Source of the DNA: Candidatus Omnitrophota bacterium
GTDB lineage: Bacteria; Omnitrophota; Gorgyraeia; Duberdicusellales; 4484-171
Reading direction: 5' to 3'
Assembly: GCA_014729775.1 (NCBI GenBank)
Contig: WJJJ01000032.1
Coordinates: 1-63,895, forward strand
Length of the DNA: 63,895 bases
The position numbers were made by a program, and so were the translations under genes. Positions 1 through 63,895 of this stretch are shown one piece after another. The notes beneath the pieces are model-generated. The model made no database searches. It worked only from the letters and a program-made list of their open reading frames with translations, and was not told where the DNA came from. Each line of letters begins with the position of its first letter. The first letter of the stretch is position 1.

Positions 1-2
1 AC

Positions 3-608
3 ATGAAAATTTTCGGCATAGGACTGAACAGAACGGGCACGACCAGTTTGACCGAAGCCCTGGAGATGCTGGGGTATAAAGCCATGCACTGGAACTATAC
101 CATTACCACGATCGACTACGTGGACGGACAGTTAAAAATCCATTACGATAAATTCGAAAAAGACGACGCGTTCGTTGATACGCCGGTTACCAGGATTTAC
201 AAAGAGCTTGACCAAAAGTATCCGGGTTCGAAGTTTATCCTTACCGTGAGGGATACCGAAAGCTGGCTGGAAAGCTGCCGCCGGCATTTCAGTCCAAAAA
301 AACTTAAAAAACAGGCGCCGGTATCGGGCATGCTGCATCAGGAAATGTACGGGACCAGGGTGTTCGACCGGCAGAAGTTTCTCCGAACCCGTGCGCACCA
401 TATGGCCGACGTCACTGCCTATTTTTCCGGGCGAGAAGAGGATTTACTCACGATAGATATTTGCGGCGGGGACGGATGGGAAAAACTGTGCCCGTTCCTG
501 GGAAAATCCGTTCCGAGGGAAAAATTTCCGGCGTCGAATATCTCAAGGAAATCATTCCTGAGAAAAATATATTACAAAGTGAAGGGGTATTCCTACATAA
601 GCCGTTAA
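3..608 (+). CDS. sulfotransferase-family protein (tentative)
   Basis: 201-aa ORF. The N-terminal 'GLNRTGTTSL' resembles the PAPS 5'-phosphosulfate-binding loop of sulfotransferases. Assignment rests on motif recall only. Confidence 0.45.
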   Translation: MKIFGIGLNRTGTTSLTEALEMLGYKAMHWNYTITTIDYVDGQLKIHYDKFEKDDAFVDTPVTRIYKELDQKYPGSKFILTVRDTESWLESCRRHFSPKKLKKQAPVSGMLHQEMYGTRVFDRQKFLRTRAHHMADVTAYFSGREEDLLTIDICGGDGWEKLCPFLGKSVPREKFPASNISRKSFLRKIYYKVKGYSYISR

Positions 609-683
609 TGAATGGGCACCAACGGCGGCGTAGGTGCGGCATGCCGCCGCGCAGAATAATACTCGAAAGGAACCAATGCCGAT

Positions 684-2018
684 ATGGATAATGTGCGGAA
701 AACCGAAAAAGTCTATTCGGTCCAGGATCTGAACACCACCGTGCGGCGGGTGCTGAAAACCGAATTCCCGGACGCGGTCTGGGTCTGCGGGGAAATTCAG
801 GATTTCCGGCCCAGCCGTGACCGCCGGCATATCTATTTTTCCCTGGTGGAGAAACACCCTGAGGCGGATACGATCGTGGCCAAGGCCGGCGCCGCGCTGT
901 TCCAGGGACGAGCCGCCTACGTCATGAAGAAACTGCGTGAGGTGGATCCGAAATTCACCCTGAAGAACGATATCGAGATCAAGGTCAAATGCGAATTGGA
1001 CCTGTACCCGAAGAGCGGGAATTTCAATCTGATCATTACCGATATCGACCCGGTCTATACCATGGGCAGGATCGCCCAGAGCCGGCTCAAGATCGTGGCA
1101 GAGCTGAAAAAATTGGGACTGCTTGAGAAAAACAAGGAAAGGCGCCTGCCGGAGGTGCCCCTGCGGATCGGTCTGATTACCGCGGCGGGCTCGGCCGCCT
1201 ACCATGATTTCACCAACGAGCTCTCCGCCAGCGGACTGGGTTTTCAGGTACGGGTGTGCGACTGTCACATGCAGGGCCACAAGGTGGAGCCGGAGGTCGT
1301 GCGGGCGCTGAAATATTTTCATTCCGCTCAGGAACTTGACGTGATCGTGATCACCCGCGGCGGAGGCGCGACCGCGGACCTGAGCTGGTTCGATTCCAAA
1401 CCGATCGCGCGGGAAGTGGCCCGGGCCCGGGTGCCGGTGCTTTCGGCGCTGGGGCATCAGATCGATGTCACCGTGACCGATCTGGTGTCGCATACCACGG
1501 TAAAAACGCCGACCAAAGTCGCCCAGTTCCTGGTCGAACGGGCCAGGGATTTTACCGACCGGCTGACGCGGGCCGAAGAAGGGATTCTGAAAGAAATACA
1601 GCGGTTTCTTCCCCAGAAGAGAACCGAATTGGAACGGATTGCGGTGAAGATAGACGGAGTAGTGCCCCGCTTCTTCCGCACGCACCGCGAAGCATTATTG
1701 CAGATACAGCACCGCCTGGGCAAGGAAATCGATATCGCCTGTGCCGCTCAGCGTCACCGGCTCGCGCGCAGTGAAGAACAGGTGGCGCAGGGGGGCCGGC
1801 GGGTATGCGAGCGGGCAGGCGCGGCGCTGGCCTATGCCGAGGGGAAGGTGAAGATCCTGAAACCTGAAAACACGCTGAAACGGGGATATTCGATCACCTA
1901 TTTTCAGGGAAGGGCGCTGAAATCGGGCCGGGAGCTGACGGCCGGGGATCAGCTGAGAACGGTGTTCGCAGACGGAGAAACCGATTCGCGGGTAATCGAA
2001 GAAAGCGAGGGAAAATGA
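684..2018 (+). CDS. xseA: exodeoxyribonuclease VII large subunit
   Basis: 444 aa. The N-terminal OB-fold region 'VYSVQDLNTTVRRVLKTEFPDAVWVCGEIQDF' and overall length are typical of XseA. The stop overlaps the xseB start (ATGA at 2015-2018). Confidence 0.9.
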   Translation: MDNVRKTEKVYSVQDLNTTVRRVLKTEFPDAVWVCGEIQDFRPSRDRRHIYFSLVEKHPEADTIVAKAGAALFQGRAAYVMKKLREVDPKFTLKNDIEIKVKCELDLYPKSGNFNLIITDIDPVYTMGRIAQSRLKIVAELKKLGLLEKNKERRLPEVPLRIGLITAAGSAAYHDFTNELSASGLGFQVRVCDCHMQGHKVEPEVVRALKYFHSAQELDVIVITRGGGATADLSWFDSKPIAREVARARVPVLSALGHQIDVTVTDLVSHTTVKTPTKVAQFLVERARDFTDRLTRAEEGILKEIQRFLPQKRTELERIAVKIDGVVPRFFRTHREALLQIQHRLGKEIDIACAAQRHRLARSEEQVAQGGRRVCERAGAALAYAEGKVKILKPENTLKRGYSITYFQGRALKSGRELTAGDQLRTVFADGETDSRVIEESEGK

Positions 2019-2227
2019 GTAAAAAGCAGCTAAAATACGGGGAAGCGATGGATGAGCTCAACCGTATCCTTGCCGCGCTGGAGTCGGAGACGATCGACGT
2101 CGACGAAGTCTCGGCCAAGGTCAAGCGGGCGGCGGAGCTCATCGCGCTCTGCCGGGAGAAGATCGAGAAGACGGAGCTGGAAGTCCGGACGATCGTGCAG
2201 GATTTTGCCGCAGAGAATAAGGGATAG
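2015..2227 (+). CDS. xseB: exodeoxyribonuclease VII small subunit
   Basis: 70-aa helical protein ('YGEAMDELNRILAALESETIDVDEVSAKVKRAAELIALCREKI'), translationally coupled to xseA. Confidence 0.85.
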   Translation: MSKKQLKYGEAMDELNRILAALESETIDVDEVSAKVKRAAELIALCREKIEKTELEVRTIVQDFAAENKG

Positions 2228-2341
2228 CGCCCCAGCGTCCCTGCAGGGGCGGCTTCCGGGCCCCCCGGATGAGAGGAAGGATTCGCTAAATATCATAATT
2301 TTCTGTTGACAGAGGGGGGGAAAACTAGTAGACTATATTCT

Positions 2342-2605
2342 ATGTTACCCAAGCAGAAGAAGAAAAATCTGATCGAGAAGTTTAAGGAACACCATCAGGA
2401 CACCGGGTCTGCTTCAGTGCAGATCGCGCTTCTTTCCGAGCGAATCAGCGATTTGACGGAGCATTTGAAGAAGCATAAGAAGGATTTTCACTCCCGCCGC
2501 GGTCTCCTCATGCTCGTCGGACGCCGCCGACGCCTTCTCAATTATATCAAGAAGAACGATCCTCAGGGATACAATAAAGTCAAGAAAGAGTTAAACCTTA
2601 AATAA
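2342..2605 (+). CDS. rpsO: 30S ribosomal protein S15
   Basis: 'DTGSASVQIALLSERISDLTEHLKKHKKDFHSRRGLLMLVGRRRRLLNYI' matches the S15 core. The ATG at 2342 gives the canonical ~87-aa length, so the TTG at 2306 in the ORF track is probably upstream of the true start. Confidence 0.9.
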   Translation: MLPKQKKKNLIEKFKEHHQDTGSASVQIALLSERISDLTEHLKKHKKDFHSRRGLLMLVGRRRRLLNYIKKNDPQGYNKVKKELNLK

Positions 2606-2606
2606 T

Positions 2607-4718
2607 ATGGAATTTTCCGCTTCCGTTGCTCATCTCGGAAAAAGCACACTCACTTTTTCCACCGGCCGGGTTGCGAAACAGGCCAATGGCAGCGTATCCG
2701 TTTCATACGGGGATACGCATGTGCTGGTGACTGCCTGTATGTCAAAAGAGCCCAGGAATATGGGGTATTTCCCGCTGATGTGCGAATATCAGGAGAAATC
2801 CTACGCGATGGGGAAAATCCCCGGTGGATTCATCAAAAAGGAAGGCCGGCCCAAGGACTGGGAGATTCTCGGCGCCCGGATGATCGATCGTCCCATTAGG
2901 CCTTTGTTTCCTAAGGGATTTATGCATGAAGTCCAGGTGGTGGCGATGGTGTTGTCCAGCGACGGGGTCAACGATCCTGACGTGCTGGCGATCAACGGCG
3001 CCAGCTGTGCCTTGATGCTTTCCGATATTCCGTTCGCGCGGCCGATCGCCGCGGTGCGGGTCAGCCGGGTGGGGGAAGACCTGCTGGTCAATCCTACCTA
3101 TAAAGAACGCGAGCAGGCCGATATGGATATGATCGTCGTCGGCACCGACGAAAAGATCGTGATGATCGAGGCGGCCTGTAAGGAAATTGCCGAGTCCGAC
3201 GTGGAAAAGGGGTTTGAATTCGCCAAGACCTATATTCAGAAGATCGTCAATGTGCAGAAGGAGCTCCAGGCGCAGGCCGGAAAAGAGAAACTTGCCGGAC
3301 CGTTCGCTCCGTCGACCGAAGAGCTGACTGCCAAAGTGAAGGCGCAGTTCCAGGACAAGATCGCACAGAACTACGGAATCGAAGACAAGGCCGCGCGTAA
3401 GGAGAAATCGCAGGAAGTGTGCGCTGCCGCGGTAGAATATTTTGCCCGGGAGGGCCTGCTGGTTGAGGCCGGGGAGGAAGCCCAGGAGGGGAAGGTCACC
3501 GAAGGCCAGATCAAAGACGCCCTGGAAGCGGCGGAAGAAGAGTATTTCCGCCGGCAGGTATTGGAAAAAGAGCAGCGTCCCGACGGCCGCGGGGTTGCCG
3601 ATATCCGGGCGATCGACTGTGCCGTACGCACCTATCCCCGTCCCCACGGGACCGCGTTGTTTACCAGGGGACAGACTCAGGCCCTGGCGGTTACTACGCT
3701 GGGGACGAGTTCGGACGAACAGATGATCGAAGCCCTGGAAGGGGAGAGAGCCAAGCATTTCATGCTTCATTACGCGTTTCCGCCGTTCAGCGTGGGCGAA
3801 GTAAAAATGATGCGGGGTCCGTCGCGGCGTGACATCGGGCACGGCGCGCTGGCGGAAAAAGCGCTGGTGAACATGATCCCTCCTAAAGAAGATTTTCCTT
3901 ATACGATGCGCGTGGTGTCGGAGATCCTGGAGTCCAACGGTTCTTCGAGCATGGCCACCGTGTGCGCGGCGTCGCTTTCGTTGATGGACGCCGGCGTGCC
4001 GATCAAGGCGCCGGTGGCCGGGATCGCGCTTGGACTGGTGCAGGAAGGGGAAAATTATAAAGTGCTGACCGATATTGCCGGGATCGAAGATCACTGCGGC
4101 GATATGGATTTTAAAATCGCGGGCACGACCAGCGGGATTACCGCGATCCAGCTTGACGTGAAGATCGACGGGCTGAGCGCAGCGGTGATTCACGACGCCC
4201 TCCAGCGGGCCAAGCAGGCGCGTCTCCATATTTTAGAAAAAATGCAGCAGGCGCTGGAATTACCCCGCGCCGTAGTATCGAAATACGCGCCGAAGATTCA
4301 ATCTTTTCCCATTGACCCGGATAAGATCGGCAATGTCATCGGTCCCGGGGGCCGGATGATCAGGAAAATTTCGCGTGATTATAACGTCGAAATCGACATA
4401 GACGATGAACACGCCAAGGTCTTTATCGTTGCCCAGACGCAGGAAGACTTGAAAAACGCGGTGAATTATGTTCAGGGATTGACAAAAGATGCGGAACCTG
4501 GTGAAATATACGAAGGGAAGGTTGTGCGTCTTTCTAATTTTGGAGCGTTCTGTGAGATTCTCCCGGGGAAAACGGGGCTGGTCCATATTTCGGAAGTGTC
4601 CGATGATTACGTGAAAGACATCCGGGAAGTGCTGAAAGAGGGTGATGCCGTGAAGGTAAAGGTGATCAATATAGACCAGCAGGGCAGAATCAATCTCAGC
4701 ATAAAAAAAGCCAAATAG
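2607..4718 (+). CDS. pnp: polyribonucleotide nucleotidyltransferase (PNPase)
   Basis: 703 aa with two RNase PH domains plus KH and a C-terminal S1 domain ('GEIYEGKVVRLSNFGAFCEILPGKTGLVHISE'). Classical rpsO-pnp linkage. Confidence 0.95.
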   Translation: MEFSASVAHLGKSTLTFSTGRVAKQANGSVSVSYGDTHVLVTACMSKEPRNMGYFPLMCEYQEKSYAMGKIPGGFIKKEGRPKDWEILGARMIDRPIRPLFPKGFMHEVQVVAMVLSSDGVNDPDVLAINGASCALMLSDIPFARPIAAVRVSRVGEDLLVNPTYKEREQADMDMIVVGTDEKIVMIEAACKEIAESDVEKGFEFAKTYIQKIVNVQKELQAQAGKEKLAGPFAPSTEELTAKVKAQFQDKIAQNYGIEDKAARKEKSQEVCAAAVEYFAREGLLVEAGEEAQEGKVTEGQIKDALEAAEEEYFRRQVLEKEQRPDGRGVADIRAIDCAVRTYPRPHGTALFTRGQTQALAVTTLGTSSDEQMIEALEGERAKHFMLHYAFPPFSVGEVKMMRGPSRRDIGHGALAEKALVNMIPPKEDFPYTMRVVSEILESNGSSSMATVCAASLSLMDAGVPIKAPVAGIALGLVQEGENYKVLTDIAGIEDHCGDMDFKIAGTTSGITAIQLDVKIDGLSAAVIHDALQRAKQARLHILEKMQQALELPRAVVSKYAPKIQSFPIDPDKIGNVIGPGGRMIRKISRDYNVEIDIDDEHAKVFIVAQTQEDLKNAVNYVQGLTKDAEPGEIYEGKVVRLSNFGAFCEILPGKTGLVHISEVSDDYVKDIREVLKEGDAVKVKVINIDQQGRINLSIKKAK

Positions 4719-4802
4719 GCATGCCGCTGCCGCTCTTCGATAACCCGAACTCTTCTCACTCCGAGAAAAGCGGGGCGCTCGGAACAAACGTCATTAGCGG
4801 AT

Positions 4803-6992
4803 ATGAAAAAACTCTCTTCCGTCCTGAAGAGCATAGTTTATCTTTTTAGCGCCCTCATTTTACTCTTAAGTTTTCTTTCGTACACTCCCCGCGACATCGC
4901 ATTTCTTTCTTCTCCCGCGGCCGAAACGCCTCACAATATCATCGGTATCGCCGGAGCTCATCTGGCATTTTTTTTCTTCTTTCTGTTGGGCTACGCGGCG
5001 TATTTTCTTCCCTTTTATTTCCTCTTTGCCGGACTGGAGCGTCTCCGCGTACTGCGGTTTTCCGGGCTCGGCGAAAGCCGGACGGTAAATGGGATTGCGT
5101 TTGCGTTATTGGTGGTATTGCTGTCGGCGTTCCTGGGGATTTTTTCCCCCGGCGGGCACGCCCGCTATGAAGCTTCCGGGATCATCGGTTTTTATCTCGC
5201 CGGGTTTTTCCGGCAGTACCTGGGATTTTACGGGGCGCTTATTTCTCTCACCCTGTTCTTAAGCGTCACCTCTTTGCTGCTCTTCGGTTTCTTCTTTGTG
5301 GACATTTGGGGGTATCTGCGTGAAGGAGGACAACGCCTCCGGGAGTGGTGGGAAGAACGGAACGAGCGCCGCACGCAGGCCGCCCACTCGGCCAGATCGT
5401 TAAAAAAGAAGGCACCGATTTTTACCAAAAAGGCCAAAAGCGAAAAGAAGAAGCCGGAAATAAAAGTCTATCAGCCTGCTGGGGGCCTGCGGTCGGAGCA
5501 GAGCGAGGACGTCCCGGTGCCCGCCGTTGAGCCGGCGCCGAAAGCCGAAACCTCCACCCCGCAGGAGAATCCTACGCCCTTTGATCCCAAGACCTACCGC
5601 CTGCCGGCGCCCGGTATGCTCAAAGTTCCTCCCCAGCTGGATTACCGCGAGGTAAAGGAGGATATCGAAAGCAATATCAGCAACCTTGAGGAAACGTTGT
5701 CCGAATTCGGGGTGGAGGCCAAAGTCGTATCGGTGCAAAAAGGACCGGTCGTCACTATGTATGAACTGGAACCTTCCTCCGGCGTGAAGATCCAGAAGAT
5801 TTCGGCGCTCGCCGACGACATCGCATTGGCGATGAAATCCTCTTCGGTACGGGTCGTCGCTCCGCTTCCCGGAAGAGGAACCGTGGGCGTGGAGATCCCG
5901 AACGAGAAAAAGCATTTCGTGTATCTGCGGGAAGTGATCGAAGACAAAAGGTTTACTCAGGCCTCGTCGAAACTGTCCCTGGGGATCGGGAAGAACGTGT
6001 CAGGAAGTCCCGTGGTGGCCGATTTAAAGGAGATGCCGCATTTGTTGATCGCGGGAGCGACCGGTTCGGGAAAGACTATTTGCGTGAATTCTTTGATCTC
6101 TTCGATCCTGTTTAAAGCCCGTCCCGACCAGGTGAAGTTTATCCTGATCGATCCCAAAATGGTGGAATTGACGCCCTATTCCGGGATCCCGCATTTACTG
6201 CATCCGATCATTTGCGACGCCAAAAAAGCGGTGGCCGCGCTCAGCTGGGCGGTGGAAGAAATGGAACGCCGCTACCGCGTGCTGGCCAGCGAGGGGACGC
6301 GCAATATCGACGCACTGAATAAACGGAAAGGCGGGATGCCCTATATCGTGGTGGTCGTGGATGAGCTGGCGGATCTGATGATCGTCGCCCGGGACCAGAT
6401 TGAAATCTCGATCCAGCGCCTGGCCCAGCTTTCGCGGGCGGTGGGTATTCATCTTATCCTGGCGACGCAGCGGCCTTCGGTAGACGTGATCACCGGGGTG
6501 ATCAAGGCCAATTTCCCGGCACGCATTTCGTTCAAGGTGTCATCCAAGGTCGATTCACGCACGGTGCTCGACGCAATGGGTGCCGACAAGCTGCTCGGCA
6601 AAGGCGATTTATTGTTCCTCCAGCCCGGCGCGATGAAACTGACCCGGGCGCAGGGGTCGTTCATTGACGATGAGGATATCGAAACGCTGACCAACTTTTT
6701 GCGCAGTCAGGGTGGCCCGGTATACGAAGAAGGTATTCAGGAAAGCGAAAAACGCAAGACCAAAAGCGTCGAAGGCGACGAGATGTTCGACGACGCAGTC
6801 AAGGTCGTACTGCAGGCCCGGCAGGCGTCGGCGTCAATTTTACAGCGGCGCCTGCGGGTTGGGTATACCCGCGCGGCGCGTCTTATTGATCTGATGGAAG
6901 AGGCAGGGATTGTGGGACCGTTTTGCGGCAGTAAAGCAAGAGAAATCCTTGTCGAGCCGGAAGAATATATCGAGGAAAAAGGATTAGTATGA
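4803..6992 (+). CDS. ftsK: DNA translocase FtsK
   Basis: 729 aa. N-terminal TM helices, a Pro/Lys-rich linker, Walker A 'AGATGSGKT', and a gamma-domain wHTH at the C-terminus ('ASASILQRRLRVGYTRAARLIDLMEEAGIVG'). Confidence 0.9.
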   Translation: MKKLSSVLKSIVYLFSALILLLSFLSYTPRDIAFLSSPAAETPHNIIGIAGAHLAFFFFFLLGYAAYFLPFYFLFAGLERLRVLRFSGLGESRTVNGIAFALLVVLLSAFLGIFSPGGHARYEASGIIGFYLAGFFRQYLGFYGALISLTLFLSVTSLLLFGFFFVDIWGYLREGGQRLREWWEERNERRTQAAHSARSLKKKAPIFTKKAKSEKKKPEIKVYQPAGGLRSEQSEDVPVPAVEPAPKAETSTPQENPTPFDPKTYRLPAPGMLKVPPQLDYREVKEDIESNISNLEETLSEFGVEAKVVSVQKGPVVTMYELEPSSGVKIQKISALADDIALAMKSSSVRVVAPLPGRGTVGVEIPNEKKHFVYLREVIEDKRFTQASSKLSLGIGKNVSGSPVVADLKEMPHLLIAGATGSGKTICVNSLISSILFKARPDQVKFILIDPKMVELTPYSGIPHLLHPIICDAKKAVAALSWAVEEMERRYRVLASEGTRNIDALNKRKGGMPYIVVVVDELADLMIVARDQIEISIQRLAQLSRAVGIHLILATQRPSVDVITGVIKANFPARISFKVSSKVDSRTVLDAMGADKLLGKGDLLFLQPGAMKLTRAQGSFIDDEDIETLTNFLRSQGGPVYEEGIQESEKRKTKSVEGDEMFDDAVKVVLQARQASASILQRRLRVGYTRAARLIDLMEEAGIVGPFCGSKAREILVEPEEYIEEKGLV

Positions 6993-7789
6993 TCGAAGAG
7001 ATTTGCGTGCAGTTACGGGAAAAGCGGAAAAAAATGGGGTATTCGCTTGAGGAGGTCGTGGAAAAAACCAAACTTCATCCTACGGCGATCCGCGATATCG
7101 AGGACGGAAAACTGAATAAGATCAGTCCGGCCTATCTGAAAGGATTCATCAGGATCTACGCCGATTTTCTCGGGGTCGACGCGTCCGAAGCTCTCCGGGA
7201 ACTGTCTCCCGGCCACGTGTCGCCGCGCAAGCAGCAGAAACGCGAAGATCAGGCCGGGACGGGCGGTCCGCGTCAGCCGCGCCGCCGGAAAGTGCAGATC
7301 GATTGGAAAAAGCTGTTTCCTCCCGCGGCGCGCAAGCTCCTGGCCCGGGCGGTGCTCGCCCTGATCGCGCTGTTTTTGGTGATACAAGCCGGGCGGTTTA
7401 TCGGCAGGTCTGTAATGGGGTTTTTCCAGCGGCGCAGTGCCGAAGCTCCGTCTGTCCCTGCTCCGCGGCCCCAGCCGGTGCCCGCTCCCCGGCCGGAGGA
7501 AACTCCGGCAGCGGCCGCGCCCCGCGCCGAACCCGTCACTGCTTCGGTAACCGCCAAGCGCAACGTGTTTTTACGGGTGAAGGTCGACGGGAAATTATTG
7601 TTTGAAGGAGTACTGCGCAAAGGCGCGGTGGAAACGTGGAAAGGAACCTCCGAGATCGAATTCAAGATCAGCGACGGTTCGGCGGTCTATATCGAAGCGA
7701 ACGGTGAACCGCTGCCGTCCCTTACCTCTCTCCGTAAACCGATCAAGAGTCTCAAGATCGACGCCTCCGGGATTTCCGTAACGAAATAA
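6989..7789 (+). CDS. RodZ-like cytoskeleton protein (HTH + TM + DUF4115-like C-terminus)
   Basis: N-terminal XRE-type HTH ('MGYSLEEVVEKTKLHPTAIRDIEDGK'), basic/Pro-rich linker, one TM segment, and a C-terminal beta domain ('VFLRVKVDGKLLFEGVLRKG...'). ATGA overlap with ftsK. Confidence 0.6.
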   Translation: MIEEICVQLREKRKKMGYSLEEVVEKTKLHPTAIRDIEDGKLNKISPAYLKGFIRIYADFLGVDASEALRELSPGHVSPRKQQKREDQAGTGGPRQPRRRKVQIDWKKLFPPAARKLLARAVLALIALFLVIQAGRFIGRSVMGFFQRRSAEAPSVPAPRPQPVPAPRPEETPAAAAPRAEPVTASVTAKRNVFLRVKVDGKLLFEGVLRKGAVETWKGTSEIEFKISDGSAVYIEANGEPLPSLTSLRKPIKSLKIDASGISVTK

Positions 7790-7794
7790 CCGTC

Positions 7795-9036
7795 ATGCCT
7801 CAAAAGACCGTCTCCATTATTTCTCTGGGGTGTTTTCGTAATACCGTTGATTCCGAACGCGTGGCATACCGCTACGCCGGACAGGGGTATGCGGTATGCC
7901 AGGAAGGCAGCCGCTGTCACACGCTGGTGATAAATACCTGCGGCTTCATCCAGCCGGCGAAAGAAGAGTCACTTGAGATGATCAGGGACGCAATCGAGTG
8001 GAAACAGCGCGGAAGAGTAAAAAAAATCGTGGTGATCGGCTGTTTAGTGCAGCGGTACCGGACGGAGCTGCGCCGCGCGTTCCCCGAAGTGGACCAGTGG
8101 GCGGGAGTCGAAGAATTTCCTCCGTCCGGAGGCAGACAGCATGCGCTGTTCCCGGCCCACCTGGCGTTCGTGAAGATATGTGAAGGGTGTCTTCATCGGT
8201 GTTCCTACTGTGCGATCCCGTCGATCAAGGGACCTCTGCGCAGCCGTTCCCAGAACGAGATCGTCGGCGAGGTCCGCGCGGCCGCGGAACGCGGGGTGCG
8301 GGAGCTTAATATTATCGGCCAGGACATTACCAGCTGGGGAAAAGATTTCCGTCCGCCCCGCGAATTTTCCGGTCTTTTGAGAAAAGTCGTTTCGGCTTCG
8401 GGAACGGTCCCCTGGATCCGGCTGCTCTACACTCATCCCAGGTTTTTTTCCGATGCGCTCATCGACTTTATCGCCGAAACGGAAAAGATCTGCAGCTATG
8501 TCGATCTGCCGCTGCAGCACGTCAACGACCGTATTCTCGGGCTGATGGGCCGCAGTATCAAGAAAAAAGAAATGCTCCGGCTGGTGAAAAGGATCAGAAA
8601 GCGGATCCCCGGCGTCGTGATCAGGACTTCTCTGATCGTCGGCTTTCCCACCGAAACCGAAGAGGAATTCCGGGAATTGTGCGAGTTCGTTGCCGAAATG
8701 AAGTTCGAGCGGCTGGGCGTGTTCGTGTTTTCCCGTGAAGAAGGAACGCGGGCCTACGACATGCCGCAGGTGCATCACTCCACTCGTCAGCGCCGTTTCC
8801 GGGAACTCATGGAGTTGCAGAAACGGATCGCCCAGGAGGTCAATTCCCGGTTCATCGGCCGCGAGCTCGAGGTGCTTGTCGAGGAGCAAAATGATGATAT
8901 ACTTATAGGGCGCAGCCGTTATGATGCCTTTGAAGTCGACGGGGTCGTGTACGTGCAGGGCAAGTCTGCGCAGGTGGGATCGATGATCAACACAAAGATC
9001 GTTGACGCGTACGAATACGATTTAACCGGCATTTGA
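7795..9036 (+). CDS. rimO: ribosomal protein S12 methylthiotransferase
   Basis: MiaB/RimO architecture: UPF0004 domain with N-terminal Cys, radical-SAM 'CEGCLHRCSYC', and a C-terminal TRAM domain. Confidence 0.8.
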   Translation: MPQKTVSIISLGCFRNTVDSERVAYRYAGQGYAVCQEGSRCHTLVINTCGFIQPAKEESLEMIRDAIEWKQRGRVKKIVVIGCLVQRYRTELRRAFPEVDQWAGVEEFPPSGGRQHALFPAHLAFVKICEGCLHRCSYCAIPSIKGPLRSRSQNEIVGEVRAAAERGVRELNIIGQDITSWGKDFRPPREFSGLLRKVVSASGTVPWIRLLYTHPRFFSDALIDFIAETEKICSYVDLPLQHVNDRILGLMGRSIKKKEMLRLVKRIRKRIPGVVIRTSLIVGFPTETEEEFRELCEFVAEMKFERLGVFVFSREEGTRAYDMPQVHHSTRQRRFRELMELQKRIAQEVNSRFIGRELEVLVEEQNDDILIGRSRYDAFEVDGVVYVQGKSAQVGSMINTKIVDAYEYDLTGI

Positions 9037-9052
9037 GATGTAGGGAATTACA

Positions 9053-9619
9053 ATGAATATCGCGAATCAGCTCACCTTTTTCCGCATGCTGCTGGCGGCG
9101 GTCTGCATCGGTCTTGTTCTGCGGCATACTCCGGCTTCGCTTATCGGAGGGTTGGCGGTTTTTCTGCTGGCTTCGTTTACCGATTTCCTCGACGGATTCA
9201 TTGCCCGCAAAAAAGGGATGATTTCCGATTTAGGCCGTCTTATCGATCCTATCGCGGACAAGGTATTGATCATAGGGGTGTTCCTGGCATTTTTGCAGTT
9301 AAGAGTGGTGAATGCCTGGATGGTGACCGCGATCATGTTCAGGGAATTCATCGTGACCGGCCTGCGGGTGTACGCGCTGAACAAGCAGGTAGTGCTGGAA
9401 GCGAAAAAACTGGGCAAACATAAAACCGTTTCTCAAATTGTCGCTATTATTCTTATTTTTCTCAGTTTGATTTTCCGGCAGATGTTCCCGGACCAGTTCG
9501 TCTCCCGGCTGTTGTATGAATTCGGGGTTCCCGTGGCGATGTGGTATGTCGTTGTGCTCACGGTGAGCAGCGGCGTGTATTATTTCTGGAGCAACCGGAA
9601 AATTATCCGGACATTTTAA
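9053..9619 (+). CDS. pgsA: CDP-diacylglycerol--glycerol-3-phosphate 3-phosphatidyltransferase
   Basis: CDP-alcohol phosphatidyltransferase motif 'DFLDGFIARKKGMISDLGRLIDPIADK'. Multi-TM, 188 aa. Confidence 0.85.
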   Translation: MNIANQLTFFRMLLAAVCIGLVLRHTPASLIGGLAVFLLASFTDFLDGFIARKKGMISDLGRLIDPIADKVLIIGVFLAFLQLRVVNAWMVTAIMFREFIVTGLRVYALNKQVVLEAKKLGKHKTVSQIVAIILIFLSLIFRQMFPDQFVSRLLYEFGVPVAMWYVVVLTVSSGVYYFWSNRKIIRTF

Positions 9620-9623
9620 GTTC

Positions 9624-10097
9624 ATGGAAGAAGGACCGTCTTCTTTTCGTTCACATGTGCGCCGGGCGGCGGCCTGGACGGCTTCGGTCGGAGGGCTGGG
9701 GTACGTACCCGGCGCCCCGGGTACTGCCGCCTGTCTGGTGGGCGCGGCGATATTCTGGTGGTGCGCCGGGACCCCTTGGTTCGCGGGGATTACGCTTGCC
9801 GTGACGGCGCTGGCGTGCGCGGTATCGGGTCCCGCCGAGCGCTACTGGAAGGAAAAAGACTGCAAAAAGATCGTGATCGACGACGTTGCCGGGGTCATGA
9901 TCACCTTTGTAGGAATTCCTGCCACGCCCGAATTCCTCTTTTTCGGTTTCTTCCTGTTTCGCTACATGGACATCTTAAAAATCCCGCCCGCCGATATTCT
10001 TGAAAAACAGCAGGGAGCGGTAGGGGTCGTGGGCGACGACATTATCGCCGGGATCTATACCAATCTTCTCCTGCGGTTATTTTTATTCCTTTCCTGA
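9624..10097 (+). CDS. pgpA: phosphatidylglycerophosphatase A
   Basis: 157-aa membrane protein with 'GLGYVPGAPGTAAC' and 'IVIDDVAGV', typical of PgpA. Immediately follows pgsA. Confidence 0.75.
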   Translation: MEEGPSSFRSHVRRAAAWTASVGGLGYVPGAPGTAACLVGAAIFWWCAGTPWFAGITLAVTALACAVSGPAERYWKEKDCKKIVIDDVAGVMITFVGIPATPEFLFFGFFLFRYMDILKIPPADILEKQQGAVGVVGDDIIAGIYTNLLLRLFLFLS

Positions 10098-10649
10098 ATC
10101 CTTGCCGGTGAAAAGGAACGAGCCGAGCGGTTCGTAGACGGGGCCTTCCTTGGTCAGGGTGCTTTGATACAGCACGATCCGGTCGACGGGCACCCGGTAT
10201 GCGGCGTGCAGTTTCTCCAGCGCGGCCTTGAGCAGAGAGAGGTTGCGCCCGCTTTTAAACCTGCCCAGAGTAATGTGGGCGCGGAAGCATTTGTCCCGGG
10301 GCGGACTGACCGTGCGCAGACGGGATTCCAGTGCGTCGGCGAAGCGGGTCAGTTTTTCTGCCTGAGGCGCGTTGAGGATGAATACCCGCGGCCGCCGCGG
10401 CCGGGGAAAAAAACCGAGCTCGGAGAAGACCACGTCGAAGGGAGCGGTCTTGGGGGCGAGTTCCTGCAGCGCGCCGCTGAACGTTTCAATGTGATCCGGA
10501 TCGACCTCTCCCAGGAACTTCACGGTAATGTGGCAGTTCTCCGGCCGCACCCATTTCATATGCAGGTCGAACGGCCGGCATTTTTCCTGTACCGTTTCGA
10601 TCGAACGGATTACCTCCTCGGGAAGCGGAACGGCGATGAACATTCTCAT
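10083..10649 (-). CDS. thpR: RNA 2',3'-cyclic phosphodiesterase (2H phosphoesterase, LigT/ThpR)
   Basis: Two HxT motifs ('HITVKFLG' and 'HITLGRF') in a 188-aa protein. Confidence 0.8.
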   Translation of the reverse strand: MRMFIAVPLPEEVIRSIETVQEKCRPFDLHMKWVRPENCHITVKFLGEVDPDHIETFSGALQELAPKTAPFDVVFSELGFFPRPRRPRVFILNAPQAEKLTRFADALESRLRTVSPPRDKCFRAHITLGRFKSGRNLSLLKAALEKLHAAYRVPVDRIVLYQSTLTKEGPVYEPLGSFLFTGKDSGKE

Positions 10650-11125
10650 TTTTGTCCCTGCCGTATTGCGCGCAGTTCGTCGTCCAACAGAGAGAGTGCG
10701 CGGCGCGCGGCGTACACTCTGACGCGGTTCCTGTTTCCCGTGATGAAGAATTTCTCCGTGCGCAGACGGCGTGCCGTGGAGAGCCCGATGTATCCGGTGC
10801 CCACGTCCCCGGGCCGGGGCGCGTCCGGTCCGGCAAATCCGACCACCGCAATGCCGATGTCAGAATGTAACGTGTGACGGATGCCTTCGGCGAGCCGGCC
10901 GGCAAGCGGCGCGGATACTCCATGAACTCTTCGCACTTCTTCCTCGGGAAGCCCGCAGAGTATGCGCTTTGCCGCCGGGGTGTACACGATCCATCCGCCG
11001 AGAAACACGCGCGAACTGCCCGACGTGCGGGTGAGCAGAGAGGACAGATACCCGGCAGTGCACGATTCCGCGGCGGCTACGGTCAATCCCAGCCGACGAA
11101 GTTGGGGCACGATTTCCATTACCAC
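10646..11125 (-). CDS. pncC: CinA C-terminal domain / nicotinamide-nucleotide amidohydrolase
   Basis: 'AAESCTAGYLSSLLT' and 'GLSTARR...' are typical of the CinA/PncC deamidase domain. 159 aa. Confidence 0.75.
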   Translation of the reverse strand: MVMEIVPQLRRLGLTVAAAESCTAGYLSSLLTRTSGSSRVFLGGWIVYTPAAKRILCGLPEEEVRRVHGVSAPLAGRLAEGIRHTLHSDIGIAVVGFAGPDAPRPGDVGTGYIGLSTARRLRTEKFFITGNRNRVRVYAARRALSLLDDELRAIRQGQK

Positions 11126-11156
11126 ATTATAACACGCGCTGCAAGAGCTTGCACAA

Positions 11157-11170
11157 GAATCATTATCATC
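11157..11170. promoter_or_regulatory. Fur-box-like half site upstream of the Fur-family gene
   Basis: 'GAATCATTATCATC' contains an exact match to the 3' half (AATCATTATC) of the classical 19-bp Fur box. The full 19-mer matches only about 12/19. Confidence 0.35.
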
Positions 11171-11182
11171 TAAAAATAAGTA

Positions 11183-11211
11183 TTGACAAGTGCCGCGAGA
11201 GTGTTACCATA
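11183..11211 (+). promoter_or_regulatory. candidate sigma70-type promoter of the Fur-family gene
   Basis: TTGACA (11183-11188), 16-17 nt spacer, then TACCAT/ACCATA. The ATG at 11219 lies only 8-9 nt after the -10, so the mRNA may be leaderless. Confidence 0.35.
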
Positions 11212-11218
11212 GGGTTTC

Positions 11219-11635
11219 ATGGAGAGGATAATCGAGTTGTTCAAAGAGAGGAATATCCGGGTCACTCCGCAGAGGGTAGGTGTCATGCAGACGTTGTATC
11301 CTTCGCAGGAGCATTTGACGGTGGAGGGGATCCACGCCAAGGTGAAACCGCAGTTCCCGAATATTTCCCTGGCGACGGTATATACGATACTGGAATTGTT
11401 CAAAGAAAAAAAACTGGTGCGTGAAATCCGGGTGCGTTTCGACCGTTCATTATACGAAAGCCGGGTTGATCCGCATCATCATTTTCATTGTACGCAGTGC
11501 GGCCAGACCTATGATGTGGATATCGATCTTTGTCCCACGCTGAAAAAACAGCGCATTGACGGTCATTCGATCAATGATTTCCACGGATATTTTTACGGGA
11601 TATGCCGCAGCTGCCGAAAGGAGAAACAATGTTAA
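11219..11635 (+). CDS. Fur/PerR-family metalloregulator
   Basis: 138 aa. wHTH 'RVTPQRVGVMQTL', metal ligands 'HHHFHCTQCG' and C-terminal 'CRSC'. Heads an iron/peroxide-stress cluster. Confidence 0.8.
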   Translation: MERIIELFKERNIRVTPQRVGVMQTLYPSQEHLTVEGIHAKVKPQFPNISLATVYTILELFKEKKLVREIRVRFDRSLYESRVDPHHHFHCTQCGQTYDVDIDLCPTLKKQRIDGHSINDFHGYFYGICRSCRKEKQC

Positions 11636-12351
11636 GTCTGGAAAATCTCGCGGTCGCGGTGGAGGGGACCACGATTCTTAAAGAGATCAATCTCAAGATC
11701 TCCGCGGGAGAGGTGGTCATCTTGTTCGGCCCGAACGGAAGCGGAAAGTCGACCCTGCTGAAGGCGATCCTGGGTTTGAGCGGTTATGAAACGGCGCGGG
11801 GGAATATCCTGTTTCGCGGCGAGCCGCTCAACTCTCTTCCGACAGAAGAGCGGGTCCGGAAAGGGATCGGAATGATGTTCCAGCACCCGCCGACCATACG
11901 CGGCGTCCGTCTTCACCAGCTCGCGCGCTACCTGGAAAAAGATACCCGGGTGATCGAACGCTTATCGGAAAAACTTTCGTTATCGGCGCATTTGCAGAGG
12001 GATCTGAACGCGGGATTTTCCGGCGGAGAGATGAAACGTTCCGAATTATTCCAGTTAATGCTCCAGGAGCCGGATTTACTGCTGTTGGACGAGCCCGAAT
12101 CCGGAGTAGACATGGAAAATATTTCACTGATGGGGAAAGTTTTGGGTGAATACCTGCGCCGCGAGAATAAAGCCGCGCTGATCATTACCCATACCGGATA
12201 CATTCTGGAGCATATCAGAGCCGACCGTGGCTGTGTGCTGCACAGCGGTGAATTCGGCTGTATGGGGAACCCCAAGAAGATTTTTGAAACGATTCGTACT
12301 TCCGGATACGAAAAATGTAAGGAGTGTCATGTCCAAGGAAGACCTGAATAA
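11629..12351 (+). CDS. sufC: Fe-S cluster assembly ATPase SufC
   Basis: ABC ATPase with Walker A 'GPNGSGKST', signature 'FSGGEMKR' and Walker B 'LLLLDEPESG'. The ATG at 11629 overlaps the stop of the upstream gene. Confidence 0.85.
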   Translation: MLSLENLAVAVEGTTILKEINLKISAGEVVILFGPNGSGKSTLLKAILGLSGYETARGNILFRGEPLNSLPTEERVRKGIGMMFQHPPTIRGVRLHQLARYLEKDTRVIERLSEKLSLSAHLQRDLNAGFSGGEMKRSELFQLMLQEPDLLLLDEPESGVDMENISLMGKVLGEYLRRENKAALIITHTGYILEHIRADRGCVLHSGEFGCMGNPKKIFETIRTSGYEKCKECHVQGRPE

Positions 12352-13432
12352 ACACATATCCGAATCGGACCGGGAAAAGATCAGTTCTTCCGGCATGGAT
12401 TTTTCGGAAAAAACCCGTTCCGGATCGTTCTTGCAGGAAGACGCCAAGGTGCTGTTTTCGCGGGCGCTCTCGGAATCGATGGATATCCTGAGTCTGGAGG
12501 ACGCGCGCCGGACGTTCCCGCGATTCGCCGATTATTGGGGAAAAGCGTTCCAGCGCGCCGGCAAGGAGTTCCCTCCGGATACGGAGGGGGGATATTTTAT
12601 CCGCGTGAAAAAGGGACAGACCGTCGAACTGCCGATCCAGGCCTGTTTGTTCCTCAAGGCACAAAAATTCCGGCAGAAAGTGCACAACATAATCATCGTG
12701 GAAGAGGATGCCAAGGTATATCTGATCACCGGGTGCAGCGCGTCCAAAGCGTCGAAAGAAAGTTTTCATCTGGGCCTGTCGGAATTCTTCGTGGAGAAAG
12801 GCGGGTATCTCAATTTCACCATGATCCATTCCTGGCGGGAAGACGTGTCGGTTAAGCCGATGAGCGTTGCGGTAGTGGAAGAAGGGGGGAGTTTTGTCTC
12901 GAATTACGTGTGCCTGCGGCCGGTCAAAGAGATCGTGATGTACCCCACCGCTTTGCTCGAAGGGGAAGGTGCCCGGGCCAGTTTCAATTCGCTGATCCTC
13001 TCGCACCCGGGAACTCTGCAGGATATCGGTTCCCGGGTGATCCTGAACGCGAAAAATACGCAGGCCGAGATCGTTTCCCGCGCGGTGAGTACCGGAGGCA
13101 AAACGGTCGCACGCGGCCATCTGCAGGCGAACGCCGGAGAGGTGAAAGCTCATCTGGAGTGCCGCGGGCTGATGTTGTCTCCCCGGGGAGTGATCCAGGC
13201 CATTCCCGAGCTGGAAACCTCCTACCGGGACGTGGATATGTCGCATGAAGCGGCGATCGGGAAAATCAGTAAAGACGAAATCGAATATCTGTGCGCCCGG
13301 GGGCTTTCCGAAGACGAAGCGCAGTCGATCATTATCCGAGGCTTCATGGACGTGAATATTCTCGCGCTTCCTCCGGCGGTGAAAAGCGAAGTGGCGCAGC
13401 TGGAAGAGAAAACACTCTACGAAGGGTTTTAG
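12329..13432 (+). CDS. SufB/SufD-family Fe-S assembly scaffold
   Basis: The C-terminal beta-helix region ('...HLECRGLMLSPRGVIQAIPELE...DVDMSHEAAIGKISKDEIEYLCARGLSEDEAQSIIIRGF') is characteristic of SufB/D. ATG at 12329 is preceded by AAGGAG. The short 367-aa form is typical of minimal SufCB systems. Confidence 0.8.
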   Translation: MSKEDLNKHISESDREKISSSGMDFSEKTRSGSFLQEDAKVLFSRALSESMDILSLEDARRTFPRFADYWGKAFQRAGKEFPPDTEGGYFIRVKKGQTVELPIQACLFLKAQKFRQKVHNIIIVEEDAKVYLITGCSASKASKESFHLGLSEFFVEKGGYLNFTMIHSWREDVSVKPMSVAVVEEGGSFVSNYVCLRPVKEIVMYPTALLEGEGARASFNSLILSHPGTLQDIGSRVILNAKNTQAEIVSRAVSTGGKTVARGHLQANAGEVKAHLECRGLMLSPRGVIQAIPELETSYRDVDMSHEAAIGKISKDEIEYLCARGLSEDEAQSIIIRGFMDVNILALPPAVKSEVAQLEEKTLYEGF

Positions 13433-13434
13433 CG

Positions 13435-14145
13435 ATGAAACGGAAATGCAGGTTTACCGAACGGATTCCCAGAACTCCGCAGGTGACCAGTTTTCGTTTT
13501 GAGCCCCTTGAAGGACGCTTTGAGTATAAGCCGGGACAGTTCGCGACGGTCATGTTCGACCCGGAGCATCCGCGTAACCGTGAACTTAATAAATACCTCT
13601 CCTTTTCCTGCGCGGCGGTTCACCCGTACGTCGAAGTAACAAAAAAAATGAGCGGCAGCGCCTTTTCCCGGAGTTTGTCGGAATTGAGACCGGGAGACAG
13701 CGTGTGGTTTGAAGGTCCGCGCGGGCGGTGCGTGTTCGAGGATTCAATGAGCAAGACGAGTTTTTTGATCGGAGGAATAGGCATTACCCCGGTGATTTCG
13801 GTCATCGAACACGTAATTCATCACCGTCTTTCGTGCGAGTTGAAATTGTTTTATTCGAACCGGACCGAACGGGACATCGCGTTTAAAGCGGAGCTGGACA
13901 GGTGGAGCGACCGTGCCGATCAGCTGAGGGTGTTTCATACCCTGACCGACTGTGCCTCTTCGCCAGGGTACTGCCGGGAGGGAAGGATCGGTCAGGGATG
14001 GATTCGGGAATACGCTCCGGACATCGAAGACCATACGGTGTTCCTTTTCGGCCCGCCGGCAATGGTATCGGCGATGGAGGGGCTTTGCCGGGAACTCGGC
14101 TGCCCGCCGGACAAAATAAAGAAAGAGAATTTCACCGGATACTAG
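13435..14145 (+). CDS. FAD/NAD(P)-binding oxidoreductase (ferredoxin-NADP reductase-like)
   Basis: The beta-barrel FAD domain has an RxYS-type motif ('NKYLSFS') and the NAD-binding motif 'LIGGIGITP'. 236 aa from the ATG at 13435. Confidence 0.65.
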   Translation: MKRKCRFTERIPRTPQVTSFRFEPLEGRFEYKPGQFATVMFDPEHPRNRELNKYLSFSCAAVHPYVEVTKKMSGSAFSRSLSELRPGDSVWFEGPRGRCVFEDSMSKTSFLIGGIGITPVISVIEHVIHHRLSCELKLFYSNRTERDIAFKAELDRWSDRADQLRVFHTLTDCASSPGYCREGRIGQGWIREYAPDIEDHTVFLFGPPAMVSAMEGLCRELGCPPDKIKKENFTGY

Positions 14146-14243
14146 AGAGGGAAACGCTTGATCTTTGATCCCGGATATGCAGGGGATTGACCGCCGGGGA
14201 TCGAGGATCCAGAATCAAGGACCAATAAAAAGGAGGAGGAACA

Positions 14244-14747
14244 ATGCACGAGATGACTAAGCAGAATCTGGAGACCGCATTTGCCGGGGAATCGCAGGCG
14301 CACATGAAGTATCGTATTTTTGCCGATATGGCGCAGAGAGAAGGAAAAAAGAATATCGCCCGGCTGTTTGCGGCGGTTTCGTACGCAGAACAGGTGCACG
14401 CGCAAAATCATCTGCGCGCGCTGGGAAAATTGGGCAAGACCGGGGAGAATCTGCAGTCGGCGCTTGCCGGGGAAACGTTTGAGATCAGCGAGATGTATCC
14501 CGTATATCACGCCGTGGCTGAGATGCAGGGAGAAAAGGAAGCGCAGAAAGCCGCCCATTACGCCCTGGAGGCGGAAAAGATCCATGCCGCGATGTATAAA
14601 TCCGCGGGTGAAGCGGCGGCAGCCGGAAAAGATATCGAGCTCCAGGAAGTCGGGATCTGTCCGGTATGCGGCTACACGGTGGAAGGTGAAGTGCCGGAAT
14701 TCTGCCCGGTATGCGGGGCCAAAGGAACGACATTCAAAACGTTTTAA
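14244..14747 (+). CDS. rbr: rubrerythrin
   Basis: The di-iron four-helix bundle shows ExxH pairs ('[10 protein letters not shown]', '[10 protein letters not shown]', '[12 protein letters not shown]', '[12 protein letters not shown]'). The C-terminal rubredoxin has 'CPVCG...CPVCG'. Confidence 0.9.
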
Positions 14748-14763
14748 CCAAAAGGAGGATAGG

Positions 14764-14985
14764 ATGAGAGAAAAAGTAGAACAGGTATTGGAAAAACTGC
14801 GGCCCCGCCTGCAGGCCGACGGCGGCGACATCGAGCTTGTCGACGTCAGTTCCGACGGAGTGGTGGAGGTTCGTCTTACCGGTGCCTGTGGGAGTTGTCC
14901 GATGAGCACGTACACGCTTAAACTGGGCGTGGAGCAGCAGTTGAAAGCGGAAATACCGGAAGTGAAAGAAGTAAAACAGGTCTAG
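14764..14985 (+). CDS. NifU C-terminal-domain (Nfu-type) Fe-S carrier
   Basis: 73 aa with '[13 protein letters not shown]...[13 protein letters not shown]' (the CxxC of the Nfu domain). ATG at 14764 is preceded by AGGAGGA. Confidence 0.8.
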
Positions 14986-15008
14986 CGTAAATTTCAAGGA
15001 GGAAAAGA

Positions 15009-15497
15009 ATGGAAAAAGAACTAGTTGAGGCGTTCAATGAGCAAATAAAGAACGAGCTTTATTCTGCCTATCTGTATCTCGCGATGGCCGCGTGGGCTGA
15101 ATCGGAAAATTTCCCGGGAACCGCTCACTGGTTGAAAGAGCAGGCAAAAGAAGAGGTCGAGCATGCGATGAAGATGTTCGATTTTCTCAACGACCGGGGA
15201 GAGAAGGTTCTTCTGCACGCGATCGACCGGCCCGGGCAGGATTTTTCTTCGGTGGAAGACGTGTTTGAAAATACGCTGGCGCACGAACAAAAAGTCACGG
15301 GGCTGATCCACCGTCTCTACGAACTGGCGGGGAAACACAATGATCACGCTGCGGAGATTTTCCTGCAATGGTTCGTGAGCGAGCAGGTTGAGGAAGAAGC
15401 AACGGCATCTTCGATACTGGAGACGGTCAGACAAGTGAAACCCGGCTCAGGCGCGCTGATCGTGCTGGACCGCCAGCTCGGCCAGCGCAAAAGTTAA
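15009..15497 (+). CDS. ftn: non-haem ferritin
   Basis: 162 aa. 'NEQIKNELYSAYLYLAMAAW' and 'EEVEHAMKMFDFL' are ferroxidase-centre helices. Confidence 0.85.
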   Translation: MEKELVEAFNEQIKNELYSAYLYLAMAAWAESENFPGTAHWLKEQAKEEVEHAMKMFDFLNDRGEKVLLHAIDRPGQDFSSVEDVFENTLAHEQKVTGLIHRLYELAGKHNDHAAEIFLQWFVSEQVEEEATASSILETVRQVKPGSGALIVLDRQLGQRKS

Positions 15498-15510
15498 ACG
15501 AGGAGAAAAG

Positions 15511-15642
15511 ATGGAACAAAAGAAGAAGAGAGAACAGACCTACGTGTGCGTAGTCTGCAAAAAAGAAAAAAAGGGCGAGCGGTCCGAGCAGTGCTGCGGC
15601 AAAGAAATGATGGCCAAAGAGAAAGGGAACTGGAATAGTTGA
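15511..15642 (+). CDS. desulforedoxin-like small Cys4 protein (43 aa, absent from the ORF track)
   Basis: The peptide is MEQKKKREQTYVCVVCKKEKKGERSEQCCGKEMMAKEKGNWNS. The pattern Y-x-C-x-x-C...C-C-G-x-E-M matches the desulforedoxin / Dfx N-domain signature. AGGAG lies 6 nt upstream, and the gene follows ferritin by 13 nt. Confidence 0.5.
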   Translation: MEQKKKREQTYVCVVCKKEKKGERSEQCCGKEMMAKEKGNWNS

Positions 15643-15742
15643 ACGGCATAGATCCTGGATCCTTGATCCCGGATACCGGAAAGAAAGAGGGAAGACGGGA
15701 GAAATACGAAGCAAGAGAGAAGAGGCGCGAGGGAAATTCCGA

Positions 15743-15771
15743 TTGACAGCGGAATAGGGCGGTGATAGAAT
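15743..15771 (+). promoter_or_regulatory. strong sigma70-type promoter of the DUF4912/GH57 operon
   Basis: TTGACA (15743-15748), 17 nt spacer, TAGAAT (15766-15771), with an extended -10 TG at 15763-15764. An SD-like GGGGAAG precedes the ATG at 15792. Confidence 0.55.
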
Positions 15772-15791
15772 TTGCTGTGCGTGGGGAAGAA

Positions 15792-16835
15792 ATGAAAAAA
15801 ACATCTGCCAAACCAAAGTCCGGAAAAAAGAAAGCTTCTCGTGCCGGACGTGTTCCCCGTGCAAAAAAAACCTCGCGTCGGACCCCTCGGATGTCCCGGA
15901 AAGCCCCTTCCGCGAAAGGAAAAAAGATCGTAAAAGGTTCCCTTTCGGTTGCTGCCGAACAGGAACACGTAGAGGAAACGAAATTCGACACGGCAACTAT
16001 GCCGCCGCGTGCCGCTGCCGTTCAGGAAAGCGGCAGCTACCCTCTGCCTCAGCGGTACCACGATGATCGCATGGTGTTGGTGTGCCGTGATCCCTGGTGG
16101 CTTTACGTATACTGGGATCCGTCCCGGGAAAAGATCAATTCCGTCATTTCTTCCATCCCGCAAAAATCACGGGAAGGAGTACGCTGGGTGCTTCGGGTGT
16201 ATGAAGTACGCGGCGGAGCGGACTTTTCCGTGCGTGACGCAGAGCGGTTTTTCGATCTGGAAATACAGTTCGAATCCGGGAATTGGTATATCAATGCCGG
16301 AGCGCCGGAGAAAAATTGGTGCGTCGAACTGGGGTTGAAGACCCGGGAAGGGAAGTTTTTCCCCGTTCTTCGGTCCAACCAGGTGAAGACCCCCTCCTAC
16401 GGAGTATCCCCGGAGATCGACGAAGAATGGGCACTGCCCGAAGAAGACTATTTAAAAGTGCTGGGGGGAGGATATGATGTCGTCGACATGGGGAAAAGTT
16501 CTCTCCAGCGGCAGGAACAAATCGCGGAATATCTCAGCCGGATGGTGTCGTCGCCGCTTGCTTCATGGGGGATCAGCAGTCCCTCGGGACGGGGCAGAGC
16601 GCCGGAAGAAAGTTTCTATCTGGAAGTAGGCACGGAACTTATTCTTTACGGCCGGACGGAGCACGATGCGGAAGTGACGGTGGACGGGAAGAACGTGAAG
16701 CTCCGGCCGGACGGTACGTTTACTCTTCGCTACGCGCTTCCGGAAGGGGACTTTAAATTTCCGGTCGTGGCGGTTTCAAAAAACAGGAAGCATCGCCGCG
16801 CCGAGACTCCCGCCGTAAGCCGGTATAAAAAATAA
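15792..16835 (+). CDS. DUF4912 domain protein with Lys/Arg-rich N-terminal tail
   Basis: 'RMVLVCRDPWWLYVYWD' is the DUF4912 hallmark and this family commonly neighbours GH57 enzymes. The first ~55 residues are about 45% K/R. Confidence 0.7.
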   Translation: MKKTSAKPKSGKKKASRAGRVPRAKKTSRRTPRMSRKAPSAKGKKIVKGSLSVAAEQEHVEETKFDTATMPPRAAAVQESGSYPLPQRYHDDRMVLVCRDPWWLYVYWDPSREKINSVISSIPQKSREGVRWVLRVYEVRGGADFSVRDAERFFDLEIQFESGNWYINAGAPEKNWCVELGLKTREGKFFPVLRSNQVKTPSYGVSPEIDEEWALPEEDYLKVLGGGYDVVDMGKSSLQRQEQIAEYLSRMVSSPLASWGISSPSGRGRAPEESFYLEVGTELILYGRTEHDAEVTVDGKNVKLRPDGTFTLRYALPEGDFKFPVVAVSKNRKHRRAETPAVSRYKK

Positions 16836-16857
16836 CAGGAATATTCTGGATTACGCG

Positions 16858-18441
16858 ATGGAAAAAGGATACATTTCATTTATCTTGCATGCGCATTTAC
16901 CGTTCGTCCGCCATCCCGAATACGAAGAGTTTCTGGAAGAACGGTGGCTTTTTGAGGCAATTACCGAAACCTATATTCCGCTTTTGGAAATGCTGGACGG
17001 CTTGCGGCGGGACAGCGTAGGGTACGCACTGACGCTTAATTTATCTCCCTCGTTGTGCAACATGCTGGGCGATGAACTCCTTCGCGACCGCTATGTGGTC
17101 CACCTCGATAAAACTCTGGAGTTGTGCGAAAAGGAAGTCGAACGGACCCGGTTCGATACGCGGTTCCATGCCGTGGCGTTGATGTACTATCATCGGTTCC
17201 GCCGCTCCAAAGAGCTCTTTCTCAACAGGTACCGGCGCGATATTCCGGAGCAGTTCAGAAAGCACCAGGAGAGCGGCAATCTGGAGATCATCACCTGTGC
17301 GGCCACGCACGGTTTTCTGCCGTTGATGGAGGTACATCCGGAAGCGGTACAGGCGCAGATTCGTGCCGGAGTTGATTCATACCGGAGATTTTTCGGGCGG
17401 GATCCCCGGGGGATCTGGATACCGGAATGCGCATATTTCGAAGGGCTGGACAAATATCTCAAAAAAGAAGGGCTTAAGTATTTTATTACCGAAACTCACG
17501 GGGTATTGTTCGCCCGTCCCCGGCCGAAGTTCGGGGTATATTCCGGTTATTATACCCCGAATCATGTTGCGGTCTTCGGTCGCGACGCGGAATCGTCAAA
17601 AAGCGTATGGTCTTCGATCGAGGGGTATCCCGGGGATTATCATTATCGGGAATATTACCGGGACGTTGGTTTTGATTTGGATTATGAGTACGTGAAACCG
17701 TATATCTCTTCCTGCGGGACGAGGATCTTCACCGGTTTGAAATATTACCGGATTACGGGGCAAACCCCGCACAAAGAACCCTATCAGCCGGAACGCGCAC
17801 TGGAAACCGCGGCGAGTCACGCCGGGAATTTTATGTTTAACCGTCAGCATCAGGTTACTCACCTGGAGCAGGCGATGGGACGCAAGCCGATTATCCTCTG
17901 TCCTTATGACGCGGAACTGTTCGGGCACTGGTGGTTTGAAGGAGTGCAGTGGCTGGATTTTCTGTTCCGGAAGATATGGCATGATCAGGATACCGTGCGG
18001 CTCGCCACGCCCGTGCAGTATCTTAAGCAGTATCCCAGGAATCAAGTCATTGAACCCGCGGCATCGAGCTGGGGATGGAAAGGGTACTACGAGGTCTGGC
18101 TTAACGGTTCCAACGACTGGATTTATCCCCATTTACACAAAGCGCAGGAGCGGATGATCGAGACCGTTCGTCAGTACCGGGGTGCCGGTGATGTCCGTGC
18201 CCGGATTTTGAATCAAATGGGCCGTGAACTTTTACTGGCGCAGTCCAGCGACTGGGCGTTCATGATGAAGACCGGGCATTTCACCGAGTATGCGCGCAAG
18301 CGCACGGTCACCCATCTGGAGCGGTTCGATCTTCTCCGGACATTTTTAGAAAGCGAATCTGTGAATGTCGAAAGGCTCCGGGAAATTGAACAAAGGGACA
18401 ACATATTCCCTGAGCTTACGTATTCAGTTTTTCAGCCTTAA
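16858..18441 (+). CDS. GH57-family 1,4-alpha-glucan branching enzyme
   Basis: 527 aa. 'ISFILHAHLPFVRHPEYEEFLEERWLFEAITETYIPLL', 'CPYDAELFGHWWFEG' and the C-terminal helical domain match GH57 branching enzymes. Confidence 0.8.
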   Translation: MEKGYISFILHAHLPFVRHPEYEEFLEERWLFEAITETYIPLLEMLDGLRRDSVGYALTLNLSPSLCNMLGDELLRDRYVVHLDKTLELCEKEVERTRFDTRFHAVALMYYHRFRRSKELFLNRYRRDIPEQFRKHQESGNLEIITCAATHGFLPLMEVHPEAVQAQIRAGVDSYRRFFGRDPRGIWIPECAYFEGLDKYLKKEGLKYFITETHGVLFARPRPKFGVYSGYYTPNHVAVFGRDAESSKSVWSSIEGYPGDYHYREYYRDVGFDLDYEYVKPYISSCGTRIFTGLKYYRITGQTPHKEPYQPERALETAASHAGNFMFNRQHQVTHLEQAMGRKPIILCPYDAELFGHWWFEGVQWLDFLFRKIWHDQDTVRLATPVQYLKQYPRNQVIEPAASSWGWKGYYEVWLNGSNDWIYPHLHKAQERMIETVRQYRGAGDVRARILNQMGRELLLAQSSDWAFMMKTGHFTEYARKRTVTHLERFDLLRTFLESESVNVERLREIEQRDNIFPELTYSVFQP

Positions 18442-18479
18442 CCGGGCGGAAAATCATTTTCCGTTCAGCTGCACTATTC

Positions 18480-20081
18480 ATGAAAAATTATCCTACCAAA
18501 ATAGTTTTACTCTGGCACATGCACCAGCCGAGTTACCGTCATCCGGAGAAACCGTATTTGCTGTTACCGTGGGTGAGACTGCGCGGGGTGAAAGATTACT
18601 ACGGGATGGCGCGGATGCTCGACCGGTTTCCCCAGGCAAAAGCGGTGGTAAATTTCAGCGGAGTGCTCCTTGAACAATTGAACGCGTACGCGAAGGGATC
18701 GGTAAAAGATCACGCGCTGGTGCTCTCGGAAAAGAAGCCGTCTGCGCTGAACGCGGAAGAATACCGGGTGCTGCGGGAACGGTTTTTTGACGTTCACTTT
18801 GAACACATGCTCAAACCCAATCCCCGGTATCTGGAGCTGTGGCAGAAGAAACAGGACGGAGTCAGATTTTCGCCGCAGGAAATCCTGGATCTGCAGGTGT
18901 GGTTTAATCTGGTCTGGTTTCATCCCTATACGCTCAAAGAAGAGGCGCGAGTGCGGCAGCTGAAGAAAAAGGGGAAGGGGTTCGAGGAGAGCGAAAAACA
19001 CTATGTGCTGTCGAAACACGCTTCCCTGATGCGAAAGATTTTACCGTTATATAAAAAACTGTCGGCGCAGAAAAAAATCGAGGTGACGCTATCTCCTTAT
19101 TATCATCCCATTTTGCCGCTGGTGCACGATAACCGCATCGTACGCCGCGTTCCCGGGGTCAAGGTGCCGCTGCGGAGATTTTCCGCGCCGGAAGACTGCC
19201 GCTGGCAGATAAGCGAATCAAAAAAAATATACCGTTCGATATTCGGCGGCCGGGCGCCGTCCGGCGCCTGGCCTTCCGAGGGGGCGATTTCCCGGGAAAC
19301 GCTGGAAATGATGGAACGGCAGGGGGTCCGCTGGGTCGGCACCGACGAAGCGTTACTGTATGAGAGTCTGGCCGGTGAGTTTGTGTCGGCCGAGATGCTG
19401 CGCAAACAGCGGCACCTGTTGTATCACCCTTATTCGTTTCGCCGCTTGAAGCTTTTCTTCCGTGACCGGGGATTGTCCGATCTGGTGAGCTTCGTGTATC
19501 AGGGCTGGGAAAATCAGGTAGCCGCCGCGGAGGATCTCATCGCGAATTTCCGCCGCATTCACTCGTCACTTTCTCATTTCACTCGGGAAAACGTGATCTC
19601 GATCATGATGGACGGGGAGAACGCCTGGGAGTATTACCGCAATAACGGAGTGGATTTCCTGGAGACATTATATACCCGCGTTGAAAAGGATGATTCTTTC
19701 TCTCTGGCCTATCCGCGCCAGCTTCTGCGGTCTCTTCGCGGGAAACACGTGCACGCTTTGCCCAAGATCGCGCCCGGCTCATGGATCAACGGGGATTTCG
19801 GCGTGTGGATCGGGAACGAGAGGAACAATACCTATTGGGATTTTCTGGCGCGAATCCGGAAATTGATTATGAAGAAAAAACGGACCAAGGCCGCGAAACA
19901 GGCGCGGCAGGTGCTCTATCGTTTGGAGAGCAGTGATTGGTTCTGGTGGAATACGTTTGACGATCCCCGGGGCGATTTTGAACGGATTTTTTTCGCGCTA
20001 TTGCGGAAAGCGTACCGCGTTCTGGGGAAAAAATATCCTGAACTGGAAAAGAGGTGGAAATCGGTAAAAAAAAGAACTTGA
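18480..20081 (+). CDS. GH57-family glycoside hydrolase (alpha-amylase / glucanotransferase type)
   Basis: 533 aa. 'IVLLWHMHQPSY', 'GVKDYYGM', 'MMDGENAWEYY' and 'GDFGVWIG' are GH57 conserved regions. Confidence 0.75.
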   Translation: MKNYPTKIVLLWHMHQPSYRHPEKPYLLLPWVRLRGVKDYYGMARMLDRFPQAKAVVNFSGVLLEQLNAYAKGSVKDHALVLSEKKPSALNAEEYRVLRERFFDVHFEHMLKPNPRYLELWQKKQDGVRFSPQEILDLQVWFNLVWFHPYTLKEEARVRQLKKKGKGFEESEKHYVLSKHASLMRKILPLYKKLSAQKKIEVTLSPYYHPILPLVHDNRIVRRVPGVKVPLRRFSAPEDCRWQISESKKIYRSIFGGRAPSGAWPSEGAISRETLEMMERQGVRWVGTDEALLYESLAGEFVSAEMLRKQRHLLYHPYSFRRLKLFFRDRGLSDLVSFVYQGWENQVAAAEDLIANFRRIHSSLSHFTRENVISIMMDGENAWEYYRNNGVDFLETLYTRVEKDDSFSLAYPRQLLRSLRGKHVHALPKIAPGSWINGDFGVWIGNERNNTYWDFLARIRKLIMKKKRTKAAKQARQVLYRLESSDWFWWNTFDDPRGDFERIFFALLRKAYRVLGKKYPELEKRWKSVKKRT

Positions 20082-20105
20082 ATATCAATGTATTTAGGAT
20101 AAAAT
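20078..20105 (+). promoter_or_regulatory. candidate promoter of the DUF2934 gene
   Basis: TTGAAT (20078-20083), 16 nt spacer, TAAAAT (20100-20105), in an AT-rich gap. Confidence 0.35.
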
Positions 20106-20156
20106 TTACTGTTCGAGAGTGACACTTCATAATACTTATACGGAAAGGAGGGGGAG

Positions 20157-20396
20157 ATGTTGATGAGAAGACGCAAAACGACCAAAGCACCGGAGAAAAA
20201 AATGGTGAAAAAACCGGCGAAAATGAGCAGGAAAAAAAACCGGGGACCGCAAAAAGGAATGCTCAATGAGGCCCTGCTCAATCAAATGATCCAGGAACGG
20301 GCGTATTTTATCTGGGAAGAAAAAGGGAAACCGGCCGCGCAGGATGTCCAGATTTGGAGTGAAGCCGAACGGGAGATCCGCGCGCAGTTTTCCTGA
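20157..20396 (+). CDS. DUF2934 domain protein with basic N-terminal tail
   Basis: 'ERAYFIWEEKGKPAAQDVQIWSEAEREI' matches the DUF2934 motif. The N-terminal 35 residues are K/R-rich. Confidence 0.6.
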   Translation: MLMRRRKTTKAPEKKMVKKPAKMSRKKNRGPQKGMLNEALLNQMIQERAYFIWEEKGKPAAQDVQIWSEAEREIRAQFS

Positions 20397-20407
20397 AAGG
20401 AGCTTGC

Positions 20408-20818
20408 ATGCAGTGTGTCAAAGCGCAAGAGCTAGTAGTGGTCGCTGATGATTCAGTCGGGAAACTGGCGGAAATTTCCGGACTTCTCCAACAGCAGGGG
20501 ATTAACATTCGGGCGGTGAGCGCGTGGCAGGCGGAAGGGAAGGCCTATTTCCGGCTGGTTACTTCCGACAACGGCGCCGCGGAAAAGGCGCTGGCTTCGC
20601 TGGGAGAAGTTTCCCGGAAGGAAGTAGTGTTGGTCGATATGCCGGATGAAGTCGGGAAACTTTCCGAGTTCGCCGGAAAGCTCGGGGAAGAGGGGGTGAA
20701 TATTACCCATCTTTACGGTACTACTTCTGAGCCGGGGAAGTCGGCAATAGTCGTGTTTTCCTCTTTTGACAACGAAAAGGCAATGGCGTGTTTGGGCTCG
20801 AACGCGGCAGGGTCTTAA
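20408..20818 (+). CDS. tandem ACT-domain protein
   Basis: Two repeats of the 'V..D.VGKLAEISG.L...GINI' beta-alpha-beta pattern. 136 aa. Confidence 0.6.
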   Translation: MQCVKAQELVVVADDSVGKLAEISGLLQQQGINIRAVSAWQAEGKAYFRLVTSDNGAAEKALASLGEVSRKEVVLVDMPDEVGKLSEFAGKLGEEGVNITHLYGTTSEPGKSAIVVFSSFDNEKAMACLGSNAAGS

Positions 20819-22014
20819 GCGAAATTCCGAGAGGTTTTCTCTGGGGCGCCGCCATATCCAGTTATCAGTGTGAGGGCGGCAATACCGCGAGTGACTGGTG
20901 TGTCTGGGAACGGCAAAAGAAGCTTACCGCCGCCGGTGACGCCAGCCGTCATTATACTCTTTTCGACGATGATTTCTCTCTGGCCCGGGAAACGGGTCTC
21001 AACAGCCTCAGGTTTTCTTTAGAGTGGGCCCGGCTGCAGCCCGCGGCCGGCGGATGGAACGAACAGGAATTTGCCCATTACGAAACCGTGCTTTCCAGTC
21101 TCGCCGCGCATCAGCTCGTTCCTTTCATCACGCTTCATCATTTCACGTTGCCGTTATGGTATGCGGCCCGCGGAGGATTTGAGAATCCGCGCAATATCGA
21201 TTTGTTCCTGCGTTATCTTCGTGAAGCCGCCGTGCGCTTTCGGGACCGGGCGGTGTATTGGATCATTTTCAACGAGCCTCTGGTGTACATAGTGAACGGA
21301 TACCTTCGGGGTATCTGGCCGCCGGGGAAAAAGTCGCTCTCCTCCGCGCTCAGGACACTCAAAAACATCCTGTCCTGTTATGAAACCGCCTACCAGGAAA
21401 TGAAACAAATATACGGATCTCGTGAGTGCCGGATCTCGCTGAGCAAACATTTTCGTGTTTTTTTCCCCTGCAACCGGTATCACATTTTTGACCGTCTGTC
21501 CAGCGGCGTACGGGCGAAATCGTTCAATTTTTGGCTCGATGACCTGTTGGCGCGAAGGAGACTTCTTGATTTCGTCGGCGTCAATTATTACTGCGGCGAG
21601 TTTGTCCGGACAAAAGGCCTGTTCGGCGCCGAATGCGCGCATACCGGGCACGCGCTGTCACGGAACGCGGTGGGGTGGTATCTGTATCCGGAAGGGCTGA
21701 AAAAGATTTTGATGCGGCTGAAAAGACTTTCCCTGCCGGTGATCGTTACCGAAAACGGAACCGCCGAAACCGACGAAGCGCGGTACGCGGAGTATCTCCG
21801 GCGTCATCTGGAACAGGTCGCTGCCGCGCGCGCCGAAGGGGTGGACCTGCGGGGCTATTTCTGGTGGTCCTTGATCGACAATTTTGAGTGGGATCTTGGG
21901 TTCGGACCGAGATTCGGATTATACCGGGTCGATTACCGGACCTACGAACGGGTAATGCGGCCGCACGCGGCACTATACCGGGATCTCATCCGCGGTGCCG
22001 GAGGCGGTAGGTGA
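20788..22014 (+). CDS. GH1-family beta-glucosidase
   Basis: 'FLWGAAISSYQCEG', the acid/base motif 'IIFNEPLVY' and the nucleophile motif 'VIVTENGTAE'. The GTG start is uncertain. Confidence 0.8.
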   Translation: MFGLERGRVLSEIPRGFLWGAAISSYQCEGGNTASDWCVWERQKKLTAAGDASRHYTLFDDDFSLARETGLNSLRFSLEWARLQPAAGGWNEQEFAHYETVLSSLAAHQLVPFITLHHFTLPLWYAARGGFENPRNIDLFLRYLREAAVRFRDRAVYWIIFNEPLVYIVNGYLRGIWPPGKKSLSSALRTLKNILSCYETAYQEMKQIYGSRECRISLSKHFRVFFPCNRYHIFDRLSSGVRAKSFNFWLDDLLARRRLLDFVGVNYYCGEFVRTKGLFGAECAHTGHALSRNAVGWYLYPEGLKKILMRLKRLSLPVIVTENGTAETDEARYAEYLRRHLEQVAAARAEGVDLRGYFWWSLIDNFEWDLGFGPRFGLYRVDYRTYERVMRPHAALYRDLIRGAGGGR

Positions 22015-22109
22015 GGCGCGGAAATTACGCCCGGAAAAATTCATTGCGTCAGCGGGGAAATACGGTATAGTATACGTTCAGAGAGCGGAGCCCGCAGAAG
22101 CAGGAGAGA

Positions 22110-22949
22110 GTGATGAAGAAGTTTTGTGTGACGCTGTGTGTGTTGGTATCGGGAGTACTCGGCGGCGCGTATGCGCAGGAAATCGAGGATCGGTTCCAGG
22201 GAGACGATACCATAAGTTACCGGGTGTACTTTAACGGGATCCCCGTCGGGAAAACGGAATGGACCTATATCGGCACCGAAGACGTGCGGGGAGTATCGGC
22301 CGAAGTGCTTGAGATCCAGTCAGATGCGAAAATTTTGCACTTTCTTGATTTGAAAGGGGAAGAACGGGTGTATTTGCACGGGGAAACGCATCTTCCGGTT
22401 CAGGTCGAGAGGGATATTGTTTTTTTCGGGCGCAAAGAAAGAATTCGCGAAGTGTATAACCAGCAGGAAGGGGTGGTAAAGGTACATAAACAGAATTCGA
22501 AAGAGGAGAAGAAAACCATCCGTCAGCAGCCGCCGATCCATAATATTCTCTCTCTCTTGTATTTTTTCCCCGACGATACTGGTCTGCAGAAAGGAGAAAC
22601 CGAAGTATACCGCCTTCCGACGCAGGAAGTGGAAATCAATTTCCACTCGCAAAAAGTACTCAAATTTCACGGAGAGGAGCGCGACACTTATTTTCTGGTA
22701 GGACGGGGAGCGAAAAGGTTTAATCTCTGGCTGGATCAAGATCTTCGCCTGCCGTTACGACTGGAATTTTTCATCCCCTTCGGCAAGATCACGATCGTAA
22801 AGGAAAAATCGGACCTTAATGTATCTGCAGCAGGGAATTCCGCCCCCCGAATGAATCGTTTTCACTTAAGGCGTTGTGCGGATCAGGGATCCATTTATTC
22901 TCGGCAAGGAATTTATACCGATAAGTTCCTTTTTCAAGAGAAAGATTAA
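22110..22949 (+). CDS. secreted DUF3108-like protein
   Basis: Signal peptide 'MMKKFCVTLCVLVSGVLGGAYAQ' and a beta-rich body ('YRVYFNGIPVGKTEWTY'). The last ~45 codons run antisense to the ParA-CBM48 gene, so the true 3' end is uncertain. Confidence 0.45.
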   Translation: MMKKFCVTLCVLVSGVLGGAYAQEIEDRFQGDDTISYRVYFNGIPVGKTEWTYIGTEDVRGVSAEVLEIQSDAKILHFLDLKGEERVYLHGETHLPVQVERDIVFFGRKERIREVYNQQEGVVKVHKQNSKEEKKTIRQQPPIHNILSLLYFFPDDTGLQKGETEVYRLPTQEVEINFHSQKVLKFHGEERDTYFLVGRGAKRFNLWLDQDLRLPLRLEFFIPFGKITIVKEKSDLNVSAAGNSAPRMNRFHLRRCADQGSIYSRQGIYTDKFLFQEKD

Positions 22950-23841
22950 TGCTCCAGAGATCCGGTCCTATTTTCTTCAATTTATAGGAATCCTCTTTTT
23001 GCCAGTCGTTAAAATCTCCGACCACGTACACTTCTTCCAGATTTTGTTTTTTCAGGAAAAGCGGTGTCCAGGAGACTTCACCGGTGATCCGTTGCATTTC
23101 TTTCGCCAGCGAGCGGAAGTCCTCCGCGCCGCGGGAGTCCGGCTTAAAGCGAAACACGTCGCAGCCGTTCGCCGACGCTTCCTTTAAGTGCACGTTGGTC
23201 CGGATACGGGAGGAAAGCAGTAAATTTCCCATTTGTTGCCGTGTCTTTTGGAGAAATTGTTTCACGTACCGCGAACGCTGGTCAACCTGGTTGAGCAGGT
23301 AAAACGGCGCCGGCGCGCTGCCTTTGAATTCTTTGATCATTAAGAGAATATTCTTCAGGATTTGCGTGCCCTGAAGAGAGAAGTCGCACGTCATCAGGGG
23401 GATGAGCGCGTATTCGCTCGCGACCAACGCGTTCAGCGTGAGCAGTCCCAGGTTGGGCGGACAGTCGATCAAGAGGTAGTCGAAATCAAGCCCGGCCGAG
23501 AGGAGGAATTTTTCGACAATTTTCAGCTTGTCATCCCGCGAGGTAAGGGTATGTTCCAGTGACGCCAGGCCGAGCGAAGCCGGAAGGAGGTGAAAATTCG
23601 GCGCGAGTTCAACGGTCAGGTTTCCCTCGGGAAAGGAGCGGTTCGTTGAGGCCGCTTCCAGCAGATCCGTGATCGTGACCCGAGGAGTTTCGCGGAGAAC
23701 CGAGAAGGTCGCGTGGCTTTGCGGGTCCAGGTCAATGAGCAGTACCCGTTTTCCTCCCTGGCCCAGCGCCGCGGCGAGATTCACGGCGGTGATCGTTTTT
23801 CCGCATCCTCCTTTTTGATTCACCACGGATATAATTTTCAT
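22816..23841 (-). CDS. ParA/MinD-family ATPase fused to a C-terminal CBM48 (AMPK-beta type glycogen-binding) module
   Basis: Deviant Walker A 'NQKGGCGKT' and 'LLIDLDPQ', 'LIDCPP'. The C-terminal 85 aa ('VYVVGDFNDWQKEDSYKLKKIGPDLWSINLSLEKGTYRYKFLAENKWIPDPHN') match CBM48/E-set. The ATG at 23841 is preceded by AGGAGGGGG. Confidence 0.8.
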   Translation of the reverse strand: MKIISVVNQKGGCGKTITAVNLAAALGQGGKRVLLIDLDPQSHATFSVLRETPRVTITDLLEAASTNRSFPEGNLTVELAPNFHLLPASLGLASLEHTLTSRDDKLKIVEKFLLSAGLDFDYLLIDCPPNLGLLTLNALVASEYALIPLMTCDFSLQGTQILKNILLMIKEFKGSAPAPFYLLNQVDQRSRYVKQFLQKTRQQMGNLLLSSRIRTNVHLKEASANGCDVFRFKPDSRGAEDFRSLAKEMQRITGEVSWTPLFLKKQNLEEVYVVGDFNDWQKEDSYKLKKIGPDLWSINLSLEKGTYRYKFLAENKWIPDPHNALSENDSFGGRNSLLQIH

Positions 23842-24551
23842 TCCCCCTCCTTTTTGGCCAGCACAAGATCTTTTACGAGTACCCATTCTATTTCCTGCTC
23901 GCGCCGCATGGAAACCGGCACCGGTTCAGCTTCGCTATCGAGACGGGAAACAAATACTTTAAGCTGTGACGTTCTGGTGATATTGGTGTTTTGCAGCTCG
24001 GCGTTCGCCAGCGTGATCGGTACTTTTACGTAGGTGAGCTCTTTTTCCGGGATGTCAATATGCACGGGGTAAAGAGAATTCGAGTGGTATTGGGTGTCTC
24101 TGAGCACTAATTCCATGTGAATGGGGATTTCTGATTTCTGGATAACCATCGCCAGCCGGTGGGTATTCAGATTCACGGGCGAAGCGAAGGTGACGGTCAC
24201 GCCCGTGGCTCCTTTTGACGGGAGCGCGATGTACGCGCTGCGGCCCCGTTTCCTGAACCGCTGCGCGCTGGCTCTGACCGGCCGGAATACGGCTCCTTTA
24301 TGGAGCAGTGAGATTTCCTGTTCCGAACTGTTCCCTAACTTCCGCGGAATAAAGAAAAACTGGTAGTGAGAAAATACCAGTACAATGAGGGCGATTCCCA
24401 GAAAAACTCCCGCGCCGATCCAAAACGGTTTTTTGTTTCGGGGAGGCCGGGAAGGGGCAGAAAAAAACGCGTCTTTGAGCCGTTGTGAATCGAGGTACGT
24501 GTATGAGAACGTCATATCTTCTTTTTTCTCCATAACAGTGTATATTAGCAT
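23838..24551 (-). CDS. single-pass membrane protein, translationally coupled to ParA-CBM48
   Basis: A short N-terminal region, TM segment 'FWIGAGVFLGIALIVLVFSHYQFFF', and a ~170-aa beta-rich C-terminal domain. Its stop overlaps the ParA start (ATGA). The start may instead be the ATG at 24533. No family was recognised. Confidence 0.5.
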   Translation of the reverse strand: MLIYTVMEKKEDMTFSYTYLDSQRLKDAFFSAPSRPPRNKKPFWIGAGVFLGIALIVLVFSHYQFFFIPRKLGNSSEQEISLLHKGAVFRPVRASAQRFRKRGRSAYIALPSKGATGVTVTFASPVNLNTHRLAMVIQKSEIPIHMELVLRDTQYHSNSLYPVHIDIPEKELTYVKVPITLANAELQNTNITRTSQLKVFVSRLDSEAEPVPVSMRREQEIEWVLVKDLVLAKKEGE

Positions 24552-24570
24552 TGAATTATTCCCAAATCAA
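24542..24570 (-). promoter_or_regulatory. candidate promoter of the membrane-protein/ParA-CBM48 operon
   Basis: On the minus strand: TTGATT (24570-24565), 17 nt spacer, TAATAT (24547-24542). The ATG at 24533 lies 9 nt downstream, so the mRNA may be leaderless. Confidence 0.4.
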
Positions 24571-24579
24571 CTATATAAT
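24551..24579 (+). promoter_or_regulatory. near-consensus sigma70-type promoter of lpxA
   Basis: TTGAAT (24551-24556), 17 nt spacer, TATAAT (24574-24579). It overlaps the divergent promoter. Confidence 0.55.
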
Positions 24580-24668
24580 CACTCTGGACAGATCATGGAA
24601 AGAGGCTGGGTGCTTGATCCTGGATGCGGGGCGTCGGGGAAAGAAGCCGGGAGGAAACGGAAGAGCAC

Positions 24669-25553
24669 ATGGAAGATCGACAGAATCAGGACATTCATCC
24701 AACTGCGGTGATCGAGGAGGGCGCGCGGCTTGGTTCCGGAGTATCGGTCGGGCCTTATGCGGTGATCGAGGCCGGAGTGCGCCTGGACGATGACGTCAGC
24801 ATCGGGCCGCACGCCCATGTGAAAGGCCGTACCCGGGTAGGAGCCGGTACGACCATCGGTACCGGCGCGCAGCTCGGGGAACGTCCCCAGATGAGAAAAA
24901 ATGAACCCGTGCCGGGGAATCTTGAGATCGGCCGCGGAAACGTGATTCGCGAATACGTGACGATTCACGTATCGACTTCGCCGGAGACGGCGACCCGCAT
25001 CGGGGATGACAATTTTCTCATGGGGTTTTCTCATGTCGCTCATGATTGTCAACTCGGCGATTCGATCACGATGTGCAACGGAACGCTCGTCGCCGGCCAC
25101 GCGCAGATCGAATCCCGGGCTTTTCTTTCGGGCAACGTCACCGTGCATCAGTTCGTGCGTATCGGCCAGCTGGCGATGATCGGCGGATTAGCCCGGGTCA
25201 ATCAGGATGTTCCGCCGTATATGATGATAGTAGGCGATTCCCGGGTGTGGGGGTTGAACGTAGTCGGTCTGCGGCGGGCCGGAGTATCGCGGGAGGAAAT
25301 GAAACTGCTCAAAAAAGCCCACGCCGTTCTTTATCGCCGCGGCCTTTCCCCGCGTCACGCGCGGGAAGAACTGCGGAAAATGGATTCACCGCTGATCCAC
25401 TCTTTATCCCGGTTCCTTGACGAGTCGCGGCGCGGCGTGTGCGGACCGAGAAAGGGAACGTTATGGGAAACACTCTTTCTCGAGTATCCGTATTTCGTGC
25501 GTACCGCCGTTCCTGCGTACCGCCATTTTCTCCGCGGTGAACGCCGGACCTAA
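24669..25553 (+). CDS. lpxA: acyl-ACP--UDP-N-acetylglucosamine O-acyltransferase
   Basis: Left-handed beta-helix hexapeptide repeats starting 'IHPTAVIEEGARLGSGVSVGPYAVIEAGVRLDDDVSIGPHAHV', then a C-terminal helical domain. The ATG at 24669 fits the canonical N-terminus. Confidence 0.85.
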   Translation: MEDRQNQDIHPTAVIEEGARLGSGVSVGPYAVIEAGVRLDDDVSIGPHAHVKGRTRVGAGTTIGTGAQLGERPQMRKNEPVPGNLEIGRGNVIREYVTIHVSTSPETATRIGDDNFLMGFSHVAHDCQLGDSITMCNGTLVAGHAQIESRAFLSGNVTVHQFVRIGQLAMIGGLARVNQDVPPYMMIVGDSRVWGLNVVGLRRAGVSREEMKLLKKAHAVLYRRGLSPRHAREELRKMDSPLIHSLSRFLDESRRGVCGPRKGTLWETLFLEYPYFVRTAVPAYRHFLRGERRT

Positions 25554-25632
25554 GGTCTGCTTTCTTTTTCTCTTCTTCATTTCCCCGATGTACACTCCGG
25601 GTGCGCGCATGAGGGAGGATTCCCGAACGGAG

Positions 25633-26421
25633 TTATTCCGGTTTTTCCGCGGGGGGCGAAGACGGGATGGTTTTTGTCGCGAATACGATCCATCCGGTGT
25701 GTGACGGCATTCTTTGCTCGGGGCGGGTTTTCCCCGGCCGTACCAAAATCTTCCGGAGAAAGATTTCCATACTTTCGATATTGGTGAATTCGTTTTCTTT
25801 CAACGTGAACACCGTACGCGAGAGCTGTTCGAATGTCGGGCAGATAGTGGCCAGCACCGCGCCTCCTTTTAAGGCCTTGCGCGCGGGTTCGATCAATTCC
25901 CAGGGACTGCCGATGTCGATCATTACGAAGTCGGCGTCTTTTTCTTCATATTCGTCGATCACCTCGCGGTGTTTGAATTCGACCCATTCCGCCAGTCCGT
26001 TTTTTTCGATATTTGCCCGCGCGTTCTTTAAGAATATTTCATTTCGCTCGTAGCTGTATACTTTCCCTCGGGGCCGGACGAAATTTGCCAGGGCGGTGGT
26101 GAGCGCGCCGCTGCCCGCGCCGGATTCAATCACTTTCGCTCCGGGGTAAATTTGCGCCTTCATCAGGATCATGCCGATATCCTTCGGGTAGAGAATCTGG
26201 GTTTTCCGTTTGATCAGCATGATTTTCTCGTGTAACGAGGGCCGTAAAAGGGAAAAGGGCTTTCCCAGATTGGTATAGACCGTTTCCCCGTAACTGCGGC
26301 CGATGAGCTCTTGGAGATCTATGAATCCCTGATCGGTATGCAGACGCCGTTTCCCCGCACTGCGCAGAAAGCTGCGGCGGTAATCGTGAAAGAGGTATAC
26401 CAGGTCGCCTTCTCGAATCAT
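25633..26421 (-). CDS. trmI: tRNA (adenine-N1)-methyltransferase (TrmI/Gcd14 family)
   Basis: N-terminal beta domain 'EGDLVYLFHDYRRSFL...' and SAM motif 'VIESGAGSGALTTALA'. Confidence 0.8.
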   Translation of the reverse strand: MIREGDLVYLFHDYRRSFLRSAGKRRLHTDQGFIDLQELIGRSYGETVYTNLGKPFSLLRPSLHEKIMLIKRKTQILYPKDIGMILMKAQIYPGAKVIESGAGSGALTTALANFVRPRGKVYSYERNEIFLKNARANIEKNGLAEWVEFKHREVIDEYEEKDADFVMIDIGSPWELIEPARKALKGGAVLATICPTFEQLSRTVFTLKENEFTNIESMEIFLRKILVRPGKTRPEQRMPSHTGWIVFATKTIPSSPPAEKPE

Positions 26422-26527
26422 TGTCTAGATATTATCACTATAAAAAAATCTTGCAACACATATCAGTTTGTAATAAACTTTTGCATGGATACGCGCATGT
26501 CATTATGTCCGAAATCCTTACATTCCC

Positions 26528-27721
26528 ATGAAATATATCGTGATTGTACCTGATGGCGCGGCGGATTACCCGCTGGACGTGCTGGGCGGGAAAACGCCCC
26601 TGGAAGCAGCGGAAACTCCGCATATGGATCTTCTCGCGCGCCGGGGGGTGGTAGGCCGGGTGAAAACGGTACCTCCCGGATTCACTCCGTCGAGCGATGT
26701 GGCCAATCTCGCTTTGCTGGGATATTCTCCCCGGCAGTACTACACCGGCCGCGGGCCGCTTGAGGCGGCCAATATGGGGGTGGAACTGGAGCTTGAAGAC
26801 CTCGCCTTCCGCTGTAACCTGATCACCGAAGCCGAGGGGACTTTGTTGGATTACAGCGCCGGGCATATTAACGACAAGGAAGCCCGGATCCTGATCGAAT
26901 TTCTGCACGAGCGCCTGGGCACTGAACGGCTGCATTTTTTTCCGGGAAACAGTTACCGTCATTTGTTGGTATTGCGCCGGGGCGCGGAGCTCGGACTGCA
27001 GAACTTGGCTTACGCGCCGCCTCACGACATTATCGGCCGCAAGATCGAGGCTTATCTCCCGCGGGGCAGCCACAGCGAAATTCTCGTGGAGTTGATCCGG
27101 CGTTCTCACCAGCTGTTATCGGCGCATGAGATCAACAAGGTACGGGTTGATTTAGGAGAGAATCCGGCGAATATGATCTGGCTTTGGGGCTGCGGACAGA
27201 CGCCGTCGATGCCTTCATTTAAGGAAAAGTTCGGCATCGACGGCGCGGTAGTTTCAGCGGTGAACCTCATCAACGGGATGGGCAAGATCATGGGGCTGCG
27301 CATTCTCAAGGTTCCCGGAGCGACGGGGTATTACGATACGAACTATTTGGGAAAAGCAGAAGCCGCGATCGCGGCGCTTGACGAGGTCGATATGGCATTT
27401 ATTCACGTGGAGGCGACCGATGAGGCGGGACATAACCGGGATCTGCGGATGAAAATGACCTGTCTTGAGCGGATCGACAAACTGATCGTCGGGACGATTC
27501 TGGAACGCATGCGGGAAAGGGAAGTGAAAATCCTCATTTCTCCCGACCATCCCACGCCGGTGGAAAAACGGACGCATACCGATGAGCCGGTTCCGTTCCT
27601 CGTGTCTCCCTCAAGCGAGAGCCCCCAGCAGTTCGGTGCTTACTGTGAAAAAGAGGCGGCGAATTCGCCGCTGTATTTTGAGCAGGGAGACCGGTTAATG
27701 GAATATTTCTTACGCAGATGA
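26528..27721 (+). CDS. apgM: cofactor-independent phosphoglycerate mutase, archaeal type
   Basis: 'MKYIVIVPDGAADYPLDVLGGKTPLEAAETPHMDLLA' and 'HVEATDEAGHNRD' are ApgM hallmarks. Confidence 0.85.
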   Translation: MKYIVIVPDGAADYPLDVLGGKTPLEAAETPHMDLLARRGVVGRVKTVPPGFTPSSDVANLALLGYSPRQYYTGRGPLEAANMGVELELEDLAFRCNLITEAEGTLLDYSAGHINDKEARILIEFLHERLGTERLHFFPGNSYRHLLVLRRGAELGLQNLAYAPPHDIIGRKIEAYLPRGSHSEILVELIRRSHQLLSAHEINKVRVDLGENPANMIWLWGCGQTPSMPSFKEKFGIDGAVVSAVNLINGMGKIMGLRILKVPGATGYYDTNYLGKAEAAIAALDEVDMAFIHVEATDEAGHNRDLRMKMTCLERIDKLIVGTILERMREREVKILISPDHPTPVEKRTHTDEPVPFLVSPSSESPQQFGAYCEKEAANSPLYFEQGDRLMEYFLRR

Positions 27722-29286
27722 GCACGGTATTATTCGTGACGGTTTTGGTTTTGCTCGCGCTGGGATATTTTGTGTACGGCGCGTATATCAAAAAGCTGTT
27801 TCGTACCGGCCCCGACCGTCCCACTCCGGCAGTGACCCGCCGCGACGGGGTGGATTACGTCCCGGCCAGAAACTGGGTGATGCTGTTCGGCCATCATTTC
27901 GCTTCGATCGCCGGGGCCGGACCGATCGTCGGGCCGGTGCTGGCGTACATGTACTGGGGCTGGGCCGGGATTGTGGTCTGGCTTGTGTTCGGGTCAATCT
28001 TTCTCGGAGCGGTCCACGACTTTTGCGCGTTGTTCATTTCGATGCGGGAGGACGGCAGCAGCATCGGCCAGATCGCGGAACGTTACATTTCGCGCCGGGC
28101 AAGCCGGGTGCTGCTGGGATTTCTGTGGCTCGCGTTAATTCTGGTGATTGCGGTATTCGCCGCGGTATGCACCAAGAATTTTGTCCGGGAGCCGGATATC
28201 GTTCTGCCTTCGGCCGGGCTCATTCCCGTGGCGGTAGTGGTGGGGCTGTTGATCTACCGTCTGCGGCTTCCGGTGGTGTTCTCTACGGCGGTGGGGCTTG
28301 CCGGGCTGGGCGTCCTTATTTTTCTGGGAGAGAAGGTCCCGCTGGTCATTCCCGGGACTCACGCGGCGCAGTGGTGGTTTTTATTGCTGTTCGGGTACGC
28401 GTTTATCGCTTCGATCATCCCGGTGGACATTTTACTCCAACCCAGGGACTATATTTCCAGTTTTCTTCTTTTCGCCGGAATCGGAGTTTCCTGCGTGGGG
28501 ATATTCGCCCGTCCGCTTCCCTTTCCCGCCGGCGAAGCGTTCCGTTTTCACAGCCCGGGCGGACCTTTTTTCCCGTTGATGTTTATTACCGTCGCCTGCG
28601 GGGCGATTTCCGGGTTCCATTCGCTCGTGGCCAGCGGCACGACGTCCAAGCAGATCGCGTCCGAACGGGACGCGCCCAGGATCGGGTACGGTGCGATGAT
28701 TCTGGAAGGGGTGCTGGCGACGATCGCGCTCATCTGCATCGCGTTCGGGGTCCGCAGCGCGCCATCGACCGCGGATCCGATTGCGCTGTTTGCCCGGGGA
28801 TTTTCCACTATCGCCTTCTTTTTGGGAGACTATGCCAAGTTTTTCGCGCTGGTGATCCTGAGCGCGTTTATTTTGACCACTCTGGATACTGCAACCCGCA
28901 TCACGCGGTTTTTGACGCAGGAACTGTTCAAAGTGAGGAACAAATACGCCTCGACCGCGCTGGTGGTCGGCTGCGGGTACGCCCTGTGCGTGAGCGACAC
29001 CTGGCAGGCGCTGTGGCCGATGTTCGGGGCGTCCAATCAACTTGTCGCCGCGCTGGCGTTATTGGTCGCGGCGGCGTATCTGATCCACCATAAACAGCCC
29101 AGTGCGGCGGTGCTTATCCCCGCGGGGATAATGTTTTTCATCACCTTTGCCGCGCTCGCGGTGCAGACAGGGAAGTCGTTCCTCCAGCAGCAGTATCTGC
29201 TGACGCTGCTGAGCATGGTGTTAATGGTGCTCGGGGTTTTTATTCTATGGGAGTTCGTGCAAAAAAGGAAGCAATATGCCGGCTAA
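27718..29286 (+). CDS. cstA: carbon starvation protein A (peptide/pyruvate transporter)
   Basis: 522-aa polytopic membrane protein with 'FGHHFASIAGAGPIVGPVLA', typical of CstA. Confidence 0.85.
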   Translation: MSTVLFVTVLVLLALGYFVYGAYIKKLFRTGPDRPTPAVTRRDGVDYVPARNWVMLFGHHFASIAGAGPIVGPVLAYMYWGWAGIVVWLVFGSIFLGAVHDFCALFISMREDGSSIGQIAERYISRRASRVLLGFLWLALILVIAVFAAVCTKNFVREPDIVLPSAGLIPVAVVVGLLIYRLRLPVVFSTAVGLAGLGVLIFLGEKVPLVIPGTHAAQWWFLLLFGYAFIASIIPVDILLQPRDYISSFLLFAGIGVSCVGIFARPLPFPAGEAFRFHSPGGPFFPLMFITVACGAISGFHSLVASGTTSKQIASERDAPRIGYGAMILEGVLATIALICIAFGVRSAPSTADPIALFARGFSTIAFFLGDYAKFFALVILSAFILTTLDTATRITRFLTQELFKVRNKYASTALVVGCGYALCVSDTWQALWPMFGASNQLVAALALLVAAAYLIHHKQPSAAVLIPAGIMFFITFAALAVQTGKSFLQQQYLLTLLSMVLMVLGVFILWEFVQKRKQYAG

Positions 29287-30505
29287 AATTATTGTACAGA
29301 AATTCGGGGGGTCTTCGGTTGCGGACGTGCAGAAAATCGAAAACGTGGCCACGCGGGTGAATCGTTACGCCAAGCAGGGATATCGAATGGCGGTGGTCGT
29401 TTCGGCGATGGGGAAATCAACCAATGAGCTGATCGGGCTGGCCCGCCAAATCAATCCCTCTCCTTCCGAGAGAGAAATGGACATGCTGCTTTCCACCGGG
29501 GAGCGGGTGTCTTCTTCTCTGCTGGCGATGGCGCTCCATACCCGGGGAAGGGAAGCGATTTCGTTCACGGGGTCCCAGGTCGGCATTATCACCGATACCG
29601 TGCACACCAAAGCCAAGATCCTGAAAATCGAGACAAAAAGAATAAAAAAAGAACTGAACCGTGGTAAAATAGTAATCGTTGCCGGGTTCCAGGGAGTGAG
29701 CACGGATAAGGAGATTACCACGCTCGGACGGGGCGGATCCGACCTCAGCGCGGTCGCGCTGGCGGTGACGCTCAAGGCCGACATGTGCGAAATCTATACC
29801 GACGTGGACGGTATCTATACCGCGGATCCCCGGATCGTGCCGAACGCGAAAAAAATTTCGCGGATTACCTTTGACGAAATGCTCGAGCTGGCGGCGCGCG
29901 GCGCGCAGGTAATGCAGACCCGGGCGATAGAAGTCGCGAAGAAATTCAATCTGCCCTTGCACGTGAGGAGCAGCTTTTCCAGGAAGGAGGGCACAATTAT
30001 TATGGAAAAAATACCGCATATCGAAGCGGCGATTGTCCGCGGAATTTCCCTTACGGAAAGCGAAGCGAAAGTGACGGTATGCAATCTTCCGGATAAACCG
30101 GGGATCGCGGCAAAGATGTTTAATGAGTTGGCGCGCGGCAACGTGAACGTCGATATGATCGTACAGAACGTGAGCCATAAAAAAACTACCGACATTTCAT
30201 TTACCGTGCCGAAGGACACTCTTTCGAAAACGATGTCTCTTTCCCGAAAGATATCGAAGGCAATCGGCGCGGGCAGGGTCACCGCGGATGAGGATATCGC
30301 CAAAGTATCGCTGGTCGGGGTCGGAATGCGGTCTCATCCCGGCGTGGCGGCGCGCTGTTTCTCCGTGCTGGCAAAAAACAAAATTAATATCGAAATGATT
30401 TCCACGTCGGAAATCAGCATTTCCTGCGTGGTGCACAAAGAAGCGGGGAAAAAAGCGATGAAGGTTTTGCACAAGGAATTTAAACTGGGCAAGGGTAAAA
30501 AATGA
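29276..30505 (+). CDS. lysC: aspartate kinase
   Basis: 'IVQKFGGSSVADVQKIENVA' kinase N-terminus, with two C-terminal ACT domains. Confidence 0.9.
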   Translation: MPAKIIVQKFGGSSVADVQKIENVATRVNRYAKQGYRMAVVVSAMGKSTNELIGLARQINPSPSEREMDMLLSTGERVSSSLLAMALHTRGREAISFTGSQVGIITDTVHTKAKILKIETKRIKKELNRGKIVIVAGFQGVSTDKEITTLGRGGSDLSAVALAVTLKADMCEIYTDVDGIYTADPRIVPNAKKISRITFDEMLELAARGAQVMQTRAIEVAKKFNLPLHVRSSFSRKEGTIIMEKIPHIEAAIVRGISLTESEAKVTVCNLPDKPGIAAKMFNELARGNVNVDMIVQNVSHKKTTDISFTVPKDTLSKTMSLSRKISKAIGAGRVTADEDIAKVSLVGVGMRSHPGVAARCFSVLAKNKINIEMISTSEISISCVVHKEAGKKAMKVLHKEFKLGKGKK

Positions 30506-32073
30506 AAAAAATCACGTTATACGATACGACATTGAGAGATGGCGCGCAGACTGAGGGTGTTTCTTACTCATTGCATGATAAGATCATGATCGCCCAGCGG
30601 CTGGATGATTTCGGGATTGATTTCATCGAAGGGGGGTGGCCCTTTTCGAACCCGAAAGACCAGGAGCTTTTCGCCCATTTCAAGAAGCATTCCCTGAAAA
30701 AGGCGAAATTGGTGCCGTTCGGATCCACCGCGCACCCGTCCCGCCCTGCGTCCAGGGACAAAAATTTACAGAGCCTTATCGATGCCGGTACCGAATACGT
30801 GATCATTTTCGGGAAGACGTGGGATCTGCACGTGAAGGACGTGCTCAAGATCGGACTGGAACAGAACGTGCGTATTATCTATGAAAGCGTGAAATTCCTG
30901 GTAAAAAAAGGGAAACGCGTTTTTTATGACGCCGAGCACTTTTTCGACGGATACAAGGCCAATCCCGGCTACGCGCTAAAAACGGTCAAGGCGGCGCTCG
31001 ACGCCGGAGCCGAACTGCTGGTCTTATGCGATACCAACGGGGGAACGCTTCCCTGGGAAGTGCGGGAAGTCTGCGAACAGCTGAAGCTTTCGTCCGGCAT
31101 TTCGCGGTTCGGTATCCATTGCCACAATGATTTGGGTCTCGCGGCCGCGAATTCTCTTATGTGCGTGGGAAGCGGATGCGTGCACATTCAGGGCACGATG
31201 AACGGTTACGGAGAACGGTGCGGGAACACGGATTTAGTCACGGTGATCGGCGTGCTGCAGCAAAAAATGGGATGGCAGGCGGTGCGGCCGAAAAAGCTGG
31301 AAACGCTCACCGCGGTTTCTCATTTTGTGAGCGAAATCAGCAATATGGCCCACCGCGATAATCATCCGTTCGTCGGGCGCAGCGCGTTCGCCCATAAAGG
31401 AGGAGTGCACATCGACGCGGTCCTCAAGAAACCGGCCGCCTACGAACATGTCGAACCGTCGACCGTCGGGAATAAACGCCGGTTTCTGGTTTCGGAACTG
31501 GCCGGGAAATCGACGCTGGTCAATAAGGCAAAAGAACTGGAATTTGATTTGGATAAAAAGTCTCCCAAGGCAAAAAAGATGCACACGCTGATACAGGAAC
31601 TGGAAAGAGAAGGGTATCAGTTCGAAACGGCGGAAGCTTCTTTTAAACTGCTGATGCAGAAATCGTTTAAAAAATTCCGCAAGTTTTTCGATCTGCTCGG
31701 ATTCCGGGTAATTGTCGAAAAACGCGAAGATAACCGGCTGTTGTCGGAGGCTACGGTCAAACTGCGCATTAAAAAAGAACTGGAATTGACCGTCGCCGAA
31801 GGGGACGGGCCGGTAAACGCTTTGGATAACGCGCTCAGGAAGGCGTTGTTGAAATTTTACCCGTCGCTGGAAGAAGCGCATCTTACCGATTTCAAGGTCC
31901 GCGTGCTGAACGCAAAGGCGGGCACCGCCGCAAAGGTTCGGGTATTGATCGAGTCTCAGGACGCAGAAGAAAGCTGGGTCACGATCGGCGTGTCGGAGAA
32001 CATCATTGAAGCGTCCTGGGCGGCTCTTGTCGATTCCATTGAATACAAATTAATGAAGGATTCGGGAAAATAA
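30502..32073 (+). CDS. cimA: (R)-citramalate synthase
   Basis: 'LYDTTLRDGAQTEGVSYSLHDKIMIAQRLDDFGIDFIEGGWPFSNPKD' is the CimA-type LeuA-family N-terminus. Has a LeuA-dimer C-terminal domain. Confidence 0.8.
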   Translation: MKKITLYDTTLRDGAQTEGVSYSLHDKIMIAQRLDDFGIDFIEGGWPFSNPKDQELFAHFKKHSLKKAKLVPFGSTAHPSRPASRDKNLQSLIDAGTEYVIIFGKTWDLHVKDVLKIGLEQNVRIIYESVKFLVKKGKRVFYDAEHFFDGYKANPGYALKTVKAALDAGAELLVLCDTNGGTLPWEVREVCEQLKLSSGISRFGIHCHNDLGLAAANSLMCVGSGCVHIQGTMNGYGERCGNTDLVTVIGVLQQKMGWQAVRPKKLETLTAVSHFVSEISNMAHRDNHPFVGRSAFAHKGGVHIDAVLKKPAAYEHVEPSTVGNKRRFLVSELAGKSTLVNKAKELEFDLDKKSPKAKKMHTLIQELEREGYQFETAEASFKLLMQKSFKKFRKFFDLLGFRVIVEKREDNRLLSEATVKLRIKKELELTVAEGDGPVNALDNALRKALLKFYPSLEEAHLTDFKVRVLNAKAGTAAKVRVLIESQDAEESWVTIGVSENIIEASWAALVDSIEYKLMKDSGK

Positions 32074-32094
32074 TTTTTCCCCGGAGAGGATCCC

Positions 32095-33009
32095 GTGAGT
32101 GCTTCCCGCGTGTCTCTGAACGGACGTTTCCTTTTCCGGCGGCACACGCTTATCTACCTGCCTGCCGGCGGGGAGCGTAAGTCGTATCCGAAAGAGATCG
32201 TCGTTGAAGGCAGTTGGCGGCTGGACGTGCGCCGCCGGCTGGTATATGATATCGCGCGGTCACAGAACGCCGTATTCGGCAAATCGTTGTTCTTTGAGGG
32301 GAGGATAGAGGATGTGTCCGGGGACCGGTGCGAATTCGTCGTGCTGCACCGGACCACGCCCGCCCTGCGCCGTATCACCCGGATCACGCTTGCCGGAAAA
32401 TGGTCGGTTGATCCGGCGCTGCGGCTGCGATTTCAGATCCGGGGCGAACGGGGCCGCGGAGTGCTGGTGTGGACCGGACGGTGGAAGATGGCTGCCGGCA
32501 ATACCTTGACGTTTACCTACCGCCGTGAGCAGGCCCGGCGCCGGAGGACGGAAACCGTGCGAATACGCGGCCGGTGGAAATTGCGCGGCGGCGGGATCCG
32601 CTATGCGTTAACGCACGGGGAAAGGTCCGCGTTGGAATATTCCTTTGCCGGGGACTGGCCGTTGCGCGCCGGTGGAAAATCGGTCCTGAAGATGAAAGTT
32701 TCCGGGGTGCGTCCGGGCCGAAGCCGCCGCCGCGAACAATTCGTATGGTCGGGAACGTGGCGGATTGAACGGTCCCTCTTGAAATTCGAGTGGCGCGACA
32801 GCCGGGGACATCGGCGTGAATGGATTTTTTCCCTGCAGAAGCGGATCGGCCGCGGGAAATTCATCTGCCGGCTGCGCCTTCCGCGGCAGAAGCCGGTTTC
32901 AGTCGGATTAAAATGGGAAATCCCGGTGGCCGGCCGGGGTTCTTTGTTCCTTCGCGGCGTCTGGGGAAACGAGAAACGAATTGAGGGAGGGGTTTCTTTT
33001 CCCTGGTAA
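32095..33009 (+). CDS. hypothetical Arg-rich protein with ~7 G-x-W beta-hairpin-like repeats
   Basis: A GTG start is preceded by GGAGAGGA. Recurrent motifs are 'EGSWRLDV..RLVYDI', 'AGKWSVDPALRLRFQI', 'TGRWKMAAGNTLTFTY', 'RGRWKLRGGGIRYAL', 'SGTWRIERSLLKFEW' and 'RGVWGNEKRIEGGVSF'. No family was recognised. Confidence 0.4.
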   Translation: MSASRVSLNGRFLFRRHTLIYLPAGGERKSYPKEIVVEGSWRLDVRRRLVYDIARSQNAVFGKSLFFEGRIEDVSGDRCEFVVLHRTTPALRRITRITLAGKWSVDPALRLRFQIRGERGRGVLVWTGRWKMAAGNTLTFTYRREQARRRRTETVRIRGRWKLRGGGIRYALTHGERSALEYSFAGDWPLRAGGKSVLKMKVSGVRPGRSRRREQFVWSGTWRIERSLLKFEWRDSRGHRREWIFSLQKRIGRGKFICRLRLPRQKPVSVGLKWEIPVAGRGSLFLRGVWGNEKRIEGGVSFPW

Positions 33010-33029
33010 AAAGAGTGTGTATGAAAATG

Positions 33030-33057
33030 TTGTTATTTTTAACGGAAGTGGTATAAT
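33030..33057 (+). promoter_or_regulatory. sigma70-type promoter of the ilvBNC-leuA operon
   Basis: TTGTTA (33030-33035), 16 nt spacer, TATAAT (33052-33057), with an extended -10 TG at 33049-33050. Confidence 0.55.
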
Positions 33058-33107
33058 TTTACGATTATGAGCCTTTTACTGATCGAGCAGAACCAAAAAT
33101 TGAGAGG

Positions 33108-34790
33108 ATGAACATGAAAGGTGCACAGATACTGATCGAGAGTTTGAGAAAAGAAGGGGTTGAGGTCATGTTCGGGTATCCCGGGGGGTCGGTCATTCCG
33201 CTGTTTGACTTTTTGTATGACGCGCCGATCCGTTTTTTTCTTACCCGGCACGAACAGGCCGCGGCGCATGCGGCTGACGGATACGCCCGGGCGACCGGGA
33301 AAACCGGCGTGTGCGTGGCTACTTCCGGCCCGGGCGCGACCAATTTAACCACCGGAATCGCCACCGCGCACATGGATTCAGTGCCGATGGTGGCCATCAC
33401 CGGCCAGGTGAAGACTTCCCTGATCGGCAACGACGCGTTTCAGGAAGCCGACATGATCGGGATCACCCGTTCGATCACCAAGCACAACTATCTGGTGAAA
33501 CGGGTCGAGGATCTGGCCTATACGGTCAAAGAGGCGTTTTATCTCGCCAACAGCGGCCGTCCCGGACCGGTCCTGATCGATCTGCCGGTGGACGTGCAGC
33601 TGCAGGATGCCGAATTTGAGTATCCCGAACGGATCCACATGCGCACCTATAACCCGACACAGGAGGGACATCCCGGGCAGATCAAAAAAGCCTGGAAGCT
33701 TCTTTCCTCCGCGAAAAAACCGGTAGTGGTGGTGGGCGGCGGCGCGCTCGCTTCCGGCGCGCACGAAGAATGCGTGAAGTTTGCAGAGGCGCTCAAGGCG
33801 CCGGTGAGTACTACTCTCATGGGCTTAGGCGGGTTTCCCTCGTCGCATCCTGCTTCGCTGGGCATGCCCGGCATGCACGGAACGGTGTACGCGAATTTAG
33901 CGGTGACCGAAAGCGATCTGTTGATTTCCGTGGGATGCCGCTTTGACGACCGGGTGACGGGGAAGCTGACGGCGTTCGCTCCCGACGCCAAGATCATTCA
34001 TATTGATATCGATCCGACGTCGATTAGTAAAAATATTCATGTGGACATTCCCATTGTCGGCGACGCGAAAAAAGTCCTCAAGCAGTTTCTGGATGCGCGG
34101 CCGGAGAGTTTTCAGCCGCAGACCGACGCGTGGATGACGCAAATAAAAGAGTGGAAAGAAAAACACCCGCTGAAATATTCGGTGACCGACAGTCCGAAGA
34201 TCAAGCCGCAGCACGTGATAGAAGAACTTTACCGGCAGACGAAGGGGGAAGCGATTATTTCGACTGAAGTAGGCCAGAATCAGATGTGGGCGGCGCAGTT
34301 TTACCGCTATGACCATCCCCGGCATTTTCTTTCCTCCGGAGGACTGGGCACGATGGGCTACGGCTTCCCGGCGGCGATCGGCGCCAAAGTGGCGCGGCCG
34401 GAAAAGGAAGTGATCGTGATCGCCGGCGACGGGTCCATCCAGATGAATATTCAGGAGCTGGCGACGCTGAGCACCTACGGAGTAAACGTGAAAATAGTGA
34501 TCCTCAATAATCATTATCTGGGGATGGTGCGTCAGTGGCAGGAAATCTTTTACAAACGCCGTTATTCTGCTACTCCCTTGAAAAATCCTGATTTTGTCAA
34601 AGTGGCGCAGGGGTACGGGATTCACAGTCTCGAAGTGCATTCTCCCGATAAGGTGCCCGGGGCTATCAGGGATATTCTCGGACATGACGGACCGGTCATG
34701 GCTGATTTTCGCATTGCCGAAGAAGAGAACGTGTTTCCCATGGTGCCGGCCGGCGAAGCGATTAACCGTATGATCGGGGGAATGGCTTAA
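33108..34790 (+). CDS. ilvB: acetolactate synthase large subunit
   Basis: 560-aa ThDP enzyme with 'GVEVMFGYPGGSVIPLFD' and the ThDP motif 'GDGSIQMNIQELAT...NN'. Confidence 0.95.
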   Translation: MNMKGAQILIESLRKEGVEVMFGYPGGSVIPLFDFLYDAPIRFFLTRHEQAAAHAADGYARATGKTGVCVATSGPGATNLTTGIATAHMDSVPMVAITGQVKTSLIGNDAFQEADMIGITRSITKHNYLVKRVEDLAYTVKEAFYLANSGRPGPVLIDLPVDVQLQDAEFEYPERIHMRTYNPTQEGHPGQIKKAWKLLSSAKKPVVVVGGGALASGAHEECVKFAEALKAPVSTTLMGLGGFPSSHPASLGMPGMHGTVYANLAVTESDLLISVGCRFDDRVTGKLTAFAPDAKIIHIDIDPTSISKNIHVDIPIVGDAKKVLKQFLDARPESFQPQTDAWMTQIKEWKEKHPLKYSVTDSPKIKPQHVIEELYRQTKGEAIISTEVGQNQMWAAQFYRYDHPRHFLSSGGLGTMGYGFPAAIGAKVARPEKEVIVIAGDGSIQMNIQELATLSTYGVNVKIVILNNHYLGMVRQWQEIFYKRRYSATPLKNPDFVKVAQGYGIHSLEVHSPDKVPGAIRDILGHDGPVMADFRIAEEENVFPMVPAGEAINRMIGGMA

Positions 34791-34845
34791 TCCGTCTGTC
34801 CGGATACGCTTGAAAAACAACGCGAAAACCACGGAGAGGAAAAGA

Positions 34846-35319
34846 ATGAAGCATACCATTCAGGCAATCGTAGAGAACAAATTCGGCGTGCTCGCGCGGG
34901 TGGCGTCGTTATTCAGCGCGCGCGGATACAACATTGAATCGCTCGCGGTGGGCGAAACTCAGGATCCGAGCGTCTCCTGCATGACTCTCGTGGTCGACGC
35001 GCCGGATGAGCGGATCCTGGAACAGATAAAAAAACAGCTCCATAAACTGGTCAACGTGGTGACCGTGGTCGATTTTACCCGGAAGGAGTATCTCGACCGC
35101 GATCTTCTTCTCACTAAAATCGCCAAAAAAGACGGCGAGGAAGAAGCTTTGCGGGAACTGGAGCAGAAGTACCACGTGCGCATCCTGGAACAGAAAGAGA
35201 AGTATTATCTGCTGGAGATCACGACCGAACGGCATCACGAAGAAGATCTGCTGAGGACGTTAAAGAAAATCGGGATACTTGAACTTGTACGTACCGGCAG
35301 AATCGCGATCGGTAAATAA
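34846..35319 (+). CDS. ilvN: acetolactate synthase small (regulatory) subunit
   Basis: ACT domain 'HTIQAIVENKFGVLARVASLFSARGYNIESLAV'. ATG at 34846 is preceded by GGAGAGGA. Confidence 0.9.
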   Translation: MKHTIQAIVENKFGVLARVASLFSARGYNIESLAVGETQDPSVSCMTLVVDAPDERILEQIKKQLHKLVNVVTVVDFTRKEYLDRDLLLTKIAKKDGEEEALRELEQKYHVRILEQKEKYYLLEITTERHHEEDLLRTLKKIGILELVRTGRIAIGK

Positions 35320-35329
35320 AAAATTCTCT

Positions 35330-35348
35330 GACGCCGTACGGCGTCTTG
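35330..35348 (+). terminator. weak hairpin after ilvN
   Basis: Perfect 16-nt palindrome GACGCCGTACGGCGTC followed only by TTG. It may act as an attenuating or processing hairpin rather than a full terminator. Confidence 0.3.
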
Positions 35349-35415
35349 CGGATCACCGGGGCGCCTGCCGGCGGCGGGCGCGGAATTTCGATACAAGGGG
35401 AAAAGGAGGCTCGCA

Positions 35416-36405
35416 ATGGCAAAAGTGTATTATGATAAGGACGTGAAGAAGAACGAACTAAAAAATAAAACCGTCGCCGTGATCGGATACGGGGCCCAGG
35501 GGCGCGCGCAGGCGCTGAATTTGAGAGATTCAAAAGTGAAAGTGATCGTGTCCGAACTCCCCGGCACTCCCAATTACCGTCAGGCGGAGAAAGATGGGTT
35601 TATCCCGCTTCCCGCGGCCGAAGCCGCGAAAAAAGGCGACGTGGTGCATATGCTGACGCCGGACACGGTTCAGGCGAAAGTGTATCAGGCCGATATTGCG
35701 CCGCATCTGAAAAAAGGTAACGCCCTGGGGTTCTCCCACGGGTTCAATATTCATTTTCATCAGATCCTGCCGCCGCCGGGAGTGGACGTGTATATGGTGG
35801 CGCCCAAGGGACCGGGCACACTGGTGCGGGACATGTATGAGCAGGGGCAGGGAGTTCCCTGTCTGGTCGCCGTTGCCCAGGACGCGACAAAAAAGGCCAA
35901 AACCCTCGCGTTATCCTATGCCAAGGCGATCGGCGGAACCCGTGCCGGCGTACTGGAAACGACCTTCGCCGAAGAAACCGAAACCGATCTGTTCGGCGAA
36001 CAGGTGGTCTTGTGCGGCGGAGTGACCAAACTCATTCAGCGGGGGTTCGAGACTTTGGTTGAAGCGGGATATCAGCCGGAGGTGGCCTATTTTGAATGCC
36101 TCCATGAACTGAAGCTCATTACCGATCTGGTGTATTCCAAAGGGATCAGCGGCATGCGGCACGTGGTTTCCGATACCGCTGAGTACGGGGATCTAACCCG
36201 CGGCGGACGCGTGATCCCGGCGTCGGCGAAAACCGAAATGGTCAAGATCCTGGGGGAGATCCAGTCCGGCGCGTTCGCCCGCGAATGGATCCTGGAGAAC
36301 CAGGCCAACCGGCCGATGTTCCGGGCGCTCAGAAATCAGGAGAGCGAACACTTGATCGAAAAGGTCGGAAAAAAATTGAGAAAGATGATGCCCTGGATTA
36401 AATAG
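35416..36405 (+). CDS. ilvC: ketol-acid reductoisomerase
   Basis: '[20 protein letters not shown]' Rossmann motif. Class I KARI length (329 aa). Confidence 0.95.
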
Positions 36406-36415
36406 TTGGCCGGAT

Positions 36416-37951
36416 ATGGCGCAGGCGAGAAAAAAAAAGACCGCAAAAAAAGAAAAGGTCATTATTTTTGATACCACGCTGCGGGACGGTGAGCAGGCGC
36501 CGGGCGCGTCGTTGACGTCGGAAGAAAAGCTGGAAGTTGCGCATCAGCTTGAGCTGCTCGGCGTCAACGTGCTTGAAGCCGGTTTCCCCATCGCCAGCCC
36601 GGATGATTTTTACGCGGTAAAGCTGATCGCTTCCCGCATGAAAAAAAGCGCGGTCTGCGCGCTGGCACGTTGTAAAGACGAGGATATCAATGCCGCGCGT
36701 GATTCGCTGAAAAAAGCGAAGCATCCCCGGATCCACGTGTTCCTGGCCACGTCGAAGATCCACCTGAAGTACAAATTCAAAAAGGCCGAAGAGGAAATTC
36801 TCGAGCTTGCCGTGCGTGCGGTAAGACGCGCCCGTAAGTTCTGTCCGGATATCGAGTTCTCTCCGGAAGACGCGACCCGTTCCGACCGGGAATTCCTTTA
36901 TCGCGTGATTGAGGCCGCGATCGACAGCGGCGCGCGTACGATCAACATTCCGGACACGGTCGGGTACAGCTATCCCCAGGAGATCCAGGCGCTCATCGAA
37001 GACATATTTTCGCACGTGCCCAACATCGGCAAGGCGGTGATTTCGATTCACTGTCATAACGATTTAGGGCTGGCCACGGCGAATTCCCTGTCGGCGGTGC
37101 TCGCGGGCGCGCGGCAGATCCATTGTACGCTCAACGGGATCGGAGAGCGCGCCGGCAACGCGTCGCTGGAAGAGCTGGTCATGGCGATGAAGGTGCGGCG
37201 GAAGGCCTTTCGCGGGGTGTATACCGATATCAATACCAAGGAGATTTACCGGGCGTCGCGTCTGGTGAGTACGCTCACCGGTTTTATGGTCCCGCCGAAC
37301 AAAGCGATCGTGGGACGGAACGCGTTCCGGCACGAATCAGGGATCCATCAGGACGCGATATTAAAGAAGCGCAGTACCTACGAGATCATGAATCCCCGTG
37401 ACATCGGGATCGGGAAGAGTCAGCTGGTTCTGGGGAAGCATTCCGGCCGGCATGCCTTGTTGCAGCGGCTGAAGGATTTAGGGTTTGTCTTGGATAAGAC
37501 CAAGGGAGAGCGGGTATTCTCGCGGTTTAAAGCGCTGGCCGATAAAAAAAAGCAGATCTTCGACGACGATCTCATCGCGCTGGTGGAGGAAGAGATCAGG
37601 AAAAAGAAAAAGATCTGTTCTCTGGTATCAGTGCAGGTCACGACCGGCACCGATATTCCGCCCGAGGCGAAAGTGAAGATCAAATATAAGGGGAAGGTCC
37701 ATGAAGCGCGTTCCGGCGGCGACGGACCGGTCGACGCCTGTTATAAGGCGATCGACAAGATTACTAAAGTCCGGCCCAAATTATTAAGTTACAAGCTTGA
37801 TGCGGTGACCCGCGGCAAGGACGCGCAGGGGATGGTCCGGGTGGAAGTGCAGTATAAGAATAAGACCATTCGCGGGCAGGGCGCCAGTACCGACGTGCTG
37901 GAGGCGTCGGTGAAAGCGTATCTGGACACGTTGAACAAGATTCTCTCGTAG
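36416..37951 (+). CDS. leuA: 2-isopropylmalate synthase
   Basis: 'IIFDTTLRDGEQAPGASLTSEEKLEVAHQLELLGVNVLEAGFP' and 'HCHNDLGLATANSL', with a LeuA allosteric C-terminal domain. Confidence 0.9.
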   Translation: MAQARKKKTAKKEKVIIFDTTLRDGEQAPGASLTSEEKLEVAHQLELLGVNVLEAGFPIASPDDFYAVKLIASRMKKSAVCALARCKDEDINAARDSLKKAKHPRIHVFLATSKIHLKYKFKKAEEEILELAVRAVRRARKFCPDIEFSPEDATRSDREFLYRVIEAAIDSGARTINIPDTVGYSYPQEIQALIEDIFSHVPNIGKAVISIHCHNDLGLATANSLSAVLAGARQIHCTLNGIGERAGNASLEELVMAMKVRRKAFRGVYTDINTKEIYRASRLVSTLTGFMVPPNKAIVGRNAFRHESGIHQDAILKKRSTYEIMNPRDIGIGKSQLVLGKHSGRHALLQRLKDLGFVLDKTKGERVFSRFKALADKKKQIFDDDLIALVEEEIRKKKKICSLVSVQVTTGTDIPPEAKVKIKYKGKVHEARSGGDGPVDACYKAIDKITKVRPKLLSYKLDAVTRGKDAQGMVRVEVQYKNKTIRGQGASTDVLEASVKAYLDTLNKILS

Positions 37952-37974
37952 GCAAAGGAGCTGATTAGCCGGGA

Positions 37975-38433
37975 ATGAAGTATGTACTCAATCTCGTCGC
38001 GCTGGCAGTGATCGGTCTGGTGATTTTCGGTGTAATGAGGTTTAAAAAGTCCGACGCCTACTATACCTACCGCCAAAAGCTCGACGACATCACCTCCGAG
38101 GGGTCCGAATACCTCGAAGTCAAGAAACATAATATCAAAATGGATTACGGCCCGGGCCGCGACAGGCCGATTACCTTCGTGAAACGTGAGACGCTTTTGC
38201 GGGAGTATCTGCCCATGGTTTTCGGGCATTTTTCCGACGAAGAATGGAAGAATTTCTGGGAGATCGTATATAAACCCGTCCCGAAAAAGAAGGGCGACTA
38301 CCGGGTGAAGCAGTACCGTTCTCATTCCGAGATCGAGAGTATTCTTCGCCGCGCCTACCCGAATCCTTTCACCTATTTGAAACCCGAACATTGGAAAGTG
38401 TTCTGGAAAATCGTGGAAGGGGAATATGACTGA
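37975..38433 (+). CDS. hypothetical membrane-anchored protein
   Basis: N-terminal TM 'LNLVALAVIGLVIFGVM' and an internal duplicated motif 'EEWKNFWEIVY' / 'EHWKVFWKIVEG'. No family was recognised. Confidence 0.4.
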   Translation: MKYVLNLVALAVIGLVIFGVMRFKKSDAYYTYRQKLDDITSEGSEYLEVKKHNIKMDYGPGRDRPITFVKRETLLREYLPMVFGHFSDEEWKNFWEIVYKPVPKKKGDYRVKQYRSHSEIESILRRAYPNPFTYLKPEHWKVFWKIVEGEYD

Positions 38434-39319
38434 GCGCGGTCCCCTCTACGGGTTGATCGGCTTTCCCGTCCTTCATTCCTTTTCTCCGGCCATGCATAAT
38501 GCCGCTCTGCGTCATCTGGAAATGGAAGGTGAGTATCTTCTGTTTGAAGTCGCTCCCCAGGAACTTGAGGCGTTTTTCGATTCCGAGACGGTCCGGGATG
38601 CCTCGGGCCGTGAGATCGCGTCGGCATGGATCAGGGGCCTGAACGTCACCGTGCCCCATAAAGAACGGGTGCTGGAATACGTGCAACTGGATAAAGAATC
38701 TTTTTATTTGAAACATCTGGGGGCGGTCAATACGGTCGCCTTCCGGCCGGAGGGAAGGGCCGGGTTTAATACCGACGTGCCGGGATTCTCGTGGCATCTG
38801 CACCAGCTGGACGTTTCACCCGCGGGAAAACGGACTGCGGTTGCCGGCGCCGGCGGGGCCGCCCGCGCGGTCTGTTACGCGCTGGTGCAGAAACAAGTGC
38901 GGAGTCTGGCGATATTCGATATCAAACGCGGCCGGGCCGAAGAAGTCACGGCAATGCTGCGTCGGGCCTGTCCTGAGTTCCGGGGAGAACTCACGGTGGC
39001 CGATTCGGTGCAGGGTCTCAATCTCAAGGAAAAGGATCTGGTAGTCAATGCCACCCCGGTGGGGATGAAACCCGGTGATCCTTCACCGCTGCCGGAAGAC
39101 GAATTGCATGAGGAGCTGTTCGTGTACGATCTTATCTATAATCCCGCGGAGACGCCTCTGCTTGCCGCCGCCCGGCGGCGCGGCGCGCGGGGTTCCAACG
39201 GGCTTGGAATGCTGTTGTCTCAGGGAGCGCTGGCGTTCAGACATTTTACCGGCGAAAGGGCGCCGTTGGAAGTGATGCGGCAGGCGCTGCTGAAAGAAAT
39301 GGAGAAGAAACATGGGTGA
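38426..39319 (+). CDS. aroE: shikimate dehydrogenase
   Basis: 'YGLIGFPVLHSFSPAMHNAA', 'LNVTVPHK' and the NADP motif 'VAGAGGAARAV'. Confidence 0.85.
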   Translation: MTERGPLYGLIGFPVLHSFSPAMHNAALRHLEMEGEYLLFEVAPQELEAFFDSETVRDASGREIASAWIRGLNVTVPHKERVLEYVQLDKESFYLKHLGAVNTVAFRPEGRAGFNTDVPGFSWHLHQLDVSPAGKRTAVAGAGGAARAVCYALVQKQVRSLAIFDIKRGRAEEVTAMLRRACPEFRGELTVADSVQGLNLKEKDLVVNATPVGMKPGDPSPLPEDELHEELFVYDLIYNPAETPLLAAARRRGARGSNGLGMLLSQGALAFRHFTGERAPLEVMRQALLKEMEKKHG

Positions 39320-40136
39320 ACAGATTCTTGTCGTGCTGTTCGGACTTGTCCTGGGAAGTTTCCTCAATGTCTGTATTCACCGGCTTCCGCGCAACAAATC
39401 GATCATATCGCCGGGTTCGTCCTGTTCGCAATGCGGTCATCGTTTGCGGTGGTACGAGAACATCCCGTTGTTGAGCTATCTCCTCCTGCGGGGGCGCTGT
39501 ACCTATTGCCGAAAGAAAATCTCGCTCCGTTATCCGGCAGTGGAGGTGCTGACCGCACTCGCGCTGGCGGTTCTCTACACGCATTTCGGATTGACGCTGG
39601 CGTTTTTCAAGTACGGCTTCTTCTTCTGCATGCTCATTCTTGTGTCGTTCATCGATATCGATTACCACGCCATCCCGGCGACCCTGTGCTTTTTGGGGAT
39701 TGTCGCGGGACTGGCAATTGATCTCGCAGTCAGCATCCTGCGCTTCCGCCAGGGGCAGGTGGATCTGTCTTCCCTGCCGATTTCCCATTCCTTTCGGGGA
39801 CTGGTGTTCGCGCTGGGGTTTACGTATTTATTTAAATTCTTCGGCGATATCCTGATGGGCGTGTATCTGTCGCTGAGGAAGAAAGAATCGATCGAAGGAG
39901 AAACCGAATCCCTTGGGTTGGGAGACGTGGATTTTATGGGAATGGTAGGGGTTTTTCTCGGGAGTTCTTATGCTGTGCTGGTCTTCTTTCTCGCGCCGGT
40001 ATTCGCGGTCATCTATTCGATAGGGGCGCTCATGTTCCGCCGCTCGCATCTCATTCCGTACTTACCGTATTTATCGCTGGCGGCAGTGGTGGCCTTTTTT
40101 TGGGGCCAAAAAATTATTTCTCTGCTGTTATATTAG
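39312..40136 (+). CDS. pilD: prepilin peptidase (A24 family)
   Basis: N-terminal zinc-finger region 'CSQCGHRLRWYENIPLLSYLLLRGRCTYCRKKI' and catalytic Asp motifs 'FIDIDY' and 'GLGDVDFMGMVG'. Confidence 0.85.
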   Translation: MGEQILVVLFGLVLGSFLNVCIHRLPRNKSIISPGSSCSQCGHRLRWYENIPLLSYLLLRGRCTYCRKKISLRYPAVEVLTALALAVLYTHFGLTLAFFKYGFFFCMLILVSFIDIDYHAIPATLCFLGIVAGLAIDLAVSILRFRQGQVDLSSLPISHSFRGLVFALGFTYLFKFFGDILMGVYLSLRKKESIEGETESLGLGDVDFMGMVGVFLGSSYAVLVFFLAPVFAVIYSIGALMFRRSHLIPYLPYLSLAAVVAFFWGQKIISLLLY

Positions 40137-40170
40137 GACTGGAGAGGCGAACTCGAGAAAAGGAGGAGGC

Positions 40171-41301
40171 ATGCGGATACTTACTGCCGGCGAATCTCAC
40201 GGTGCCGGAGAAATAGTCATTATCGAAGGCTTCCCTCAGGGAGTACCGGTTACGGCCGAAGAGGTAAACGCGGAGCTGAAACGGCGTATGTCGGGGTTCG
40301 GGCGCGGCACGCGCATGAAGATTGAACATGACCGGGTCGAATTCCTGGCGGGTTTGAGAAATTTGGTCTCACTGGGCAGTCCGCTGGCGATGTGGGTGAA
40401 AAACAGGGACCAGAAAATATTTCCCCAAAAAAAAGATGCGCTTCCCGCGCTTACCGTTCCCCGTCCGGCGCACGCCGATTTGCCCGGGGCGTTAAAATAC
40501 GGCCACACGGATGTCCGCAATATATTGGAACGCGCCTCCGCCCGGGAGACCGTGGCCCGGGTCTGCGCCGGCAGCGTGTGCAAACAGTTCTTGCGGCGGC
40601 TGAAGATCGTCATCGCCAGTCATACCGTAAGGGTCGGGTCAGTGGCTGCGGAGAAGAAACCCCGGTCGGCGGAGGATATCCGTTTCCGGACGAAAAGGTC
40701 TTCGCTGAACTGTATTGATGCCGCGGCGGAGAAAAAGATGAGGGAAGAAATTTCAGCCGCGGAACGCGCCCGCGACAGTCTCGGCGGGATCTCGGAAATC
40801 TGGGCCGAGGGCCTGGTCCCCGGATTAGGCAGTGTGATGCATTATGACCGCCGTCTTGATTCCCGGATCGCGCACCATCTCATGAGCATTCCCGCGGTCA
40901 AAGGCGTGGAGTTCGGCTTAGGATTTGAATATGCGTCCTGCCGCGGGAGCGAATCACATGATCCGATTCAATACCGCAAATCGAAGGGGTTTCGCCGAAC
41001 GAAAAATAGTTCCGGAGGGATCGACGGAGGAATGTCTACGGGTGAACCGGTCGTCGTCCGGATTGCCATGAAACCGATCGCGACCGTAAGAAAACCGCTG
41101 CCGTCGGCGGATTTGAAGTCAAAAAAGAAAAAGGATGCGATCGTGGAACGGTCGGATACCTGCGCGATTCTTGCCTGCGGCGTGATTGCCGAAAGCATGC
41201 TCGCGATCGCGCTCACGGAGACCGTGCTGGAACAGTTTGGAGACGTGTCTGTGGAGGAGATCCGGCAAAGGTATCAACGCTACAGGCGCCGGGTAAAGTA
41301 A
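40171..41301 (+). CDS. aroC: chorismate synthase
   Basis: 'MRILTAGESHG', 'RPAHADLPGALKYG' and 'ERSDTCA' motifs. Confidence 0.9.
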   Translation: MRILTAGESHGAGEIVIIEGFPQGVPVTAEEVNAELKRRMSGFGRGTRMKIEHDRVEFLAGLRNLVSLGSPLAMWVKNRDQKIFPQKKDALPALTVPRPAHADLPGALKYGHTDVRNILERASARETVARVCAGSVCKQFLRRLKIVIASHTVRVGSVAAEKKPRSAEDIRFRTKRSSLNCIDAAAEKKMREEISAAERARDSLGGISEIWAEGLVPGLGSVMHYDRRLDSRIAHHLMSIPAVKGVEFGLGFEYASCRGSESHDPIQYRKSKGFRRTKNSSGGIDGGMSTGEPVVVRIAMKPIATVRKPLPSADLKSKKKKDAIVERSDTCAILACGVIAESMLAIALTETVLEQFGDVSVEEIRQRYQRYRRRVK

Positions 41302-41322
41302 CACCGGGCACGAGGAGGATAC

Positions 41323-41577
41323 ATGAAACAATATCTGTTATGTGGTATAGTACTCATGGGGTTGGGGTGCGGCGCGCCGCAGAAAGAGCAGTCGTCGCAG
41401 GCCGAAAAGACGCCGGTGTCCGCGGCCGTACAGGAAGAGAAGGAGACGGTGCGTACACCATCACGGCGCGCCGGCCGGAAAAAAGACTGGTTTTTTTCGG
41501 TGCGTGATCCCCGGACCGAAACGGCGGTATATTACGACCAGTACCGGAACGTGGTCGCCCGGGACGAAAAGGAGTGA
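41323..41577 (+). CDS. small putative lipoprotein
   Basis: Lipobox-like 'LMGLGC' at residues 12-17. 84 aa, no recognised family. Confidence 0.35.
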   Translation: MKQYLLCGIVLMGLGCGAPQKEQSSQAEKTPVSAAVQEEKETVRTPSRRAGRKKDWFFSVRDPRTETAVYYDQYRNVVARDEKE

Positions 41578-41581
41578 GCGC

Positions 41582-41947
41582 ATGAAAGAAAGAAGGGAAT
41601 GGATCCGGCTGAGCACCGATGTGAATATCAAATGGACTCCGGTTGATACGGAAGGAGGCCTGTGCGAGTATAACGATCAGGAGAGTAAAAATATCGGTAC
41701 CGGAGGGATCTGCATGTTGGTGGACGAACCGGTAGAGTCCGGCGACTGCGTGTATTTGGAAATAGAACTTCCCAACGCAAGGGTGATCCGGGCCAAGGGC
41801 ATGGTGATCTGGAAAAGCGAGTTCGAGGTGATCGGCGGACAGCAGGAGAACAAGCAGGAGATCGGAGTGAAATTTTACGATTTAGCCGAGGATGACCGTC
41901 ATGAGCTGGAGCGATTCGTATTTTCCAAAGTAAAAAAGGGAAGTTGA
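41582..41947 (+). CDS. PilZ-domain protein (c-di-GMP receptor)
   Basis: An RxxxR motif sits at the N-terminus ('KERREWIRL') and a D/NxSxxG-type motif at 'QESKNIGTGGICM'. About 121 aa from the ATG at 41582. Confidence 0.65.
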   Translation: MKERREWIRLSTDVNIKWTPVDTEGGLCEYNDQESKNIGTGGICMLVDEPVESGDCVYLEIELPNARVIRAKGMVIWKSEFEVIGGQQENKQEIGVKFYDLAEDDRHELERFVFSKVKKGS

Positions 41948-41948
41948 T

Positions 41949-42347
41949 TTGCGGACAAAAGCGAAAAAATCCGTACTTATATTTATCTTCGCCGCGGTTT
42001 CTTTTTCTCTCCCCGGAGTATGCGCGAATTCTTTATACACGAAGTTGGTGGAGGCGCTGTCCGGATCAATGCCCCGGTTGTACGTCGAGGAGATGGCGGA
42101 AAAAAACTCGGGCAAACGAATCGGCGGCAGTGCCGAGCTGGTAAGCGTAAGCGTGAATACCAAAGGGTATACGGTCGCCTATTTGCGTCCGCGTGACGCT
42201 GAAAGCGTGGGGATCGCGGTATTCGTCCTGCCGAACAAAGCGAAGTACGTTCGTTCTTTACCCTCCGGTCACCGGACCAAATTCGTGGGTACCTTCGTAG
42301 GGCTCACCATGAATACGCTCGTCGTCAAGGACGGCTACGTCCGTTAA
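41949..42347 (+). CDS. hypothetical secreted protein
   Basis: TTG start and signal-like 'SVLIFIFAAVSFSLPGVCANS'. No family was recognised. Confidence 0.3.
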   Translation: MRTKAKKSVLIFIFAAVSFSLPGVCANSLYTKLVEALSGSMPRLYVEEMAEKNSGKRIGGSAELVSVSVNTKGYTVAYLRPRDAESVGIAVFVLPNKAKYVRSLPSGHRTKFVGTFVGLTMNTLVVKDGYVR

Positions 42348-42392
42348 AGACTCTTTTCCTGTAACCGTTTCCAGCAAAAGCCGTGATTCCCG

Positions 42393-42422
42393 TTGTTTTG
42401 CCCTCATCCCGCGTGGTATATT
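42393..42422 (+). promoter_or_regulatory. candidate promoter of the riboswitch-led operon
   Basis: TTGTTT (42393-42398), 18 nt spacer, TATATT (42417-42422), with an extended -10 TG at 42414-42415. Confidence 0.4.
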
Positions 42423-42520
42423 CGAATGAAAAGCGCAAACCTCGAAAGGGCAATTTCCGGGTTTTCCGGGATGCGCAAAGCCGCGGGTTCCTCAAGAGAA
42501 CAGCCAGGCTACCGAAGGTT
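42421..42520 (+). ncRNA. GEMM-I-like (c-di-GMP-I) riboswitch aptamer candidate
   Basis: Conserved GEMM-I blocks appear in the correct order. These are 'GCGCAAACC..GAAA', 'GGGCAAU-UUCCGG-GUUUU-CCGGGA-UGCGCAAAGCCGCGGGUUC', a P2 hairpin (GUUC/GAAC with flanking GG/CC and GCC/GGC), and 3' 'GGCUACCGAAGG'. Compare V. cholerae Vc2 '...GGGCAAACC..GAAA..GGGACGCAAAGCC..CCGG...GGUUACCGAUGG', recalled from memory. No covariance-model search was run. Confidence 0.55.
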
Positions 42521-42544
42521 GAAGATTCGGTAGCCTTTTTTTTT
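42507..42544 (+). terminator. intrinsic terminator forming the riboswitch expression platform
   Basis: The 10-bp stem is GGCTACCGAA (42507-42516) / TTCGGTAGCC (42526-42535), with a 9-nt loop and then T9 (42536-42544). The 5' arm is shared with the 3' end of the aptamer. Confidence 0.75.
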
Positions 42545-42615
42545 AATATGCCCTGGTTGACGGGAATGGGGATTCTCTTTCAATCAGTTATTTATCACAC
42601 CAAAGAAGGGGGAGT

Positions 42616-43101
42616 ATGAAGAAGGTATTGTGTTTGTGTGCATTGAGTTTTTTCATCTGTGGGCTCGCGTATCCGTACGGGAACAACGATCCGATGGAAT
42701 TCAGCGTGCGGGGGCATTATGAGCCGAAGCTGGAGGTAGAAATACTCGATACCTATGACAATGATCAGGACACAGAGATTCAAGTCGGCGATCTCCAGCA
42801 GGGCGACAATATCCTGGAGAATTTGGTGAAAATCGGATTTTCCAGCGCGTCACCGTTGAAACGTGAGACTGTACATCTCCGGGCAGAAAATCCGGAGCAG
42901 TTAAAGTTTAAATGGCGCTACAACATGCTTTCCGGCAATACCCATACCGGAGGGGATATGTGGCATGGAAGACGCAGCTGGAACGCGAATTTCAAGGCCG
43001 GAGAATCATTAGAGATCGACGGGAACGTGCTTGTTCCCGAAGATACGCCGGCCGGGAATATCTCGCGTCAATTTACGGTGACGGTAGTCGAATCGTTGTA
43101 A
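42616..43101 (+). CDS. secreted beta-sandwich protein, putative fibre/fimbrial-type subunit
   Basis: Signal peptide 'MKKVLCLCALSFFICGLA'. The C-terminal strand 'LVPEDTPAGNISRQFTVTVVE' resembles the terminal 'aG.Y.g.f.vtv.Y' strand of SCPU/DUF4402-type subunits. RBS is AAGGGGGAG. The family call is tentative. Confidence 0.45.
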   Translation: MKKVLCLCALSFFICGLAYPYGNNDPMEFSVRGHYEPKLEVEILDTYDNDQDTEIQVGDLQQGDNILENLVKIGFSSASPLKRETVHLRAENPEQLKFKWRYNMLSGNTHTGGDMWHGRRSWNANFKAGESLEIDGNVLVPEDTPAGNISRQFTVTVVESL

Positions 43102-43188
43102 CTTCACCTGAATATGATACGGCGCCCCGGCTGTAACCGTAGTCCGGAGGAGCCGGAAACAAACGTCCTTACCGCCGCCCGTCCCTAA

Positions 43189-43240
43189 AGAGAGAGCCTT
43201 CCGCTGATCGAAAAGTGAGAGCGGGAGGCTCTCTCTTTTT
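43189..43240 (+). terminator. strong intrinsic terminator after the first operon gene
   Basis: The 16-bp stem is AGAGAGAGCCTTCCGC / GCGGGAGGCTCTCTCT (one G-U pair), with a 16-nt loop followed by a T-run (43236-43240). Confidence 0.8.
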
Positions 43241-43317
43241 ATAATACTACCTGTAGGGGGATTCGTCTGGGCAAACTGATTGACACTCAATAAATTGTGT
43301 GTTAAGGTAAAGAAAAA

Positions 43318-44556
43318 ATGAACAGAATACTTGCCGCCTGCACTTTTTTTCTTTGCTGCTGTCTGTTTCCGTTCGGTGCGGTCCCCCTTTCCATTACCGC
43401 CCGCCCGCCGAGTTTCGATCTTTATTGCGCTCCCCGTTCCGTGCGTACCTTTGTGCTGGAAGTGAATAATACCAACGAAAACCGGGAGCTGGAGCTGAAG
43501 CTCTCCGTGGAAAGTCTTTCTTTCGACCCCGACGGCAATATCAATTTTCGCACACTGGAGAAAGATCCCGAAGGTGTGGCCAGCTGGATACAGCTTCCCG
43601 TTACTAGGGTGAAACTCGCGCCGCAGGAAGACCGAGAAATTCCGCTGCGGCTCAGGGTGCCGCCCAAGATCCCGACCGGCGGCTACTACGCCGCGGTGAT
43701 CGTGGAACCGGCCCAAGATACGGCCGCGCCGCGTACCGGGTTAAACGTATCGGTGCGGCTGGCGTCGATTGTCAGGATCACGGTGCGGGGCCAGGATCCT
43801 CTGCGCAAAGACGCGCGCGTCGCTTCCGTCGAACAGATCACCGGACCGGTTGATCCGGAAGAGCTGACCGAAGCGGAGGTCCAGGGTATCAGGGGGAAGG
43901 TCGCGGAAGCATTTCCCAATACCAACGGACTGTTTTTCATCGCCAAGGTGGAAAACACCGGGAATATTCACGTGGAAACCGAGGGGAGTATTTTAGTGAG
44001 AACCGGGGAGAGACGCCGGGCCGGGATGGCCAAGTTTGCCGCCGAACGGGGGATTGTGTATCCGGGGTCGTCCCGTTTATTTGTGGCTCACTTTCCTTAT
44101 TTTCTCGCGGAAGGCGACTACATCGCGGAAGTGCGGCTGGGGTACGGCGGTGCGCGGCCGTTAATCCAGAAATTCCCGTTTACGATTCGCGTGGCGCGTG
44201 ACGGCACGGACGAAAGCGGGGATATCTTTTCGCCGCTGGAGATCATTCCGAAGGAGATCGAACTTTCCGCGGTGCCCGGCGCGTTCCGTACTCAGAAGGT
44301 ATTGGTGTTCAACAGGTTGAGGGAAGATCTCGCGCTCTCGGTATCGGCGCGGGGTGCCCTCAGGGAATGGATTCAATTCGTACAGCCGGTAGTGCCGATA
44401 AAAGAGGCACAGGAAAAAAATATAATTTTCAGAGTAAGGGTGCCTCGCTCCGCGGAGCCGGGTGACTATGCGGGGATGCTGGTACTCGAAGATGCCGCTG
44501 CCGGCATTCGGGAGGAGATCCCGGCGGTCATTACTCTTCATTCAAGGACAAGATGA
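43318..44556 (+). CDS. secreted protein with two Ig-like (NEW3/DUF916-like) beta-sandwich modules
   Basis: Signal peptide 'MNRILAACTFFLCCCLFPFGAVP'. Module 1 is 'FDLYCAPRSVRTFVLEVNNT...LRLRVPPKIPTGGYYAAVIVEP'. Module 2 is 'IELSAVPGAFRTQKVLVFNR...FRVRVPRSAEPGDYAGMLVLED'. Both end in the P..P.G.Y motif typical of such folds. Confidence 0.5.
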   Translation: MNRILAACTFFLCCCLFPFGAVPLSITARPPSFDLYCAPRSVRTFVLEVNNTNENRELELKLSVESLSFDPDGNINFRTLEKDPEGVASWIQLPVTRVKLAPQEDREIPLRLRVPPKIPTGGYYAAVIVEPAQDTAAPRTGLNVSVRLASIVRITVRGQDPLRKDARVASVEQITGPVDPEELTEAEVQGIRGKVAEAFPNTNGLFFIAKVENTGNIHVETEGSILVRTGERRRAGMAKFAAERGIVYPGSSRLFVAHFPYFLAEGDYIAEVRLGYGGARPLIQKFPFTIRVARDGTDESGDIFSPLEIIPKEIELSAVPGAFRTQKVLVFNRLREDLALSVSARGALREWIQFVQPVVPIKEAQEKNIIFRVRVPRSAEPGDYAGMLVLEDAAAGIREEIPAVITLHSRTR

Positions 44557-46211
44557 GGAAATATTACAAATTTTTCACCGTATTGATAAGCTGTCTTTTT
44601 TGCCTGTCGCTGCCTTGTGCGGCCCAGCGGGACTTTTATGATTACCTTCAGGAAGAGGAGACCGCAGGGCAAGTGATGGTCAACAACGTGTTTTATGAAA
44701 CCGACGTGCGCCAGGCATTACAGGATATTTCAGCCCAGACTGAAGTACCCATTGTGGTCGGTCCTTCGGTGGAAGGGTTTGTGAGCCTGGAACTGAAAAA
44801 CGTGCCGCTGGAAGACGCGCTGACCATGCTCCTGGTACCGCTGGGCTATTCCTACAAAAGGGTCGAGAACTACTACATAGTGGGTCTTGCCAAGCCGGAA
44901 AGTCCGGTATTCGATATGCTGGCCAAGACCGAAGTGATCCGGCTCAGTTATATCAAAGCGGCCGATGCGGTTGAATTGATTTCGGAGTTTTTTAAACCGT
45001 ACGTGAAAGCGAACGAATACAATAATTCGGTCGCGATCACTGCGCCGCAGAATATTATTGACCGCTTTAAGGAAGATATCCGCAAGATCGATCATCCTCG
45101 TCAGCAGGTAATGATGGAAGCCCTGGTGGTGGAGGTATCGGAATCAGGCCGCAAAGAACTCGGCGTGGAGTGGGGCAGTATGCAGGAAGGCGGGTTTTCG
45201 GTAAGCCCTCCCGGTGACGTGGAATATACCAATTATTTAGGAATCGGGAGCCAGAGCGACCAGTATGAAGTCGCCGGGACGGTCACCCGCGACACCCTGC
45301 TGACGCTGAAGACCCTTATCCAGACCGGGCGCGCTTCGATCCGGGCCAATCCCCGTATTGCCGCGCTCGACGGGGAGGAGGCGAGTATTTTCATCGGCCG
45401 GGAAGAGTGGTTTCTGATCAATACCGGTTCCCAGGCCTATCCTTATAATACCCTGCAGTCGATTAAAACCGGAGTGACGCTTAAGATTACTCCCAATGTC
45501 TCGGCCGACGGACAGATTACCGTGAAGATACAGCCGGAAGTAAGCGAGGTCGTGGGCACGCAGAGCGCCCAGCAGCTGCCGATCGTCAATAGCCGCAACG
45601 TTTCCACGACGATCCGGGTCACCGACGGGGAAACGATCGTCATCGGCGGACTGCGTCAGCAGAATACCCAAACGACTGAGCGGCGCACGCCCGGTCTGGG
45701 CAGACTGCCGCTGGTCGGCGGATTATTCCGCAGTGACAACATGACCTCCGAAGACAAAGAAGTGCTGATTTTTATCACTCCCCATCTTTCGCCTCGGGAA
45801 ATCATCGAGCTGGGGAACAAGACCGCCGCGACCGTAGACGCGCCGCGCGGCCGGGCGTCTGACCAGCGGATGACCGTAGCCGATCTGGCGGTGCTGTCAA
45901 ACTCCCAGCGGGAGCAGGTACGGGAGTATATTTCTCTCGTGCGCAATGTCTTAAGCGACGCGCGGTTGAACGATTTACTGCTCAGCGTGCACGACGATTC
46001 CGTGCGCAGCCGGGCGGTGGTGATCCGCTTTGACGTCAGTCAGCAGGGCTACGTCCAGCGCTTCGAATTTCTTCAGCCGTCCGGTTCTCCGGTCGTCGAT
46101 CGGGTGATCGAAGAGGCGGTAAGGGAAGCCAGCCCGTTCCCGCCCTTTCCCAAAACCATCGGCAAAAAGGCTCTTACCGTGCGCATTCCGTTTTACCTGC
46201 AGCGCCGCTGA
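44553..46211 (+). CDS. secretin-family outer-membrane channel with N-terminal STN-like domain and C-terminal TonB-C-like domain
   Basis: Domains in order: signal peptide; STN/N0-like 'VRQALQDISAQTEVPIVVGPSVEGFVSLELKNVPLEDALTMLL'; a Secretin_N repeat; the secretin core 'PIVNSRNVSTTIRVTDGETIVIGGL...LPLVGGLFRS...VLIFITPHL'. A ~120-aa tail follows with 'VVIRFDVSQQGYVQRFEFLQPSGSPVVDRVIEEAVREASPFPPFP'. ATGA overlap with the upstream gene. Confidence 0.8.
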   Translation: MRKYYKFFTVLISCLFCLSLPCAAQRDFYDYLQEEETAGQVMVNNVFYETDVRQALQDISAQTEVPIVVGPSVEGFVSLELKNVPLEDALTMLLVPLGYSYKRVENYYIVGLAKPESPVFDMLAKTEVIRLSYIKAADAVELISEFFKPYVKANEYNNSVAITAPQNIIDRFKEDIRKIDHPRQQVMMEALVVEVSESGRKELGVEWGSMQEGGFSVSPPGDVEYTNYLGIGSQSDQYEVAGTVTRDTLLTLKTLIQTGRASIRANPRIAALDGEEASIFIGREEWFLINTGSQAYPYNTLQSIKTGVTLKITPNVSADGQITVKIQPEVSEVVGTQSAQQLPIVNSRNVSTTIRVTDGETIVIGGLRQQNTQTTERRTPGLGRLPLVGGLFRSDNMTSEDKEVLIFITPHLSPREIIELGNKTAATVDAPRGRASDQRMTVADLAVLSNSQREQVREYISLVRNVLSDARLNDLLLSVHDDSVRSRAVVIRFDVSQQGYVQRFEFLQPSGSPVVDRVIEEAVREASPFPPFPKTIGKKALTVRIPFYLQRR

Positions 46212-46269
46212 AATGGGGACGGTTCTGTTTTTTGATTCCCGGAGAACGAGGCCGTACCCGAAAAAAACC

Positions 46270-46297
46270 TTGCGATACACAATCGCTATGTTATAAT
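46270..46297 (+). promoter_or_regulatory. sigma70-type promoter of tRNA-Phe
   Basis: TTGCGA (46270-46275), 16 nt spacer, TATAAT (46292-46297), with an extended -10 TG at 46289-46290. Confidence 0.5.
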
Positions 46298-46372
46298 TGC
46301 TCATTATCCGGCCGCAGGGCCGGTGATAATCTGGATACACAGGATTTTCCTGCGAAAGTTTTCTTCTTCCGT

Positions 46373-46445
46373 GGCGAGGTAGCTCAGAAGGTAGAGCGAG
46401 GGACTGAAAATCCCTGCGTCAGGGGTTCGATTCCCTTCCTCGCCA
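46373..46445 (+). tRNA. tRNA-Phe (GAA)
   Basis: 73-nt cloverleaf folded by hand: acceptor GGCGAGG/CCTCGCC, D-arm GCTC/GAGC, anticodon arm AGGGA-CTGAAAA-TCCCT, T-arm AGGGG-TTCGATT-CCCTT, discriminator A. CCA is not encoded. Confidence 0.9.
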
Positions 46446-46588
46446 CTTTCACGTTTTCATTGAAAAACGCGCGTGCCGACGCATCAAGCGACGTAGGCAG
46501 ATGCGTGAGCGAGCCGGGGAACAACGTCGAATACATGTTGCTGCGCAACCGTTGTTGCCCTTCCTCGCCACTTTCACGTTTTCATTGA
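46423..46588 (+). repeat. direct repeat copy A
   Basis: Copy A comprises the tRNA-Phe 3' 23 nt, a 124-nt hairpin unit, and a second copy of the tRNA 3' end plus trailer. The 31-nt block CCCTTCCTCGCCACTTTCACGTTTTCATTGA occurs at 46433-46463 and 46558-46588. The 124-nt unit between them (46446-46569) ends in a long hairpin (46509-46568). Confidence 0.8.
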
Positions 46589-46659
46589 GTGTAGACCTTT
46601 GTTCTTTGTGTAGTGGATGAAAACGAGTGAAGAAGCGAAGCCCTGACGTAAAAGGGAGT

Positions 46660-46681
46660 CTGAGGGAAAATTTTCCCTCAG
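46660..46681. repeat. perfect 22-bp palindrome
   Basis: CTGAGGGAAAATTTTCCCTCAG, followed by a T-rich tract. It lies in the 209-bp unique segment between the two repeat copies. Confidence 0.8.
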
Positions 46682-46797
46682 AGTATTTTCTCTTCTTTGA
46701 AGGAAGGGGAGTGACAGCCCCGGTGACAGGTCGGGGCGTCAGAGAGGGGAAACGTAGTTTCCCCTTTATGAGGAGGAGTGCAGCGACGAGCGTCAGC

Positions 46798-46961
46798 GGG
46801 TTCGATTCCCTTCCTCGCCACTTTCACGTTTTCATTGAAAAAAGCGCGTGTCGACGCAGGCAGCGGCGCCGGCCGCACGAGAAGCGAGCCGGGGAACAAC
46901 GTAAAATACATGTTGTTGCGCAACCGTTGTTGCCCTTCCTCGCCGCGCTCACGTGTTCATC
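46798..46961 (+). repeat. direct repeat copy B
   Basis: Copy B comprises a pseudo tRNA-Phe 3' end, a 124-nt hairpin unit, and a fourth copy of the acceptor 3' strand. Positions 46798-46858 match 46423-46483 at about 59/61 nt. The 31-nt block recurs at 46808-46838, the unit spans 46821-46944, and CCCTTCCTCGCC recurs at 46933-46944. The offset between copies is exactly 375 nt. Confidence 0.8.
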
Positions 46962-47095
46962 TTCTTTTTAAACATACTTCATATCGTATCGCGCATCGAA
47001 ACACCATCCGCGCGTCTGCTTCTTCGCGAAAACCATTCGCTTCTCAGCACATTCTCGGCACTCAATCCGGTGTATCATGGAACAGGGAGGTGGAT

Positions 47096-48553
47096 ATGCG
47101 AATCCTGTGGGTAGGAGTGTGTCTATGGATGAGTGTGATCCCTTCGGCGTACGCTGCGTTCCAACCGGTGCACGGCATTGACGATGCCTACATCGTGGAC
47201 GCGGAATTTTCTCCGTTCGATCCTTCCGTCATCTACGCGGCGTCGCGCAACAGCCTCTATGTGCGCGCCGGCGGTCGGGAGCGTTTTGACAAGCTCGCGG
47301 TTTACAAGGATGAACACGTCCGCCGGGTAATATGCGATCCAACTGTTGCCGGACAAATATATGTGGTGACCTCACGCAGTGTGTACCTGCGCGACGGAAC
47401 CCAGGAAAAAGTCTTTTCCGTGCCGGACGAAGAACAAATCCTTTCCGCCGCGATAGAGGAGAAAGCCATTTATGTCGGCACAGACCAAAATCTGTATTAT
47501 TCCGGACGAGGACTGCGGCAGTGGAATACCGTGAAAGGAATGCGGGAAAATCCGGTGTACGGTCTTACTCCCGCTCCGGCCGGGATGTATTGCGCGTCGG
47601 CAAAAGGGGTCCTGCTGCTGGAAAGGGCCCGGATCGTGAAACGGCTGTTCGTCTTCCCTTCGTCGGAGGAGGAGGCGTTCGAAGAAGCGCGGGTGGTCCA
47701 TGTCGATATCGCGAACCCTCAGAAGATATGGCTGGGAACTACCCGCGGATTATACCTTTCCGAGGACGGAGGAGGGTCGTGGCAAAAACTGTATCTTCCC
47801 GGCATGCAGAGCAGTGCGGTCGCCGATCTGGCGCAGACATCACTGGCGGCCCAGTTCCTCTACGCGGCTACCGAGCACGGCGTGTTTCAGATCCATACCG
47901 GTAACCGGCGGGTGAACGTAATTTACGAGGGGCTTGTCTCCTCGGACGTCAACGCCGTTATCTTTGCTCCCGAAGGGGTAATGTATGCGGCCACCCCGCG
48001 GGGATTTTTCCGGCACGCGTATTTTTCCCCGTTCGACCCGCCGGAATCTTTGCGTAAAATACTTGTGCGGGAGCCGGATATTCGGGAAGTGCAGGAAGCG
48101 GTATTACGCTATAACGAGATCAGCCCGGAAAAAATCCGCCGGTGGCGTAACAGTGTCCGCTACCGGGCTTTGTTCCCCACGGTTAATCTTGATTATGACA
48201 AAACTATTTACGGCACTGCGGGCGGGAGCTCTTACGACGGGAAATGTTTTGTCGGCCCGAGGGACTGGGGAGTCCGTCTTTCCTGGGATGTCGGCGATCT
48301 GATATGGAATCCGTATGAGGACGACATTGATACCCGTTCGCGGCTCAATACCCAGCTGCGGCTTGATGTCCTTGATGAAATCAACCGGGTGTATTTTGAA
48401 CGGCTCCGGCTCAAGATGCGTCTGGCGTCGGGCGAGCTTACGAAAGAGGAATATCGAAAAACCCACTTGCGCATGCGGGAGCTAACTGCTATCCTAAATG
48501 GATATACCGGCGGTTTTTTCAGCCGGCGCTGTAAGGAGCTCCATGAACGATAA
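47096..48553 (+). CDS. secreted BNR/Asp-box beta-propeller-like protein with helical C-terminal region
   Basis: The ATG at 47096 is preceded by GGGAGG. Signal peptide 'MRILWVGVCLWMSVIPSAYA' and Asp-box 'SEDGGGSWQKL'. The upstream part of the 46778 ORF only translates the tRNA-derived repeats. Confidence 0.5.
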   Translation: MRILWVGVCLWMSVIPSAYAAFQPVHGIDDAYIVDAEFSPFDPSVIYAASRNSLYVRAGGRERFDKLAVYKDEHVRRVICDPTVAGQIYVVTSRSVYLRDGTQEKVFSVPDEEQILSAAIEEKAIYVGTDQNLYYSGRGLRQWNTVKGMRENPVYGLTPAPAGMYCASAKGVLLLERARIVKRLFVFPSSEEEAFEEARVVHVDIANPQKIWLGTTRGLYLSEDGGGSWQKLYLPGMQSSAVADLAQTSLAAQFLYAATEHGVFQIHTGNRRVNVIYEGLVSSDVNAVIFAPEGVMYAATPRGFFRHAYFSPFDPPESLRKILVREPDIREVQEAVLRYNEISPEKIRRWRNSVRYRALFPTVNLDYDKTIYGTAGGSSYDGKCFVGPRDWGVRLSWDVGDLIWNPYEDDIDTRSRLNTQLRLDVLDEINRVYFERLRLKMRLASGELTKEEYRKTHLRMRELTAILNGYTGGFFSRRCKELHER

Positions 48554-49565
48554 ACCGTATGTGTTGATTATGTGCGGAGGACAGTCTGTCCGGCTGTGGC
48601 CGCTGTCAGAATACAAAAGCAAGAATTTTCTCGATCTGTTCGGATTCTCTCCCCTGGAACACACGATCCGGCGGTTTCTTAAAGTGACCACGAAGGATCG
48701 GATCTTTCTGGTCGCCAATCAGTCCGAAAGGGCCTCTTTGAGGAGGATCCGTTCTCTGCCCTCAAAGAATATCTTTTACGAACCGGCCAGCCGCAATACC
48801 GCGGCGGCGGTGCTGTTCGCGTTACGTAAGATGCCGCGGAAGGTGAAAGGAACGCTGGTCATTTCCCCGGTGGACCATTATATCCGGCCGGAGGGGAAAT
48901 TTCGAAGCGCGCTGACAAAAGCGCTACGGGCTGCGCACACCGGAACGATCTGTACTCTCGGCGTCAGACCGGATTCACCCTCGGTGCACATGGGGTATAT
49001 TCAGGCCGGGATGCAGCGCGGGCGCAATCTCTATGAGGTGCACCGTTTCGTGGAGAAACCTTCTGTGGCACAGGCGAAACGGCTTTTGCGCGGAAAGAAG
49101 ACATTTTTTAACTGCGGGCTGTTTATCGCGCCTGTCCGGGTGCTGTGGGAGGAATTCGAGCGATGGTATCCGTTCACTTCGCTGTTTTGCAACGCGCGCG
49201 CCCACGCGGATTTTCGCCGGGTGTACCGAAAAATTCCCGCGGAGCCGTTCGATAAAGTGATTATGGAAAAGACCCGCCGGCGGGCCGTGGTACACGGGCA
49301 ATTTTCCTGGAAAGACTTCGGCAGCTGGCACACGGTATACGAATTGCTTAAGAAAGACTCTCAGGGAAATGCGCTGAACGGAAATGTGTGTGCTGTGCGG
49401 GCGAAGAACAACTGCGTGTATCTGACCGGGGAGAAGAAAAAACTTCTGTTGATGGGGCTCGAGGATGTATTTGTGATCGACACTCCCGAGCACACGTTCA
49501 TCGCGCACCGGCAGGAACTGGATAATCTGAAAGCGACACTGCGCCGGTTGAATCTGCGCGGCTGA
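48543..49565 (+). CDS. mannose-1-phosphate guanylyltransferase-like nucleotidyltransferase
   Basis: 'YVLIMCGGQSVRLWPLS' (GGxGxRLxPL-type motif) and 'GYIQAG...VHRFVEKP'. Its start overlaps the stop of the upstream gene. Confidence 0.7.
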   Translation: MNDKPYVLIMCGGQSVRLWPLSEYKSKNFLDLFGFSPLEHTIRRFLKVTTKDRIFLVANQSERASLRRIRSLPSKNIFYEPASRNTAAAVLFALRKMPRKVKGTLVISPVDHYIRPEGKFRSALTKALRAAHTGTICTLGVRPDSPSVHMGYIQAGMQRGRNLYEVHRFVEKPSVAQAKRLLRGKKTFFNCGLFIAPVRVLWEEFERWYPFTSLFCNARAHADFRRVYRKIPAEPFDKVIMEKTRRRAVVHGQFSWKDFGSWHTVYELLKKDSQGNALNGNVCAVRAKNNCVYLTGEKKKLLLMGLEDVFVIDTPEHTFIAHRQELDNLKATLRRLNLRG

Positions 49566-49634
49566 CAAGGTCGCAGCGACGTGTGTCGTGAATTCTTACG
49601 CATTGGCTTCGGAGTCTGAAGGCAAGGAGGAGAC

Positions 49635-50699
49635 ATGGAGAAAGAATCTCTGGATTTTCTCACCCAATTGATAGGTGCCATAAGTCCTTCCGGGTATGAG
49701 CAGCGCGCCGCGAAGTTGTGGCAGACGCGTACCGCACTGTGCGGGGCCTCCGTGAAGACCGACGTGCATGGAAATTCCATCGCGTGTCTGGGCACCAAGG
49801 AAACCCCGCGGATCATGCTGGCGGGTCACATTGACGAAATCGGCTACATGATCAAGTATATTGATAAAGAGGGTTTTTTGTATTTCGCGCCGGTCGGAGG
49901 GATCGATCCGCAGTTGATGCCCGGACAGCGTGTCTGGGTGCAGGGGAAAAAGGATCGTGTACTCGGGTTGATCGGCAAAAAGCCGATCCATCAGCTGGAT
50001 GAGTCGGAACGGAAAAAAGTAGTGAAGGTAGATCAGTTATGGATCGATATCGGTGTGCGCAATGAAGAAGAAGCGCGGGAGCTGGTGTCGGTGGGGGACG
50101 TGGCGGTACCGGCCGTGGGACTGGAAGAAACGCGGAACCGGCGCTATGTGGGGCGCGGATTCGACGACCGCGCCGGCGCGTTCACCGTCAGCGAAACCCT
50201 CAAAGCGCTGGCGGCCTCACCGCCGCCGGCCTCGGTGTTCGGCGTGGCCACGGTGCAGGAGGAAATCGGGATCCGGGGAGCGCGGACCAGCGCTTACGGG
50301 ATCGATCCGCATGTCGGGATTTGCGTGGAGGTGACCTTCGCGAGCGATTCGCCCGGGATGAATAAACGCAAGGAAGGCGATGTGCGGCTGGACGCGGGGC
50401 CGGTTCTCGGCCGGGGGCCGAATATCAATCCCAAGGTGTTCGAAACGCTGGTAAGAGCCGCTGAGGAGTATGGTATTCCGTACCAGATCGAAGCGCAGCC
50501 CCGGGCAACCGGTACCGACGCGAACGTGATGCAGCTGACCCGGGCCGGAGTGGCGACCGGACTGGTGAGCATTCCCCTGCGGTACATGCACACACCGGTG
50601 GAACTGCTCAGCTTAAACGATGTGCAGAATACGGTGAAACTGTTGGAGAAAGGAGTGAAGGCGCTCGCGGAAGTCCCTTCGTTCCTTCCTTCGATCTAA
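49635..50699 (+). CDS. M42-family metallopeptidase (FrvX/aminopeptidase-like)
   Basis: 'IMLAGHIDEIGYMIKYIDKEGFLYFAPVGGID' and 'GRGFDDRAG' motifs. Confidence 0.8.
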   Translation: MEKESLDFLTQLIGAISPSGYEQRAAKLWQTRTALCGASVKTDVHGNSIACLGTKETPRIMLAGHIDEIGYMIKYIDKEGFLYFAPVGGIDPQLMPGQRVWVQGKKDRVLGLIGKKPIHQLDESERKKVVKVDQLWIDIGVRNEEEARELVSVGDVAVPAVGLEETRNRRYVGRGFDDRAGAFTVSETLKALAASPPPASVFGVATVQEEIGIRGARTSAYGIDPHVGICVEVTFASDSPGMNKRKEGDVRLDAGPVLGRGPNINPKVFETLVRAAEEYGIPYQIEAQPRATGTDANVMQLTRAGVATGLVSIPLRYMHTPVELLSLNDVQNTVKLLEKGVKALAEVPSFLPSI

Positions 50700-50706
50700 T
50701 CACAAG

Positions 50707-51369
50707 ATGAAACATGTGACCGTCGCGCAGATGAGGGAGTATGACCGTCGGGCGATCGAAGAGTATGAAATCCCGGCGATGATTCTCATGGAAAACGCGG
50801 GGCTTCGCGCCGCGGAAGTCGCCGCGGAAATACGGCCTTCGGATCCGGATACGGTGTGTGTGCTCTGCGGCAAGGGGAATAACGCCGGCGACGGTTTCGT
50901 GTGCGCCCGGCATCTGCTCAATAAAGGCATGCGGGTCGTGGTGGTGTGTTTCGGCCGGGAGGATGATCTTTCTCCGGAAGCAGCGGCCAATTACCGTATT
51001 CTCACCCATATGGATGCCGAGATCCTTCTCGGTGCCTCGGCCCGGGAGGGTTATTCCCGGGAAATCGATGCCGCGGGGCTGGTAATCGATGCCTTATGCG
51101 GGGTCGGAATCCAGGGCGCGCTGCGAGAACCTTTGGCTTCAGTCGTGCACTATTTGAACCATGCCAGGAAACCGGTATTGGCGCTTGATGTACCTTCCGG
51201 ACTCAACGCCGACGACGGTACGGTTGAAGGGATGGCGGTCCGAGCGCAGACTACGGTGACCTTCGCGTTTCCCAAGCGCGGGTTCATTCAAGCCGACGGG
51301 CCGGAATTTTGCGGAAGGGTAGTGGTCGCGGATATTTCGATCCCGCGGGAAAGGGGAGACCGCTCATGA
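50707..51369 (+). CDS. nnrE: NAD(P)H-hydrate epimerase (YjeF N-terminal domain)
   Basis: 'LMENAGLRAAEV' and 'LCGKGNNAGDGFVCARHL'. Confidence 0.8.
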   Translation: MKHVTVAQMREYDRRAIEEYEIPAMILMENAGLRAAEVAAEIRPSDPDTVCVLCGKGNNAGDGFVCARHLLNKGMRVVVVCFGREDDLSPEAAANYRILTHMDAEILLGASAREGYSREIDAAGLVIDALCGVGIQGALREPLASVVHYLNHARKPVLALDVPSGLNADDGTVEGMAVRAQTTVTFAFPKRGFIQADGPEFCGRVVVADISIPRERGDRS

Positions 51370-51689
51370 GCAGAGACCAGTTTTCCTTCCCGGAAATCGA
51401 CAGGGCCCGCAAGATCCTTGGACTGGATTGGGAAGCGTCGGTAGGAGAGGTGCGCCAGCAGTACCGGAAGTTTTCCAAGCAGTTTCACCCGGATACCTGT
51501 TCCGAAGAGAGCAAAAAGGAATGCGAGGAAAAATACAAAGAAGTGACCTGGGCGTATCATACGCTCATGGAGTACATTTCCGCATTCCGTATTTCCTTCC
51601 GCGAAAAAGAAGTAAAACAGATGAGTATGGATAAATTAACCTATCGTCATCTTCAGCAGTTTTACGATGACTGGTGGGGAAACATTTAA
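51366..51689 (+). CDS. J-domain protein
   Basis: 'ARKILGLDWEASVGEVRQQYRKFSKQFHPD' contains the HPD motif. 107 aa, with an ATGA-type overlap with nnrE. Confidence 0.6.
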   Translation: MSRDQFSFPEIDRARKILGLDWEASVGEVRQQYRKFSKQFHPDTCSEESKKECEEKYKEVTWAYHTLMEYISAFRISFREKEVKQMSMDKLTYRHLQQFYDDWWGNI

Positions 51690-51711
51690 GCCTTCGGCTT
51701 CAAAATAATCC

Positions 51712-51740
51712 TTGAGTAACCTTTCCTTTATTGATAATAT
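51712..51740 (+). promoter_or_regulatory. sigma70-type promoter of the radical-SAM/yggS operon
   Basis: TTGAGT (51712-51717), 17 nt spacer, TAATAT (51735-51740), with an extended -10 TG at 51732-51733. Confidence 0.5.
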
Positions 51741-51764
51741 CAGTATTTCGAAAGGGAACACACG

Positions 51765-52700
51765 ATGGACGCGCAGCGATATTTTTATGGACCGGTGCCT
51801 TCGCGGCGGCTGGGATATTCCCTCGGGGTCGACGTCATCCCGAAGAAACTCTGCCCTTTTGACTGCGTGTACTGTCAGACCGGCCGGACTACCGAAAAGA
51901 CGATCGAACGCGTTTCTTTCGTGAATACCGACCGTTTGAAAAAGGAGCTCATCGGGATCCTCGCCGGAAAGGCGACGATCGATGTGATCACCTTCTCCGG
52001 TTCGGGCGAGCCGACGCTTCATCAGAATCTGGACCGCATCATCGCCGTAATCCGGGAGGTATGCGGCCGACGGATCCCGGTATGCGTAATTACCAACAGC
52101 TCCTTGTTGTTCCTTCCCGAAGTCCGCCGGGAGCTTGCCGCCGCTGATATCGTCATCCCTTCGCTTGACGCGCCGAACGAGGCGCTGTTGCGTAAGATCA
52201 ACCGTCCCTGTGCCCAGGTGAATTTCGAGCGGATCGTAGAAGGGCTGGTCAAATTCCGGGCGGAATTTGAAGGGAGGTTCTGGCTTGAGATCATGATCGT
52301 GAAAGGGATCAACGATTCACCGGAAGCGGCCGCCGAATGGAAGGGGTTGATTCAGCGGATACGTCCCGACAAGGTTCAGTTGAACATTCCGGTGAGGCCT
52401 TCCCAAGAGCATGCGGCGGTTCCGGATCAGGAAACGCTGCGGATGATCCAGGAGGTGATCGGCGAAGAGACGGAGGTCGTGCTGCCCTTTGAAAAGCAGC
52501 CGGCCGCGCGGCGGGACGAGCGCATCGAAGAAGAAATTGTCGAGTACTTGCGCCGGCGTCCGGCGACGCTGGCCGATCTCTGCGCTTCGACCGGCGCCGA
52601 AGAGGAAACGGTCCGGCGCGTGCTGGAGGAGCTGGTTTCCTCCGGCCGCGCCTGTGGGCAGAAGCACCAGGGGGTCGAATATTTCCGGATCAATGATTAA
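51765..52700 (+). CDS. radical SAM protein with C-terminal winged-helix-like domain
   Basis: CxxxCxxC motif 'CPFDCVYCQ'. The C-terminus is 'IVEYLRRRPATLADLCASTGAEEETVRRVLEELVSSG'. Confidence 0.7.
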   Translation: MDAQRYFYGPVPSRRLGYSLGVDVIPKKLCPFDCVYCQTGRTTEKTIERVSFVNTDRLKKELIGILAGKATIDVITFSGSGEPTLHQNLDRIIAVIREVCGRRIPVCVITNSSLLFLPEVRRELAAADIVIPSLDAPNEALLRKINRPCAQVNFERIVEGLVKFRAEFEGRFWLEIMIVKGINDSPEAAAEWKGLIQRIRPDKVQLNIPVRPSQEHAAVPDQETLRMIQEVIGEETEVVLPFEKQPAARRDERIEEEIVEYLRRRPATLADLCASTGAEEETVRRVLEELVSSGRACGQKHQGVEYFRIND

Positions 52701-53346
52701 AGAGAACGTCCAGCGTATACTGCGGGAACTGTCCGGCCGGGCCGAGATCGTCGTCGCCGCAAAAACACGTACCGCAGCCGAGGTGCGGGAAGCGGTAGCC
52801 GCGGGGATTCGTATGATCGGGGAGAATTACGTCCAGGAAGCCGAGAGAATTCGAGACCGGGTTCCCGGCGACGTCCGGTGGCACTGTATCGGGCATTTGC
52901 AGAAAAATAAAGCGAGAAAAGCGGTGAAGATATTCGATATGATCGAAACGCTCGATTCTCTCGCACTGGCGGAAGTGCTTGAGAAGGAATGCGCGAAACA
53001 GGAAAAGAGGATGCCGGTGCTGATACAGGTCAACTGCGCGAGGGAGCCGCAAAAAAGCGGGGTGCTGCCCGAAGAGACGGCGGAATTCTCCGCCCAGATA
53101 GGGAAATTCAAGTGGCTCCAGCCGCGCGGACTGATGACGATGGGGCCGTTTTTAGATTCCGCCGAAGCGCTGCGTCCTTATTTCCGCCGGACCCGGGAGT
53201 TGTTTGATGAAATTGCCGGGACGCAGAAGATCTCCTCATGGACGATGTTGTCCATGGGAATGAGCGGCAGTTACCGGGTGGCCGTTGAAGAGGGCGCGAC
53301 GCACGTCCGGCTCGGAACGGTAATTTTCGGAATGAGACCGAAATGA
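52693..53346 (+). CDS. yggS: YggS-family pyridoxal-phosphate homeostasis protein
   Basis: 'VVAAKTRTAAEVREAVAAGIRMIGENYVQE', 'WHCIGHLQKNK' and 'LSMGMSGSY'. Confidence 0.85.
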   Translation: MIKENVQRILRELSGRAEIVVAAKTRTAAEVREAVAAGIRMIGENYVQEAERIRDRVPGDVRWHCIGHLQKNKARKAVKIFDMIETLDSLALAEVLEKECAKQEKRMPVLIQVNCAREPQKSGVLPEETAEFSAQIGKFKWLQPRGLMTMGPFLDSAEALRPYFRRTRELFDEIAGTQKISSWTMLSMGMSGSYRVAVEEGATHVRLGTVIFGMRPK

Positions 53347-54047
53347 AATTAAAAGTGCTTTTCGATAAAGATAGTCAGGATCCGCGGTATGCCTCCGGCT
53401 GGGGCCTTGCCTATTTGCTTGACGGCCGGCTGTTGTTTGATACCGGGGAAAAAGGAGAGTACCTGCTTGAGAACCTCCGAGTGTTGCAAATCGACGCCGC
53501 GCGTGTGGAAATGATCGTCATTTCGCACGCGCACTGGGATCATACCGGAGGATTGTCCGCTTTTCTTGATCTTCATCGGCACGCGTCGGTCGCCGGCTGT
53601 GCCGAGGCGGAAAATCTCTTGTCTCTTCCCTCCGGCACTCGGTTTGTACCGGTGACTGAAGGACAAGAGCTTATTCCCGGCGTGTGGACATCGGGATGTC
53701 TCACTACCCGGTACCACGACGCACCGCTGGCCGAACAGGCCTTATTTGTCAAGACCGGCTCGGGGATTGCGGTGCTTTCCGGCTGTGCTCATCCCGGGAT
53801 CCTTTCGTTTGTGGAACTTGCCCGGCACTGCTTTCCGGAGGAGCCGCTCACCTTTGTCGGCGGCGGATTTCATTTGATCAACCGGGATCCCCGGGAGATA
53901 CGCTACATCGCGGACAAAATGAAGCAGATGGGTGTGCAGCGGGTCGGCCCGTCTCATTGCAGCGGATATGAGGCGTTTGAAATATTCCAGCAGGTATTTG
54001 GCTCCGATTGTGTGCGGCTGAAGGTCGGCAAAGAGGTAGAGGTGTAA
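53343..54047 (+). CDS. MBL-fold metallo-hydrolase
   Basis: The 'ISHAHWDHTGG' metal-binding motif. 234 aa. Confidence 0.7.
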   Translation: MKLKVLFDKDSQDPRYASGWGLAYLLDGRLLFDTGEKGEYLLENLRVLQIDAARVEMIVISHAHWDHTGGLSAFLDLHRHASVAGCAEAENLLSLPSGTRFVPVTEGQELIPGVWTSGCLTTRYHDAPLAEQALFVKTGSGIAVLSGCAHPGILSFVELARHCFPEEPLTFVGGGFHLINRDPREIRYIADKMKQMGVQRVGPSHCSGYEAFEIFQQVFGSDCVRLKVGKEVEV

Positions 54048-54400
54048 TGAAAACTCATATCACAGGAATTGTGTTGGGGTTGTGCATCACGAGCGGCTGC
54101 GTACAGATGAAGGATTACGTCGGGGTCAGACATGGGGCGTTCGGGGTGGATATGAAACGCGGTTTTGGGCCGGGCACCGAGAAGAAAGAATATTACCTTA
54201 CCGGCGACTATACCGGATTGGTAAGGGGCAGTTCCGAACGCGAAATTCGGGCGCACCTCGGTTCTCCCGCCGAGATCGGATCCACGCTGGAAGGATATAC
54301 CCGGTGGGTGTATAAAGAACCGCCGATCACGCTGTATTTGAAGGATGGATATTTATATGAGTGGAAAACAGCCAAACCGGGTTCAGCTGAAGCGCAATAG
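54047..54400 (+). CDS. small putative lipoprotein
   Basis: 'MKTHITGIVLGLCITSGC' is a lipobox-like signal. TAATG overlap with the upstream gene. Confidence 0.4.
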   Translation: MKTHITGIVLGLCITSGCVQMKDYVGVRHGAFGVDMKRGFGPGTEKKEYYLTGDYTGLVRGSSEREIRAHLGSPAEIGSTLEGYTRWVYKEPPITLYLKDGYLYEWKTAKPGSAEAQ

Positions 54401-55001
54401 ACGTCCTTTATCCTTTTTTCGTCATCCCGCAGAGTATGTAGCCTCCCGGTTGCTGGGAGACCTTCTCGTCCGCGCGACCCCGCGGGGGCTCATGGCCGGA
54501 AGAATCGTGGAAACGGAAGCGTACCCCGGCGGGGATGACGATGCCTCGCATACCTTCGCGCACAAGAAAACGAACCGCACGCGAGTCTTATACGAGCCCG
54601 GAGGACGCATTTACGTATATTTGATTTACGGCATCTATCATTGTTTTAATATCGTATGCGCGCCCCGGGGCAATCCCCAGGGAGTGTTTATCCGGGCGGT
54701 GGAACCGGTTTTCGGGATCGAACAAATGAAGAAGAACCGTCCCGTGGACACAATCACAAAACTTACCAGCGGTCCCTGCCGCTGGACGCAAAGTTTTCAG
54801 GTCGGATTGGAGTTATGCGGAGAACGATTGGACGGCCGTACGTGTTGGGTGGTCCGCGGGCCGAAACGCGGGATTGCTGTGCGCCGTTCCCCCCGGGTGG
54901 GTGTTGAGTACGCAGTTGAATCCAAAACGCGTCTGCTGCGTTTTTTTATCGGAGGGAATCAGTTCGTGTCGAAGGTGTCTTTGCGCCGAACGTGCGGTTA
55001 A
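54357..55001 (+). CDS. DNA-3-methyladenine glycosylase (MPG/AAG family)
   Basis: 'AEYVASRLLGDLLV...GRIVETEAYPGGDDDASHTF' and 'IYVYLIYGIYHCFNIV' match the MPG family. Confidence 0.8.
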   Translation: MSGKQPNRVQLKRNRRPLSFFRHPAEYVASRLLGDLLVRATPRGLMAGRIVETEAYPGGDDDASHTFAHKKTNRTRVLYEPGGRIYVYLIYGIYHCFNIVCAPRGNPQGVFIRAVEPVFGIEQMKKNRPVDTITKLTSGPCRWTQSFQVGLELCGERLDGRTCWVVRGPKRGIAVRRSPRVGVEYAVESKTRLLRFFIGGNQFVSKVSLRRTCG

Positions 55002-56262
55002 GCCGTCTCACGAAATTTTTGGCCCGCCAGAAATCTTCCAGGTGAGGAGAGCTAGTCCTCCCGGACGGCAGGGAGGCTCCCAGCAGGGAATTGTTCTGCA
55101 GCAGCGGTTCTTTTTCGATTTCAGGGATATCTCCGGCCGCCGCCGTTCCCGGAACCGGAGAATATTCCGCCAGAGAAATTTTCGCCCCCTGCTCGTGCAG
55201 TGTTTCTGCTTCGGTGAGGAAGCGGTCGATATCTTGTCCGGGATATCCCAAAAGCATATATACGCTGAATTCTCCCCGGCGGTATCCGCCCCGGGAGAGC
55301 ACTTGCAGTGCTCGGGAGAGATCATGACGTCCGACTTTATCGTTCCAGCGGGTGTGAAGTGCCGGATCGAGAGTTTCTAAACCGAAATGCGGGTTGATAA
55401 ATCCCGCCGTCTTCATCAACGCGGCGGTTCTTTCGTTCAGGAAGCATAAGTGGAGCGCGTTGGGCGTATGTATGCGCAGGGGCATCCTGGAATCGATCAG
55501 GCGGCTGAGGAAATTTTCGACGAACCTGTCACCGTAGAGAAACGCGTCGTCATAAATCACGAAGTCCCGGATTCCCCGCCGCGCGTGGGCGAGAATATAT
55601 TCGACGAGCCGATTCACGGGAAGGCGGAAAAACTGCGGAGAAAGTTTCCCGATCGCGCAGTAACCGCAGCGAAACGGACAGCCCCAGGAAGTGCGAAACA
55701 CCAGATAGTCAAGAGAGTCGTAAAACTTGCGGTAGGCGGGCAGTTCCGAAAAAGGCGCGGCGGGGAGGTTGAGCGAATTCAGGAAAGCGGTAAGCTCCTG
55801 AAAGGGAACGACCCGGTCACAGGGGATATTTTTTTTGGCGTGTTCCCGGCAGAGCGTCGCGTAGGTGCCGCCGAGGATCAGAGGAACGCGCGGGAAACGT
55901 TTTTTTATTAGTTCCGCCGCCCGGGCGACGCCCGGATACCAGTAGGTCATGGAAGAGGTGAGAAGAATAATGTCGGGCGCGCTCGCAGGTAGCCGGCGGA
56001 GAAATTCCTGTTCCGCGATTCCGTATCGTTTAAACTCCCGGGGAAAATTGGCCAGAACCCCGGGCTTTTCGACCGTTTCTGAACGAAATTTCCCCCGGCC
56101 GTAAGGGTCGCGGGTGATCTTTGCCGCGGTACAGTCGAGATAGTGCACTTCATGTCCGGCGCGACGCAGTCCGGTAAGCAGGGTGAGAAATCCGTAAGGT
56201 TTGAGCCAGAAATCATGGGCCGCGAAATCGACGATCCAGGGGTTTACCGCGAGGATACGCAT
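54946..56262 (-). CDS. B12-binding-domain radical SAM protein
   Basis: N-terminal Rossmann-like domain 'MRILAVNPW...' and radical-SAM motif 'GCPFRCGYC'. The ATG at 56262 was chosen as start. Confidence 0.7.
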   Translation of the reverse strand: MRILAVNPWIVDFAAHDFWLKPYGFLTLLTGLRRAGHEVHYLDCTAAKITRDPYGRGKFRSETVEKPGVLANFPREFKRYGIAEQEFLRRLPASAPDIILLTSSMTYWYPGVARAAELIKKRFPRVPLILGGTYATLCREHAKKNIPCDRVVPFQELTAFLNSLNLPAAPFSELPAYRKFYDSLDYLVFRTSWGCPFRCGYCAIGKLSPQFFRLPVNRLVEYILAHARRGIRDFVIYDDAFLYGDRFVENFLSRLIDSRMPLRIHTPNALHLCFLNERTAALMKTAGFINPHFGLETLDPALHTRWNDKVGRHDLSRALQVLSRGGYRRGEFSVYMLLGYPGQDIDRFLTEAETLHEQGAKISLAEYSPVPGTAAAGDIPEIEKEPLLQNNSLLGASLPSGRTSSPHLEDFWRAKNFVRRLNRTFGAKTPSTRTDSLR

Positions 56263-56305
56263 AGTGCTATTATAACAATTTTCTGTGGTATAATAAGAAA
56301 ATATT

Positions 56306-57295
56306 ATGGACTCAGCGCAAAAATTCCTTTCCACAATTGAAAAATTTTCTCTTCTCAGAAAAAAAGAGAAACTTCTCGTCGGCGTTTCCGGGGGGCCTGA
56401 TTCGATCTTCCTGATCGAACAGTTGCGGCGGATACAAAAACCGCTGAAATTGACCCTGATCTGTGCCCATTTAAACCACGCACTGCGGGCAGAGGCCGAT
56501 CAAGACGCTCGTTTTGTCGAGGATTACTGTGTCCGGCACCGTCTGTATTGCGTGAGTGAGAAAAGAGAACTTACCCCGGAACGGAAAAAAGATTCGCTGG
56601 AGCAGGCGGCGCGGAGAATGCGCTACGATTTTTTCCGCACGGTTTCCCGCCGGATGAAGCTAAAAAAAATCGTCTTGGCTCATCATCGGGATGATTTGGT
56701 GGAAACCGTGGTGATGCGGCTGATTCGCGGAGCAGGGCTGAAAGGTCTCCGCGGGTTTTTACCGCGATCCCGGTATAAAAACCTTACCGTAATCCGTCCG
56801 CTGATCGAATTCCAAAAACGGGAAATCCTTGACTGGCTCGCCGGGGAAGGAGTGCCTTACTGCGTCGACCGGACGAATTTTGAAGACATGTTTACCCGCA
56901 ACAAAATAAGAAACAGGGTGCTTCCGCTGCTGGAGGAAATGAATCCGAATTTTTCGGAGGTGATGAGCAATCAGGCGATCCATCTCGGATTTGATTATGA
57001 TTATATCCGGGCCCAGACCGAACGGGCCTATCAGGAAGTGAAGCGGGGGGAGACGCGTCGGGAAGTGCGTCTCGGGCTCGGTCCTCTCAAGAAACTGCAC
57101 CCGTCTCTGTTCGCGCATGTCCTTCGCCTGGGGATTGAGGATATCAAAGGCGATACCCGGCGGATCGAAAACCGGCATCTGGAAGAAATGAAGGATCTGA
57201 TCCTGCGCCGTTCCCAGGGAAGCGTGGTTCATTTGCCGTTTCTTGAAGTGCGCAAAAGCGGACGGTTGTTGATAATTAGGAACTTGATTTTATAA
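56306..57295 (+). CDS. tilS: tRNA(Ile)-lysidine synthase
   Basis: PP-loop 'VGVSGGPDS' and 'AHHRDDLVETVVMRLIRG'. Confidence 0.85.
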   Translation: MDSAQKFLSTIEKFSLLRKKEKLLVGVSGGPDSIFLIEQLRRIQKPLKLTLICAHLNHALRAEADQDARFVEDYCVRHRLYCVSEKRELTPERKKDSLEQAARRMRYDFFRTVSRRMKLKKIVLAHHRDDLVETVVMRLIRGAGLKGLRGFLPRSRYKNLTVIRPLIEFQKREILDWLAGEGVPYCVDRTNFEDMFTRNKIRNRVLPLLEEMNPNFSEVMSNQAIHLGFDYDYIRAQTERAYQEVKRGETRREVRLGLGPLKKLHPSLFAHVLRLGIEDIKGDTRRIENRHLEEMKDLILRRSQGSVVHLPFLEVRKSGRLLIIRNLIL

Positions 57296-57312
57296 TTCAA
57301 TGAACGTATAAT
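57284..57312 (+). promoter_or_regulatory. near-consensus sigma70-type promoter of ftsH
   Basis: TTGATT (57284-57289), 17 nt spacer, TATAAT (57307-57312). It overlaps the tilS stop. Confidence 0.5.
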
Positions 57313-57386
57313 AAAAAACTCACTCACAGTAATAAAAATGCGCATTTTCGCGTATTCTCACGCGTCATAAGGGGGGCGAATTGCCG

Positions 57387-59294
57387 ATGAACAAAAAGAA
57401 AAAGCCTCAGCCGGGGCCGAATATTTTCCGTACCGCTTTTTTCTGGATCCTGCTGTTTTTTGGAGTGATCTGGCTGACCAATCAGTTCAGCGGCAGTATC
57501 AGCGGACTGAACAAAGAACTCAGCTATAATGAATTTTATACCCTGCTCGAACAAAACGACCAGGATCTGAACATCCGGTCGGTAACCAAAGCCGAGAACA
57601 CGCTCCGCGGCAAATTTGCCGAAGGGGAAGGGGGAGGGGAATTCTACGTGCATATTCCGGAAGAAGATCAGGAACTGATTCCTCTGCTGCGGCAAAACGT
57701 GCCCAAGTTTGAAATTGAACCGCCGAGGATTTGGACCAATTTGCTGATTTCTCTTTTCCCGGTCCTGCTCCTTATCCTCTTTCTTTGGTATTTCTCCCAT
57801 AAAGGAAGTCAGATGGGTTCTCGGGTATGGTCTTTTGGGCGGTCCCGGGCGAAAATTCTGGAGAAGGAAAAAACACCCCGGGTGACGTTCGAAAACGTGG
57901 CAGGAATCGATGAGGCAAAAGAGGAACTCCAGGAAGTAATCGCGTTCCTGAAAGATCCTAAAAAATTTCAACGGCTGGGAGGCCGGTTTCCCAAAGGGGT
58001 ATTGTTGGTCGGCCGGCCCGGATGCGGGAAGACACTGCTGGCGAAAGCCGTTGCCGGAGAGGCCGGGGTGCCGTTCTTCAGTATTTCCGGTTCTGATTTT
58101 GTGGAAATGTTCGTGGGGGTGGGTGCCTCAAGAGTGCGGGATTTATTCGAACAGGCGAAAAAAGCTGCGAAACTGGAGAACAAAGGCTGTATTATTTTTA
58201 TCGACGAGATTGATGCTGTGGGCCGCCAGCGGTTCGCCGGTGTAGGCGGCGGACACGATGAACGGGAACAAACGCTGAACCAGTTGCTGACGGAAATGGA
58301 CGGGTTTCAGACCGAGGTAGGAATTATCGTCATGGCCGCAACTAATCGTCCCGATGTGCTCGATCCGGCGTTATTGCGTCCGGGACGGTTTGACCGTCAT
58401 ATTGTGATACACCCTCCCGATATCCGGGGCAGGGAGGAGATTCTGAAGGTGCATACCAAGAAAGTGAAACTTTCTCAAAAAGTCGATCTCAAAGCGCTGG
58501 CGAAACGGACACCCGGATTTTCGGGTGCCGATTTGGAAAATTTGTGTAATGAAGGCGCGCTGCTCGCCGCGCGGCGCAATAAAGAGGCCGTGGAACAGGA
58601 AGATTTGGAAGAAGCAATCGAACGCGTAATTATGGGGCCGGAGAAAAAGACCCGTATCCTCTCCAAACGGGAAAAAACGCTCACCGCTTATCATGAGTCC
58701 GGGCACGCGTTGCTTTCGCTGCTGATCGGAGAAGTTGATCCTATGGCCAAAGTTTCGATTATCCCCCGGGGAATGGCCGGAGGGTATACGTTCATGCCGC
58801 CGAAGGAGGACCGCCGGTATAAATCAAAGAAAGAACTGCTTGGGGAGATTACCGTGGCCCTGGGCGGCCGTGTATCGGAGGAAATCGCGTTGAAAGATGT
58901 GACTACCGGCGCGATGAACGATCTGTCGGGAGTGACGAGGATCGCGCGGCAAATGGTATGCGACTACGGAATGAGCGATCGCCTCGGCCATTACACCGTG
59001 GGGCATACCCATGGACCGATTTTTCTCGGACGAGACATGGTCAATGAAAAAGACTACAGCGAAGAGACCGCGCGGATCGTGGATGAGGAGATAAAGAAGA
59101 TCATCAACGAGTGCTATCGCCGGGCCAAGGGTCTCCTCCAGGAGCATCGGGACAAGCTCGACATTCTGGCGAATACGCTGTTGGAAAAAGAAGTGATGGA
59201 TGAACAGGAAGTAAGAAAACTCATCCAGGTACATGATGAGAATATCCCCGCGGAAGATAGAGAATCAGGAACAGGCGAAAACGCTCATGCGTGA
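57387..59294 (+). CDS. ftsH: ATP-dependent zinc metalloprotease FtsH
   Basis: Two TM segments, AAA+ Walker A 'GRPGCGKT' and the zinc motif 'HESGHAL'. The start could also be the TTG at 57381. Confidence 0.95.
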
Positions 59295-60468
59295 CTACGG
59301 GGTCAGTCCCGAAGGGATTGACATCATGGCACCCAAGAGCGTCTACGCGGCTTTTACCATTGAAGATATTTCTTCGTGGGAAGCCAATATCATCAAGCAG
59401 CAGCTGCTTTCTCTGGGATCGGACAGTGCCGTGTGTCGCAAGGCGCTCATCAGGGAGATGAACACCCGTACTCTTATTTTCGGCACGGTATCACAGCTGC
59501 GCGCGCTCTCTGAAAAGCTGCGCGGCCAGCCGTTTCAGTTACGTCAAATCGGCCAAACCATTGCGCGTCAGCTGGATGCGATCTGTTTTCCTCATCGGCA
59601 ACTACGCGCTAGAACAAAAAAAATTAATGTACAGCGGCCCGTGGTGTGTGGTATCGTGAATATGACCGTGGATTCTTTTTCGGGAGACGGGCTGCTGCGG
59701 TCCGGTGTACGCTGGACTTCGTCGACACGGAGTAAGCTCCGGTCGGTCCTGCTCTCCCAGGCAGAAGAGATGCTTGCCGACGGAGCGGACATGCTTGACA
59801 TCGGCGCTGAATCGACCCGGCCGTTTTCCCGGTCGGTGAGCGAGAACGAAGAACGGAAGAGGATCGCATTCGCGGTGCGAACGCTGCGCCGGCGGTTTTC
59901 AAAAGTTCCCCTTTCCGTGGATACCTCGAAATATTCCGTGGCGCGGACGGCAGTCGAAGAGGGGATTGACCTTGTGAATGACGTGACCGCGTTGCGCACA
60001 TCTCCGAAAATCGCCCAACTCGTGAAGAGGTATAAGCTCGGATGTGTGTTGATGCATATGAAAGGAACGCCGGCAACGATGCAGAAGAATCCTTCATATC
60101 AGGATGTCGTGTCGGAGATAAGTGACTTTTTTGAAGAGCGGCTGGCTTTTTGTGCCGAGCATGGTATTCATTCCGCTCAGCTGTGTCTGGATCCGGGGAT
60201 AGGATTCGGGAAACGGCTGGAAGATAATTTGAAGATCATTCGGCATCTGCCCTCGCTGAAAAAATTCGGACTTCCCTTGTTTATCGGGATTTCCCGGAAG
60301 TCATTTCTGGGCAAAGTGACCGGCGCCGCGGTTCAGGAGCGGCTGGCCGGATCTCTCGCGGCAGAGGTACTCGCGCTGATCAATGGAGCAAATATTCTGA
60401 GGGTTCACGATGTAAAAGAGACAGTGCAGGCGGCAAAGGTTGTCGCGCGGACGGAGCAGGTACAATGA
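59233..60468 (+). CDS. folP: dihydropteroate synthase with ~130-aa N-terminal extension
   Basis: Pterin-binding core 'VCGIVNMTVDSFSGDG' and 'DIGAESTRP', 'DPGIGFGK'. The N-terminal extra domain is '...YGVSPEGIDIMAPKSVYAAFTIEDISSWEANIIKQQLLSLGSDSAV'. Confidence 0.85.
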   Translation: MMRISPRKIENQEQAKTLMRDYGVSPEGIDIMAPKSVYAAFTIEDISSWEANIIKQQLLSLGSDSAVCRKALIREMNTRTLIFGTVSQLRALSEKLRGQPFQLRQIGQTIARQLDAICFPHRQLRARTKKINVQRPVVCGIVNMTVDSFSGDGLLRSGVRWTSSTRSKLRSVLLSQAEEMLADGADMLDIGAESTRPFSRSVSENEERKRIAFAVRTLRRRFSKVPLSVDTSKYSVARTAVEEGIDLVNDVTALRTSPKIAQLVKRYKLGCVLMHMKGTPATMQKNPSYQDVVSEISDFFEERLAFCAEHGIHSAQLCLDPGIGFGKRLEDNLKIIRHLPSLKKFGLPLFIGISRKSFLGKVTGAAVQERLAGSLAAEVLALINGANILRVHDVKETVQAAKVVARTEQVQ

Positions 60469-61235
60469 ATATTTCGATTCCCGCCTTTGACTGGAATTTC
60501 TGGAAAATGATCGTTGAGGTATTGATCCTGTGGATGGTATTTTACCGTGTTTTTCTGTTTCTGAAAGGAACCAAAGCGGTGTACTTGCTGCGCGGGATCA
60601 TTATTCTCATCATTGCGTTCTTTTTCTTTCAGAAAATGGGATTTTATGTGCTGAGCTGGTTATTGACAAAATTTTTCGCGTTTTTCCTTATTTTAGTCGT
60701 GATTATCTTCCAGCCCGAATTCCGGGAAGGTCTCATCCGCCTTGGGCGGAGACATTTTTTTTCGATTGAACCGCGGAAAGAGGAAATCGAGAAAACTCTG
60801 CGGGAAATCGTGTCCGCGGTGGGAACTCTTTCCCGTAAGAAGATAGGTGCGCTCATCGCGATAAAACGCGAGATCGGATTGAAAAGCTATATCGAATCCG
60901 GGGTGGTCGTGAACGCGGAATTATCCGCGGAACTTCTGCAGAATATTTTTTATCCTTCGGCTCCTCTCCATGACGGGGGAGTGGTGGTTGACGGTACGCA
61001 TATCGTCGCGGTCGCTTGTTTATTCCCGTTAAGCGAGAACCGGGCACTGGAGCGTACGGTGGGGATGCGTCACCGCGCAGGAGTCGGCATGTCCGAAAAT
61101 TCCGATGCCGTGGTGATTGTCGTGTCCGAAGAAACCGGCGCGGTGTCGCTGGCGATCAACGGACAGTTAACCCGCCATTTGACTCCGAATGATCTTTTTA
61201 CTATCCTGAAGGGGCAGCTCGGCCAGCCGAAATAG
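60465..61235 (+). CDS. cdaA: diadenylate cyclase CdaA
   Basis: Three N-terminal TM helices and a DAC domain with 'GALIAI', 'LHDGGVVVDG' and 'GMRHRAGVGMSE'. Confidence 0.9.
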   Translation: MNISIPAFDWNFWKMIVEVLILWMVFYRVFLFLKGTKAVYLLRGIIILIIAFFFFQKMGFYVLSWLLTKFFAFFLILVVIIFQPEFREGLIRLGRRHFFSIEPRKEEIEKTLREIVSAVGTLSRKKIGALIAIKREIGLKSYIESGVVVNAELSAELLQNIFYPSAPLHDGGVVVDGTHIVAVACLFPLSENRALERTVGMRHRAGVGMSENSDAVVIVVSEETGAVSLAINGQLTRHLTPNDLFTILKGQLGQPK

Positions 61236-61245
61236 GAGGGATGTC

Positions 61246-61380
61246 GTGAAAATTTTTCGCAAGGTAAATTTCAAAAATGTGCTCGTAAATAATCTGTGGC
61301 TCAAGCTCATGGCTTTGGCGACCGCGATTATCGTATGGATGTATGTCAGCGGGGAAATTACCAAAGGCGTGCGGATATAA
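61246..61380 (+). CDS. 44-aa ORF resembling only the N-terminal membrane anchor of CdaR/YbbR (remnant or minimal form)
   Basis: A GTG start lies 10 nt after cdaA. The peptide VKIFRKVNFKNVLVNNLWLKLMALATAIIVWMYVSGEITKGVRI resembles the CdaR N-terminal 'N..LKl.sL..A..LW.yV' anchor, and no YbbR repeats follow. Confidence 0.35.
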   Translation: MKIFRKVNFKNVLVNNLWLKLMALATAIIVWMYVSGEITKGVRI

Positions 61381-61390
61381 GGGGAAGCAG

Positions 61391-62113
61391 ATGCGTCTGG
61401 GAGTGAATATCGATCATGTGGCGACTTTACGCCAGGCACGGGGGACCGAATATCCTGATCCGGTCGCCGCGGCACTGCTCTGCGAGCGCGCGGGCTGCGA
61501 TTCAGTTGTCGCGCATCTCAGAGAGGACCGGCGCCATATTCAGGACCGGGACGTATACCAGCTCAAGGAAAGTTTAACGGTTCCGTTTAATCTGGAAATG
61601 TCGGCGGCGCCGTCGATCCTGCGAATCGCGCTTGATCTGCGTCCGGCTCACGCGACCCTGGTGCCCGAAAAACGGCGGGAACTTACTACCGAGGGAGGGT
61701 TGGACCTTGCCGCGCACCCCGCACGTATCGGGCGGGCGGTGCGGCGGCTTCGCGCTGAGAATATCCAGGTGAGTTTATTTCTGGACCCGGTGCAAAAACA
61801 AATCCGCCTGGCCGCGGCAATGGGTGTGGAGATCATCGAACTGAATACCGGGAAGTATTCCGATACCCGTACGGTAACGGCGGCCGGCCGTGAGGCGGTG
61901 AAAATCGAAAAAGCTGCAGGTTACGCGCGGGCACAGGGGCTTACGGTCGCGGCCGGACACGGCTTGGACTATCTCAACGTTTCCCGTATCGCCGCTATTC
62001 CTTCGCTCAGCGAACTGAATATCGGCCACTCGATTATCTGCCGGGCGGTATTTACCGGAATTGTCCCGGCCGTGGAGGAAATGAAGGCCTTGACCGGAGA
62101 AAAGATCTCATGA
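61391..62113 (+). CDS. pdxJ: pyridoxine 5'-phosphate synthase
   Basis: 'MRLGVNIDHVATLRQARG' and 'HLREDRRHI', 'ELNIGHSI'. Confidence 0.9.
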   Translation: MRLGVNIDHVATLRQARGTEYPDPVAAALLCERAGCDSVVAHLREDRRHIQDRDVYQLKESLTVPFNLEMSAAPSILRIALDLRPAHATLVPEKRRELTTEGGLDLAAHPARIGRAVRRLRAENIQVSLFLDPVQKQIRLAAAMGVEIIELNTGKYSDTRTVTAAGREAVKIEKAAGYARAQGLTVAAGHGLDYLNVSRIAAIPSLSELNIGHSIICRAVFTGIVPAVEEMKALTGEKIS

Positions 62114-62463
62114 TTATCGGTGTGGGTATTGACATGATCAAAATCGGAAAAATGAAGGACGCGGTTCAGCGTTGGGGCGCGCCCTTTTTGGAGCGGGTGT
62201 TTCACCCGGACGAATTAAGGAAAATTTCTCCGGGGAAGATGTATTATCAACGGCTTGCCGCGCGTTTTGCCGCGAAAGAAGCGGTGATCAAAGCACTGCG
62301 TAAGGAATCACCGCTCGCCTTGAAAGACGTGTGTATCTTAAACCGGGCGAACGGCGCGCCCTACTGCGAAATCGGTTCGATGCCCGCCGTCGACATCGCC
62401 CTTTCCATTACTCATATCCATGAATATGCGGCTGCCTGTGCGATTGCGCAAAAGAAATCCTGA
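62110..62463 (+). CDS. acpS: holo-ACP synthase
   Basis: 'MIIGVGIDMIKI' and 'RFAAKEAVIKAL'. 117 aa. Confidence 0.85.
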   Translation: MIIGVGIDMIKIGKMKDAVQRWGAPFLERVFHPDELRKISPGKMYYQRLAARFAAKEAVIKALRKESPLALKDVCILNRANGAPYCEIGSMPAVDIALSITHIHEYAAACAIAQKKS

Positions 62464-63292
62464 TACGCATAAAGGAGATTACGGATTCGTGTTTGTCCTT
62501 GGCGGATCTCCGGGTATGACCGGTGCGGTCTGTTTATGTGCCCGCGCGGCCCTTCGCGCCGGCGCGGGCATGGTCCAGGCAGGAGTTCCCGCGGCAGTCC
62601 ATTCAATCATAGAGCAGAAGTTAACCGAAGAAATGAGTGTCCCCCTGCCCGACGAAGGCAAAGGATACCTGAAATCTTCTTCTTTAAAGGAAGTAAGTGC
62701 ATATTTGTCCAGGGCGAACGTGCTGGCGTTGGGATGCGGGGCTTCGCGCATTCCTGCGGTGCAGAGCGCGTTACGGACCGTGATCCGTCAAAGCACGCTG
62801 CCGCTGGTAATCGATGCCGACGGATTAAACGCGATAGCGTCCCGTATGGATGTCCTTTCCCGGAGGAAATCCCGCGAGATAGTCCTTACTCCGCATTTCG
62901 GGGAATTCAGCCGGTTAACCGGGACCGGTACGGCGGAAATAAAAAAAAGGAGAAAAAGCCTTGCCAAAGAATTTGCGCTCAAGTATAATTTAACCCTTGT
63001 ACTGAAAGGTCATAAGACAATTGTGACCGATGGAAAGAGGTTATTTGAAAACGCGACCGGTAATCCGGGAATGGCTACCGCCGGTGTGGGGGATGTCCTC
63101 ACGGGGATCCTCGCGGGTATTCTCGCCCAGGGGGTTGATCTGTTTCAATCAGCGTGTACCGCGGTGTATTTGCATGGACTCGCGGGCGATTACGCGGCAA
63201 AGGAGAAGACGGAACAAGCCGTAATCGCCAGTGATCTGATTGATTTTCTTCCTTCGGCGCTTAAGCATATGCGCTCCCGGCGGAGAAAATAG
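62420..63292 (+). CDS. nnrD: ADP-dependent NAD(P)H-hydrate dehydratase (YjeF C-terminal domain)
   Basis: 'HKGDYGFVFVLGGSPGMTGAVCLCARAALRAGAGMV' and 'GMATAGVGDVLTGILAG'. The exact start is uncertain (44-nt overlap with acpS). Confidence 0.85.
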   Translation: MNMRLPVRLRKRNPDTHKGDYGFVFVLGGSPGMTGAVCLCARAALRAGAGMVQAGVPAAVHSIIEQKLTEEMSVPLPDEGKGYLKSSSLKEVSAYLSRANVLALGCGASRIPAVQSALRTVIRQSTLPLVIDADGLNAIASRMDVLSRRKSREIVLTPHFGEFSRLTGTGTAEIKKRRKSLAKEFALKYNLTLVLKGHKTIVTDGKRLFENATGNPGMATAGVGDVLTGILAGILAQGVDLFQSACTAVYLHGLAGDYAAKEKTEQAVIASDLIDFLPSALKHMRSRRRK

Positions 63293-63364
63293 CCCAGGTA
63301 GCTCAATCGGCAGAGCAGGGGTTTTGTAAACCTCAGGTTGAAGGTTCAACTCCTTTCCTGGGCT
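63292..63364 (+). tRNA. tRNA-Thr (UGU)
   Basis: 73-nt cloverleaf: acceptor GCCCAGG/CCTGGGC, anticodon arm GGGGT-TTTGTAA-ACCTC, T-loop TTCAACT. Confidence 0.9.
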
Positions 63365-63410
63365 CTGTTTTTTTTAGAGCACTGCAAGAAAGCGGCAAAG
63401 GACGATCTTT

Positions 63411-63494
63411 GGGCAGGTTCCCGAGTCGGCCAAAGGGGACAGACTGTAAATCTGTTGCGCTTGCGCTTCGGAGGTTCGAATCCTCCCCTGCCCA
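63411..63494 (+). tRNA. tRNA-Tyr (GUA)
   Basis: 84 nt with a long variable arm: acceptor GGGCAGG/CCTGCCC, anticodon arm ACAGA-CTGTAAA-TCTGT, T-arm GGAGG-TTCGAAT-CCTCC. Confidence 0.9.
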
Positions 63495-63708
63495 TTTTTC
63501 ACCTCGCTTCTTCCGGGCGTAGTTTCCGCCACCGATATGTTCAGTAGAGAAGGGCGGACCCGCCGAAATAATGAAATTATGGAGGCGGGCAATGGTAGCC
63601 AATTCGCTTGGCGCAGCCAAGGTGAGAAAAAGAAAGTTCGAATTGCCTACGCTGCTGGCGAGATGCGAATAAGTATTGTTCCTTGATTACATAGCGCATT
63701 ACCACCGT

Positions 63709-63782
63709 GCGGGCGTAGTTCAATGGTAGAACACAGGCCTTCCAAGCCTGATATGGCGGTTCGATTCCGCTCGCCCGCTCCA
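63709..63782 (+). tRNA. tRNA-Gly (UCC), CCA encoded
   Basis: Acceptor GCGGGCG/CGCCCGC, anticodon arm CAGGC-CTTCCAA-GCCTG, T-arm GGCGG-TTCGATT-CCGCT, followed by TCCA. Confidence 0.9.
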
Positions 63783-63895
63783 TACCTTCTTGCTACCGCA
63801 TAGCTCACCGCTGACCGCCGATCGGGATACGACCGCACGGCTGCGGTGCGGGAACAACGTGTTCTATTCTGATAGACGTCTCCTGCGGCGACCGT

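Follow-up and report, generated by a model that had tools for sequence, protein, structure and literature searches.

The window, i.e., the whole stretch of 63,895 nucleotides that was analyzed, contains two overlapping genes on its minus strand. The downstream gene (22816..23841) encodes a protein of 341 amino acids, plus a stop codon, that joins a ParA/Soj-type ATPase to a carbohydrate-binding module of the AMPK-beta type (CBM48), and is referred to here as ParA-CBM48. Its open reading frame is unbroken between 22816 and 23886 and, read mechanically, would encode 356 residues; the probable start is the ATG at 23841, which has AAGGAGGGGG as ribosome-binding site in front of it and is backed by the homologues, whose starts align at MK(V/I)IS. 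The upstream gene (23838..24533) encodes a single-pass membrane protein, the partner, of 231 residues when read from the ATG at 24533, with alternative starts at 24551 (237 residues) and 24515 (225 residues). The original prediction had placed the fusion protein at 22816-24551; ParA-CBM48 is indeed a single open reading frame, but this interval spans both genes.

The stop codon of the partner gene and the start codon of ParA-CBM48 overlap in the sequence ATGA (23838..23841, minus strand), which suggests that the two genes are translationally coupled, as had been predicted. The same 4-nt overlap is present in loci L001, L003, L007, L009, L087 and L089. In every examined Omnitrophota locus with upstream sequence, the partner precedes ParA-CBM48 on the same strand, often with the ATGA junction, and this arrangement predicts a two-gene module that is always co-transcribed in Omnitrophota. 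An intergenic gap of 72 bp lies between the module and the divergent lpxA gene. A scan of positions 22000-25000 for sigma-70 promoters and terminators gave nothing informative.

A frameshift or assembly artefact joining two genes was ruled out, as more than 120 protein clusters share the architecture, which also recurs across several phyla. Our homologue set consisted of the best 120 clusters of a family that exceeds this number and whose members are 44-61% identical; these proteins are about 340 residues long, and PF16561 is present in all but one, which is cut off at a contig end. Every named member of the >120 clusters belongs to Omnitrophota. In addition, 25 fusion genes were found in 24 of 80 GTDB-species loci, distributed over Omnitrophota (two divergent clades, 1 and 2), Planctomycetota, Desulfobacterota and Latescibacterota. 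The fusion is therefore genuine, as originally proposed, and ancient, extending over at least four phyla. Searching a plasmid collection produced matches of ordinary ParA proteins to the ATPase part only, and no plasmid-borne fusion was found. A search of a representative library with the CBM is unfit for family counts, since multi-CBM proteins dominate it and the ParA fusions collapse to one representative.

The ATPase domain (residues 1-252; 23086..23841, minus strand) matches the Pfam models AAA_31 (1.1e-41; residues 16-186 in the numbering of the 356-residue frame) and CbiA (1.2e-19). The deviant Walker A motif KGGCGKT (K10-T16; 23794..23814, minus strand) lies in the stretch N8-Q-K10-G-G-C-G-K15-T16 and contains the signature lysine; neither K10 nor K15 varies among 55 fusions, and the cysteine is common to the fusions of all clades compared. 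Also invariant are D37 and D39 (LIDLDPQ; switch I/Walker A') and D126 (LLIDCPP; Walker B). Judged by these residues, the domain has every catalytic and dimerization motif of a Soj-type ParA. A sequence search of the PDB returned the ParA structure 8ray at 7.8e-33, together with Soj structures 1wcv and 6iub. An AF2 model of ParA-CBM48 had a pLDDT of 91.8 and a pTM of 0.90 over the two domains, and Foldseek TM scores to ParA/Soj targets of 0.87-0.89 identify the ParA fold.

In BsSoj, the DNA-binding patch is formed by R189, K201, R215 and R218, and the loop consensus is [MV]-I-P-[KR]-[SN] (PMC6393308). This patch is partly conserved in the fusions: R189 is invariant, position 201 is mostly Lys or Arg, the equivalent of R215 is Thr with the Arg shifted to position 214, at the equivalent of R218 clade 1 has His or Ser and clade 2 has Lys, and an extra basic residue (K/R220) is present. 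The canonical IPRN loop is absent: the window has IRTN in its place, clade 2 IH[VI]N, Desulfobacterota IRLN and Planctomycetota [IV]NFN. With KGGCGKT, DPQxH, an invariant R189 and no IPRN loop, the ParA-CBM48 ATPases form a distinct subfamily apart from canonical Soj, and these features make it recognizable as such.

Several other identities were considered and rejected. With the MinD model TIGR01968, the protein reaches a score of 44, the cut-off being 212.9; where MinD has an amphipathic membrane-targeting helix, the C-terminus here is a beta-sandwich CBM, and minC and minE are absent among the neighbors. For BcsQ, the Pfam model spans the full ATPase domain (2.4e-13), but the equivalog TIGR03371 scores 73.9 against a cut-off of 157.85, and bcs genes are absent from the neighborhoods. 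The McdA structures 6non and 6noo match at just 1.6e-10 over residues 1-162, and neither an McdB adaptor nor a carboxysome operon lies nearby. BY-kinase, MipZ and NifH-like assignments each remained far under the curated cut-off.

A linker of about five residues connects the ATPase to the CBM48 domain (residues 257-341; 22819..23073, minus strand). The predicted architecture of a ParA ATPase followed by an AMPK-beta-type CBM48 holds: besides the matches to AAA_31 and CbiA, AMPK1_CBM (PF16561) matches residues 281-355 of the 356-residue frame at 3.3e-11, and its 43.7 bits exceed the gathering score of 26.8. The second CBM model proposed at the outset, CBM_48 (PF02922), reaches 18.3 bits in this protein, under its cut-off of 22.4, whereas relatives score above it (28.5-40.5 bits). 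The domain is all-beta in the AF2 model, and its best matches in the structural database are AMPK beta2 and beta1 CBM structures (1.6e-5).

Residues W280, K310, W317, F331, G333 and N335 align with W100, K126, W133, L146, T148 and N150 of rat AMPK beta1, in which W100, K126, W133 and L146 are ligand contacts and their mutation markedly lowers glycogen binding (PMC2642990). The sugar-stacking W280 and W317 are each present in 55 of 55 fusions, residue 310 is Lys or Arg in all 55, and residue 331 is Phe or Tyr in 54 of 54. Three of the five carbohydrate-contact residues are thus identical to those of beta1, one is conservatively replaced (L146 by F331), and the position of T148 (G333) is variable. 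This conservation indicates that the C-terminus is an AMPK-beta-type CBM48 and a putative alpha-glucan binder.

It could be argued that the beta-sandwich has lost sugar binding and mediates protein-protein contacts or dimerization in an orphan ParA that handles some unrelated cargo. E-set and CBM48-like domains often serve as protein scaffolds, and the AMPK CBM also packs on the kinase; moreover, the pTM of the two-domain model suggests fixed packing, and Gly or a variable residue stands in for T148. We nevertheless hold this to be very unlikely: the residues best conserved across phyla are precisely the two sugar-stacking Trp together with the Lys and the Asn, and GH57 or glycogen-synthase-like genes adjoin the fusion repeatedly in differing arrangements.

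The partner had no Pfam or NCBIfam matches, and a profile search for more members of its family gave three matches only. The AF2 model places an N-terminal cytoplasmic helix at residues 7-18 (24462..24497, minus strand), Y-L-D-S-Q-R-L-K-D-A-F-F, followed by a Lys/Arg-rich stretch; F17 is invariant in the partner alignment, and F18 and D9 are at least 90% conserved. Clade 2 partners have an analogous helix with a K-rich tail. The predicted transmembrane helix comprises residues 29-50 in the 225-residue numbering (24366..24431, minus strand). In 21 of 21 homologues, the charge on its N-terminal side (+2 to +8) is equal to or higher than that on the C-terminal side, and these positive-inside charges therefore predict an N-in/C-out topology. 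Accordingly oriented, some 30-50 residues, comprising the conserved helix and the Lys-rich tail, would face the cytoplasm, and the helix is a candidate for a peptide that contacts the ParA domain.

The remainder of the partner is modeled as a C-terminal beta-sandwich (23853..24314, minus strand) whose core has a pLDDT of about 63-89 per 10-residue block (AF2 with a 6-sequence MSA). The best Foldseek matches in the PDB are CBM29, CBM16, CBM11, CBM61 and CBM86 (E 1e-5 to 1e-4, TM at most 0.66), and with moderate confidence we take this domain to be an extracytoplasmic CBM-like jelly-roll. When the profiles of clade 1 and clade 2 partners were compared with hhalign, the probability was 23% and only the last strand aligned; therefore, we regard the partners of the two clades as equal in position and architecture only and do not claim homology.

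Genes of alpha-glucan metabolism recur near the module. In the window, Pfam places DUF4912 at 15762-16835, confirming its presence in the neighboring cluster, a GH57 branching enzyme at 16858-18441 and a second GH57 at 18480-20081, all on the plus strand; we list them as context, not as shown parts of the system. The distance of 0.8 kb between this cluster and the fusion gene given in the original prediction was wrong: the nearest GH57 ends at 20081, 2.7 kb from the 3' end of ParA-CBM48, and the gene at 0.8 kb is a GH1. The intervening genes encode DUF2934, ACT, GH1 and DUF3108 proteins. Distances of 1.3-4.7 kb separate the module from a GH57/DUF4912 cluster in the window and in loci L002, L087 and L088, and L001 retains the module with a cluster shrunk to a fragment. 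The linkage is missing in more distant clade 1 loci and may be inherited synteny in this clade.

Ten clade 2 loci carry a GH57 gene immediately in front of the partner and ParA-CBM genes, within the same operon. These GH57 proteins have no signal peptide, and the glucan chemistry would therefore be cytoplasmic. The Latescibacterota locus L054 contains ParA-CBM48, a stand-alone CBM48 and two adjacent starch-synthase-like glycosyltransferases (Glyco_transf_5-type). With the co-operonic GH57 of clade 2, the starch-synthase-like genes of Latescibacterota and the invariant binding residues, the proposed link to alpha-glucan metabolism is stronger than first seen. Omnitrophota MAGs have been reported to encode glycogen synthesis (PMC8542988). 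Neither ParA nor ParB is mentioned in the Omnitrophota genomics papers PMC10066038 and PMC8542988, of which the latter alone discusses glycogen.

Other genes near the module concern the envelope. An AlgE-like outer-membrane porin gene (PF13372) is part of the clade 2 operon and lies within 3-6 kb of the module in L005, L006 and L089, and this recurrence could point to a role in the envelope or in polysaccharide export. Wzy_C and GT2 genes are located downstream in L023, and lpx, BamA and Skp genes near the module in L003.

These neighbors bear on a reading in which ParA-CBM48 is a BcsQ/MinD-like organizer of an envelope-spanning polysaccharide or alpha-glucan apparatus: the ATPase would sit on the partner, the CBM48 would hold cytoplasmic glucan near the site, and the periplasmic CBM-like domain of the partner, together with the porin, would handle glycan outside the cytoplasm. 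The bitopic partner with its predicted extracytoplasmic, CBM-resembling jelly-roll would fit such an apparatus, as would the porin, the genes in L023 and L003, the divergent lpxA of the window and the match of the BcsQ Pfam model to the whole ATPase domain. However, consistent linkage to a synthase, an ABC or another transport component is missing, the score for the BcsQ equivalog is far under its cut-off, the PF13372 porins are perhaps the general porin of these cells, the GH57 enzymes without signal peptide place the glucan chemistry in the cytoplasm, and the fusions outside Omnitrophota have neither partner nor porin. We consider this reading quite improbable.

The similarity to Soj raises another possibility, namely that ParA-CBM48 is the chromosome-segregation ParA of Omnitrophota, acting with a distant ParB, and that its CBM48 is a glycogen-sensing regulator tying segregation or the cell cycle to reserves. 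The ATPase is nearest to chromosomal ParA/Soj (the PDB matches above, with TM up to 0.89), the DNA-binding arginine R189 is invariant, a single conserved copy per locus is found throughout the phylum, and the JGI name of the family is 'chromosome partitioning protein'. Furthermore, the AMPK CBM provides a precedent as a proven allosteric glycogen sensor (PMC2642990). The gidA/mnmG gene neighbors the module in L003, L005 and L006, but it is on the opposite strand and missing from closer relatives.

No parB gene adjoins the module in the window or the other loci, where the coupled gene encodes a membrane protein; ParB Pfam families were absent among the called neighbors and the GERRxRA motif from the window and 728 kb of loci. 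The family also has signature residues of its own in place of the canonical IPRN loop. In addition, the fusion occurs in Planctomycetota and Desulfobacterota, which are generally known to carry ordinary ParAB, and the fusion there would be an extra, orphan ParA. A segregation role thus seems unlikely to us.

The reading we favor, with slightly less than even confidence, is that the two-gene module links intracellular alpha-glucan to an ATPase of the ParA family, for glycogen tethering or partitioning. The ParA-CBM48 family is uncharacterized, and we infer its function, including granule positioning, from the logic of its domains. ATP binding would cause the ATPase to dimerize, so that two CBM48 modules are displayed with high avidity for branched glucan, while the dimer builds a basic surface (R189, K/R201, R214, K/R220) with which to bind a matrix, most probably the nucleoid. 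With two CBM48 modules and this surface, the dimer would tether glycogen particles. The N-terminal peptide of the partner might then recruit the dimer or stimulate its ATPase, comparable to the peptides of ParB, MinE and McdB, and hydrolysis would yield low-avidity monomers and release the granule. As a net outcome, glycogen would be held, spaced or evenly inherited in very small cells, or kept at the membrane.

A mechanism of tethering or avidity is more natural here than the classical adaptor-driven diffusion ratchet, into which an ATPase with its own cargo binder does not fit. The predicted position of the large partner domain outside the cytoplasm is a point against the tethering or partitioning reading. 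The partial conservation of the DNA-binding patch, the recurring AlgE-like porin gene, the uneven GH57 linkage in clade 1, the reduced cluster of L001 and the lack of demonstrable homology between the partners of the two clades also speak against it. In a stronger form of this reading, which we regard as possible but doubtful, ParA-CBM48 moves or tethers glycogen granules in a system dedicated to their inheritance or positioning, i.e., a new class of ParA cargo in at least four phyla, with a cycle set in Omnitrophota by the cytoplasmic tail of the partner. Since cargo binding resides within the ATPase, the ATP-dependent monomer-dimer cycle would switch the avidity for both glucan and matrix. 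A radical variant, in which the glycogen particle and not the nucleoid is the surface patterned by the ATPase, is highly improbable.

ParA/MinD ATPases place chromosomes, plasmids, carboxysomes, chemoreceptor arrays and division sites, and are a general bacterial solution. To our knowledge, no ParA/MinD-type system is known for glycogen. Among carbon stores it is the most widespread, and its distribution at bacterial division is essentially unstudied. In line with the original prediction that no such system has been characterized, full-text literature searches found no paper connecting glycogen or CBM48 with a ParA-type ATPase. With its built-in glucan-binding module, ParA-CBM48 is a directly testable candidate for this task, and gives a plausible role to a gene pair annotated as 'hypothetical' and 'AAA family ATPase' that is conserved across uncultured, ultra-small Omnitrophota.

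ParA-CBM48 shares with Soj/ParA (T. thermophilus Soj 1wcv/2bek, H. pylori Soj 6iub, ParA 8ray) the deviant Walker A signature Lys, the switch Asp, the Walker B motif, the fold (TM 0.87-0.89 at 29-33% identity) and the R189 equivalent. It differs from Soj by its C-terminal CBM48, its coupling to a membrane protein and the lack of an adjacent parB, and has KGGCGKT, DPQxH and IRTN where Soj has KGGVGKT, DPQGN and IPRN. Like BcsQ (Foldseek TM 0.77-0.78), it is a ParA/MinD-fold ATPase with ties to polysaccharide and a membrane protein; however, BcsQ has no CBM, and the ParA-CBM48 loci contain no bcsA, bcsB, bcsR or bcsE. Compared with the CBM48 of AMPK beta (1z0m, 2f15, 4y0g), W100, K126, W133 and N150 are kept, L146 is Phe or Tyr and T148 is Gly or variable, and the module is bacterial and carried by a P-loop ATPase, where that of AMPK sits on a kinase scaffold. 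In the plant PTST family, of which PTST1 is a member, a CBM48 brings a partner protein to the alpha-glucan granule, but these are eukaryotic plastid proteins with coiled-coil scaffolds and without an ATPase. Finally, McdA-McdB, PpfA-TlpT, ParC-ParP and PomXYZ are analogous in that a ParA-type ATPase serves non-DNA cytoplasmic cargo and the partner would act by way of a short N-terminal peptide. In those systems, cargo is bound by a separate adaptor. The fusion breaks this rule and hence raises a mechanistic question: unlike in McdA-McdB and other orphan ParAs, the cargo module of ParA-CBM48 is inside the ATPase and its partner is a membrane protein.

The interval of the original prediction contains two genes on the minus strand. 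ParA-CBM48 is encoded by a single ORF (22816..23886, minus strand) to which Pfam assigns both AAA_31 and PF16561, confirming that a ParA ATPase and a CBM48 module share one reading frame. Its start is likely the ATG at 23841, giving a product of 341 aa. The sequence AAGGAGGGGG lies directly 5' of this codon, the ATG shares an ATGA with the TGA stop of the upstream gene, and MK(V/I)IS forms the N-terminus at the equivalent point in all aligned homologues. The upstream gene (23838..24533, minus strand; alternative starts 24551 and 24515), whose single-pass membrane product we call the partner, has no Pfam or NCBIfam match. A convergent DUF3108 ORF (22110-22949, plus strand) carries a 46-aa C-terminal extension that is absent from the orthologues in the related loci L001 (CP070684) and L002 and runs antisense across the CBM48 codons (overlap 134 nt), suggesting that at about 22811 either a stop codon was lost or the sequence is in error. 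Every 2-kb bin of the window (1-63895) has a positive GC skew, and nearly all genes lie on the plus strand; the few on the minus strand include the partner/ParA-CBM48 pair and a GCD14 methyltransferase gene (25633-26421).

The first ~250 residues match AAA_31 (1.1e-41), CbiA (1.2e-19) and weaker ParA/MinD-type models in Pfam, and an NCBIfam scan of the protein gave no model at or above cut-off. Chromosomal ParA/Soj proteins are the closest in sequence and predicted fold: 8ray (7.8e-33) is followed by Soj of T. thermophilus and H. pylori, and Foldseek aligned the AF2 model (pLDDT 91.8, pTM 0.90) to chromosomal ParA/Soj with a TM to target of 0.87-0.89. Residues K10, G11, G12, K15, T16, D37, D39 and D126 are invariant in the family alignment. 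The DNA-binding patch of B. subtilis Soj consists of four basic residues, R189, K201, R215 and R218 (PMC6393308). In the family alignment, the R189 equivalent is invariant, K or R predominates at position 201, position 215 has Thr and is immediately preceded by an invariant Arg, and position 218 is His or Ser within clade 1, the Omnitrophota group of the window. On this mixed pattern, DNA binding by ParA-CBM48 is plausible. The likeness to Soj would suit a chromosomal ParA with glycogen sensing, a reading that we consider unlikely; the protein differs from the ParA of ParABS systems in that no parB is present nearby and the IPRN loop is missing.

The last 75 residues match AMPK1_CBM (PF16561; 3.3e-11, 43.7 bits versus a gathering score of 26.8), and CBM_48 (PF02922) is sub-threshold in the window protein and above threshold in related fusions. 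The best matches among solved structures are the carbohydrate-binding modules of AMPK beta2 (1.6e-5) and beta1 (4.8e-5), followed by CBM48/X25-type modules of pullulanase and neopullulanase. The sugar contacts of rat AMPK beta1 are W100, K126, W133, L146 and T148, and mutants at these positions bind glycogen markedly more weakly (PMC2642990). These residues align with W280, K310, W317, F331 and G333 of the window protein. Both tryptophans are kept in 55/55 fusion proteins from all clades, the K310 position holds K or R in all 55, position 331 is F or Y (54/54), and the equivalent of beta1 N150 is N or D among the 55. That a domain with this set of residues is a sugar-blind protein-interaction domain seems to us highly improbable. 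The linker between ATPase and CBM is ~5 residues in clade 1 and 25-100 residues longer in other clades.

The possibility that the fusion is an artefact was dispelled by its distribution. The best 120 homologous clusters (E 5e-137 to 1e-88, 44-61% identity) share the ~340-aa architecture with PF16561, the sole exception being one ended by a contig boundary. All named clusters among them are Candidatus Omnitrophica/Omnitrophota MAGs, with members deposited as 'AAA family ATPase' or, at JGI, 'chromosome partitioning protein'. The window and the 1.27-Mb Omnitrophota genome CP070684 are collinear over a stretch that begins with FtsK, RodZ and MiaB, includes the module (partner plus ParA-CBM48) and ends with iPGM and CstA. 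A scan with the last 110 residues as query, covering a single genome for each GTDB species, gave at least 80 loci; in at least 24 of them, the CBM ends a protein that has KGGxxK[ST] in its N-terminal part. One further fusion was found in L054, a Latescibacterota locus (WVZY01000017.1). Fusion representatives were verified by Pfam. Fusions are 340 aa long in clade 1 and 354-379 aa in clade 2, a second, divergent Omnitrophota group with about 35% identity to the window protein. The matches listed also include fusions from three Desulfobacterota/'delta proteobacterium' MAGs (377 aa), three from Planctomycetota (398-444 aa) and one from Latescibacterota (362 aa). At the other listed loci, the CBM forms a short protein by itself, is present four times in a ~480-aa protein, or belongs to a glycoside hydrolase. 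The ~480-aa proteins with four tandem copies come from Chitinophagaceae and their relatives (representative-library search; loci L025, L035, L036, L047, L062 and others), and giant proteins of 4,000-7,400 aa carry 13-18 copies of this CBM type.

KGGCGKT is common to the listed fusions from all phyla, DPQxH is present in all but two of the 55 aligned fusions, and the canonical I-P-[KR]-[SN] loop in 0 of 55. With these shared traits, the fusions look like a distinct ParA subfamily and not like ordinary Soj proteins that each gained a domain. Judged by sequence, the fusion is genuine and ancient, with catalytic and sugar-binding residues intact.

As originally predicted, the ATPase gene is coupled through ATGA to a single-pass membrane protein of no known family. 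Every Omnitrophota locus with upstream sequence has a same-strand upstream gene encoding 186-266 aa, commonly with a 4-nt overlap, and homology and profile searches showed that partner homologues are scarce and fast-evolving. The N-terminal part of clade 1 partners contains the motif Y-x-Y-L-D-S-Q-R-L-K-x-x-F-F, in which F17 is invariant and F18 and D9 are at least 90% conserved (in the window, the N-terminal peptide is MEKKEDMTFSYTYLDSQRLKDAFFSAPSRPPRNKK); after it come a stretch rich in Lys and Arg, a single hydrophobic helix and a beta-rich domain of ~150 residues. An AF2 model from a 6-sequence MSA (pLDDT 71, core about 63-89 per 10-residue block) has helices at 7-18 and 29-50 and a beta-sandwich, whose best PDB matches in Foldseek are the jelly rolls CBM29, CBM16, CBM11, CBM61 and CBM86 (E 1e-5 to 1e-4, TM to target up to 0.66). 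In 21/21 homologues, the 15 residues ahead of the helix have a net charge of +2 to +8, equal to or above that of the 15 after it; because of this asymmetry, we predict an N-in topology, with the short conserved N-terminus in the cytoplasm and the large domain outside. The layout of clade 2 partners is the same (K-K-E-I-Y-E-H-L-A-x-I-Y-L, K-rich stretch, TM helix, beta domain), and comparison of the clade 1 and clade 2 profiles gave a probability of 23%, leaving homology unproven. No partner-like gene is present beside the non-Omnitrophota fusions examined. In Omnitrophota, the partner is obligatory and translationally coupled, with only a short conserved peptide toward the cytoplasm.

In clade 1, the gene order is invariably partner then ParA-CBM48, flanked by a convergent DUF3108 gene on one side and a divergent lpxA and/or radical-SAM gene on the other. 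In the window, L002, L087 and L088, a glycogen-type cluster of GH57 and DUF4912 genes is located 1.3-4.7 kb downstream of the module. The distance of 0.8 kb originally given for the window was wrong: the nearest GH57 gene ends at 20081, 2.7 kb off, with DUF2934, ACT, GH1 and DUF3108 genes in between. In L001 (15613-15891), the cluster has shrunk to a 92-aa AmyA-gluTrfs_C fragment, compared with two or three GH57 genes plus DUF4912 in related genomes, yet both partner and ParA-CBM48 remain intact. No such cluster exists within 10 kb in L003, L005, L006 and L089, which are more distant. The 79-aa DUF2934 protein (20157-20396, plus strand), encoded between the GH57 and ACT genes, weakly matches DUF7067 of alpha-glucan water dikinase, and its position is kept in L001, L002, L087 and L088. 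At 22014-22110, the window is without the 616-634-aa cNMP-binding patatin gene that L001, L087, L088 and L089 carry between GH1 and DUF3108 (or the module itself).

Clade 2 loci contain, on the same strand and with short gaps, genes for an AlgE-like porin (PF13372, Alginate_exp), GH57, partner, ParA-CBM48 and two small proteins; among the matches listed, 10 loci have this order and two more keep the porin without GH57. The family match of the clade 2 GH57 (510-523 aa) begins at residue 5, so the enzyme is without a signal peptide. The porin gene stands first in this operon, and it is a repeated neighbor of the module in clade 1 as well as in clade 2 (L023 128-1030; L012 1079-2488; L005 13457-14740; L006 10504-11790; L089 15519-16925). 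L006 also has a pyruvate phosphate dikinase gene (14626-17763, 1397 aa) with faint intein and LAGLIDADG Pfam matches, possibly an intein-containing one. The recurrence of the porin and the predicted extracytoplasmic CBM-like domain of the partner would fit a BcsQ-like organizer of an envelope glycan apparatus, which we regard as improbable; the linkage of ParA-CBM48 to cytoplasmic alpha-glucan enzymes is itself recurrent.

This linkage also extends beyond Omnitrophota. In L054 (2092-6959), the genes after ParA-CBM48 encode a stand-alone CBM48 protein (125 aa, with an N-terminal tail rich in Lys and Arg), possibly a separate adaptor, and two starch-synthase-like proteins (Glyco_transf_5/GT4). 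In the Phycisphaerae locus L072 a glycosyltransferase-domain protein is encoded upstream of the fusion. The originally proposed association with alpha-glucan genes, which recurs in at least three differing arrangements, therefore stands apart from its distance, and it is, the CBM48 domain aside, the strongest backing for a role in glycogen positioning. Glycogen synthesis is reported to be encoded in Omnitrophota MAGs (PMC8542988).

We tentatively favor, at somewhat under an even chance, that ParA-CBM48 and its partner tether, hold, space or transmit glycogen. Dimerization on ATP would make ParA-CBM48 bivalent for glycogen and able to engage a matrix (probably the nucleoid); the dimer could in this way tether glycogen particles. 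The N-terminal peptide of the partner might recruit the ATPase or set off hydrolysis, upon which ParA-CBM48 would be released, and glycogen would be held, spaced or passed on evenly. Omnitrophota cells are among the smallest known (PMC10066038), and holding or sharing out glycogen could matter in very small cells with room for few granules.

We found no description of, or experiment on, ParA-CBM48 proteins in the literature; members are known as deposited sequences ('AAA family ATPase'). MinD, BcsQ and McdA identities were considered and rejected, as their defining features are absent. ParA-CBM48 does have the features that define the ParA/MinD superfamily, and its C-terminal domain those of AMPK-beta-type CBM48. 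As a lead toward a new ParA cargo class, the protein is concrete and cheap to test, although its function is inferred. In its presumed mode of working, it resembles the orphan ParA cargo systems McdAB, PpfA and ParC, but differs from them in having cargo recognition built into the ATPase and a partner embedded in the membrane.

Follow-up and report, generated by a model that had tools for sequence, protein, structure and literature searches.

A candidate c-di-GMP riboswitch beside a conserved secretin gene pair in a Candidatus Omnitrophota genome

Organization of the locus

The window analyzed in this study is a 63,895-nucleotide stretch of contig WJJJ01000032.1 from a Candidatus Omnitrophota bacterium. 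All of the features listed for the locus in a first-pass annotation were recovered, including a GEMM-I aptamer with a terminator, three genes, an ATGA overlap, and a tRNA gene. Gene 1 (42616..43101, + strand, as are all features below) is an open reading frame for a 161-aa signal-peptide protein, and is preceded by a strong Shine-Dalgarno sequence (AAGGGGGAG). Gene 2 (43318..44556) encodes a 412-aa predicted periplasmic protein and gene 3 (44553..46211) a 552-aa secretin. The start of gene 3 overlaps the stop of gene 2 by 4 nt (ATGA), and gene 3 is predicted from this sequence to be translationally coupled to gene 2. The locus is bounded downstream by a tRNA-Phe gene (46373..46446; 70.5 bits with Rfam, also called by ARAGORN).

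The window was also said to encode no secretion motor, and this held: about 50 open reading frames were annotated with Pfam, and only housekeeping genes, which make up the flanks, were found besides the locus. No prepilin, Asp-box, or His-box motif was detected in the window, and no GspE-type Walker A motif except that of FtsK.

The riboswitch and its target

The c-di-GMP-I family (RF01051) matched positions 42439..42516 with 37.2 bits (E = 1.1e-3, whole window versus 4227 families), which confirms the proposed GEMM-I-like element, at a borderline 2.2 bits over the gathering score of 35. The aptamer lies in a 5′ UTR and shares its architecture with other c-di-GMP-I riboswitches (clan CL00126); unlike them, it has no GNRA tetraloop in P1a and a shortened P1b, which accounts for the borderline score. 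Ligand contacts were read from cmscan alignments against the consensus lines of RF01051, RF03167, and RF03168. The contact bases (the G 5′ of a GC pair, the A following the closing GC pair, and the leading C of "ACC") are canonical here and in the aptamers of two sister loci, L002 and L087 (three of three). Those two, from three sister loci searched, belong to the GEMM-I clan (64-66 bits) and score highest against the variant models RF03167 and RF03168; no aptamer was found in the third, L001. GEMM-I aptamers are thus present in three of four Omnitrophota-type loci, and a scan of 12 loci outside Omnitrophota gave none. Six pairs with compensatory changes were seen in a three-sequence alignment of the window, L002, and L087 aptamers.

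The expression platform appears to be an intrinsic terminator (42506..42544), as in other GEMM-I riboswitches. It consists of a hairpin at 42506-42536 (11-bp stem, 9-nt loop; calculated at -16.1 kcal/mol on its own) followed by a U-run. The aptamer's 3′ strand and tail share sequence with the terminator's 5′ arm (AGGCUACCGAA), so the two structures should be mutually exclusive. In the unconstrained minimum free energy fold the terminator forms and P2 is disrupted; enforcing the aptamer reduces the terminator to a 6-bp remnant. The folding models predict a transcriptional ON switch. A PilZ-domain gene lies directly upstream of the riboswitch locus.

A putative sigma-70-type promoter for the riboswitch and gene 1 (42393..42422; TTGTTT, 18-nt spacer, TGgTATATT) is visible in the sequence, as proposed earlier; a consensus scan made no call, so we keep it as putative. 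The riboswitch had been thought to gate all three genes, a view that the data weaken. Genes 2 and 3 have their own promoter-like element (43280..43308; TTGACA, 17-nt spacer, TAAGGT), which ends 9 nt before the ATG with essentially no leader and no Shine-Dalgarno sequence. L001 and L087 carry an ATTGAC(A/G) box at an identical distance, and L002 a shifted TTGACA/TATAAT pair. The aptamers of L002 and L087, in turn, are on the opposite strand, drive not the secretin operon but a small divergent ORF, and apparently use OFF-type or translational platforms. Given this separate promoter and the target of the sister aptamers, the riboswitch probably controls only gene 1. A weak hairpin with a T-run in the gap between genes 1 and 2 (43217..43243), picked up in a terminator-like scan, is possibly a partial terminator.

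Gene 1 is an orphan, the direct target of the riboswitch, and occupies a variable slot upstream of a conserved gene pair. It had no match in Pfam or NCBIfam, and no homolog was found among 5.8 billion clusters; with exhaustive phmmer searches, only the last ~30 aa matched, to Ig-type repeats of giant proteins. No homology could be detected to the roughly 200-aa proteins that fill the slot in other Omnitrophota, to the small divergent ORFs, or to the C1 family described below. The suggestion that its C-terminal strand is of fimbrial/SCPU/DUF4402 type finds no support in any family match, and the reading of gene 1 as a conserved fibre subunit is likewise unsupported. A role as cargo is suggested by its position only.

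The secretin

The identification of gene 3 as a secretin was upheld by matches to PF00263 (153 bits), STN/N0 (PF07660), and Secretin_N (PF03958), and its domain content is that of a minimal N0-N1 secretin. The N0/STN, N1, secretin layout is common to the secretins of T2SS, type IV pili, Tad, T3SS, and filamentous phage (GspD, PilQ, RcpA, SctC, pIV), and the short form with two N-domains is like pIV and RcpA. Among solved structures, PilQ and GspD are the nearest and about equally similar, and these families also gave the highest NCBIfam scores. Unlike known secretins, gene 3 falls far below every NCBIfam equivalog cut-off; assignments to GspD, PilQ, MshL, HofQ, SctC, or PilN at this level were rejected.

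A C-terminal TonB_C/TonB_2 domain (46005..46196, residues 485-548), absent from the earlier description, is another departure from known secretins. It was matched by PF13103 (35.6 bits, gathering score 22) and TIGR01352 (38 bits, cut-off 27.1); its sole relative in the PDB is HasB (2m2k, E = 7e-4). L001 and L087 have the tail too; the other linked secretins lack it, and by its distribution in these sequences it appears specific to Omnitrophota-type loci. It probably anchors the secretin to peptidoglycan or binds a partner beta-strand.

Gene 2 and the conserved pair

Gene 2 was described as two Ig-like modules; an AF2 model (pLDDT 84.6) predicts three beta-sandwich domains instead. PF06030 (DUF916) is matched barely at threshold (27.8 bits, gathering score 27.3), and Pfam gave no match to a PapD-type chaperone. 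With Foldseek the model matched the solved E. faecium WxLIP (9i25_C/9i1y; E about 1e-12 to 1e-13, TMt about 0.5) and the pilus chaperone CfaA (4y2o/6k73, TMt about 0.58). Gene 2 is thus predicted, on the basis of its model, to encode a divergent WxLIP-like and pilus-chaperone-like periplasmic protein with a fold that also resembles CFA/I-type chaperones. Distant relatives occur in monoderms (Saccharibacteria, Actinomycetota), where no secretin accompanies them. Related clusters in diderms include giant surface proteins.

About 18 loci, drawn from at least seven lineages, pair a gene 2 homolog with a related secretin immediately 3′ of it; the hosts belong to Omnitrophota, Zixibacteria, Ignavibacteria, Planctomycetia, WOR-3, Kosmotogaceae, and a "Firmicutes" MAG. 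Direct adjacency of this kind was seen in 13 genome loci spanning at least five phyla, and in L087. The linked secretins are 36-55% identical from N0 through the secretin domain; one in Zixibacteria has an N-terminal FadL-like region. Across the 18 loci the secretin is never linked to ATPase, platform, or pilin genes, and GspE/PilB Walker A, Asp-box, His-box, and prepilin motifs were all missing from the 296 kb around them (±10 kb each).

In loci outside Omnitrophota, an unannotated family, C1, is represented by one to three paralogs ahead of the pair. In a reverse test seeded from C1, the order C1, C0, secretin was recovered in WOR-3 and in the "Firmicutes" MAG. The C1 model (pLDDT 88.9) had mostly CfaB, CsuA/B, FimA/F/G, TasA, and cannulae subunits among its top 50 PDB matches. 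None of these reached E <= 1e-3 (E >= 1.6e-3); C1 proteins are predicted beta-sandwiches with a weak resemblance to donor-strand fibre subunits. No relatives of the gene 2 or C1 families were found in viral contigs. The structure predictions point to a logic of subunit plus chaperone-like binder, and the conserved arrangement supports a distinct module of subunit, chaperone-like protein, and secretin. No description of such a subunit, Ig-domain, and secretin module was found in the searchable literature.

Relation to known systems

The WxL clusters of Firmicutes encode a WxLIP (DUF916, DUF3324, and a transmembrane helix) and two WxL proteins, and a 1:2 ratio of WxLIP to WxL has been reported for most of them (PMC10599100). 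The wider module has the same arrangement, with one WxLIP-like gene after about two small beta-sandwich paralogs, in addition to the PF06030 and structural matches of gene 2. It differs in that its hosts are diderms, its operon includes a secretin, and the partners have no Pfam WxL signature; the solved WxL chain was absent from the top 50 PDB matches of C1. Gene 2 itself lacks a DUF3324 Pfam match and the C-terminal transmembrane helix of WxLIP, and has an extra third domain.

Chaperone-usher pili (CFA/I CfaA-CfaB, archaic Csu, type 1 Fim) likewise have Sec-exported partners and a periplasmic tandem-Ig binder, which in the module resembles CfaA, and the C1 model resembles the CfaB, CsuA/B, and FimG pilins, although these matches are weak (E >= 1.6e-3). 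There is no ATPase in these pili either, and the same energy logic is plausible. Unlike them, the module lacks an usher (PF00577) and any PapD-family Pfam signature; at the outer membrane it has a secretin, a multimeric gated channel of a different superfamily. Association with a gene for a secreted or surface protein, as seen for the window aptamer, is typical of many GEMM-I riboswitches.

Interpretation

We regard the locus as the form that a more widespread, undescribed module takes in Omnitrophota. That wider module is made up of one to three C1 proteins, a gene 2 homolog, and a secretin; the window has two linked but separately transcribed units (riboswitch-gene 1 and genes 2-3). For this explanation as a whole we estimate a probability of about 0.5. 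Gene 1 is here predicted to be a small, fast-evolving, Sec-exported, beta-rich protein. Binding of c-di-GMP would let the aptamer sequester the 5′ arm of the terminator, with read-through into gene 1, so that c-di-GMP would set which cargo or accessory protein is supplied. The small beta-sandwich proteins would be exported by Sec, captured in the periplasm by the Ig-tandem protein through beta-strand complementation, and passed to the secretin, to be released or polymerised on the surface. WxLIP binds its partner via the strand of an inserted beta-hairpin (PMC10599100). Folding or assembly could provide the driving force, as in the chaperone-usher and curli pathways, in place of a dedicated ATPase. 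The evidence throughout is in silico. It shows the features of the locus, their conservation and synteny, the resemblances in fold, and the lack of motor genes close by; from these we infer that the parts interact physically, which way transport runs, what powers it, and that fibres form.

Secretins are sometimes encoded away from their motors, and the channel could instead serve a conventional machine (type IV pilus, T2SS, or Tad). Genes for such a machine elsewhere in these genomes could supply the motor, the inspected intervals being ±10 kb. Gene 2 would then be a lineage-specific periplasmic accessory, functionally like PilP, TsaP, GspC, or a pilotin, with gene 1 and the riboswitch as unrelated neighbours. 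The similarity to PilQ and GspD, the lack of conservation of gene 1, and the promoter of genes 2-3 agree with this reading. We hold it to be doubtful, since the secretin is far below every equivalog cut-off and, in about 18 loci and at least seven lineages, stays beside genes of the gene 2 family (plus C1 paralogs in loci outside Omnitrophota), never beside pilMNOP, gspC-M, or tad genes and with no GspE-type ATPase or prepilin motif within ±10 kb; the partner folds, too, suggest Sec-exported beta-sandwich subunits rather than type IV pilins.

It is unlikely that gene 2 is itself the product exported through the secretin, alone or with the small proteins, as an adhesin or scaffold that would decorate the cell like WxLIP-WxL complexes on Gram-positive walls. 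WxLIP is a surface protein in Firmicutes (PMC10599100), the monoderm relatives must be surface-located as they have no secretin, and the giant surface proteins of related diderm clusters would fit. Strict 1:1 pairing with the secretin and the ATGA overlap between the two genes, however, better suit a stoichiometric machine component, the transmembrane anchor is missing, and the resemblance to CfaA is as good as that to WxLIP. Very improbable, in our judgment, is a chance RF01051 match or a different ligand, leaving the locus with no link to c-di-GMP. Such a view could draw on the small margin above threshold (E = 1e-3), the non-GNRA loop and truncated P1b, and the preference of the sister aptamers for variant models, but it conflicts with the canonical contacts in all three aptamers, the 5′ UTR position and overlapping terminator, the 64-66-bit clan matches found independently in homologous loci, and the adjacent PilZ-domain gene.

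On the module reading, which we prefer, the conserved pair of gene 2 and secretin may represent an undescribed motor-less export route for surface fibres or adhesins.

Riboswitch and Its Predicted Target

A c-di-GMP-I aptamer (RF01051 in Rfam) was detected at 42439-42516 on the plus strand. It scored 37.2 bits against a gathering score of 35 (E = 1.1e-3 in a search of the entire window with all 4227 Rfam families), above the threshold for the c-di-GMP riboswitch proposed in the first-pass annotation. A P1a loop of GUUUU in place of GNRA, together with a short P1b, makes this a borderline match. With this loop and a truncated P1b, the GNRA tetraloop/receptor docking of P1a and P1b that marks the type 1 architecture is missing from the window aptamer. 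GNRA loops were found in the aptamers of L002 (GUGA) and L087 (GAAA), which together with L001 are sister loci built around close homologs of gene 2, a 412-aa Ig-domain protein. GEMM members without the GNRA tetraloop/receptor exist, and the feature was hence not taken as strictly defining.

The three ligand contacts of the window aptamer are canonical: a G preceding the GC pair, an A that follows the closing GC pair, and the first C of 'ACC'. The L002 and L087 aptamers likewise have the canonical nucleotides at all three positions. The positions were located by comparing the alignments with the consensus lines of RF01051, RF03167 ('GGC'), and RF03168 ('UAU'). We take them to be equivalent to G20, A47, and C92 of Vc2, and presumably the names of the variant models refer to these contact positions. 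A cGAMP-type (GEMM-Ib) or variant ligand was rejected on the canonical contacts in all three aptamers. The window riboswitch is a new member of the known c-di-GMP-I class and is predicted to bind c-di-GMP.

An 11-bp terminator hairpin followed by a U-run lies directly 3' of the aptamer (42506-42536, plus strand). Its 5' arm (AGGCUACCGAA) takes in the final four paired bases and the 3' tail of the aptamer, so that the expression platform is coupled to the aptamer by overlap with its 3' strand. Free folding of the leader formed the terminator and broke P2; when the aptamer was enforced, the terminator was reduced to a 6-bp remnant. The simplest reading of these folds is a predicted transcriptional ON switch. 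A candidate promoter (TTGTTT-N18-TGgTATATT; 42393-42422, plus strand) was read by eye and was not called by a consensus scan. Of the four Omnitrophota-type loci, three have GEMM-I-clan aptamers, against 0 of the 12 non-Omnitrophota loci scanned; six base pairs are kept by compensatory changes in the three-sequence aptamer alignment. A metagenome scan for further Omnitrophota-type loci gave only three matches, all distant, and the conservation of the riboswitch therefore rests on four loci.

The gene directly behind the riboswitch, gene 1 (42616-43101, plus strand), encodes a 161-aa protein with a signal peptide and has a strong SD sequence. At L002 and L087 the strand is reversed, and the aptamers precede a small divergent ORF. 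The L087 aptamer helix contains the SD sequence, with the AUG directly after it, which suggests a translational OFF switch, a logic opposite to that of the window. The small secreted ORFs of the sister loci (L001:9680-9907, L002:9363-9692, and L087:167-406; all minus strand) are homologous and 75-109 aa long. In each, a charged linker of low complexity joins an N-terminal 'S-I-[ST]-I-P-[KR]-I' strand to a hydrophobic strand at the C-terminus. Two of the three are preceded by GEMM-I aptamers, and no homolog of them was found inside the window.

Gene 2 appears to have signals of its own. A promoter-like element precedes it (window 43280-43308, plus strand). The ATTGAC(A/G) -35 box of this element, some 35 nt ahead of the start codon and with no SD sequence, is shared by the window, L001, and L087; upstream of the L002 homolog the box is shifted. 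This suggests that the gene 2-secretin operon has a dedicated promoter and that its mRNA has little or no leader. The gap between genes 1 and 2 holds a weak hairpin with a T-run. Taken together, the aptamer orientation in L002 and L087, the separate -35 box, and the hairpin point to gene 1, not the secretin operon, as the direct target. It had been proposed that the riboswitch gates the whole three-gene secretin locus; on the same evidence, control of genes 2 and 3 would at best be by read-through. We infer that c-di-GMP is tied to the locus and that its direct target is a variable small secreted protein, in the window gene 1.

Directly upstream of the riboswitch are a gene for a PilZ-domain protein (a c-di-GMP receptor; 41504-41947) and a 132-aa signal-peptide ORF (41949-42347) whose family is not known. 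Both are absent at the sister loci L001 and L002.

Gene 1 has no Pfam or NCBIfam match. Even at E <= 1 no Pfam match was obtained for it, for the ~200-aa secreted proteins of the Omnitrophota-type loci, or for C1, a family found upstream of the gene 2-secretin pair in other phyla. A word-index search of 5.8 billion clusters returned no homolog. Exhaustive phmmer searches matched the last ~30 residues alone to generic Ig-type repeat units of giant proteins, and hmmsearch and hhalign did not link gene 1 to C1, the ~200-aa Omnitrophota proteins, the small divergent ORFs, or the domains of gene 2. Its C-terminal strand had been likened to fimbrial/SCPU/DUF4402 subunits. None of the tests run supported this, and assignment as such a subunit was dropped for want of a family match, a homolog, or anything beyond the generic tail. 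As judged from these searches gene 1 is an orphan, and its putative role is assigned from its genomic position.

Ig-tandem Protein

Gene 2 (43318-44556, plus strand) just reached the threshold of WxLIP_PGBD/DUF916 (PF06030), at 27.8 bits against 27.3; its Zixibacteria homolog scored 29.9 bits. An AlphaFold2 model built from four sequences was confident (pLDDT 84.6). It has three beta-sandwich domains, not the two Ig-like modules given to gene 2 in the first-pass annotation. After generic repeated-Ig matches were set aside, the best compact Foldseek matches in the PDB were the Enterococcus faecium WxLIP (9i25_C and 9i1y; E ~1e-12 to 1e-13, TMt ~0.5) and the CFA/I pilus chaperone CfaA (4y2o and 6k73; TMt ~0.58, E ~1e-9). 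The model also resembles ASH/PapD-like domains.

WxLIP and CfaA are both tandem-Ig proteins that hold a beta-sandwich partner through strand complementation. For WxLIP, this mode of partner binding has been described (PMC10599100). Gene 2 shares with WxLIP the PF06030 domain and the fold match, but it lacks both the second domain, DUF3324 (no Pfam match), and the C-terminal transmembrane helix; its C-terminus is a beta-strand followed by five polar residues, with no helix. Unlike in WxL clusters, no WxL-domain partners are found here, as gene 1, the ~200-aa Omnitrophota proteins, and C1 are without Pfam matches. In the comparison with chaperone-usher systems, the fold of gene 2 is like that of CfaA and there is no PapD Pfam match; the outer-membrane component is a secretin rather than an usher, none of which was found in the window or the related loci.

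Secretin

Gene 3 (44553-46211, plus strand; 552 aa) overlaps gene 2 by ATGA. Its domains are PF00263 (153 bits), PF03958 (Secretin_N, 38.5 bits), and PF07660 (STN/N0, 33.4 bits), which gives the layout of the secretin superfamily: a C-terminal secretin domain with N0 and N1 ring-building domains. Its scores lay far below every NCBIfam equivalog cut-off for T2SS GspD (195 vs 351), T4P PilQ (192 vs 284), MshL (132 vs 250), and T3SS SctC (129 vs 238); those for HofQ and PilN were lower still and also below cut-off. Gene 3 is about equally close to the solved PilQ and GspD structures.

The identification as a secretin overlapping gene 2 was correct as first made, but a C-terminal TonB_C/TonB_2 domain had been overlooked (residues 485-548 of gene 3, plus strand; PF13103, 35.6 bits vs 22; TIGR01352, 38 vs 27.1). 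Its sole solved relative is the TonB paralog HasB (2m2k, E = 7e-4). The tail may serve to tether the secretin to peptidoglycan or to take up a strand from a partner. The linked secretin of Zixibacteria RBG-1 (L008:11623-13935) is 770 aa long with an N-terminal region weakly like the outer-membrane beta-barrels of the FadL/Toluene_X family, by sequence a lineage-specific elaboration other than the Omnitrophota TonB_C tail. On a WOR-3 chromosome, a lone 133-aa TonB_C protein (L089:3907-4308) is encoded ~6 kb upstream of the genes for C1, the gene 2 homolog, and a secretin; this may be coincidence.

Conservation of the Module

Three close homologs of gene 2 were found (39-42% identity), two of them from MAGs labelled Omnitrophota, which points to an Omnitrophota origin of the window too. 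At each of the three loci around these homologs, a small secreted ORF on the minus strand comes before the gene 2 homolog. The secretin with the TonB_2 tail is next in L001 and L087; the L002 contig ends directly after gene 2. Further upstream, L001 and L002 encode the ~200-aa secreted protein. Among 185,579 species genomes, a profile scan picked out 105 relatives of gene 2, and in the 13 closest loci a secretin lies directly downstream of the gene 2 homolog (Omnitrophota, Kosmotogaceae, Planctomycetia, four Zixibacteria, five Ignavibacteria, and one unclassified bacterium). These linked secretins are 36-55% identical to that of the window from N0 through the secretin domain. Within the trio as first proposed, the gene 2-secretin pair is conserved across phyla, and no homolog of gene 1 was found.

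Outside Omnitrophota, ORF clustering showed that two to three paralogs of C1 precede the pair. C1 proteins are ~230-345 aa long with the motifs W.WFVRKPG.Y, GF..L, LWNKI, and CEY.D.A.ITL. Of the 5.8 billion clusters in the database, only 66 belong to the family, and each carries the name 'hypothetical'; C1 has no Pfam match and no PDB sequence match. A C1-seeded search recovered the order C1, gene 2 homolog, secretin in the WOR-3 chromosome and in a 'Firmicutes' MAG. The C1 model (pLDDT 88.9) gave weak PDB matches (best E = 1.6e-3) to CfaB, CsuA/B, FimA/F/G, TasA, and archaeal cannulae, the top ones being chaperone-usher pilins. All of these proteins are donor-strand fibre subunits. A WxL domain was rejected for C1, given the lack of Pfam and PDB sequence matches and the position of the 9i25 WxL chain outside the top 50 fold matches. 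Viral contigs contained no relatives of the gene 2 and C1 families, for which reason a phage or inovirus origin of the module was rejected as well.

Further features were seen at a few loci. An extra secreted protein, possibly a tip or adhesin component, lies between two C1 paralogs at L011:2914-4404 and L013:2270-3112, the L011 copy having SprB/PKD-like repeats. In the Planctomycetia locus, the secretin is closely followed by an FMN riboswitch (L007:4085-4224, 81 bits) that seems to have no relation to the module.

Distant gene 2 relatives with PF06030 (Saccharibacteria, Actinomycetota, Bdellovibrionales, and Gammaproteobacteria) have no secretin and cluster with other unknown paralogs and giant proteins. 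Six such loci (L027, L029, L030, L048, L070, and L081; ~7-15 kb in each) from Saccharibacteria, Bdellovibrionales, and Gammaproteobacteria encode one to three WxLIP_PGBD-like paralogs beside two to three paralogs of an unknown ~350-aa family, again with no secretin, and in most of them a giant protein of 1100-2400 aa adjoins. From gene content, these look like a broader uncharacterised type of surface-protein cluster in diderms and CPR.

Genomic Surroundings

Housekeeping genes make up the ~50 ORFs of the 64-kb window; among them are xseA, pnp, ftsK, ftsH, suf, folP, dacA, pdxJ, ilv, leu, aro, and GH57 glycoside hydrolases. A motif scan of the window found no GspE/PilB-type Walker A besides FtsK and no prepilin motif. 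Scan and ORF annotation agree with the initial observation that the window holds no secretion motor. Neither a GspE-type ATPase signature nor a prepilin motif was found in 296 kb around 18 secretin-linked loci, and the linkage to an ATPase, platform protein, pilins, or phage genes that would mark a T2SS, T4P, Tad, T3SS, or Inovirus system was seen neither in the window nor, by motif, at these 18 loci.

As noted in the first pass, the locus ends at a tRNA gene, tRNA-Phe (46373-46446, plus strand), downstream of gene 3. The 3' half of this tRNA and ~140 nt downstream are duplicated (46423-46585 and 46798-46960, offset by 375 bp, ~90% identity), which looks like an att-like scar of integration or excision beside the locus. 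A 591-aa ORF (46778-48553) begins within the repeat, and because of this its true start is probably later.

A Possible Chaperone-Secretin Pathway

On the computational evidence, the best-supported picture of the locus is one of two transcription units, a predicted c-di-GMP ON switch acting on gene 1 and a predicted export module of gene 2 and the secretin. The module would pair a minimal secretin with a periplasmic Ig-tandem protein resembling WxLIP and CfaA, and would belong to a wider undescribed cluster of beta-sandwich subunits, Ig-tandem protein, and secretin. It is absent from Pfam and NCBIfam, and no description of it was found in the searchable literature, including that on stand-alone secretins, secretin-TonB C-terminal fusions, and Omnitrophota pili. 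We rated it as secretin-based export with a new partner set, as predicted from the genes.

To our knowledge, every characterised secretin forms the exit through the outer membrane for either an ATP-driven machine of the inner membrane (T2SS, T4P, Tad, or T3SS) or a phage assembly complex. In the main alternative, the secretin works with a T4P, T2SS, or Tad motor whose genes lie elsewhere in the genome. The strict synteny of gene 2 and the secretin across phyla, the secretin scores below the family thresholds, and the non-pilin folds of the partners argue against such a motor. As a second alternative, the protein exported to the surface may be gene 2 itself.

If the module works like WxLIP-WxL and chaperone-usher systems, the small proteins would cross the inner membrane via Sec and be captured by the Ig-tandem protein through strand complementation. 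They would then pass through the secretin to be displayed or polymerised, driven by folding or assembly rather than by an ATPase. We tentatively propose, at a probability of about 0.35, an ATPase-less 'chaperone-secretin' pathway in which donor-strand subunits are held by a WxLIP/CfaA-like protein and assembled or released via a secretin. Its hosts would include Omnitrophota, Zixibacteria, Ignavibacteria, WOR-3, and Planctomycetota, among others; in Omnitrophota, accessory proteins under riboswitch control would connect the pathway to c-di-GMP.

If this is true, a secretin kept across many phyla beside a chaperone-like Ig-tandem protein and pilin-like beta-sandwich subunits, with no motor close by, would point to a new route for fibres or adhesins to the diderm surface, and the Gram-positive WxL/WxLIP surface system would be evolutionarily tied to a diderm counterpart. 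For Omnitrophota, Zixibacteria, and other uncultured lineages, the module offers candidate attachment structures that can be tested, and in Omnitrophota these would have a direct c-di-GMP input via the riboswitch.
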